From: Thermodesulfobacterium commune DSM 2178
GTDB lineage: Bacteria > Desulfobacterota > Thermodesulfobacteria > Thermodesulfobacteriales > Thermodesulfobacteriaceae
DNA: 32,000 bases
Assembly: GCF_000734015.1 (NCBI RefSeq)
Contig: NZ_CP008796.1
Coordinates: 1,530,001 to 1,562,000, forward strand
Reading direction: 5' to 3'
Of this stretch, positions 1 through 32,000 are shown in pieces; within the stretch, counting starts at the first letter, position 1, and each line of letters begins with the position of its first letter. Under the pieces are notes generated by a model, which searched no databases, was not told the origin of the DNA, and saw nothing but the letters and a program-made list of their open reading frames with translations. The position numbers and the translations under genes were made by a program.

Positions 1-1
1 T

Positions 2-463
2 GATAAGGCTTTAGATCTGTACGATCAAATCCTTGCCAAAAGGGATGATTTTGACGCCAGGTTAGGTAAGGCTTATGCTTATGGTAGTTTAAGGATACCT
101 TCTAAATTAGAAGAAAATTTTAAACTCTTAAAGCCAGGGTATCCTTATCAGGAAAAAGACGTAAAAGACCTTGAGTTGTATAAAAAATCTATCTTTAATC
201 CTGCTGTATTAACAGGATTTTCTTATTTTCATGATACCGACGAAAACGAAGTTTATACCTATCGGTTAGGGTTTGAAACCTATCTGAAAGACTTTAGGGT
301 GGCGGGTAATTATATCTATAGGGAGGGCTCAGATAATCTGCGAACCTCTTACTCTGATGAATTAATCTTTGAAGTAGGTAAGAGGTTAACCCATCCTCTA
401 TGGGGTTCTGTTTCCTTAGGTTTTTCTCAAGGAGGAAAAGATAAGACCTTTGTGATAGGAGGG
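2..463 (+). pseudogene. 5' fragment (truncated by window edge) of a TPR-repeat + outer-membrane beta-barrel protein gene, interrupted by an IS insertion
   Basis: The frame is open from base 2 (DKALDLYDQILAKRDDFDARLGKAYAYG, TPR-like) and continuous with track ORF 176..541. The sequence then becomes beta-strand-like (YTYRLGFETYLKDFRVAGNYIY). After 463 the frame reads 26 IS-derived codons and stops at 541. Confidence 0.7.
455..463. repeat. Left copy of the 9-bp target-site duplication ATAGGAGGG
   Basis: An identical 9-mer occurs at 1802..1810. Both copies are in frame with the flanking OMP fragments and encode Ile-Gly-Gly. Confidence 0.75.
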
Positions 464-1801
464 ACACTTGTCAAGAGAATTGTGTCTCCTTATAAAATCT
501 CTTTACAAACATTTGCCTCAATTCGTATAAAGCAGACTTAATTAAAGGAAGTGGTTTTTGCCATCTCGTTTTCTGAATCCGACTTACTGTTATGTATATC
601 GCAACCTCTGCTGTCTTGATTGATTGAAAATATCCCCCTGTATTTACCCTTATCAGCTCTATCCTGCTATTTATATTCTCAACCACATTCGTCGTGTATA
701 TATACCTCCTCACCCCCTCAGGATATTTCTTATAAACAAAATAATGCTCCTTCTTTTTCAAAAGTCCCTTTATATAAGCTGGATACTTCTTCTCATAACT
801 CTTACATAATTCCTCAAATCTAATTAAGGCCCTCTCATACTCCTCTATCCTCTTTATAATGCTTAACTCCTCATAAAATTTTTTAGCATCCTGCTTAGAC
901 ATGTTCCTGTTGATGTTCCTTTGCATGTGTACAAAACAAAGCTGATGATCTGTCTCAGGAAAAAGGGCTTTTATGGCTTGAGCAAGGCCAGGAAAATCAT
1001 CACTCACTATTACCATAACCCTCTTAACTCCCCTCTTTATCAAATCATTAAGTATCTGGAGCCAGTCCTCCTTCGTCTCTGAACCAAAATAAATGTAATA
1101 AGAAAGTAAATTTTTTCTTCCCTCCATATCTATTCCGATGATATTATAAATAACTGCTTTTCTGATTCTGTTGGCTTCGGTATCTTTTATCTGAGTATGA
1201 TAAGCGTCTATAAACATAGCAAACAAATTTTCTGGCAATTCTTTGGTTTTTAATTCTTTGGCTTGGTTATACAATTCTTCTTTAATTTCTTCTATTTGTT
1301 CTGGAGAGTAGGGAAGTTTCATAGATTGCAAGAGGGCTTTGATTTTATTGGGGGAGTAGCTTTGGAGAACGAGGTTAAGGATAAAGTCCTGGAAAGATTC
1401 ATCAGCTTTTTGCCATTCAGGAGGAAGAATAGCAGGTCTGAATTCAGATTTTCTATCTCTTGGGACAGAGATACCAAGGTTACCTAAGAAACAGGCAAGT
1501 TGTCTTTCATAGTAACCATTAGCTTTATTATCAATACTATCTCTAAGGAATATTTCTCTTTCTTTTTTCATGAGAGCGTTTAAGAGGAGTGCAGCAGCCA
1601 TTTTGATACCCTCTTTTGATTCAATTTTTGAGATTTCACTTAAAACTTTTTCTAAATCTAAGTCTAAGTTTTTCATTTTACAGACCTCCTGGTTAGTTTA
1701 GTCTTTTAGGTTTTATGTTATCATTAATTTAAAAAATATTAAAAATTTTTATTATGCCTCTAAAATATTTTATTAAAAGACACAATTTATATTCTACTCC
1801 C
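464..1801 (-). mobile_element. IS256-family insertion sequence (about 1338 bp)
   Basis: It is bounded by the 9-bp direct repeat and carries one 401-aa mutator/IS256-type transposase. A perfect inverted 10-mer AATTGTGTCT (478-487) / AGACACAATT (1778-1787) lies 14 bp inside each inferred end. Weaker inverted similarity continues inward. The outermost 14 bp are poorly matched, so the exact ends rest on the duplication. Confidence 0.8.
471..1676 (-). CDS. IS256-family (mutator-type) transposase, apparently intact
   Basis: The 401-aa ORF contains the family-typical block SDDFPGLAQAIKALFPETDHQLCFVHMQRN and an N-terminal NGYYERQL motif. An AGGAGG RBS lies upstream of the ATG at 1676. Confidence 0.9.
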   Translation of the reverse strand: MKNLDLDLEKVLSEISKIESKEGIKMAAALLLNALMKKEREIFLRDSIDNKANGYYERQLACFLGNLGISVPRDRKSEFRPAILPPEWQKADESFQDFILNLVLQSYSPNKIKALLQSMKLPYSPEQIEEIKEELYNQAKELKTKELPENLFAMFIDAYHTQIKDTEANRIRKAVIYNIIGIDMEGRKNLLSYYIYFGSETKEDWLQILNDLIKRGVKRVMVIVSDDFPGLAQAIKALFPETDHQLCFVHMQRNINRNMSKQDAKKFYEELSIIKRIEEYERALIRFEELCKSYEKKYPAYIKGLLKKKEHYFVYKKYPEGVRRYIYTTNVVENINSRIELIRVNTGGYFQSIKTAEVAIYITVSRIQKTRWQKPLPLIKSALYELRQMFVKRFYKETQFS

Positions 1802-1810
1802 ATAGGAGGG
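1802..1810. repeat. Right copy of the 9-bp target-site duplication ATAGGAGGG
   Basis: Identical to 455..463 and in frame with the downstream beta-barrel fragment. Confidence 0.75.
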
Positions 1811-2401
1811 GTTGGTTTAAATCTGTTGGCTGGGAGAGGTAGTGTGGGTTTAAATGTTAATAAAAGTGTCTTGACAGATACCGCAGAGCTTATGGAAGAC
1901 GTAATAAGGGTTTTATCGATAAATTGTTTTATTAATCAGTCGGTTACAGACCGTATTTCTTTTTATGCTAATTATAATCGTCGTTGGTATTCAGATGATA
2001 ACCAAGCAGACTCTGTCCAAGGTTCTGTTCGTTATAAGATTAACTTTGGTAATCCTACAGTAAGCCTTGGATACAGGGTGGTTTATTTAGACTTTAAGAA
2101 ACAGAAAAGACATGGATATTTTGACCCTGATGATTTTTGGTCAAATCAGTTGTTTTTAACCATTTATTACGAAAACCCCAAGGTTTACGTTTATTTGGAA
2201 CCTTTCATCGGTCATCAAACCTTTAGGCGTTATGGACTTTGGTCCTATGATAAGGCTTATGGAGGTACAGGCACTTTAGGGATTAAACTTAACGAAAACC
2301 TGAACTTTGAAATGTCGATAGAAGGTGGAAACTACGCAGCAGGAACGACCTCTGGATGGAAATATTATCAAACAGGATTTTTGCTAAAATATGTTTTTTA
2401 G
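1802..2401 (+). pseudogene. 3' fragment of the same outer-membrane beta-barrel gene
   Basis: Track ORF 1754..2401 starts at an ATG inside the IS. From 1802 it reads IGGVGLNLLAGRGSVGLNV... with alternating beta-strand pattern and GYFDPDD, and ends ...GFLLKYVF with a C-terminal aromatic residue typical of OMP barrels. It joins in frame to ...KDKTFVIGG at 463. Confidence 0.7.
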
Positions 2402-2423
2402 GTAAAAAAAGAAACATAATATT

Positions 2424-3350
2424 ATGTACATAGCAAGAAGACCGGTTCCAGGAGGTTATGAATACAGCCTTAAAGAATCCTACTATGAGGCACCTTACTG
2501 GAAAAGCAGACTTGTATTAAACTTAGGGACCAATCCAGAGAAATATATCACCTATTATAGTGATGTAGCCTTTTCTATAGAATTAGAGGAGGTTTTAGAA
2601 TCCTTAGGATATCCTACCGATCAGCATGAATTAGAAAAACTATTTTTCAGATTTTTAAATCCCGAAGCCCAAAGAATCATCCTTCAGTTTGAAAAACCTA
2701 AAACAAGAAAACAATCTAAAAAATCGCTTAATTTAGAGGTATTACATCCCTTTGATATAAAAAGGTATTTGGTTTTGAAGCTTGGGGTCCTTGAACCAGA
2801 CAAGTTTCTTTTTCATCCTTTTCCTTTTTTAAAAAACCTTATGGAAAAATCAAGAGACGAGCTTGAAAACTTTTTCTGGGATATGGAAGATGAGCTACCT
2901 TATAGGGAAAAAATAAAGTATGTAAGGGCAATTTTTGGGGTGTTAAGACTACCTTATAAGATGAAAGAAGAAGAGGTAGATGTTTTGTTTTTAAAAAATT
3001 TTTGCCAAGTTTTAGAGGATGAAAGTTTTTGTATGGGATTAAACAAAGAAGAGCTTTTAAAAAATTATTTTTGTAGATACCTCTGGTTATATTTTGATGA
3101 GGGTTTTAAAAAGCATAAGGGGTATCCGAGAGAGCCTATGATTTTTGTTTCGATTGAAAAGATTTATCAAGAAGCCTCTTATTATCTTGAGGTACCTATA
3201 GAAGAAATAAAAAGAGCTAATAGAAAAGAGATATTAGGCCTTTTTAGAAAAAGGGCTAAAGTATTACACCCAGACCATGGAGGGTCTAAAGAAGGTTTTA
3301 TAAGACTTAGAAGGGTGGTGGAAGAACTTCTTAAGCTAAAGGGAGATTAA
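2424..3350 (+). CDS. Hypothetical protein: unrecognised N-terminal region of about 240 aa plus a C-terminal J-domain (DnaJ-like, HPD motif)
   Basis: 308-aa ORF. The C-terminus EASYYLEVPIEEIKRANRKEILGLFRKRAKVLHPDHGGSKEGFIRLRRVVEELL matches the J-domain helix II-HPD-helix III pattern. I recognise no motif in the first 240 aa. The RBS is weak. Confidence 0.7.
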   Translation: MYIARRPVPGGYEYSLKESYYEAPYWKSRLVLNLGTNPEKYITYYSDVAFSIELEEVLESLGYPTDQHELEKLFFRFLNPEAQRIILQFEKPKTRKQSKKSLNLEVLHPFDIKRYLVLKLGVLEPDKFLFHPFPFLKNLMEKSRDELENFFWDMEDELPYREKIKYVRAIFGVLRLPYKMKEEEVDVLFLKNFCQVLEDESFCMGLNKEELLKNYFCRYLWLYFDEGFKKHKGYPREPMIFVSIEKIYQEASYYLEVPIEEIKRANRKEILGLFRKRAKVLHPDHGGSKEGFIRLRRVVEELLKLKGD

Positions 3351-4648
3351 AAAACTTCGTCTATAAGTTTAAGGCCTATTTCTTTCCAGTCTTCTCTTCC
3401 GTAGATCACGATTTTTGACTCTAAACTTCCGTCTACAAAGGAAAGGTCTTTCTGGGTTTCTTTGACTTTTTCTTGAGGTAATCCGGTTATTAGAAAAGCT
3501 CTGCCCTCTTCTCCTCCTATCTGTTTAACCCTATGGATAATCTCAAACCCTTTAAGTTTGCAGATGTTAGACCTGTCTTCTGTGGTAATCGAGATACCTA
3601 TTAACTGATAACCGTTTATGATAAAAAGATCCAGTTCAAAAGGTTTTGAATCTTTTTGAGCCTTAAGAGAAAGCCCAAATTGCATTTTTTCTTTAAGCCC
3701 AAGGTCTTCAAGTTTTTCTTTTAATTCTCCATATACATACCATTCAAGCCAAAGACCGTCTAAAAATTCTATAGAATCCTTGACCCTTTGTTTAAGGGCT
3801 TCTTTACCAAGGTTTTCAGGTGGAACCCAGAGGCTTCTTCCTTCAGTAAGCTTCTTGTCTTCTGGTAAACTTTCCAATATTTCCCAGACAAAATCCGGGG
3901 TAGATGTTTCTAAGGTTTCTATAAAACTTCTGATTTCAGGTTTTTTAAGATGCTCTTTAAACCTTTTTGCTGTTTTAAAAAGGTCTTTATCGTTTTTAAA
4001 AATTCTTCTAAAAGGATTTTCAAGCCAGGACAAAAACTCTTCTATCCTGTTTTCTTCTATAACTACTTTTTTAATGGTTTGTAAAGTTTCTTTAAACTTA
4101 AAATCTTCCCAGCTATCTGCTTTTAATTTTTCATAAAGAGACAACTTAAGTAAAGTTTTAATGTCAAGAAAAAGATAATTTCTCAAGTCTCCTAATACCG
4201 GAAAGATGTCTCCGCTGTCATACACAATTTTAAACCTTCTTGTGTCTAAGTAAGAAGCTGAAAAACGGGTCTGATAAAAATTCTTTAAAAAGTTATAGAC
4301 CCCAACTACCATGGGTTTGGTCCCAGGTTTATAGTTTAGATGGACTTCATCAAATTGTTCCCATATACCTACCGTATCAAGGTCTTCAAGAATCTGCTGA
4401 ACATTACCTATGTCCTTTAGCGGAACTAAAAATACCTGGTCGGGGTGTAGATGAAGAAGATTTTTTACCCTTTCAGCATAAATTTGGGTACCTTTTTGTA
4501 CTTGGTTATCTTCAGAAAAAATAAAAACGAAATTTCTATAGTTATGAAATGTCTTAAAATAAAGAGGAATTACATAGTTTGCCAGAGGGTTGGTGCCTAT
4601 CAATAAAACTAATGCTTTTCTATCTGAGGTTAATCCTTTTTTAACCAA
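3347..4648 (-). CDS. CARF-domain protein with a Card1/Can2-like (DUF1887-type PD-(D/E)xK fold) C-terminal domain; candidate cyclic-oligoadenylate sensor
   Basis: 433 aa, TTG start at 4648 with an AAGGAG RBS 5 nt upstream. The N-terminus ALVLLIGTNPLANYVIPLYF followed by HLNYKPGTKPM resembles CARF strand 1 and the (T)GGTK-type motif. The C-terminus LDGLWLEWYVYGEL ... FELDLFIINGYQLIGISITT ... IGGEEGRAFLITG resembles the Card1-like endonuclease domain. The usual I-E-C-K-T appears as I-S-I-T-T. Confidence 0.65.
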   Translation of the reverse strand: MVKKGLTSDRKALVLLIGTNPLANYVIPLYFKTFHNYRNFVFIFSEDNQVQKGTQIYAERVKNLLHLHPDQVFLVPLKDIGNVQQILEDLDTVGIWEQFDEVHLNYKPGTKPMVVGVYNFLKNFYQTRFSASYLDTRRFKIVYDSGDIFPVLGDLRNYLFLDIKTLLKLSLYEKLKADSWEDFKFKETLQTIKKVVIEENRIEEFLSWLENPFRRIFKNDKDLFKTAKRFKEHLKKPEIRSFIETLETSTPDFVWEILESLPEDKKLTEGRSLWVPPENLGKEALKQRVKDSIEFLDGLWLEWYVYGELKEKLEDLGLKEKMQFGLSLKAQKDSKPFELDLFIINGYQLIGISITTEDRSNICKLKGFEIIHRVKQIGGEEGRAFLITGLPQEKVKETQKDLSFVDGSLESKIVIYGREDWKEIGLKLIDEVF

Positions 4649-4795
4649 ACAAACTCCTTTTTAGTTTAATTTAGAGTAATTTATAAAAATTATATCGTAA
4701 TTGTCTAAAGGTTCAACTAAAAGAATGCTTATTTGTAACGTTTGACTTGTAAAGCGCAATCTTTAAAAGAGTTTAATATATTTTTTCAAGATTCC

Positions 4796-4824
4796 TTGGT
4801 TTTTAACTTTTTAGATGCTATATT
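4796..4824 (+). promoter_or_regulatory. Candidate sigma-70 promoter for ispF (TTGGTT-17 nt-TATATT)
   Basis: TTGGTT at 4796-4801, a 17-nt spacer, and TATATT at 4819-4824. This overlaps the track ATG at 4815, which argues against that start. Confidence 0.35.
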
Positions 4825-4829
4825 TTATA

Positions 4830-4857
4830 TGTAGTTCTAATAATGTAGTTCTAATAA
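4830..4857. repeat. Perfect tandem duplication, 2 x 14 bp (TGTAGTTCTAATAA)
   Basis: Unit 1 is 4830-4843 and unit 2 is 4844-4857, identical. The repeat sits between the candidate promoter and the likely ispF start. Confidence 0.9.
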
Positions 4858-4868
4858 GGGGCAAGAGT

Positions 4869-5345
4869 TTGCGATTTGGTTTTAGTTTTGACTTACATCG
4901 TTTGGTTGAAGGAAGGCCATTAAGGTTGTGCGGGGTTGAAATTCCTTTTGAAAAGGGACTTTTAGGACATTCGGACGGCGATGTAGGGCTTCACGCACTT
5001 ATAGATGCTATGCTTTCTGCTGCAGGTTTGCCTGATATAGGTACTCTTTTTCCTGATAAAGACCCAAAGTATAAGGATATAGATAGTACTGAGCTTTTAA
5101 AACAAGCACTTTCAAAAGTAAAAGAAAAAGGGTACACCATCCACCAGATAGACCTTACCTTTGTTTGTGACCAGCCTAAATTAAGTCCCTACTACGAGTT
5201 GATGAAAACTCGTATAGCAGAGCTTACAGGGCTCTCTCCTTTAGATATAGGAATAAAAGCTAGAAGTGCTGAAGGATTGCTTTTAGAAGGTAACAAGGAA
5301 GTTATTGCTTGTTTTGGTTTGGTAGTGTTAAAAGACAATTGTTAG
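4869..5345 (+). CDS. ispF: 2-C-methyl-D-erythritol 2,4-cyclodiphosphate synthase
   Basis: RFGFSFDLHRLVEGRPLRLCGVEIPFEKGLLGHSDGDVGLHALIDAMLSAAGLPDIG is the canonical IspF N-terminus. A TTG at 4869 preceded by AAGGGG gives a family-typical length of about 158 aa. The track start ATG 4815 would add 18 atypical residues. Confidence 0.9.
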   Translation: MRFGFSFDLHRLVEGRPLRLCGVEIPFEKGLLGHSDGDVGLHALIDAMLSAAGLPDIGTLFPDKDPKYKDIDSTELLKQALSKVKEKGYTIHQIDLTFVCDQPKLSPYYELMKTRIAELTGLSPLDIGIKARSAEGLLLEGNKEVIACFGLVVLKDNC

Positions 5346-5486
5346 ATTCTTTTGTTTTAGATCAGACTTGTTTTTTTCTTCTTATGTGGTATTGTTAAAA
5401 ATTAAGGTAGAAGGGTGAGAGACTCAAGAGTCCGATCCTCTTGTCTTTCAACCTCTATCATTTTTTAAAAAATAAGGAGTTTAGTT

Positions 5487-5951
5487 ATGCGTAAGGTTCA
5501 GTTAGGAGATGTAGTAAGCATTCATTGTGTAGGTCAACTGAAAAACGGTGAGGTTTTTGAAAACACCTATGATGGAGAACCTTTTATCTTTCAGGTTGGT
5601 TCTGCTGAGATTATACCTGGACTTTCTGAAGCGGTGATCGGAATGGAAGAGGGAGAAGAAAAAGAAGTACTTATTCCTTCAGAAAAGGCCTTTGGTCCCA
5701 GGGATGAAAACTTGGTAAGATCTATTCCTAGAGAGGCATTGAGTTTGGATGTAGCTCCAGAGCCAGGATTGATGTTAAACCTCATCGTTGATACTCCTCA
5801 AGGAGAGATGACCTTTCCTGCAACCATTTTAGAGGTTACCGAAGAGGAGATAGTGTTAGACCTTAATCCACCTTTAGCAGGAGAAGATTTAATTTTTAAA
5901 ATTAGGTTAGAAAAAATTCTCACCCCAGACGAAGAAAACATCGTTCTTTAA
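5487..5951 (+). CDS. FKBP-type peptidyl-prolyl cis-trans isomerase (SlyD/FkpB-like, with insert-in-flap region)
   Basis: VSIHCVGQLKNGEVFENTYDGEPFIFQVGSAEIIPGLSEAVIGMEEGEEKEVLIPSEKAFGPRDENLV matches the FKBP pattern. An AAGGAG RBS is present. Confidence 0.85.
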   Translation: MRKVQLGDVVSIHCVGQLKNGEVFENTYDGEPFIFQVGSAEIIPGLSEAVIGMEEGEEKEVLIPSEKAFGPRDENLVRSIPREALSLDVAPEPGLMLNLIVDTPQGEMTFPATILEVTEEEIVLDLNPPLAGEDLIFKIRLEKILTPDEENIVL

Positions 5952-5960
5952 TCATCCAAA

Positions 5961-5995
5961 AAGCCCTGCTTCGTTTAGAAGCAGGGCTTTTTGTT
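5961..5995 (+). terminator. Rho-independent terminator after the FKBP gene
   Basis: A 12-bp perfect stem AAGCCCTGCTTC (5961-5972) / GAAGCAGGGCTT (5978-5989) with loop GTTTA, followed by TTTTTGTTT. Confidence 0.85.
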
Positions 5996-6078
5996 TAAAA
6001 CTCTTTAAAACTCTCAGATTTATTTAACTTCCCATAAAAGTTTTACTTTTTTGTTTTTTTAGTTATAATTTCATAACT

Positions 6079-7971
6079 ATGGAAGGTTTGATTGAGGTTT
6101 TAAAAAGTTTTTTGCTCATTTTTTTAGGTTGTATTCCTGTTGTCTGGGCAACTACTAAGCTTAAAGTTCCTTCTGTAATCGGGTTCTTAATCACTGGAAT
6201 TTTAGTCGGTCCTTATGGTATAGGTCTTTTAAAGGATGTTCACTTAATAGAAACCTTGGCTGAGATGGGTGTTATTTTCTTGATGTTTACTATAGGTATA
6301 GAGTTTTCTATTAAAAAATTGATAGCTTACCGAAACGAAGTCCTCTTAACAGGTTTTTTACAAGTTTTTTTAACAGTCCTTTTGATTTTAGGATTAAGCT
6401 TAGTCTTTTTAAAGACCTCATTTTCAAACGGAGTTTTTTATGGATTCCTTGTAGCTATGAGTAGCACGGCTTTGGTGCTTAAGATGCTGATGGATAGAGG
6501 AGAGATTAACTCGCCTTATGGTCGCACCTCTTTTGGGGTATTAATTTTTCAAGACTTAACCGTTGTGTTTGTAATGCTTATGCTGCCCATTTTAGCAGGA
6601 AAAGAGGGTAGCTTAGGAGGTCTCTTTTTTTCGATTTTTAAATCCTTTGGGTTTATTATCGGTTTATTTTTGGTAGCTTATTACGCCGTTCCTTATATCT
6701 TCCATCAGATAGTTAAAACCAAAAGTCGTGAGCTTTTTCTGATGACCTTGTTGAGCCTTGCTTTAGGAACAGCCTTTTTTTCCTATCAAATAGGTCTTTC
6801 TCTGGCTCTGGGTGCCTTTTTAGCAGGATTAGTGATTTCTGAATCAGACTATGCCTATCAAAGCGTAGCTGAAATTAAACCCTTAAAAGACCTTCTTATG
6901 GCTATATTTTTCGTGTCAATAGGACTTTTACTGAACCCTACCTTTCTTTTAAACAATTTCTTAAAAACGCTAGCCCTTTTAGGAGTTATGCTGCTGGTTA
7001 AGTTTGCAGGTATTTTTATAGCGACCTTACTGGTTAACAGAAGCCTAAGGGTAGCCCTTTTAACCACCTTCTATCTTTTACAGATAGGAGAGTTTTCTTT
7101 TGTTTTAGCCTTAGAAGGCAAAAGGATGGGCTTTTTGTCTGAAGAGTTTTACCAGGTGTTTATGGGGGCTTCGATCGCTTCTTTGTTTATAACTCCTTTT
7201 TGGATTCAGTTTAGTCATAACCTTACAGAATTTTTCCTGTCAAAGATTTCTTCTAAGCTGTATGTTCGTTATCAAAAGAGAAGGGCTGTAAAGATAAAAG
7301 AGGAAAAAGCTGAGTTAAAAGATCATACTATAGTAGTAGGTTTTGGGGTAGCAGGAAAAAACATCGTTTATGGACTAAAAACCTTAAAAATACCTTATGT
7401 TATTTTAGAAATGAACCCTAATACAGTTAAGAATTACAGACAAAAAGGAGAACCTATATTTTTTGGAGATGCTACCAACAGAGAGATATTACTTAAATTT
7501 GGGGTTAGAGAAGCTAAAACTTTAGTGGTTTCTATGGGAGATGTCATAGCAACCAGGAAGATCGTTTCTATAGCTAAAAAAGAAAATCCACAGCTTTACA
7601 TCATAGTAAGAAGTAAGTTTGTAGCTGAGATGGAAGAGTTGCTAAAATTAGGGGCTAATGAGGTGATACCTGAGGAGTTTGAGGTTTCTATAGAGATGTT
7701 TGCTAAAGTTTTAGAGACCTACAAAGTTCCTAAAAACGTTATCTATGAACTTTTAGAGAACTTGAGAAGCAAACATTATAGAGCCTTTAGAAACGTCCAA
7801 GATTTAAAATTTGAACTCTTAGAAGGGCTTGAATTTTTAAAAGGAGAAAACATCCAGAACTTTTTGGTTAAAAAGGGATATAGATTGGCAGGGAAGTCTA
7901 TAAAAGAGTTGGGACTTCGATCGAAAACAGGGGTTACCATCATAGCCATAAAAAGAGGCCCTGAGTTTTAA
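6079..7971 (+). CDS. CPA2-family cation/proton antiporter with C-terminal RCK (TrkA-N + TrkA-C) domain, KefB/KefC-like; ORF ends at an in-frame TAA inside TrkA-C
   Basis: There are about 12 predicted TM helices and the N-terminal pattern PSVIGFLITGILVGPYG. The Rossmann motif is HTIVVGFGVAGKN. The TrkA-C sequence LAGKSIKELGLRSKTGVTIIAIKRGPEF stops abruptly. No SD precedes the start. Confidence 0.85.
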   Translation: MEGLIEVLKSFLLIFLGCIPVVWATTKLKVPSVIGFLITGILVGPYGIGLLKDVHLIETLAEMGVIFLMFTIGIEFSIKKLIAYRNEVLLTGFLQVFLTVLLILGLSLVFLKTSFSNGVFYGFLVAMSSTALVLKMLMDRGEINSPYGRTSFGVLIFQDLTVVFVMLMLPILAGKEGSLGGLFFSIFKSFGFIIGLFLVAYYAVPYIFHQIVKTKSRELFLMTLLSLALGTAFFSYQIGLSLALGAFLAGLVISESDYAYQSVAEIKPLKDLLMAIFFVSIGLLLNPTFLLNNFLKTLALLGVMLLVKFAGIFIATLLVNRSLRVALLTTFYLLQIGEFSFVLALEGKRMGFLSEEFYQVFMGASIASLFITPFWIQFSHNLTEFFLSKISSKLYVRYQKRRAVKIKEEKAELKDHTIVVGFGVAGKNIVYGLKTLKIPYVILEMNPNTVKNYRQKGEPIFFGDATNREILLKFGVREAKTLVVSMGDVIATRKIVSIAKKENPQLYIIVRSKFVAEMEELLKLGANEVIPEEFEVSIEMFAKVLETYKVPKNVIYELLENLRSKHYRAFRNVQDLKFELLEGLEFLKGENIQNFLVKKGYRLAGKSIKELGLRSKTGVTIIAIKRGPEF

Positions 7972-8082
7972 ATAAATCCCTCTCCTGAAGAAAAAATAGA
8001 AGAAGGGGATGTGTTAATTTTGATAGGCAAAGAAGAGGATTTGGCAAAAGCTCAGGCTTATTTAAAAGAGTTTGAACCTTAA
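7972..8082 (+). other. Orphaned 36-codon tail of the TrkA-C domain, same frame as 6079..7971
   Basis: Directly after TAA 7969-7971 the same frame reads INPSPEEKIEEGDVLILIGKEEDLAKAQAYLKEFEP*. This is the expected continuation of a TrkA-C domain (P-x-P ... GD-x-L-x-x-x-G). Confidence 0.8.
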
Positions 8083-8112
8083 AGTTTGTAATATCTAAAG
8101 AGGTGTAGATAG

Positions 8113-9327
8113 ATGGAAAACTTAGAAATTCATGTACTTTTCTTGTACATCGGGATTATTTTGTTTTTGGCAAGATTGACAGGAGATATTTTTGCAAAGT
8201 TTGGTATTCCCTCGGTGATAGGAGAAATTTTAGTAGGAGTTTTGCTTGGTCAGAGTGTCTTAGGATTAATTCCTGTTAACAAGGTAATACAAATTTTAGC
8301 AGAACTTGGGATCATATTTTTGTTGTTTCATATAGGCTTTGAGGCAGACTTAAAGCAGCTAAAAAAGGTGGGTTTTTGGGCCTTAGAAGTGGCTCTAATC
8401 GGGGCAGTTTTCCCCTTTTTGTTAGGTATGAGCGTTTCTCTTTTTGTTTTTGACTTAAATCTCACCCAAGCCCTTTTTATAGGAGGTACCCTTACAGCTA
8501 CAAGTATAGGTATAACCATAAGGGTACTTGAGGACTTAGGTAAACTTAACGAAAGATTCTCCCAAATAGTGTTGGGAGCAGCGGTACTTGATGATATCTT
8601 TGGGGTAGTTGTTCTATCTATTCTTTTTGAGTTTTCAAAAACCCAAACGGTAGAGATAAAAAATACTTTATTGTTTATGACATATATCGCAACCTTTTTT
8701 TTGATAGCTCCGGTTTTGGGAAAATTTTTAGCTTATATCATATCGTTCATAGCTAAGAGGTTGTCTACCGTAGATTTTGTTCCTCCTGTTGTGGTAGCTT
8801 TGATGTTGTTTTTTGCCTATGCTGCTCATGAAATAGGATCTCCAGAAATCTTAGGAGCTTTTACCGCAGGAATTGCCTTTTCTCGCAGGTTTACCATTCC
8901 TTTTGCTATAGCACTAAATACCGATAAAGAAATCGTTCACAAGATAGAAACTTCTCTCCAACCGTTATTAAATCTTTTTACTCCTATCTTTTTTGTTTAC
9001 GTAGGACTTCAACTTAACCTTAAAGTGATAGATTTTTCCTCTGCTACCTTTTGGTTTTTAAGCCTTGTTCTTTCGGTGGTAGCTATTTTAGGAAAACTTG
9101 CTGTAGGGTTGATGATTAAAGGTGATTGGAAAGAAAGGTTAAGCGTAGGCTTTTCTATGGTGCCAAGAGGAGAGGTTGGCCTCATTTTTGCTGAATTTGG
9201 CAGGATAAGCGGGGTTTATGACGAAATGTTATATGCGGTAATGGTTTTTGTCGTTGGTATCACTACCTTTCTTCCTCCTATAGTCCTTAAAATAATTTGG
9301 AGACAACCTACCTTGTTTAAGTATTAG
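8113..9327 (+). CDS. Cation/proton antiporter (CPA2 / Na+/H+ exchanger family), membrane domain only
   Basis: 404 aa and polytopic. LTGDIFAKFGIPSVIGEILVGVLLGQSVLG is a typical N-terminus. An AGAGGTG RBS is present. Confidence 0.85.
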   Translation: MENLEIHVLFLYIGIILFLARLTGDIFAKFGIPSVIGEILVGVLLGQSVLGLIPVNKVIQILAELGIIFLLFHIGFEADLKQLKKVGFWALEVALIGAVFPFLLGMSVSLFVFDLNLTQALFIGGTLTATSIGITIRVLEDLGKLNERFSQIVLGAAVLDDIFGVVVLSILFEFSKTQTVEIKNTLLFMTYIATFFLIAPVLGKFLAYIISFIAKRLSTVDFVPPVVVALMLFFAYAAHEIGSPEILGAFTAGIAFSRRFTIPFAIALNTDKEIVHKIETSLQPLLNLFTPIFFVYVGLQLNLKVIDFSSATFWFLSLVLSVVAILGKLAVGLMIKGDWKERLSVGFSMVPRGEVGLIFAEFGRISGVYDEMLYAVMVFVVGITTFLPPIVLKIIWRQPTLFKY

Positions 9328-9408
9328 CCTTTAGCCTAAATAGGTGTTGAAACAAGGTTGTAGATTTAAAATAGTTGGTTTTTACTAAAATTGTTGTATT
9401 ATTTACTT

Positions 9409-9975
9409 ATGATATTAATTCATGTTTGTTGTGGACCTTGTTTACTTTATCCACTGTCTTGGTTTAAGGAAAAAGGAATAGAGGTTTTGGGATATTTTTA
9501 CAACCCGAATATCCACCCTTATCGAGAGTTTAAAGTAAGGGTTAAAGCCTTAGAACAGGTAGAAACGCTAAAAGGGATTAAAATAATCTGGGACAAAACT
9601 TATGGTCTTAGATTTTTTGTTAAAGAAACTTTTATGGTTTGTGAAAATCCTGAAAAAAGATGTGAACGCTGTTATGTAATAAGGCTTAGACAAACGGTAA
9701 AAAAAGCCTTGGAATTAAAGGCAGAAGCCTTTACTACAACCTTACTTTATAGTATTTACCAAAAACATAACCTCATAAAAGAAATAGCTGAAGACCTGAG
9801 TCATAAATATCGGATCCCTTTTTTTTATGAAGATTTTAGAAAAGGGTATAAACTTGGTCAGGAAGAGGCTATAACCCTTGAACTTTATAGGCAGTCTTAT
9901 TGTGGGTGTATCTTTAGTGAAGAAGAAAGATACTCTAAAGCCCTTATCAAAGAGCTAAAAAGAAAAAATAAATAG
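9409..9975 (+). CDS. queH: Epoxyqueuosine reductase QueH (DUF208 family)
   Basis: MILIHVCCGPCLLYP ... NPNIHPYREF ... CERCY ... YCGCIFS gives the Cys motifs typical of QueH. The track start TTG 9391 is possible, but ATG 9409 gives the usual N-terminus. Confidence 0.8.
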   Translation: MILIHVCCGPCLLYPLSWFKEKGIEVLGYFYNPNIHPYREFKVRVKALEQVETLKGIKIIWDKTYGLRFFVKETFMVCENPEKRCERCYVIRLRQTVKKALELKAEAFTTTLLYSIYQKHNLIKEIAEDLSHKYRIPFFYEDFRKGYKLGQEEAITLELYRQSYCGCIFSEEERYSKALIKELKRKNK

Positions 9976-9985
9976 GAGGTGTTTT

Positions 9986-10345
9986 ATGGTTTTTAAGGAT
10001 TATCAAGCCTATTTAGAAAAAAAAGAAGAGCTGACTAAAAAACTTTTAGGAAAATTTGGTTGTGTGGTTGAGTTTAACGGATTTGTAAGAGAGTATGATT
10101 TAAAGGGAGGAGAGGTAGTTCCTGCAGAAGGTATGTTTATCAAAGACGAGGTTTTTAACTATCTCGAAGACATAAGAAAAAATACCATAGAAAAGTTTGG
10201 TTTGATAGAGGTAATCATCTATCATAACCAAGGATTCTTAAAGGTAGGAGATAGGGTCACAGGATTTGCTATATTTGCTAAACATAGATACGAAGCCTTT
10301 GAGGCTTTGCAGTATTTGATAAACGAAGTAAAGAAATATCACTAA
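9986..10345 (+). CDS. MoaE-like (molybdopterin synthase large-subunit fold) protein, short form
   Basis: FNGFVREYDL ... IIYHNQGFLKVGDRVTGFAIFAKHRYEAFEALQYLINEVKK parallels the MoaE pattern F-x-G-x-VR ... HR-x-G-x-L-x-x-G ... HR-x-x-AF-x-A ... K. It ends before the usual PIWKKE tail. A GGAGGTG RBS is present. Confidence 0.6.
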   Translation: MVFKDYQAYLEKKEELTKKLLGKFGCVVEFNGFVREYDLKGGEVVPAEGMFIKDEVFNYLEDIRKNTIEKFGLIEVIIYHNQGFLKVGDRVTGFAIFAKHRYEAFEALQYLINEVKKYH

Positions 10346-10360
10346 ACCTTTGGGAGGCTT

Positions 10361-10990
10361 ATGGCTAATAATCCTTGGTTCGATACATGGGCTAAAAAGG
10401 CAAAGGAGGCAGGGTATCCAGCCCGGTCGGTTTATAAACTGATGGAAATCCAAGAGGCTTATCGGTTGGTAAAAAAGGGAGATGTGGTGCTTGATTTAGG
10501 CGCAGCTCCTGGGTCTTGGTCTAAATATCTATGTAAACTTGTGGGAAAAGAGGGTAGGGTTATAGGGGTTGACTTGCAAGAGGTTAAGATAAGTCATCCT
10601 AATTTTACTTTTTTACTAAAGGACGTTTTTGAGTTAACTTCTCAAGACTTTTTAGCTTTGGGAATAGATAAGTTTGACGTAATCGTTAGTGACATGGCAC
10701 CTAAGACCACCGGAGATAAGTTTGTAGACCATGTAAGGTCTGTTAGTTTAGTCGAAAAGGCTTTAGAATTGGTTTTGATAGCTTTAAAACCTAGTGGACA
10801 CTTTGTAGCAAAGGTTTTTGAAGGTCAGAAGCTTCCTCAACTTAAAAAACAAATTGAAAAATACTTCAAAGGTGTTAAACTTTTTAAACCTAAGAGTTCA
10901 AGAAAAGAAAGCAGAGAGATGTTTATCGTTGCTCAACATTTTAAACCTAAAACAGACTTGAGGATCGATGAAGATTCTACACAGCTCTGA
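10361..10990 (+). CDS. rlmE: 23S rRNA (uridine-2'-O)-methyltransferase RlmE/FtsJ
   Basis: GYPARSVYKLMEIQEAY, VLDLGAAPGSWSKY, VIVSDMAPKTTG and KVFEG are canonical FtsJ motifs. Confidence 0.9.
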   Translation: MANNPWFDTWAKKAKEAGYPARSVYKLMEIQEAYRLVKKGDVVLDLGAAPGSWSKYLCKLVGKEGRVIGVDLQEVKISHPNFTFLLKDVFELTSQDFLALGIDKFDVIVSDMAPKTTGDKFVDHVRSVSLVEKALELVLIALKPSGHFVAKVFEGQKLPQLKKQIEKYFKGVKLFKPKSSRKESREMFIVAQHFKPKTDLRIDEDSTQL

Positions 10991-12158
10991 CTGGCATTTA
11001 GGAAAAATCCTTCAAAACAAAAAATTGATAGATTATCAACTCAGCTTCTTTGAAAAAACATTCCTTCCTCTGGTAAAAGAACAAAAACCTGACTTTATCG
11101 TGGTGTCAGGAGATATAGTGGATAAACCTATCCCAGATTATGAGACCTTAAAGGGGTATAAAGAAGTTCTTAGGATGTTAACTTCAACCAAGGTTCCCAT
11201 CCTTTTTATCTTAGGGAACCATGATTCTAAAAGGGTCAGTCTTTTTAAAGAATTTTTAGAGGCTGAAAAAATCTATTTAGCAGACGACCTCTCTTTTTTC
11301 ATAAATCCCTTTGTATGGAAGAAAAACGGAGAGAGAGTTTATTTTTATTTGCTCCCCCATCTTTCTGTGTTTGAGTTGATTTCTCTTGTAAAAGAATCGT
11401 TTTCTAATGAGGCTTTAGACTTTTTAGAAGGAAAGGATCAGGTATCTGTGCCAGAACTTTTAAGGTTTCTTTTTTCTAAAGTAGAAATAAAAAAGCCTGC
11501 GGTTTTGGTAGGACATTTAGCGGTAGACAGTGCAGTTTTTTCTGGAGAAGAGGTTTTAAGAGGTAGATGGCAAAATACAGTAGGAAATGAAGAAATATTT
11601 CCGCTAAGTCTCTTTGAATGTTTTGACCTCTGTCTTTTTGGACATCTTCATAGGCTTCAGTCCCTTAACTTTAATGTTCTTTATTCAGGTAGCCCTATGC
11701 CTTATAGTTTTGACGAGGCAAACTATAAAAAAGGCTTTTGGTTTATTTCTTTTGAGAAAGAAAGGGTGAGCTACGAACCAATCTTTATAGACCCTCCTTA
11801 TCGATTAAAAACCTACGAAGGCTATTTTAAGGATCTTATCCTTAAGGGTGATGAGAGTTTTGTAAGAATAATTTTGAAGGACAAAACTCCGGTTGCCTAT
11901 CCATATGAGCGGTTAAAAAAGGTTTTCCCCAATCTTCTTGAATTAAAATATGAAGAGGAGGTTAAGCAAGAAGAAAAGGAGTGGAGTTTATTAGGTATCG
12001 ATCAGCACTTAGATAAGACCCAAAGGTTAGATGAAAAGGATCTTTTCCGTAAGTTTTATCGTTTTGTAGAGGGAAAAGAGATAGAGGAGCCCCTTTTTGA
12101 AGTTTTTTCAGAATATTTAGAGGAATTTTTAAAAAATAAGCAGGAGAGCGTTTTATGA
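10968..12158 (+). CDS. sbcD: SbcD/Mre11-type calcineurin-fold nuclease
   Basis: MKILHSSDWHLGK, VVSGDIVD, LGNHD and GHLH are metallophosphoesterase motifs in SbcD order. The gene overlaps the rlmE 3' end by 23 nt. Confidence 0.8.
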   Translation: MKILHSSDWHLGKILQNKKLIDYQLSFFEKTFLPLVKEQKPDFIVVSGDIVDKPIPDYETLKGYKEVLRMLTSTKVPILFILGNHDSKRVSLFKEFLEAEKIYLADDLSFFINPFVWKKNGERVYFYLLPHLSVFELISLVKESFSNEALDFLEGKDQVSVPELLRFLFSKVEIKKPAVLVGHLAVDSAVFSGEEVLRGRWQNTVGNEEIFPLSLFECFDLCLFGHLHRLQSLNFNVLYSGSPMPYSFDEANYKKGFWFISFEKERVSYEPIFIDPPYRLKTYEGYFKDLILKGDESFVRIILKDKTPVAYPYERLKKVFPNLLELKYEEEVKQEEKEWSLLGIDQHLDKTQRLDEKDLFRKFYRFVEGKEIEEPLFEVFSEYLEEFLKNKQESVL

Positions 12159-12250
12159 ATTTAGATGGGATTTTAGTAATCTTAGGGATAGTTGTAGTTT
12201 GGTTAGTTTTGGTTAAGGTATTTTCTAAGGCAGGAATTCAGCCTTGTTGA
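12155..12250 (+). CDS. Possible 31-aa hydrophobic micro-protein, translationally coupled to sbcD
   Basis: The ATG overlaps the sbcD TGA (ATGA). The peptide is MNLDGILVILGIVVVWLVLVKVFSKAGIQPC, one TM helix. It is not in the ORF track and no homology was recognised. Confidence 0.3.
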   Translation: MNLDGILVILGIVVVWLVLVKVFSKAGIQPC

Positions 12251-12315
12251 CAAATTCCTTTTCCTCCAGAGGGAGGAAAGAAAACCACTAAAAAACAAAC
12301 AAAAGGAGGGACAAA

Positions 12316-13128
12316 ATGCCGGTAAAAGCTATAGTAGCAGGTGCTGCAGGTAGGATGGGTAAAACCCTCATTAACCTTATTTTTAATAATCCTGAAATAG
12401 ATTTAGTAGGGGCTTTTGAACATCCTGAACATCCTGCTGTAGGAAAAGACGTAGGAGAAGTGGTAGGTCTCCCTAAAACAGGAATCATCGTAGAAGGAAG
12501 TTTAGAAAAGGTTATAGAAAAAGGAGATGTAATCATAGATTTTACCTTCCATAAAGCCTCCTTAGAAAACATAAAAATCAACGCTAAATACAAAAAGGCT
12601 TATGTTTTGGGAACAACAGGTTTTACCAAAGAAGAACTAGAAGAGATCCATCAACTGGCTAAACAAAACTTTCCTTTAGTTCAGGACTACAACATGAGTA
12701 TGGGAGTTAATCTTCTTTGCAAGTTGGTAGAGATTACCGCTAAGGTGCTTGCTGAAGGTTATGACATCGAAATCATAGAGGCCCATCATAGGATGAAAAA
12801 AGACGCCCCCAGTGGGACAGCTTTAAAGTTGGCCAACGTAATAGCTCAGGCTTTAGGTAGGAGCGATAAGGATTATCGGTTTTGTAGGGAAGGTATCATA
12901 GGAGAAAGGACTCCTAAGGAAATAGGAATACAAACGATAAGAGGAGGAGACATCGTAGGAGAACATACGGTGCTTTTTGCCGGTATAGGAGAAAGAATAG
13001 AGCTTACCCATAAAGCAAGCTCAAGAGAAACCTTTGCCAGAGGGGCTATCAAAGCTGCGATTTGGGTGGTTGGTAAAGAGCCTGGGGTTTATGGAATGCA
13101 GGATGTCCTTGGTTTAAGAAATCTTTAG
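12316..13128 (+). CDS. dapB: 4-hydroxy-tetrahydrodipicolinate reductase
   Basis: VKAIVAGAAGRMGKTLI and EAHHRMKKDAPSGTALKLA are DapB signatures. An AAGGAGGG RBS is present. Confidence 0.92.
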   Translation: MPVKAIVAGAAGRMGKTLINLIFNNPEIDLVGAFEHPEHPAVGKDVGEVVGLPKTGIIVEGSLEKVIEKGDVIIDFTFHKASLENIKINAKYKKAYVLGTTGFTKEELEEIHQLAKQNFPLVQDYNMSMGVNLLCKLVEITAKVLAEGYDIEIIEAHHRMKKDAPSGTALKLANVIAQALGRSDKDYRFCREGIIGERTPKEIGIQTIRGGDIVGEHTVLFAGIGERIELTHKASSRETFARGAIKAAIWVVGKEPGVYGMQDVLGLRNL

Positions 13129-13142
13129 GGATTGGATGGTTT

Positions 13143-13937
13143 ATGGAAGAAAAAATTTGTCCTACTAAAGATTTACAAGCCTTAAGGGAAGAACTAAAAA
13201 AACATACCGGTTTAAGGGATGTTAGGTTTGTTTTGGCTGTGGGAAGTGGTAAGGGAGGGGTAGGGAAAACTACCGCCTCAACCCTTATCTCTCTTGGTTT
13301 AAAGGCTAATGGATACTCGGTTGGACTGTTTGACCTGGATTTTTACGGTCCTAACGTTAATTTTGCTTTAGGTTTGAAAAATACCCCCCCTTTGATCGAA
13401 TTTGGAAAAATAAAGCCGGTATTAGGTCCTTTTCAGTTGAAGGTAATGAGCTTAGCCCTTATGGTTTCTGAAAAAGAGCCGGTTTTTATGAGAGGGCTTA
13501 TGGCTTCTAAACTTTTGCAGGAGCTTGTAGGGAAGGTTGAATGGGGTCCTCTTGATTTTTTAGTTCTTGACCTACCTCCTGGTACCGGGGACATCTTTCT
13601 TACCATGCTTGACCTTTTTGCCCCAGAGGGTTTTGTGCTGGTTACCACTGCCAACAAGATGGCTTTAGCAGATGCCTTGCGGACTGTGGGTATTTTAAGA
13701 GAAAAACAGGTGCCAGTTTTAGGGGTAATCAAGAATTTTTCTGGGGTCTTTGAACAACAAGACGCGTTTAAAGAGTTTTTGGAAAAAACTAAACTTCCTC
13801 TACTTTTTGAGCTCCCTTTTATAGAGGAGCTTTCCTCGTGTGAGGATTTGACCGAGTTGTTTCAATTACCTGGGAAAAAGGAGCTTTTACAAAATATGGT
13901 AGACCAGATACTTGAGAGAGTATTTAGGATACGATAG
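13143..13937 (+). CDS. Mrp/NBP35/ApbC-like P-loop ATPase (MinD/ParA superfamily)
   Basis: LAVGSGKGGVGKTTASTLISLGL is a deviant Walker A, with DLDFYGPN and LDLPPGTGD. The CxxC normally found after the G-x-x-x-N-(M/F)-S segment is absent (GVIKNFSGVFEQQDAF). Confidence 0.8.
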   Translation: MEEKICPTKDLQALREELKKHTGLRDVRFVLAVGSGKGGVGKTTASTLISLGLKANGYSVGLFDLDFYGPNVNFALGLKNTPPLIEFGKIKPVLGPFQLKVMSLALMVSEKEPVFMRGLMASKLLQELVGKVEWGPLDFLVLDLPPGTGDIFLTMLDLFAPEGFVLVTTANKMALADALRTVGILREKQVPVLGVIKNFSGVFEQQDAFKEFLEKTKLPLLFELPFIEELSSCEDLTELFQLPGKKELLQNMVDQILERVFRIR

Positions 13938-13952
13938 CTTAGGGTCTGATAG

Positions 13953-14714
13953 ATGGGAATTTATACTGAGCTTGTAGAAAGGGCTCTTCCGTATGCCAGG
14001 GCTAAAAAAATAAAAAGAATGGTGATAGGAATTCACTATACGATGGTTGAGGTAGAAAGGTGTGGGACAGGGCTTGCTTATACTCTTTTGCCTGAAATTA
14101 AGAACTGTTGCGAGTTAGATGGTAGTATTAACTTTTGGAAATTACCTGCAGACATAGCGATAAAAGGTTATCTTTCTTTTAACCAGATTGAGTCGCTCGT
14201 AGGACTTGCAACCATCAATGCTATCTTTTCTGGCAGGAAAGAAAATTTAAAAAATGCTGTAGAAGGGGATCTTTTTTCAATACTCAAGTTTGACTATAGA
14301 GATGAAGTTCTTATGGTAGGGAGATTTGACCCTGTACTTCGCAAACTTCAAGGGAAGGTTAAAAAGGTTTGGTTATTAGAAAAAGAGGAAGACATAACAA
14401 CCTTTTCTATAGAGGAAATCAAGGATAAACTTAAGTTGGCTATAATTACTTCTTCAACCTTGGTTAACAAGACGTTAGAACGGATTTTAGAGAGTCTTTA
14501 TGGGGTACCTGAGGTGGCTTTGATGGGACCGACCACCCCTCTTTGTCCTGAGGTTTTCCGTTTTACCCCTATAACTTGGCTTTGTGGAGCCATAGTAAGA
14601 GACCCTGACCAACTTTTTATTAAAATTTGTGAAGGTAAAGGAACTCAAGCCTTTTTTAAGGCCAATACCCCGAAACCTATACTTGAAAAAATTAACCTAA
14701 GGGTAAAAAAATGA
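13953..14714 (+). CDS. DUF4213/DUF364-type protein (putative Rossmann-like chelatase-related domain)
   Basis: The N-terminus VIGIHYTMVEVERCGTGLAYTL and overall length resemble the DUF364 family as I recall it. This was not verified. Confidence 0.5.
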   Translation: MGIYTELVERALPYARAKKIKRMVIGIHYTMVEVERCGTGLAYTLLPEIKNCCELDGSINFWKLPADIAIKGYLSFNQIESLVGLATINAIFSGRKENLKNAVEGDLFSILKFDYRDEVLMVGRFDPVLRKLQGKVKKVWLLEKEEDITTFSIEEIKDKLKLAIITSSTLVNKTLERILESLYGVPEVALMGPTTPLCPEVFRFTPITWLCGAIVRDPDQLFIKICEGKGTQAFFKANTPKPILEKINLRVKK

Positions 14715-15004
14715 ACCTACGATGGTTTTTACAGCCGAAGGTTTTTGCTGCTATAGTTTTATGGGTGCTTTTTAGCTTAAGGATCTATCCTTCAGATTTG
14801 ATAAAAACCTTATTGCATTCTGGAAGGATCTTTATAGGAAGTGGACTTTATGGTTTAGGAATTACGATTATTTTTAATGGACTATTGGCTAAATTTACTA
14901 AGAAAGGATTAAATAGAGACCAGTTTATAAAAATGGCCCTTTGGTTGGCTGTGCTTACGGCTGTAGGTGCAAGCCTTGAGTTTTATTTTGGGATGGGGAA
15001 ATGA
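14711..15004 (+). CDS. Small integral membrane protein (about 3 TM), unknown function
   Basis: 97 aa and hydrophobic. ATGA overlaps at both ends couple it to DUF364 upstream and murI downstream. Confidence 0.55.
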   Translation: MNLRWFLQPKVFAAIVLWVLFSLRIYPSDLIKTLLHSGRIFIGSGLYGLGITIIFNGLLAKFTKKGLNRDQFIKMALWLAVLTAVGASLEFYFGMGK

Positions 15005-15804
15005 TAGGGGTATTTGACTCAGGTTTGGGTGGACTTACGGTAGTCAAAGAGCTTTTACTTAAGGTAAAAGGTTACAAGATTGTTTATTTTGGAGACACAG
15101 CAAGAACTCCTTATGGGACTAAAAGCCCTGAAACAGTTACCAGATATGCCGTTGAAAACACGAGGTTTTTACTAAAGCTTGGAGCTAAGATAATAGTAGT
15201 TGCCTGCCATACCGCTTCAAGCACCGCTATGCCGGTATTAAAGCAGACTTTTCCAGAGATTCCTTTTTTTGAGGTAGTTACCCCTTCTATGGAAAAGGCC
15301 CTAAGGCTTACCAAAAGTAAAAAAATAGGACTTATTGGCACCAGGACAACCGTAGAAAGCAGGGTATATGACAGGCTTTTTGCAGAAAAAGACCCGGAGA
15401 TAAAGCTTTATTCAAACCCAGCTCCCTTACTAGTGCCACTTATAGAAGAAGGGTGGCTTAAAAAACCTGAAACCAGAAGGATAGTAAAAAAATACCTGAT
15501 CCCTCTTAAAATGAGAGGCATAGATACTTTAATCTTGGGGTGTACCCATTATCCTATCATTAAAAAACTTATCCAGGAAAAGGCAGGGAAAAGAATAAAA
15601 CTGGTAGATCCATCAGAGGAGGTAGCTTCTAACGTAGCTAATTTTATAGAGGAACATCCAGAGGTTAAGACAACCTTAGAGACAAACGGGTTAGAAATTT
15701 TTGTTTCCGATTTAACCGCCTATTTTGGAAAGATTGCCGAGATGTTTTTAGGAAGAAAGGTAGAGTTGAAAAAAGTTTCTATAGAAGAGATGGTCAACTT
15801 TTAA
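15001..15804 (+). CDS. murI: Glutamate racemase
   Basis: IGVFDSGLGGLTV, YFGDTARTPYG, VVACHTAS and LGCTHYP are canonical MurI motifs. Confidence 0.93.
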   Translation: MIGVFDSGLGGLTVVKELLLKVKGYKIVYFGDTARTPYGTKSPETVTRYAVENTRFLLKLGAKIIVVACHTASSTAMPVLKQTFPEIPFFEVVTPSMEKALRLTKSKKIGLIGTRTTVESRVYDRLFAEKDPEIKLYSNPAPLLVPLIEEGWLKKPETRRIVKKYLIPLKMRGIDTLILGCTHYPIIKKLIQEKAGKRIKLVDPSEEVASNVANFIEEHPEVKTTLETNGLEIFVSDLTAYFGKIAEMFLGRKVELKKVSIEEMVNF

Positions 15805-15834
15805 AAAAAGGAGTCAACTATCAGGAAATAGGAT

Positions 15835-17043
15835 TTAAGCATGAGAACCCTCGCAAATAGAAATAAAATTTTTAGAGTTAAAACTCAAGACAGGATTAAA
15901 ATAACTTCCTTTCTTGCAAAGTCCATAGATCACCCTTATGAGCTTATTCATCACCGCTACCATTGCTTTCTTATAGCTCTTAAACTCCTTCTTCTTGCGC
16001 AAAAAATACTCCCTGAAATAAGAATTCCAGGTTACTACTCCTACTGCCATCTGAAAAAGAATGTTTCTGAGCCAGGGACTTCCTTGTTTAGAAATACTCA
16101 TGTTTATCCTAAATTTTTCCGACTGTTTTATTACTGGGTCAGTGCCAGCATATTTTATAAGTTTTTTGGCATTGGAAAATCTGTTCACATCCTTAACTTC
16201 AGCGATAAAATGAACTGCAAGTTTTGGAGAAATTCCCCTGATAGAGGAAATGAGCTTTATTTGTTGGTTTTGGTCGTGATCTATTTCTTCAAGGAGCATA
16301 TTTTCAAGTTTTTGGATTCTTGGTTCGAGGAAGAGTATTTTTTCAATATAGAAGATGAGGGTTTGGGAAAGATAGGGGTTGTGGATGCCGATAGATTTTT
16401 TAGCAAGGTTTATGATCTCTTGAGGGGAGAAGGAGGGTTTTCTTGCTTTGAAGGTAGAATTGATGATAGAGGCGATATCATCTGTAGAAGCCTTTTTGAG
16501 GTAGGAAGCACCGGGGTATTTTAGGAGTATGTTGAGAAAGGAAAAGGAGAAGATGTTTAAGTGTTTTTCAACTTCGGGGAAGAGAACAGAGAGGGCGTAT
16601 TTGATTTGTGTTTTGGCAAAAGATCATTCTTTTTTGAGTTTTTGGATAAGGCGGGAGAGGTTTCTCAGGTGATGGTCAGGTGGGAGAGGGTTAAGGAATT
16701 GAGGGTTAGCTTGAGCAAAAAGAGCAAGGAGTTTAGCGTCTTTGGTATCAGACTTAGAGGGGTTGTTTGCGGAGAGGAACTGGAAGAACCTGTGAAGGAT
16801 TTTTGGGTTGATAACAAAAGCTTGAATATCATTAGCAAGGAGAAAGTGATAAAGTGGGAGGAAGAATCTTCCAGTAGATTCCATGACTACGATAGGTTTA
16901 GGGTATTGTTTAAGGATGGAGAGAAGCTGAGAGAAACCTTCTTGAGACATAGGGAGGTGTTTGGAGAGGATAAAGGATTGTTGATGGAGGACAGCGATAT
17001 TAAAAGTGTCTTTAGAGACATCAATACCGACGAAGTAATTCAT
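15835..17043 (-). pseudogene. IS110-family DEDD transposase/recombinase interrupted by a single in-frame TGA (16626-16624)
   Basis: Track ORFs 16624..17043 (MNYFVGIDVSKDTF ... VVMESTG, the N-terminal DEDD/RuvC-like domain) and 15835..16299 (SIRGISPKLAVHFIAEVKDVNRFSNAKKLIKYAGTDP, the C-terminal domain) are in the same frame. I translated the 108 codons between them and found no other stop (SFAKTQIKYALSVLFPEVEKHL...). The total is 402 codons. An AGGAGGTG RBS is present. Confidence 0.85.
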
Positions 17044-17270
17044 GGGAGCACCTCCTTGTGTGGTGTTGTTGGTATAGTAAAAGTCCCTCGCTCCATCCTC
17101 CCATGTGGCAGAGGCTTAGGAAGCCTAACCAACTTATTGGGGGAGTTGAGGGACAGGGGGACAGACTCCTCTCGAGGCTTTTAAGCCTAAGAGTTATGGA
17201 GTCCTTGTCCCTCTTTATTTTGTTGTTGTCCATATTATTACTATACAACGCAACATATATTAAGCAAAAA
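17044..17270 (-). ncRNA. Candidate IS110-type bridge RNA / structured 5' non-coding end of the IS
   Basis: This stretch is locally GC-rich in an AT-rich genome and non-coding. There is a hairpin AGGCTT-AGG-AAGCCT (17112-17126). A long imperfect hairpin spans 17150-17211, with GGGACA/TGTCCC, GACTCC/GGAGTC and inner AGGCT/AGCCT pairings. It lies immediately upstream of the recombinase start, where IS110-subgroup bridge RNAs lie. Confidence 0.4.
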
Positions 17271-17297
17271 CTAACATAAAAATTGCAGGAGAGAAAG

Positions 17298-18491
17298 ATG
17301 AGTTATCTTGCAGACCTTGGAGAAATTTATCTTGCTCCTAACTATGAAAGAGAACCTATCATTTTTGTTAGAGGTGAAGGTACAAGACTTTTTACAGATA
17401 AAGGAGAAGAATATTTAGACTTTACTGCCGGGATTGCTGTTTGTAATTTAGGACATGCCCACCCTCAACTTGTTCAGGTTTTAAAAGAACAAGCCGAATG
17501 TTTATGGCATACTTCAAACCTTTATTACACCGAACCTCAGGTAAGGCTTGCCAAAAAGTTGGTAGAACTATCCTTTGGAGATAAGGTTTTTTTTGCAAAT
17601 AGTGGTACTGAGGCAGTTGAAGCAGCCTTAAAACTCGCCAGACGCTGGGCCTATCAAAATTTTGGGGGCTCTAAATATAAGTTTATTTCCTTAAAAAATT
17701 CTTTTCATGGAAGAACCTTAGGTTCTCTTTCGGTAACAGGCCAGCCTAAATATTGGGAAGGCTTTGAACCTTTAGTCCCAGGGGTGGTTTTTGTTGAGCC
17801 TAACGATTTGCAGGAACTAAAAGAGACTTTTGATGAAACCGTCTGTGCGATAATCATGGAACCTATCCAGGGAGAAGGTGGAGTTTATCCGTTAACCCAA
17901 GAGTTTATTGCCCAGGCTAAAGAGCTTTGCCAAAAATATTCGGCTTTATTGATCTTTGATGAAATCCAGACTGGGTTAGGAAGGACAGGAAGGTTGTTTG
18001 CTTATGAACATTATGGGATAGAGCCTGATGTGATGTGTCTTGCCAAGGCCTTAGCCAACGGACTTCCTCTCTCAGCCATGATTGCTAAAAAAGAAGTGAT
18101 TGATTTTTTAACCCCTGGTAGCCATGCCTCTACCTTTGGAGGAAATCCTATAGCCTGTGCTGTAGGCTGTAAAGTGGTTGAGATGATCTCAGACCCAACC
18201 TTTCTTGAAGAGGTAGAACTTAAAGGTAAAGTTATCATGGAAAAATTAAGAGCTTATCAGGAAGAATATCCAGGTCTTATCAAACAGGTAAGAGGAAAAG
18301 GTCTGTTGATAGGTATTGAGTTTGCTATCGAAGTAAAACCTATCTATCAAGAACTTTTAAAAAGAAGGATTTTAACCACTACCCCAAAACCTAATGTATT
18401 AAGACTTTCCCCCCCTCTTATCATCAATTACCGAGAGATAGACTACTTTATGATCCAGCTTGAAGAAATCTTAAAAGATATTAAAACCTAA
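17298..18491 (+). CDS. argD: Acetylornithine aminotransferase (class III PLP aminotransferase)
   Basis: LAPNYEREPIIFVRGEGTRLFTDKGEEYLDFTAGIAVCNLGHAHP, SGTEAVEAALKLAR, DEIQTGLGRTG and the LAKALANG lysine region match the family. ATG 17298 with a GGAGAG RBS is preferred over the track TTG 17283. Confidence 0.85.
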   Translation: MSYLADLGEIYLAPNYEREPIIFVRGEGTRLFTDKGEEYLDFTAGIAVCNLGHAHPQLVQVLKEQAECLWHTSNLYYTEPQVRLAKKLVELSFGDKVFFANSGTEAVEAALKLARRWAYQNFGGSKYKFISLKNSFHGRTLGSLSVTGQPKYWEGFEPLVPGVVFVEPNDLQELKETFDETVCAIIMEPIQGEGGVYPLTQEFIAQAKELCQKYSALLIFDEIQTGLGRTGRLFAYEHYGIEPDVMCLAKALANGLPLSAMIAKKEVIDFLTPGSHASTFGGNPIACAVGCKVVEMISDPTFLEEVELKGKVIMEKLRAYQEEYPGLIKQVRGKGLLIGIEFAIEVKPIYQELLKRRILTTTPKPNVLRLSPPLIINYREIDYFMIQLEEILKDIKT

Positions 18492-18498
18492 GTTTAGG

Positions 18499-19770
18499 GT
18501 GAAAGCACTTAAAATCGTCTTTTTAGACTTACCTCAAAATAAATACAGCCTAACCGCTCTTTTAGGAAGCTTAGAAACCAAAGAAGAGATACTGTCTGAG
18601 GTTGAAATCTCTTTTGCGAAGACTAAAGAAGAGTTATTTTCAGAGATTTCAGAAGGTCTCAAAACCTATCCTTTACAATTAGCCTGTTTTTCTTTTTTTA
18701 CCACACAGGTTTGGGAAATAATCCCTATTCTTACAGAGGTTAAAAATCTTTATAAAGATAGGGTTTTGGTTTGTGCCGGAGGTGCTCATCCTACCGGAGA
18801 TTTTAAAAGGGTGCTTAAAGCAGGTGCAGATTGTGTGGTTTTAGGAGAGGGAGAACAAACCTTTATTGACCTCTTGGAATGTATACTCAATAGAAAGTCT
18901 TTTGAAGCAGTAGAAGGCATAGCTTTTAAAGATATAAACGGAAAAATCAAGTTAAACCCTCGAAAAGTGTATGTAGACCTTGACCAGTTTTTACCTTTTA
19001 GCCCACGGTTTAAGCGTTTTGGTCCCTTAGAAATTACCAGAGGGTGTCCTTTTGCCTGTAACTTTTGCCAAACCTCAAGGATTTTTGGAGTTAAAGTAAG
19101 ACATAGGTCTATAGAAAAGGTTTTATCTATAGTTGAAATGCTTTTTAAAAGAGGACTTACTGATATAAGGTTTATCACCCCAAATGCATTTTCCTACGGT
19201 TCAGAAGACGGAAAAACCATCAACTTAGAACGCCTTGAGGAGTTATTAAAAGGAATAAAGGGCTTGCTTAAAAATAGAGGCAGGATCTTTTTCGGAAGTT
19301 TTCCTTCTGAAGTAAGACCCGAACATGTAACCCCAGAGACCATCTCTTTGGTAAAAACTTACGCATCAAACGATAATTTAGTCATAGGAGCTCAGTCAGG
19401 TAGTGAAAGGATTTTACAACTTTGTAAAAGGAGCCATACCGTAGAAGATGTCTACCGAGCAGTCAAATTAACCGTAAAAGCAGGATTAACTCCAAAAGTA
19501 GATTTTATCTTTGGATTGCCCTATGAAACAGAAGAGGATGTTAGACAAACCATAAAGGTTATAGAGGACTTAGTAAAGATGGGAGCGGTGGTGCATGCCC
19601 ATACCTTTATGCCTCTTCCTCAAACCCCTTTCTTACGTAAGCCTCCCGGTAAGCTTTCAGAAGATCTGATCAAACTGATAAAATCCCTTACAGGTAAAGG
19701 CCTCTTATTCGGTGACTGGGAGGCTCAACAGAAACTTTCTCAGAAGATTTACGAGTATTTTAACTCTTAA
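18499..19770 (+). CDS. B12-binding-domain radical SAM protein
   Basis: The GTG-start ORF is 423 aa. The N-terminal flavodoxin-like region contains GGAHPTG. The radical SAM cluster motif is RGCPFACNFCQ. Confidence 0.8.
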   Translation: MKALKIVFLDLPQNKYSLTALLGSLETKEEILSEVEISFAKTKEELFSEISEGLKTYPLQLACFSFFTTQVWEIIPILTEVKNLYKDRVLVCAGGAHPTGDFKRVLKAGADCVVLGEGEQTFIDLLECILNRKSFEAVEGIAFKDINGKIKLNPRKVYVDLDQFLPFSPRFKRFGPLEITRGCPFACNFCQTSRIFGVKVRHRSIEKVLSIVEMLFKRGLTDIRFITPNAFSYGSEDGKTINLERLEELLKGIKGLLKNRGRIFFGSFPSEVRPEHVTPETISLVKTYASNDNLVIGAQSGSERILQLCKRSHTVEDVYRAVKLTVKAGLTPKVDFIFGLPYETEEDVRQTIKVIEDLVKMGAVVHAHTFMPLPQTPFLRKPPGKLSEDLIKLIKSLTGKGLLFGDWEAQQKLSQKIYEYFNS

Positions 19771-19794
19771 GCCTAATTCAAAAAGTGAAAAAAA

Positions 19795-19827
19795 ATCCCT
19801 CCTTAGGTTTGGGACCTAAGGAGGGAT
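19795..19827 (-). terminator. Strong hairpin between convergent genes, functional as a rho-independent terminator for the minus-strand OMP gene
   Basis: A 14-bp perfect stem ATCCCTCCTTAGGT (19795-19808) / ACCTAAGGAGGGAT (19814-19827) with loop TTGGG. An A-run at 19787-19795 gives a U-tract on the minus strand. No T-run follows on the plus strand. Confidence 0.75.
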
Positions 19828-19838
19828 AAAAGCTCTGG

Positions 19839-21227
19839 TTAAAACTGGTAGAGAAGTTGAACTCTAAAGAAGTTTGCGGTAAGAGAATGGTCGTAGTAAA
19901 AATCTCCAGGGTTTAAAACCTCATACTGTAAGAAGCCAGAGAGGTTTTTGTTAAACTTATGGCTTAAAAGTAAGGCTAAAAGATCCCCCCTGTTTTTACC
20001 GTTTCCAAACATATCCTTAGGAGTAGAGGTAGCCTTTTCGTCTGCTAAAAGTTTTTGATAGCTTATTTTAAACTCAGTGTTTGTAAAGGGCTGTAATTTT
20101 ACGGTAATCATCGGAGCCTTTAGGTTAGTCCAGTATCCTGGAATGGGCCCACCTTTAGAGGAGGTTTCATAGATGTAGGTATAAAAGAGAAGTTCGTTCC
20201 AAAGAGGGGCACGGGAAAAAAGTGGGTTAAATCCTTCGTTTTTCTTGGTCTTAGGGTCATCTCCTGAAAGATAGACATAACCTATTTCTACTTCAGGCTT
20301 TACAGGACATTTTTCAAACTTTCTAGTTAAAAAGACATATCCTCCAAGGCCAGACCTGTCGGTATCGTTGTGGTATTCTCCCCATTGTTTGGCAATCTCA
20401 CCTCTTAACGTATAGCTGCCGATTTTGTAAACCGCCCTAAATCCTACAGTATGGATATAACTTGATGTGCTTATTACCTGAGATTTTTCCTCTTTTTTGT
20501 AGATGTAATAGGGCTCTACTTTTAAAGCCTCAGAAAGAGTATGCCTTCCATAAACCCAAAAACCTCTTTCGTTAGACGCTGTAAGCCTTTTTTTATGTTC
20601 TATATAATTTATATTTTTTCCGTCATCATAAGAAGGATGGATTACCGGAAGATAGACATCCCTTTGAGGGTTTGAGACAAAAACCAAGTCTACCGTGTGT
20701 TTGGGGCTAAAAAGTAAGGTAGCTTTCAAAGCATTAAAGTAAAAGGACCTTGAGCCATCGTTAGGGGTTCCTTCTGAAATCAAAAAGCCTTCTCCGTACA
20801 TATCTTTTCCAAGAAAATCTTGTCTCCCAATCCTAAAGTTAACAGGTAAGCCGAAAGGTTTTTTAAGGTCTATATACAGATTGTCTACAAAGATTTCATC
20901 CTGGTCAAAATGCCTTCTTTCTTGATTATCCTTTAGGATCAGATAATTTGGTCCCATGTGATACTTAGGTTCTGTAGCTAATCTTACATAAAGGGAGGTA
21001 GAGTTGTTAAAGGTAATTTTATCCCAAGCCTGTATTCTGAGTCTAAAAAAATTACGGTCTTTATTGGTATTCTTTGTGAGATTTTGATATCCCATAGACA
21101 CTATGTTGTCCCATAACTCATAACGCAGCCTTACAGAGCCTCCAAATTCGTGGTCCAAACCCAACCCAAATCCTGGGGTTAGCAGCAAAAACCAAAGAAA
21201 TAAAAAGCTAAACAGAGCCTTTCTCAT
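19839..21227 (-). CDS. Outer-membrane beta-barrel protein, alginate-export (AlgE-like) family
   Basis: The signal peptide is MRKALFSFLFLWFLLLTPGFG. GGSVRLRYELWDN is the typical start of the family. The protein is beta-rich throughout and ends LLYQF. A GGAGGAGG RBS is present. Confidence 0.7.
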   Translation of the reverse strand: MRKALFSFLFLWFLLLTPGFGLGLDHEFGGSVRLRYELWDNIVSMGYQNLTKNTNKDRNFFRLRIQAWDKITFNNSTSLYVRLATEPKYHMGPNYLILKDNQERRHFDQDEIFVDNLYIDLKKPFGLPVNFRIGRQDFLGKDMYGEGFLISEGTPNDGSRSFYFNALKATLLFSPKHTVDLVFVSNPQRDVYLPVIHPSYDDGKNINYIEHKKRLTASNERGFWVYGRHTLSEALKVEPYYIYKKEEKSQVISTSSYIHTVGFRAVYKIGSYTLRGEIAKQWGEYHNDTDRSGLGGYVFLTRKFEKCPVKPEVEIGYVYLSGDDPKTKKNEGFNPLFSRAPLWNELLFYTYIYETSSKGGPIPGYWTNLKAPMITVKLQPFTNTEFKISYQKLLADEKATSTPKDMFGNGKNRGDLLALLLSHKFNKNLSGFLQYEVLNPGDFYYDHSLTANFFRVQLLYQF

Positions 21228-21327
21228 AACCTCCTCCGTTTTTAAATTAATTAAATGAAGACAATTTGTTAACGTTATTTGTCCAGATTAGTTAACCATA
21301 AAGATTTTTAAAATGTTTGTGAAAAAA

Positions 21328-22560
21328 TTAGCAAAGACAGATTTCTACTTCTTCGTCTTTTTCTACTCCAAGGAGGTCATCAGGGATGATTAGCAATCCA
21401 TCAGCTTTAACCAACGACATAATAAGCCCTGATTTAGAAAGAAGAGGGACGGCGTAAAGTTCTCCGTTTTTTTCCTCAAGATAAACCCGGATAAAGTCAG
21501 TTCTACCTGCTTGAGATTGGATACTTTTAGCCATTTTAGCTTTGACAAAAGGGGTATAGTTTTTAGAGGATAATCCCATCAATCTTTGCATAACAGGTCT
21601 AACAAAAAGAAAAAAGCAGATGTATACGGCTACAGGATGTCCTGGCAATCCAAATACAGGTTTATGGTTGCATATCCCGGCGATAACAGGTTTGCCTGGT
21701 TTTATAGAGACCCCATGAAAAAGAACCCCTGGAGGACCAAGTTCTTCTATTATTTTAGCGGTTACGTCTTTGGTCCCTGCACTGGTCCCACCGGTAATAA
21801 GCACTATGTCTGTTTGACGGTGGGCTTCGGTAACCACCTCTTTTATGGCTTGATAGTCATCTTGAACTATACCAAACTTAACAGGTATACCACCTTCTTC
21901 TATAATCATTCCTGCTAAGGTAAAGGAGTTTATGTCTCTAACTTTCCCCGGAGACACCTTTTCATGATGAGGGATGATCTCGTCTCCGGTAAGAATAATT
22001 CCTACTTTAGGTTTTGAGACCACCTTTATTTTAGTAAAGCCTAACCCTGCAAGACCTCCTATATGATGAGGTTTAAGTTTGGTTCCTGCAGGGATAACAA
22101 GCTCTCCTTTTTTAATATCTTCATCTTCCAAGATAACGTTTTCTAAAGGACCTACTGGTTTTAAAACCTCTATCAGGTCTGAGGATACTACGTTTACATG
22201 TTCTACCATCACAACCGCATCTGCTCCCTTAGGAAGCATCCCACCGGTAGGTATATAAGCTGCCTCTCCTGGGTTTAACTCAAAAGAGGGGGCTTCTCCC
22301 ATCAACACCTCGCCTTTTACCATGAGGTAGGCAGGCATGGTATCCTTAGCCCCAAAGGTGTCTTGAGCTCTTACGGCAAAACCATCTACCGTAGAACGTC
22401 TAAACCCAGGGAGGTCTTCAGGAGAAAAAATGTCTTCTGCAGAGACCCTAAAATAGGCTTCTTCTATAGGGATTTCCTCGATAGAGAGATTTTTAAACGG
22501 GACTTTGTCTAAAAGAAGGTTTAAGGCCTCTTTAAGGGATAGGTATTGTTTATCCAGCAT
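21328..22560 (-). CDS. moeA: Molybdopterin molybdenumtransferase
   Basis: SLKEALNLLL, PGFRRSTVDGFAVRAQD, ITGGTSAGTKD and GLPGHPVA follow the MoeA domain order. Confidence 0.9.
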   Translation of the reverse strand: MLDKQYLSLKEALNLLLDKVPFKNLSIEEIPIEEAYFRVSAEDIFSPEDLPGFRRSTVDGFAVRAQDTFGAKDTMPAYLMVKGEVLMGEAPSFELNPGEAAYIPTGGMLPKGADAVVMVEHVNVVSSDLIEVLKPVGPLENVILEDEDIKKGELVIPAGTKLKPHHIGGLAGLGFTKIKVVSKPKVGIILTGDEIIPHHEKVSPGKVRDINSFTLAGMIIEEGGIPVKFGIVQDDYQAIKEVVTEAHRQTDIVLITGGTSAGTKDVTAKIIEELGPPGVLFHGVSIKPGKPVIAGICNHKPVFGLPGHPVAVYICFFLFVRPVMQRLMGLSSKNYTPFVKAKMAKSIQSQAGRTDFIRVYLEEKNGELYAVPLLSKSGLIMSLVKADGLLIIPDDLLGVEKDEEVEICLC

Positions 22561-22632
22561 AAAAAAATTATAATAGACTTTTAAAAAATTACTACCAAGC
22601 TTTTTGGTTTTAGATAGGTTTGAAAAGAACTT

Positions 22633-22947
22633 TTATTTTACGATTTCTCCTTCTTTTAAATTATTTTCGATAACTCTTTTTAAGACTTCCTTTGCAGGGC
22701 CTATGACCCTATCTATTACTCTTATCTTTTTCCATAAAAGATACTGATAATAAGTTTCTTCTATCCCCCCGCAAACTACAAGGTCAACGTTTTCTGCTAA
22801 AATAAAACTGCAAAGTTCTTCAGGAGAAGAACGTGGCAGAATAACTGTCCTTACTTTTTCCCCTTTGTTTTCTGCGATAAGTACTTCTCTGGTAAGGTCA
22901 AACCTTGGGGCTACATGGTCTTTTTCTAGAGTAATCAATATTTTCAT
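22633..22947 (-). CDS. Small NifB/NifX-like (dinitrogenase FeMo-cofactor-binding fold) protein
   Basis: 104 aa. MKILITLEKDHVAPRFD ... VDLVVCGGIEETYYQYLLWKKIRV resembles the PF02579-type pattern (MKIA ... HFG ... vicggiG ... L ... GI). The HFG motif is replaced. The start lies 1 nt after the activator stop. Confidence 0.45.
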   Translation of the reverse strand: MKILITLEKDHVAPRFDLTREVLIAENKGEKVRTVILPRSSPEELCSFILAENVDLVVCGGIEETYYQYLLWKKIRVIDRVIGPAKEVLKRVIENNLKEGEIVK

Positions 22948-22948
22948 T

Positions 22949-24310
22949 TTAGGCTAACCCGTATTTTTTTAACTTTCTCCAAAGGGTACTTCTTGCCCAA
23001 CCAAGCATTTTAGCTGCTTCAGTCTTCTTACCCCTACAACTTGTCAACGCATCAATAATTCTTTTTTTTTCGATCTCAGCCCAGGTAAAACTTTCAATTT
23101 TTTGAGTTCTTATAGCAGACCAATCTTTAGCTAAAGTTTGTTGTTGGTCTTCTTCCTCTTCTTTTATGGCAGTAAATAAATATTCTGGGAGATGTTTTTC
23201 TGTAATCAATTCATCTGAACAAACATGAACAGCATATTCCACTATGTTTTTTAGCTCTCTTATGTTTCCAGGGTATTTATAAGACCTTAGCACCTTTAAA
23301 ACTTGTTCCGAAAAGCCTTTGATTTTTTTATGAGCTTTTTCAGAAAATTCTTTGAGAAAATAGTCAGCTAAAATCAATATGTCATCTCCCCTTTCTCTAA
23401 GAGGGGGAAGTTGTACTTTTAACACATTCAGTCTATAAAACAAATCTTCTCTAAATTTTCCCTCTTTAACCATCTGTCTTAAATTTTTATTGGTTGCCAC
23501 AATCACCCTTACGTCTACTTTTACTTTTTGGGAACTACCTAACGGATAAAACTCTTTATCGTCTAAAAAAGTTAGTAGTTTTACCTGAAGGGTAAAGGGT
23601 AGGTCTCCTATTTCTGTAAGGAAAAGAGTCCCTCCATTGGCTAATTTTATCATTCCTGGTTTGTCAGCATTAGCTCCGGTAAAGGCACCTTTTACGTGGC
23701 CAAAAAGTTCTGACTCTAACAGAGGCTCCGGAAGAGCCCCACAATTTACTTTGATGAAAGGATGGTTTGCCCTCGGAGAAAGTTTATGTATTACCTCTGC
23801 TAACAAATCTTTTCCTGTGCCTGTTTCTCCCTCTATCAAGAGAGTGGCGTTAGAGTTCGCAAAAATAGGTAACATTTCTTTTATTTTTAAAATAGCCGGG
23901 CTGTTGCCTAAAATGAAATCCATTCCAAATTGAGGCAAGAAAAGAGATTTGTCCTTTAAAAGTGAAAGATCTTCAAGCACCAACATGAACCATCTATTTT
24001 TTCCTTGAGAAAGGCTCGTTACAGTAATCTTTACCGGTATTTTGCGTCGGTGAACGTTTATTATGTCTCCTTCTATCGAAAATTTTTCTTCTTTTCTTAA
24101 CCTAGCTATTAATTCTTTAAAAACGTTGGTTTTTATTATTTGATTTATATCTAACCCTTTAACTTCCTCAGACTTGTATCCGGTTAAAGCTTCTAAAAAT
24201 GAATTTATAAATACCACCCGAAAGTTTTCGTCTAAAAAAGCAGTTCCATAAGGGATTGCTTCTAAAATATCTTTAATTTTTATAAAAGATTCATTATACT
24301 TGGCCTTCAT
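22949..24310 (-). CDS. Sigma-54-dependent transcriptional activator: PAS sensor + AAA+ + Fis-type HTH, no receiver domain
   Basis: The PAS-like N-terminus is ILEAIPYGTAFLDENFRVVFINSFLEALTGY. Walker A is GETGTGKD. ESELFGHVKGAFTGA is the GAFTGA sigma-54 contact motif. The C-terminus AAKMLGWARSTLWRKLKKYGL is the HTH. Confidence 0.9.
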   Translation of the reverse strand: MKAKYNESFIKIKDILEAIPYGTAFLDENFRVVFINSFLEALTGYKSEEVKGLDINQIIKTNVFKELIARLRKEEKFSIEGDIINVHRRKIPVKITVTSLSQGKNRWFMLVLEDLSLLKDKSLFLPQFGMDFILGNSPAILKIKEMLPIFANSNATLLIEGETGTGKDLLAEVIHKLSPRANHPFIKVNCGALPEPLLESELFGHVKGAFTGANADKPGMIKLANGGTLFLTEIGDLPFTLQVKLLTFLDDKEFYPLGSSQKVKVDVRVIVATNKNLRQMVKEGKFREDLFYRLNVLKVQLPPLRERGDDILILADYFLKEFSEKAHKKIKGFSEQVLKVLRSYKYPGNIRELKNIVEYAVHVCSDELITEKHLPEYLFTAIKEEEEDQQQTLAKDWSAIRTQKIESFTWAEIEKKRIIDALTSCRGKKTEAAKMLGWARSTLWRKLKKYGLA

Positions 24311-24487
24311 GGTTAACCAAATTTTATGTGAATAGATGAACCAAAAAGTATATTTTCCATCTAAAAATTTAATTTTAAAAACTTCTTTAGAAAAATCAAC
24401 CTGTGGTTTGAAAAAAGAGTTGCTTGACTTAGCTAAAAAAACAGATTAATTTAATTCTAAACTTGAATACTAAAAAAGACCGACATT

Positions 24488-26743
24488 ATGTTTTCTAAAA
24501 CAATCGTAAGTAAAATAATAGCTCTAATAGAAAAATATCATCCATTTACTTTTAATCTGAAATACTTTCAAATAACCATTAGTTTTGTGATGCTTTTTCT
24601 TCTTACCATAGCGTTAATGTTTGGATGGTTTTCTACCAGGAAGATTAGAGAGATTGTGATAGAGGATTTTAACCAGCAGCAACTCATGCTTGCCAAGCAT
24701 GCTGCGAGTCAAATAGAGAATTCTATAGAACTATTAGAAAGAGAACTCACCCTTTTTAGTCTTTCCCCTGCGATTCAGTATTCTGAAAAACCTGCTTTAT
24801 TGAACAGAATGAACATAACTTTTTTAAGTGTAAAGTATGAGGGGGTTAAAGAGATAAAGTTTATCGAGGCTAAGACTGGTAAAATTTATAAAGTTATGGA
24901 GAACCCAAACTATGTTATAGAAAAATGTGATAGCGAAGACAAAAAATTTTTAAAATGGGCAGCCCTTCCTTCAAATAAAGGAGAAATATTATTTAGTGAA
25001 ATAGTAAGATGTCCCAATACTCCCGAAGAAAACCCTCCAAAGCTTATCATGAAAATGGTAACACCGGTATGGCAGGTATCGATAGATGAATCTCACCCTG
25101 TGGCAACCAATTTGTTCTCAGGGGCTTTGGTTTTTACTGTAGACGTGACTTATTTGGTAGGTAAGGTTGCCTTTAACATAAGATCAGGAAAAACAGGATA
25201 TGCATGGGTAATCTCTAACAAAGGCATTTTTCTTTATCATGAAGAAAAGTCTTTTATAGGTCAAAATGCCTTTGAGGCCCGAAAAGGCAAAAAACCAACC
25301 ATAGCTTTTACAAGAATTAACGAAATCCAGAGAGAAAAAATGCTTAAAGGGGAAGAAGGAAAAAGCTGGTATATTTCAGGGTGGCATAGAGGGGTTGAAG
25401 GGGAAATAAAGAAGCTTATTGCGTACGCTCCGATAAGATTAAAAGAAAAACCGGAACCTTTAATCTGGTCTATCGCGGTGGTGGCTCCTATAAGTGAAGT
25501 AGAAGGAGCTATAAAAACCATTCATTTTCAACAACTGATTCTACAAGGAATAGTTATCGTTATCATCTTATCGGTGGGGCTTTTTATAAATTTTATTCTT
25601 GTTACCTGGTCAAACATTCTTGAAAAAGAGGTGGCTAAAAAAACCGCTGAGTTAAGAAAATCAGAAGAAAGATATAGGTCTTTGATAGAAAACGCAGAGG
25701 ATATAATATTTACCGCAAATTTAAAAGGAGAAATCTTATCGATAAATACCTTTGGCAAAAATTTTTTAAACCGTCCTGAATTAGAGATAATTGGGAAAAG
25801 TATAGTAGAGGTTTTTGTCCCAGACGGAGAAATCTTGATGGCGAGTATTAAAAAAATATTTGAAACAGGAGAAAGCCAACAGGTTATTCATAAAATAGTG
25901 GTAGATGATAAAGATTTCTGGTTTAACACCAACTTGAGAGGTTTAAAAGACGAAAAAGGTAATATATATTCTGTGTTAGGTATTTCACGAAACATTACCG
26001 AACGCCGAAAGCTGGAAGAGCAAAGTTATTATACAGAAAAGTTGGCAGCCTTAGGGACTCTGGCTGCAGGTGTAGCTCATGAAATCAACAATCCTATTGC
26101 CATAATTCTCGGATTTACAGATATTTTACTTGAAAAAGTACCGCAGGGATCTCAAGAATACGAAATTTTAAAAATTATAGAAAAACACGCAACAGATACT
26201 AAAAGAATCGTAGAAAACTTGTTAGGTTTTGTTAGACATAAAGAACATCAAGAACAACTGGTTAATATTAATGAATGTGTAGACACAGTGCTTGAGATTA
26301 TGAAAAACATGTTTGTTATAAATAACATTGAGGTTAGAAAATTTTTACAGGAAAATATATCGTTTGTAAAGGTAGATCCTGGTGAAATACAGCAGGTTTT
26401 GTTTAACATCATCAATAATGCTATATATGTGATGAAAGGTGGGGGAATACTTACAGTTTCTACTAAAGATGACGGAGAGTGGGTTGAAATTAGCATCTCT
26501 GATACTGGTTGTGGGATTCCTAAAGAATATAGGCATAGGATTTTTGACCCCTTTTTTACCACAAAAGAAGTGGGAAAGGGGACTGGACTTGGGTTATGGG
26601 TGTCGTATAATATAGTGAAAAAATATAATGGAATAATTACCTTTGTAACAAAAACAAAAGAAGAGTCTGAACAAACGGGCACAACTTTTATAGTAAAGTT
26701 ACCGGTGGCAAAAGATCAAACAAGGGGGACAAAGAATGCCTGA
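24488..26743 (+). CDS. Sensor histidine kinase: TM - periplasmic Cache-like domain - TM - PAS - HisKA - HATPase_c
   Basis: There are two hydrophobic segments (aa about 30-50 and 350-375). The PAS region is RYRSLIENAEDIIFTANLKGEILSIN. The H-box is AAGVAHEINNPIA. The N/G boxes are NIINNAIYV, DTGCGIP and GTGLGLW. Confidence 0.9.
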   Translation: MFSKTIVSKIIALIEKYHPFTFNLKYFQITISFVMLFLLTIALMFGWFSTRKIREIVIEDFNQQQLMLAKHAASQIENSIELLERELTLFSLSPAIQYSEKPALLNRMNITFLSVKYEGVKEIKFIEAKTGKIYKVMENPNYVIEKCDSEDKKFLKWAALPSNKGEILFSEIVRCPNTPEENPPKLIMKMVTPVWQVSIDESHPVATNLFSGALVFTVDVTYLVGKVAFNIRSGKTGYAWVISNKGIFLYHEEKSFIGQNAFEARKGKKPTIAFTRINEIQREKMLKGEEGKSWYISGWHRGVEGEIKKLIAYAPIRLKEKPEPLIWSIAVVAPISEVEGAIKTIHFQQLILQGIVIVIILSVGLFINFILVTWSNILEKEVAKKTAELRKSEERYRSLIENAEDIIFTANLKGEILSINTFGKNFLNRPELEIIGKSIVEVFVPDGEILMASIKKIFETGESQQVIHKIVVDDKDFWFNTNLRGLKDEKGNIYSVLGISRNITERRKLEEQSYYTEKLAALGTLAAGVAHEINNPIAIILGFTDILLEKVPQGSQEYEILKIIEKHATDTKRIVENLLGFVRHKEHQEQLVNINECVDTVLEIMKNMFVINNIEVRKFLQENISFVKVDPGEIQQVLFNIINNAIYVMKGGGILTVSTKDDGEWVEISISDTGCGIPKEYRHRIFDPFFTTKEVGKGTGLGLWVSYNIVKKYNGIITFVTKTKEESEQTGTTFIVKLPVAKDQTRGTKNA

Positions 26744-27155
26744 GAAGATTTTAATCGTTGATGATGAACCAGATATGCTTAAGCTTTTATCCATGATTTT
26801 AAAAGAAAAAACACCTTATGAAATTACTGTAACCAACAATCCAGTGGAAGCGGTTGAACTGGTAAGAACAGGGGAGTTTGACGTTGTCATCACCGACCTT
26901 AAAATGCCAGGACTTGATGGTCTACAACTTCTTGAAGAAGTAAAAAAGAAAGATGAAGATATTCCGGTAATCATAATCACCGCATATGGAACGATCGATG
27001 CTGCTACAGAAGCACTTAAAATAGGGGCATTTGATTTTATAACAAAACCGTTTAAAAAAGAGCAAATCTTGTTTACCATTGAGAAAGCCTTAAAATGGCA
27101 AAAAGTCCAAAGAGAAAATAAGATGCTAAAAGAAAAACTAAAATCCCAAACCTAA
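26736..27155 (+). CDS. Stand-alone response-regulator receiver (NtrC-class REC plus linker helix, no output domain)
   Basis: ILIVDDEPDM, VVITDLKMPGLDG and ITAYGTIDAATEALKIGAFDFITKPF match the receiver fold. It overlaps the kinase stop by 8 nt. A GGGGGA RBS is present. Confidence 0.9.
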   Translation: MPEKILIVDDEPDMLKLLSMILKEKTPYEITVTNNPVEAVELVRTGEFDVVITDLKMPGLDGLQLLEEVKKKDEDIPVIIITAYGTIDAATEALKIGAFDFITKPFKKEQILFTIEKALKWQKVQRENKMLKEKLKSQT

Positions 27156-29713
27156 TCTATTAGTTCTTTTATATATTTTGTTCTAAACTCCTCCAAGTAC
27201 ATCTGGGTTATGGCATCGTTAAAAAGTACCATATCAAGTTGTTTAGTAAAAGCAGTTAATTTGCCTAAGATTTCAAGAGTTTTTTCAATTGTAGGACTAT
27301 CATATTTAAACAACACGGCATCTATTACATCTTCTTTTACATTTACCCTAAATCTCAAATCTTTTAGGATTTCGGTTATCAATTTTACCCTTCGCAACCT
27401 TCTATCAAGGGCCGCTCCTCCTCCTTTAAAGAAAAATTTCACATAGTTATCGTTTATGTTTTCACTAACATAGGCCTCGATCATGGAAAAATGGTATCCA
27501 AGCCGAATACTAAAATTCATGTAGTTTTGGGTTACCACACAAAAACTTTTTTTCCCGGTTTCTTGAAGCTCCTCTTCTGGGATGGTTGCTGTATGAGCTA
27601 TCATCCCAAGAAAGCCCTTAGCATCCACAGGAGGAGGTTCAGGCCATTTCATAGATCGCATTCCCTTAAGAATAGCCTTGAAGGGAATAGAAAGAATATC
27701 TTCTGGTGTAGCTTTTTTAATTCCTTCTTTTAATCCTTCTCCTATATCAAGTACTAAAATTCCTACCGGTATATCTGCTAAAAGAGGAACAGCATGTATG
27801 TCGCTGTCTTGATATCTATCCCAAAGGGTAAACATTTCATGCATAACCATTTCATGACAGAACCTGGTTATATCATGGAGGGTTTTACAGTTTTCGGCTT
27901 TAAAATCTTCGCTCGTAGGGTCGACTAAATAGAGCGGGACAATCAGTTTAAGAACTCTCTCAAGGGTTTTAAATGTTAAAGTTTCTTGAAAAGGATCTTT
28001 TTTAGTTTTACCATAAGCCTCAATAAGTTCTTGAACTTTCCCTTCGTAAATTACACCATTTATAGCATCTACTGTGTTTTCTTGGCCGTGTTTAATTACC
28101 TTTGTGGCTATTTCTGTGTTTAATAGCGTAGGAACTTTGTATTCCCTTGAAAGAGAGGCCATATGTCCAGTAGGACTTCCAACATCGGTTACTATAGCAG
28201 CAGCTTTATTCATAACCACTACATACTTAGGATTTGTGTGTTTTGCAACCAGGATATATCCTTCAGGAAATTGGTTTAATTCCTCTTCTGAATTCAAAAC
28301 AAAGGCTTTTCCATATCCAACACCTTTACAAGCAATCAATCCTTTTTCAACAAGAACTTTGGCCCCTTTTATTCTGGTAGGTAGGTATACTTTGGTTTCT
28401 TCTTTTTTCTCTAAGGTTCTTAGCTGGCGTGTTTGGAGTATAAAAATATTTCCTTCCTCATCGATAGCCCATTCGATATCCTGAGGGCTTCCATAATATT
28501 CTTCGATTTTTATCGCTATTTTTAACAACTCAAATATCTCTTCCTCGTTTAAAGAAGTTGAAGAAATGCTAGAAGGTAGAGGTATTTCTTCTATCCCACC
28601 TGTTTCTTTACAAATAAGCATTTTAGGCTGTTTTCCTGGAAGTTTTTCAAGGATGCTTCCTTTTCTGTTTACGATGTAGGTTTCAGGAGTTACACTACCA
28701 TCAACCACTAATTTCCCTAATCCTCTTACTGCGGTTATTATTATGCTATCAGCCTCCGGATTGTTAGGATTGCGTGTATATATTACCCCACCAGATCGAG
28801 CGTTTACCATAGAAAGGACTCCAACTGCCATAACCATATCTGTTTCTGAAAATCCTTTGGTTTTATAGTAAAAAATAGCTCTTGGATTAAAAAGACTTGC
28901 GATAACTTTTTTATAATAGTAAGGAATACTTTCTCCAGAGACGTTTAAAAAAGAGGAATATTGTCCTGCAAAACTAAATTCAGAATCTTCAAAAATTGCA
29001 CTGCTTCTTACGGAAACCATACATCTGCGGTTGAGTTTTTTACATAGATGTTCATAAGAGGATTGTATAGAGTTAAAAATTTCTTCAGGTATGTTTGAAT
29101 TTATGATCAATTCTTGAATTTGTTGACTTCCTTTGTTTAGGCTCTCTATTTTGTTAATCTCAATGTTTTGAAGGATCTCAAAAATTTTTTCTTTAAGTTG
29201 CGTTTTTTCTATAAATTTCAAAAAGGCATAAGAAGTAATAACAAATCCTTCAGGAGTAGATATGTTAAGGATATTCTTAAGTTCTGCAAGATGAGTTATT
29301 TTACCACCTGCAACCAACAATGAATCTTTATCGATAGCTTCAAGGGGAAGGGTAAACTCAGTTTCTGGGATTTCGATTTTTGAAGTTAAAATTTTTTCTA
29401 TTTTTTGTTTGATTTCGTGAAAAACGTTTTCTAATGTTGTAAACTTCCTTTCAGAAAGGGCTTTTAAATTTTTAATTATTTCATTTACTGAGTCTAAGAT
29501 TTCTTTTACGCTATGTTGGATATAATGCATGTCGAAAAGATATTCTCCAGAGAGTTTTTCCTCCATGTCCGCCATGATGGTTAGGGCTCGATTGTTTTCT
29601 TCAAGGACTTTTTGAAAAAAAACATACTTTTCATATAAAATTTTTTTCAATCTTGCTTTTTCTTCCTCTTTCTTAGAATTGGAAAGCCCAAACCAATCTA
29701 ATATTTTTTTCAT
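27152..29713 (-). CDS. PEP-utilising-enzyme family protein: PPDK_N ATP-grasp + swivelling phospho-His domain + non-canonical C-terminal domain
   Basis: 853 aa. VRSSAIFEDSEFSFAGQYSSFLNV and QDIEWAIDEEGNIFILQTRQ are PpsA/PPDK N-domain signatures. AAAIVTDVGSPTGHMASLSREYKVPTL is the mobile His domain (His517). The C-terminal 280 aa or so lack the PEP/pyruvate TIM-barrel motifs I know. A GGAGGT RBS is present. Confidence 0.8.
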   Translation of the reverse strand: MKKILDWFGLSNSKKEEEKARLKKILYEKYVFFQKVLEENNRALTIMADMEEKLSGEYLFDMHYIQHSVKEILDSVNEIIKNLKALSERKFTTLENVFHEIKQKIEKILTSKIEIPETEFTLPLEAIDKDSLLVAGGKITHLAELKNILNISTPEGFVITSYAFLKFIEKTQLKEKIFEILQNIEINKIESLNKGSQQIQELIINSNIPEEIFNSIQSSYEHLCKKLNRRCMVSVRSSAIFEDSEFSFAGQYSSFLNVSGESIPYYYKKVIASLFNPRAIFYYKTKGFSETDMVMAVGVLSMVNARSGGVIYTRNPNNPEADSIIITAVRGLGKLVVDGSVTPETYIVNRKGSILEKLPGKQPKMLICKETGGIEEIPLPSSISSTSLNEEEIFELLKIAIKIEEYYGSPQDIEWAIDEEGNIFILQTRQLRTLEKKEETKVYLPTRIKGAKVLVEKGLIACKGVGYGKAFVLNSEEELNQFPEGYILVAKHTNPKYVVVMNKAAAIVTDVGSPTGHMASLSREYKVPTLLNTEIATKVIKHGQENTVDAINGVIYEGKVQELIEAYGKTKKDPFQETLTFKTLERVLKLIVPLYLVDPTSEDFKAENCKTLHDITRFCHEMVMHEMFTLWDRYQDSDIHAVPLLADIPVGILVLDIGEGLKEGIKKATPEDILSIPFKAILKGMRSMKWPEPPPVDAKGFLGMIAHTATIPEEELQETGKKSFCVVTQNYMNFSIRLGYHFSMIEAYVSENINDNYVKFFFKGGGAALDRRLRRVKLITEILKDLRFRVNVKEDVIDAVLFKYDSPTIEKTLEILGKLTAFTKQLDMVLFNDAITQMYLEEFRTKYIKELID

Positions 29714-29851
29714 GATACCTCCGAATTTTAAATTCTACACTAAACAAAATAAACAATATTTGAATTTTTACAATATACCTTAGTATTTTAGTGCTCAATC
29801 TTTTAATTTTTAAATATATTTAAAAAATTAAAAAATTTGTCCTTCACCCTA

Positions 29852-29879
29852 TTGACAAAAACATATTTTTATATATAAT
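29852..29879 (+). promoter_or_regulatory. Near-consensus sigma-70 promoter for the GntR-CBS-DASS operon
   Basis: TTGACA at 29852-29857, a 16-nt spacer, and TATAAT at 29874-29879. It lies 75 bp upstream of the ATG at 29954. Confidence 0.55.
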
Positions 29880-29893
29880 TTAAACATTGTAAT

Positions 29894-29927
29894 GTTATAA
29901 CTTTGTTTTGTTATATTATTATAACAA
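29894..29927. promoter_or_regulatory. Candidate GntR-type operators (palindromes sharing the half-site GTTATA)
   Basis: GTTATAAC at 29894-29901 is a GT-N4-AC palindrome. TTGTTATA-ttat-TATAACAA at 29908-29927 has perfect 8-bp arms. Both lie just downstream of the -10 box. Confidence 0.4.
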
Positions 29928-29953
29928 ATTGAATAAAAGGAAAGAGAAGGTTT

Positions 29954-30691
29954 ATGGTTGAGTTGATTAGTAGAGAGGAGCATGAAAAGCTTTATTTGCA
30001 AATATTTGAAATTTTAAAGAGAAAGATCGAAGGTGGAGAGTGGAAACCTGGGTCTAAGATTCCTACTGAGGAACAACTTTGTAAAATGTTTAATGTAAGT
30101 AGGGTAACGGTAAGAAATGCTGTCTTAGAGCTTGTAAGGCATGGGTATTTGATAAGGAAACAAGGTAAGGGTACATTCGTAAGAAAAAATCTGGTTTTAG
30201 AAGGCTTGACCATGTCGACGTTTCTCAAAACTCTTTGGGTTGAAGATGAAAGCATCTTAAGTAAAAAAGTTATTGCCAAAACTGTTGTTATGCCAATTGA
30301 TGGCTTGCACGAAGAACTTGAGATTCCTGAGAATAAGCATGTGATATATGTTAAAGTTCTCTGGGAAAGCGAACAAGGACCTTCTATTCTTCAAGAATCT
30401 TTTGTACCTTTTAGCATATGTCCACAACTTCTTGAGGAGGATATCGAAAATCAATCGATTATCGACCTTTTTGAAAAAAAATATAGTATAAAAATTACAA
30501 AAGTATATACTTTTTTTGAGGTTTTTTATTTAAATAAAGAGCTGGCTGATCTGCTTCAAACTGCTGAAGGTAGTCCTGTAGTTTTGATGAAGCAAAAGGT
30601 TTTTTCCGGAGATACAGTGGTGCTCTTAACCCATTTTTACAAAAAAAAGGATAGTACCAAATTGTTTTTGCTATTAAGAAGACAAACATAA
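29954..30691 (+). CDS. GntR-family transcriptional regulator, HutC/UTRA subfamily
   Basis: The winged HTH is LPTEEQLCKMFNVSRVTVRNAVLELVRHGYLIRKQGKGTFV. A C-terminal effector domain of UTRA size (about 170 aa) follows. Confidence 0.88.
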   Translation: MVELISREEHEKLYLQIFEILKRKIEGGEWKPGSKIPTEEQLCKMFNVSRVTVRNAVLELVRHGYLIRKQGKGTFVRKNLVLEGLTMSTFLKTLWVEDESILSKKVIAKTVVMPIDGLHEELEIPENKHVIYVKVLWESEQGPSILQESFVPFSICPQLLEEDIENQSIIDLFEKKYSIKITKVYTFFEVFYLNKELADLLQTAEGSPVVLMKQKVFSGDTVVLLTHFYKKKDSTKLFLLLRRQT

Positions 30692-30709
30692 AAAGTTAGG
30701 GGGTGGGTT

Positions 30710-31231
30710 ATGTCATCAGGGAAATTAGTTAAAGATGTGATGTTGGGAATATTCGAGTATCCTCATATTCCCTACTGGTTTACCGTCGAACAGGCTATAA
30801 AAGTTGTTAAAGCCTCTTTTATCCAAACCCAAAAACACACGGATCCGATTACAATTCTTGTTTTTGACGAAAAGTATAATCTTTTGGGAACGGTTACTAT
30901 TAAAGACATCTTAAAAGGAATTGAACCTTCATTTCTTAAGCCTCCTCAAAAGGCGCAGGTTCCAGAAGAAGAACAAATCGGACTTGCTATAGTATGGGAT
31001 AGTTTGTTTACAAAAGAGTCTAAAAAATTGGCTCAAAGGCAGATAAGTGAGATTATGGTTCCTGCTAAATATTTTGTAGAACCATTAGACCCGGTTACTA
31101 AAGCTGCTTATTTGATGATCCATCATGATTTGCCAGTTTTGCCAGTTATTGAAGACAAAAAGAAGTTTGTTGGTATTGTAAGAATAGCTGAAGTTTTTGA
31201 CGCCATATGTGAAGAGATAATCAAAGGATAG
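30710..31231 (+). CDS. CBS-domain pair protein
   Basis: VKDVM ... and ISEIMVPAKYFVEPLDPVTKAAYLMIHHDLPVLPVIEDKKKFVGIVRIAEVF show the tandem CBS pattern. A GGGGGTGGG RBS is present. Confidence 0.8.
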   Translation: MSSGKLVKDVMLGIFEYPHIPYWFTVEQAIKVVKASFIQTQKHTDPITILVFDEKYNLLGTVTIKDILKGIEPSFLKPPQKAQVPEEEQIGLAIVWDSLFTKESKKLAQRQISEIMVPAKYFVEPLDPVTKAAYLMIHHDLPVLPVIEDKKKFVGIVRIAEVFDAICEEIIKG

Positions 31232-31243
31232 GAGGGGAAGGAA

Positions 31244-32000
31244 ATGGCTAAGGAAAAAAGACCAGAGGGGTTGCCTGAACCACCAAAGGAGATTTATGTT
31301 GCCAAGGAAAAAAGAAAGATTAATTGGAAAAGAATTTTTTTTATTTTTCTTGGTTTAGCCTGTTTTTTTGCTGTTTATTTTTCACCTCCATGGCCAGATG
31401 CAGTGGATCCATTAGGAAAACATTTCCCCTTATCTCAACAAGCAAAGGGGGCTATAGGATTATTCCTTATGGCAGGTATTTGGTGGGTTTTTGAGGTTGT
31501 TCCTATAGGGGTTACAAGCATCGCAATAGGAGTTTTCCAGGCTCTATTTGCCATTCGTTCTGCCAAAGATGCTTTTCGTGATTTTATGGATCCTTCTGTT
31601 ATGTTTATCTTTGGTTCTGTGGTTGTCGGGATTGCCTTCACCAAAACAGGACTTACTAAAAGAATTGCTTACAAAATGCTAGAAATAGTAGGTGAAAGAA
31701 CAAGCATGATCCTTTTAGGAGCTCTTGTAGTCACAGCAGCGTTAACCCATTTTATGGCACACACCGCAGCTGCTGCAACAGTTTTTCCGATTTTACTGGC
31801 AATAAATTCTTTATATGGGGAATCTGAAAAACCAACGAAATTTGGAAAAGCCTTGTTCATAGGGATGGCTTATGCTGCTGGAGCGGGAAGTATTGTTACC
31901 TTTTTAGGAGCAGCAAGAGGACCTGCAGCTGCAGGTATGTTTAAAGAGTTTACAGGAAGAGATATAGGATTTTTTGAACTAACTAAGTATATGTTTTTGA
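31244..32000 (+). CDS. DASS-family (SLC13/CitT/2-oxoglutarate-malate translocator-like) anion transporter, 3'-truncated by window edge
   Basis: This ORF is not in the track because it runs off the window. An ATG at 31244 follows AGGAGGGGAAGG. The translation MAKEKRPEG ... AIGLFLMAGIWWVFEVVPIGVTSIAIGVFQALF ... MDPSVMFIFGSVVVGIAFTKTGLTKRIAYKML is typical of a DASS N-terminal half. Confidence 0.75.
   Translation, partial: MAKEKRPEGLPEPPKEIYVAKEKRKINWKRIFFIFLGLACFFAVYFSPPWPDAVDPLGKHFPLSQQAKGAIGLFLMAGIWWVFEVVPIGVTSIAIGVFQALFAIRSAKDAFRDFMDPSVMFIFGSVVVGIAFTKTGLTKRIAYKMLEIVGERTSMILLGALVVTAALTHFMAHTAAAATVFPILLAINSLYGESEKPTKFGKALFIGMAYAAGAGSIVTFLGAARGPAAAGMFKEFTGRDIGFFELTKYMFL

What the first reader, a model, noticed from the sequence alone, without database searches (positions are those of the whole stretch)
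17044..17270. GC-rich, hairpin-dense 5' non-coding end of the IS110 element: candidate bridge RNA
About 230 bp lie between the recombinase start (17043) and the argD RBS. This stretch is much more GC-rich than any other intergenic region here and is non-coding; the overlapping track ORFs are antisense or low-complexity artefacts. It folds on paper into a short hairpin (AGGCTT/AAGCCT, 17112-17126) and a long multi-segment hairpin (17150-17211). In the long hairpin GGGACA pairs with TGTCCC and GACTCC with GGAGTC, and AGGCT pairs with AGCCT around a TTTA loop. Established knowledge: IS110-subgroup elements encode, in the long non-coding end upstream of the recombinase, a structured bridge RNA. 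Its two internal loops base-pair with target and donor DNA (shown in 2024 for IS621). Architecture and position fit, and the 3' non-coding end is under 30 bp as expected for the IS110 subgroup. If it is real, the loop sequences would predict the insertion specificity of this thermophile element.
Basis: partly seen in the sequence, partly recalled or inferred. Interest (0 to 1): 0.6.

Follow-up and report, generated by a model that had tools for sequence, protein, structure and literature searches.

The report
Bridge RNA of a ribosome-site-targeting IS110
The GC-rich hairpin region is a genuine two-loop guide ("bridge") RNA gene of an IS110-family jumping gene that aims itself at ribosome-binding sites; it is a new member of a known kind, and this particular copy is damaged.

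Summary

**The element.** Window 15809-17291 (minus strand) is a 1,483-bp IS110-family element. It has eight further copies or fragments in this genome, which appears to be a Thermodesulfobacterium on the evidence of the closest relatives' record titles. Its left end at 17083-17211 encodes two stem-loops with internal loops.

**Evidence for a bridge RNA.**
- Across 17 orthologues, 20 of 33 base pairs show compensatory changes.
- The first loop is hypervariable. It obeys the IS621 guide rules: the 5' side equals the left target and the 3' side (...AGGAG) is complementary to CTCCT.
- The second loop is conserved. It matches the element's own joined ends: AGUUGGUU to AGTTGA-CT, and a split right guide that covaries with the left-end sequence.

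**Target.** The target is the Shine-Dalgarno sequence. 24 of 26 insertions lie 4-12 nt from a start codon, always antisense to the gene. This is the same target choice as IS900.

**State of the window copy.** It is defective. The recombinase gene has an in-frame TGA, and the donor loop has a 2-nt insertion in a linker of otherwise fixed length. Its argD site matches the guides only at CTCCT.

**Side finding.** A stop-free antisense frame spans the whole element, bridge RNA included, in five lineages. The recombinase genes almost completely lack the codons TTA, CTA and TCA, which points to selection for that open frame.

**Not tested.** Expression of the RNA and its activity were not tested.

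The parts
15809..17291 (-). Whole IS110-family element, 1,483 bp counting CTCCT at both junctions
   Evidence: Eight other copies or fragments in the genome begin and end here.
17287..17291 (-). Left junction CTCCT (AGGAG on the + strand). It holds the CT core and now serves as the argD Shine-Dalgarno, 6 nt before ATG 17298.
15809..15813 (-). Right junction CTCCT (core plus the first three bases of the right target)
15814..15822 (-). Right-end terminus GATAGTTGA, the left donor (LD). TTGACT, a -35-like hexamer, spans the LD-core boundary.
   Evidence: Conserved in all type A and type B elements; promoter role inferred only (not above chance).
17083..17211 (-). Bridge RNA core: two stem-loops, each with an internal loop
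   Evidence: Fold z = -4.5; CM R1 scores 152.9 bits; covariation.
17158..17211 (-). Target-binding loop module: outer stem GGGACA/UGUCCC and inner stem GACUCC/GGAGUC
   Evidence: Outer helix has 5 of 6 pairs with double changes; internal-loop sequences are hypervariable among orthologues.
17189..17197 (-). Left target guide AUAACUCUU
   Evidence: 6 of 7 non-core positions match the L004 site aaaactc|CT. In the same position, a type B element matches its flank 9 of 9. Permutation P = 0.003.
17175..17188 (-). Hairpin of the target loop, AGGCU-UAAA-AGCCU
   Evidence: 3 of 5 pairs show compensatory changes.
17166..17174 (-). Right target guide CGAGAGGAG. AGGAG pairs with top-strand CTCCT, so the guide mimics a Shine-Dalgarno sequence.
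   Evidence: GGAG is kept in nearly all elements, and the L004 site CTCCTCTCG matches 9 of 9.
17164..17165 (-). Handshake guide UC of the target loop, complementary to donor positions 6-7 (GA)
   Evidence: By analogy with IS621 nt 81-82; seen in the sequence only.
17083..17154 (-). Donor-binding loop module: outer stem GUCCCUC/GAGGGAC and inner stem CUCC/GGAG
   Evidence: Helices 5 and 6 have 9 of 11 pairs with double changes, for example CACC/GGUG and UCCA/UGGA.
17139..17141 (-). CCC run where every other copy has one C: a 2-nt insertion that lengthens a linker which is 5 nt in every orthologue
17127..17134 (-). Left donor guide AGUUGGUU
   Evidence: Equals AGTTGA+CT of the right end with two wobble positions. 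Chance at a fixed position is about 1e-4 (own calculation). Conserved in all elements.
17112..17126 (-). Hairpin of the donor loop, AGGCU-UCCUA-AGCCU
   Evidence: helix 7.
17108..17110 (-). Distal part of the right donor guide (UGC), pairing with G13 C14 A15 of the left end (CTCCT-GCA)
   Evidence: Covaries: A13 with U, G15 with C.
17096..17102 (-). Proximal right donor guide GGGAG (pairs C8-T12) followed by handshake GA
   Evidence: GGAGGAU is kept in nearly all elements with a complete donor loop.
15835..17043 (-). IS110-family recombinase gene (DEDD_Tnp_IS110 + Transposase_20), interrupted by TGA at 16624-16626
15841..17184 (+). Antisense frame in phase with the recombinase codons. It is broken in this copy (one stop at 16522-16524 between the two listed ORFs, and a frameshift from the CC insertion). 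It is 457-480 codons and uninterrupted in orthologues.

Best explanation
Window 17083-17211 (minus strand) is the bridge-RNA gene of an IS110-group insertion sequence.

**How it works (by the IS621 rules).** The RNA is made from the left end, upstream of the recombinase gene, and has two internal-loop modules.
- Loop 1, the target-binding loop. [quoted passage not shown] Its 3' strand CGAGAGGAG pairs with top-strand CT-CCT-(CTCG). The target is therefore the antisense of a Shine-Dalgarno sequence, and the right guide is itself a Shine-Dalgarno mimic.
- Loop 2, the donor-binding loop. It recognises the joined ends of the excised element, ...AGTTGA-CT-CCTGCA.... The left guide is AGUUGGUU. The right guide is split into UGC, a 5-nt bulge, and GGGAG.
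- Two-nucleotide handshake guides (UC and GA) are complementary to the non-cognate partner.
- A DEDD/Ser recombinase homologous to IS621's then exchanges strands at the CT core. The element lands in the ribosome-binding site of a gene, antisense to it, and rebuilds AGGAG at its left end for that gene.

**Shown.** The element boundaries, the covarying structure, the guide-DNA matches and covariation, the recombinase homology and the Shine-Dalgarno target bias.

**Inferred.** Transcription, protein binding and activity. The window copy itself is probably non-autonomous, with a nonsense codon in the recombinase gene and a +2 nt linker in the donor loop. Two intact copies elsewhere in the genome could supply the recombinase.
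For: - **Boundaries and copies.**
- **Recombinase.** Pfam DEDD_Tnp_IS110 + Transposase_20. Hit to the IS621 recombinase 8wt6 at E = 7e-20, with the GID, E-TG, DT-DA and SK motifs aligned.
- **Fold.** z = -4.5.
- **Distribution.** CM R1 finds the structure in 19 of 61 genomes of the class.
- **Covariation.** 20 of 33 pairs have changes on both sides. 90.7% of cells are paired against 78% in shuffles and 35-58% in slid controls.
- **Loop variability.** Loop 1 is hypervariable and loop 2 is conserved.
- **Left target guide.**
  - The L004 site matches 6 of 7 non-core positions plus 9 of 9 for the right guide.
  - It scores 10 of 11, above every one of the 6,351 unoccupied CTCCT sites in the genome (best 9 of 11).
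  - A type B element in G013 has LTG AUUUUACCU against flank ATTTTAC|CT, 9 of 9.
  - L062 matches 6 of 7 non-core positions.
- **Permutation tests.** Cognate against non-cognate pairs: P = 0.003 and 0.02 for the left guide, 0.03 for the right guide.
- **Donor covariation.** RD13 G/A goes with RNA C/U, and RD15 A/G with U/C (L020, L062, L069, L078, L083).
- **Guide rules.** Taken from PMC11208160 and PMC11208158.
Against: - There is no expression or binding data.
- Rfam 15 has no matching family, and the published bridge-RNA models were not available.
- No conserved 5' stem-loop was seen upstream of loop 1.
- The conserved GGAG of the right target guide is also predicted to pair with CUCC in the free RNA. 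One compensatory change, in L022, supports that stem.
- Most natural insertion sites, the window's own included, match the variable guide positions no better than the genome background. The preferences at target positions 7 and 13 could simply reflect the host Shine-Dalgarno consensus.
- The covariation counts come from a model-fitted alignment of related sequences.
- The promoter scan was not above chance.
- The window copy carries a TGA and a +2 nt linker.
Confidence: 0.9

Rival explanations
1. The hairpins are only a structured 5' leader of the recombinase mRNA. In this reading they act as a translational or read-through barrier, as in many insertion sequences, and have no guide function.
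For: The region lies directly upstream of the recombinase RBS. SL2 is followed by UUUU in some copies. There is no expression data.
Against: - A leader would not need a hypervariable first internal loop with conserved, compensated stems.
- It would not need loop strands that match the target and the element's own ends, with covariation.
- The U-tract is not conserved in L004, L005, G016 or G020.
- The recombinase is homologous to IS621's, which uses a bridge RNA for recombination.
Confidence: 0.04
2. The conservation of this stretch is due to the antisense ORF. The stretch would encode the C-terminal 70 or so residues of a hed-like protein rather than an RNA.
For: The in-phase antisense frame runs through the whole left end, to 15-20 nt from its tip, in five type A lineages.
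Against: - Changes come in base-paired couples, which a protein constraint does not predict.
- The guide loops are hypervariable, so the peptide is not conserved there.
- Synonymous sites in the overlapped recombinase gene are saturated, so the antisense protein sequence is not constrained.
- The antisense product has no Pfam hit.
- The two functions are not exclusive. An open frame can overlap the RNA gene.
Confidence: 0.03
3. In this window the feature is a dead relic. The family has a bridge RNA, but this copy's RNA no longer works.
For: - There is a TGA at 16624-16626 in the recombinase gene.
- There is a 2-nt insertion in the donor-loop linker, which is 5 nt in every other copy and orthologue.
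- The antisense frame is broken.
- The insertion site matches the guides only at CTCCT.
Against: - The copy is 99% identical to the two intact copies.
- All stems and all guide strands are intact.
- The CM score of 152.9 bits is close to the 161 bits of the intact copies.
- The recombinase could be supplied in trans from L002 or L003.
Confidence: 0.5

Closest known systems
IS621 bridge RNA and bridge recombinase (IS110 group; Durrant et al. 2024, PMC11208160; Hiraizumi et al. 2024, PMC11208158; PDB 8wt6)
   Same: - The RNA is encoded in the left end, upstream of a DEDD/Ser recombinase.
- The order is target loop, then donor loop.
- The 9-nt left target guide and 8-nt left donor guide lie just 5' of each hairpin and are identical to the top strand.
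- The right guides end in AG opposite a CT core, followed by 2-nt handshake guides.
- The right donor guide is discontiguous.
- There is a bulged A in the 5' strand of each basal stem.
   Different: - The recombinases are only distantly related: two local matches, E = 7e-20.
- The target is the Shine-Dalgarno sequence, not a REP element.
- The bulge in the right donor guide is 5 nt, not 2.
- GGAG of the right target guide is predicted to be sequestered in a stem with CUCC.
- No 5' stem-loop was found.
- The first core position of both left guides is U (a wobble) or G.
- Target and donor share five bases (CTCCT), not two.
IS900 of Mycobacterium avium subsp. paratuberculosis and its hed ORF (Doran et al. 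1997, cited in PMC8141618)
   Same: It is an IS110-family element that inserts at translation initiation signals in one orientation. It carries an ORF on the complementary strand that spans the whole element.
   Different: - IS900 sits in a GC-rich genome, where long antisense ORFs arise easily. Here the genome is 37% GC and the stop avoidance is codon-specific (TTA 1 of 176, TCA 0 of 143).
- The antisense frame here has its own ATG, which hed is said to lack.
The resemblance rests on the literature.
IS1111-group seekRNA elements
   Same: RNA-guided members of the IS110 family, with guides for both target and donor.
   Different: Their guide RNA lies 3' of the recombinase gene. Here it lies 5', and the 3' non-coding end is only 26 nt.

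Membership tests
IS110-group bridge RNA (IS621 type) | Encoded in the left end, same strand, upstream of an IS110-family DEDD/Ser recombinase | tested here: met
IS110-group bridge RNA (IS621 type) | Two successive stem-loops, each with an internal loop, conserved by covariation | tested here: met
   20 of 33 pairs have changes on both sides. 90.7% of cells are paired against 78% in shuffles and 35-58% in slid controls. The alignment is model-fitted.
IS110-group bridge RNA (IS621 type) | Loop 1: the 5' strand equals the top strand of left target plus core, and the 3' strand is complementary to core plus right target | tested here: met
   - L004 site: 6 of 7 non-core positions and 9 of 9.
- Type B element: 9 of 9.
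- Permutation P = 0.003 to 0.03.
- The window's own site matches only at CTCCT.
IS110-group bridge RNA (IS621 type) | Loop 2: guides match the element's own RE-core-LE junction | tested here: met
   AGUUGGUU against AGTTGA-CT. GGGAG pairs with CTCCT. UGC pairs with GCA, with covariation at RD13 and RD15.
IS110-group bridge RNA (IS621 type) | CT core dinucleotide present at both junctions, with no target duplication beyond the core | tested here: met
   CTCCT is at both ends of all copies. In type B the crossover is confined to CTCC.
IS110-group bridge RNA (IS621 type) | Handshake guides complementary to positions 6-7 of the non-cognate DNA | tested here: inconclusive
   UC against donor GA, and GA against target tc. 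The tc preference may instead reflect the host AGGAGG consensus.
IS110-group bridge RNA (IS621 type) | 5' stem-loop preceding the target loop | tested here: not met
   No conserved hairpin lies between the element tip and 17211. Hiraizumi et al. report only a slight loss of activity when the IS621 5' stem-loop is deleted.
IS110-group bridge RNA (IS621 type) | Sigma-70 promoter split across the RE-LE junction of the circle | tested here: inconclusive
   The right end finishes in TTGACT, and TAGTTT lies 16 nt into the left end. This scores only 8 of 12, and the scan was not above chance.
IS110-group bridge RNA (IS621 type) | Match to published bridge-RNA covariance models | not testable with these tools
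   Rfam 15 gives nothing at E up to 10. The models of Durrant et al. are not on hand.
IS110-group bridge RNA (IS621 type) | The RNA is expressed, binds the recombinase and directs recombination | not testable with these tools
   Needs RNA sequencing and biochemistry.
IS900-like organisation (hed) | Orientation-specific insertion at translation initiation signals | tested here: met
   24 of 26 insertions have CAT 4-12 nt upstream of CTCCT, against 14.8% of all CTCCT sites.
IS900-like organisation (hed) | Antisense ORF spanning the whole element | tested here: met
   The frame is 457-480 codons in L005, G020, G041, G051 and G060. It is broken in the window copy and absent in type B elements.

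The most novel reading that the evidence does not exclude
This IS lineage may be built to be 'transparent' to the gene it hits.
- Its bridge RNA carries a Shine-Dalgarno mimic as right guide, so the element lands in ribosome-binding sites, antisense to the gene.
- Its left tip rebuilds AGGAG for that gene.
- The whole element, including the complement of the bridge RNA, is kept free of stop codons in one antisense frame. That frame runs from an ATG 27-30 nt inside the right end to a TAA 9-11 nt before the rebuilt AGGAG.
- Host transcripts could therefore be translated straight through the element and re-initiate at the host gene. Only the openness of the frame would be selected, not a protein.

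This would give a mechanistic meaning to the long-disputed 'hed' ORF of IS900-type elements and tie it to RNA-guided targeting.
Probability: 0.4. Interest if true: 0.7.

Novelty: new member of a known kind. Interest (0 to 1): 0.5.

Why it matters
- **Extends bridge-RNA mapping to a thermophile.** The guides are assigned nucleotide by nucleotide in a Thermodesulfobacterium-type genome. The predicted cognate site is 5'-ATAACTC-CT-CCT-CTCG-3'.
- **Candidate enzyme for study.** Two intact recombinase genes in the same genome (copies L002 and L003) may encode a heat-stable bridge recombinase.
- **Explains a target choice.** The RNA guides account for why IS900-like elements hit translation initiation signals: the right guide is a Shine-Dalgarno mimic. 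In the library searched, no paper holds both 'IS900' and 'bridge RNA'.
- **Raises a testable idea.** The codon-specific avoidance of antisense stops in a 37% GC genome is stronger evidence for a selected whole-element antisense frame than GC-rich mycobacteria can offer. It suggests a read-through mechanism that can be tested.

Tried and rejected
- **Rfam 15.** A scan of 15000-18000 at E up to 10 gave only chance hits (PsrR1, chrB-a and others) and no bridge-RNA family.
- **RNAalifold on a raw MAFFT alignment.** It recovered SL1 but mis-drew SL2. I replaced it with a hand-set structure and a covariance model.
- **Alternative stem CUCCCA/UGGGAG in the donor loop.**
  - It appears in the minimum-energy fold, and a few changes are compatible with it.
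  - The U-A to A-U swap in G016 and G020 (CACC/GGUG), and UCCA/UGGA in type B, support the CUCC/GGAG inner stem instead.
  - I treat the alternative as a possible second conformation only.
- **TGA as programmed recoding.**
  - TGA sits in a 12-nt variant patch (E*SF in place of the consensus ELSEA).
  - The patch is shared by four copies that otherwise differ by 1-15%.
  - Two copies and all orthologues have a sense codon there.
  - I read it as a defect spread by gene conversion or by mobilisation in trans.
- **Promoter scan.** Nothing above chance.
- **Pfam on the antisense product.** No hit.
- **Constraint on the antisense protein sequence.** Not found. Identical-codon frequencies at conserved residues equal those expected from codon usage.
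- **Protein-pattern scan of genome contigs.** It returned only five loci. It served mainly to name the genus.

Full report
**1. What is there**

The minus strand of 15835-17043 encodes a 402-codon IS110-family recombinase with one in-frame TGA. It has Pfam domains DEDD_Tnp_IS110 and Transposase_20.

The window lies in a single-contig genome of 1.76 Mb and 37% GC. Record titles of the closest relatives name the genus Thermodesulfobacterium.

The element recurs eight more times in this genome, as copies of 81-99% identity and as fragments. Aligning the copies with their flanks fixes the ends. Read in the sense of the recombinase, they are flank|CTCCT|GCAATTTTTATG... on the left and ...GATAGTTGA|CTCCT|flank on the right. 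That is window 17291 down to 15809.

It is the 248-nt left end.

**2. The observation**

- The region folds far better than shuffles, z = -4.5.
- The structured core is 53% GC.

**3. Structure**

BLAST and a covariance model (R1) found homologous left ends in 19 of the 61 genomes of the class. These include:
- a multi-copy element in G020 with 13 copies;
- one in G041 with 6 copies;
- a distant 'type B' subfamily, whose recombinase is about 34% identical (G013 with four copies, also G026, G009, G001, G044).

On 17 distinct sequences:
- 20 of 33 proposed pairs show changes on both sides.
- 90.7% of cells are paired, against 78% in shuffles (0 of 500 as high) and 35-58% when partners are slid.
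- This alignment is fitted to the model, which favours the structure. However, whole helices are replaced in type B. The outer stem of SL2 is GCCUGCUU/AAGCAGGC instead of GUCCCUC/GAGGGAC, and the inner stem is UCCA/UGGA or ACCA/UGGU instead of CUCC/GGAG.

The architecture is two modules. Each has a basal stem with a bulged A-rich dinucleotide, an inner 4-6 bp stem, an internal loop and a terminal hairpin.

**4. Guides**

The rules come from Durrant et al. and Hiraizumi et al.:
- The 5' strand of each loop equals the top strand of the left half-site plus core.
- The 3' strand is complementary to the core plus the right half-site, and ends opposite the core.
- The next two nucleotides are handshake guides.

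*Loop 1 (17158-17211).* It is hypervariable between orthologues while its stems are kept.
- In the window type the strands are AUAACUCUU and CGAGAGGAG.
- Copy L004 sits in aaaactc-CT-CCT-ctcg. That matches 6 of 7 non-core left positions and 9 of 9 right.
- Scored against all 6,351 unoccupied CTCCT sites of the genome, this site (10 of 11) beats every one. The best unoccupied site scores 9, and only two sites reach that.
- In type B of G013 the 5' strand AUUUUACCU equals the flank ATTTTAC-CT exactly. The base next to GGAG switches from A to U together with the target base, T to A.
- In G009, L062 matches 6 of 7 non-core positions.
- Permuting guides among 12 element types gives P = 0.003 (type-weighted) and 0.02 (copy-weighted) for the left guide, and 0.03 for the right guide.

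*Loop 2 (17083-17154).* It is conserved.
- AGUUGGUU, directly 5' of the hairpin, equals AGTTGA-CT of the right end with two wobble-compatible transitions. By my own calculation the chance at a fixed position is about 1e-4.
- GGGAG pairs with C8-T12.
- The three bases after the hairpin (UGC) pair with G13-C14-A15 of the left end and covary with it. A13 goes with U in type B. G15 goes with C in L020, L069, L078 and L083. A15 goes with U in L062.
- This split guide has a 5-nt bulge. It parallels the discontiguous right donor guide of IS621.
- The handshake dinucleotides UC (loop 1) and GA (loop 2) are complementary to donor GA and to the common target tc.

The recombinase aligns with IS621's (8wt6, E = 7e-20) through the catalytic motifs.

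**5. Target**

- In 24 of 26 independent insertions (G000, G020, G041), a reverse-complemented ATG lies 4-12 nt upstream of CTCCT. Only 14.8% of all CTCCT sites in the genome have this.
- The element therefore sits in Shine-Dalgarno sequences, always antisense to the gene. Its left tip restores AGGAG for that gene. Here that is argD: AGGAG at 17287-17291 and ATG at 17298.
- This is the target choice reported for IS900 (PMC8141618, citing Doran et al. 1997).
- Outside L004, the variable guide positions match natural sites no better than the genome background. The window's own site matches only at CTCCT.
- Targeting and post-insertion selection cannot be separated with these data.

**6. State of the window copy**

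- The recombinase gene has a TGA inside a 12-nt variant patch. Four copies share the patch, and the two intact copies and all orthologues lack it.
- The donor loop has CCC where all others have C. This lengthens a linker that is 5 nt in every orthologue.
- The copy is probably non-autonomous. Whether its RNA still works is open.

**7. Antisense frame (side finding)**

- The plus-strand frame in phase with the recombinase codons is uninterrupted for 457-480 codons in L005, G020, G041, G051 and G060. It runs from an ATG 27-30 nt inside the right end, through the complement of the bridge RNA, to a TAA 15-20 nt from the left tip.
- In four orthologous recombinase genes the three codons that would give antisense stops are almost absent. 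TTA is 1 of 176 Leu codons (genome 34%), CTA is 1 of 176 (7%) and TCA is 0 of 143 Ser codons (16%). Other NNA codons are used normally.
- By the genome's codon usage, the chance that a gene lacks all three codons is about 1e-13 to 1e-14.
- Synonymous sites between lineages are saturated. What is kept is openness, not a protein sequence. There is no Pfam hit.
- Type B lacks the feature.
- I propose translation-coupled read-through into the host gene. That is inference only.

**8. Verdict**

This is a genuine bridge RNA gene, a new member of the IS110-group kind. It has an IS900-like target logic that the guides explain. The copy in the window is damaged. Expression and activity remain untested.

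Noticed in passing
window 16618-16629 (TGA at 16624-16626): The in-frame TGA lies in a 12-nt variant patch: GAA-TGA-TCT-TTT-GCC in place of GAA-CTC-TCT-GAA-GCT. Four copies share the patch (window, L004, L005, L006) although they differ by 1-15% elsewhere. L005 is otherwise an intact 402-codon frame at 84% identity. This looks like gene conversion between copies, or TGA copies mobilised in trans.
   Followed up: partly
window 15841-17184 (+), and L005, L027, L026, L057, L060: A whole-element antisense frame in phase with the recombinase codons. The codons TTA, CTA and TCA are specifically avoided in a 37% GC genome. Synonymous sites are saturated, so only openness is kept. The frame ends at a TAA 9-11 nt before the AGGAG that serves the host gene.
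   Followed up: partly
G013 loci L016, L029, L037, L076 (about 11 CM hits in that genome): Miniature elements of about 280-330 bp keep the left end, a bridge-RNA-like region and the right end (...AATAGTTGACTCCT) but have no recombinase gene. G013 has no full-length type A recombinase, only the 34%-identical type B. These are MITE-like derivatives that carry their own guide RNA.
   Followed up: partly
L093 (G020, murI-argD junction); G000 genome positions 727393, 887722, 1204026, 1730646: The last 15-17 nt of the left end (CTCCTGCAATTTTTA) occur alone next to several genes, mostly beside start codons. In G020 the empty argD site reads ...TAAAAATTGCAGGAG-aaaagaa-ATG, with the upstream gene's stop codon in the TAA. 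This is what a TAAAAA-microhomology deletion of an element inserted at the same site would leave. It suggests repeated hits on the argD ribosome-binding site and a characteristic footprint.
   Followed up: partly
L083-L086 (G013, type B element): Three of the four copies lie inside a repeated palindromic intergenic unit (CACAGRCA...TGYCTGTG followed by TTTCA). The left guide matches the flank at 8-9 of 9 positions. So a relative of the Shine-Dalgarno-targeting element targets REP-like repeats.
   Followed up: no
L015/L058 (G039): An 8-nt duplication (UCUGUCCC) lies between the two loop modules. In L029 and L037 a single UGUCCC(UC) is shared by both modules. The spacer between the target and donor loops therefore varies in this family.
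   Followed up: no
window 15001-15804 and 17298 onward: The upstream gene ends at TAA 15802-15804, only 4 nt before the AGGAG that was the argD ribosome-binding site. The element therefore split a tightly packed gene pair. An earlier scan note calls the upstream gene murI.
   Followed up: no
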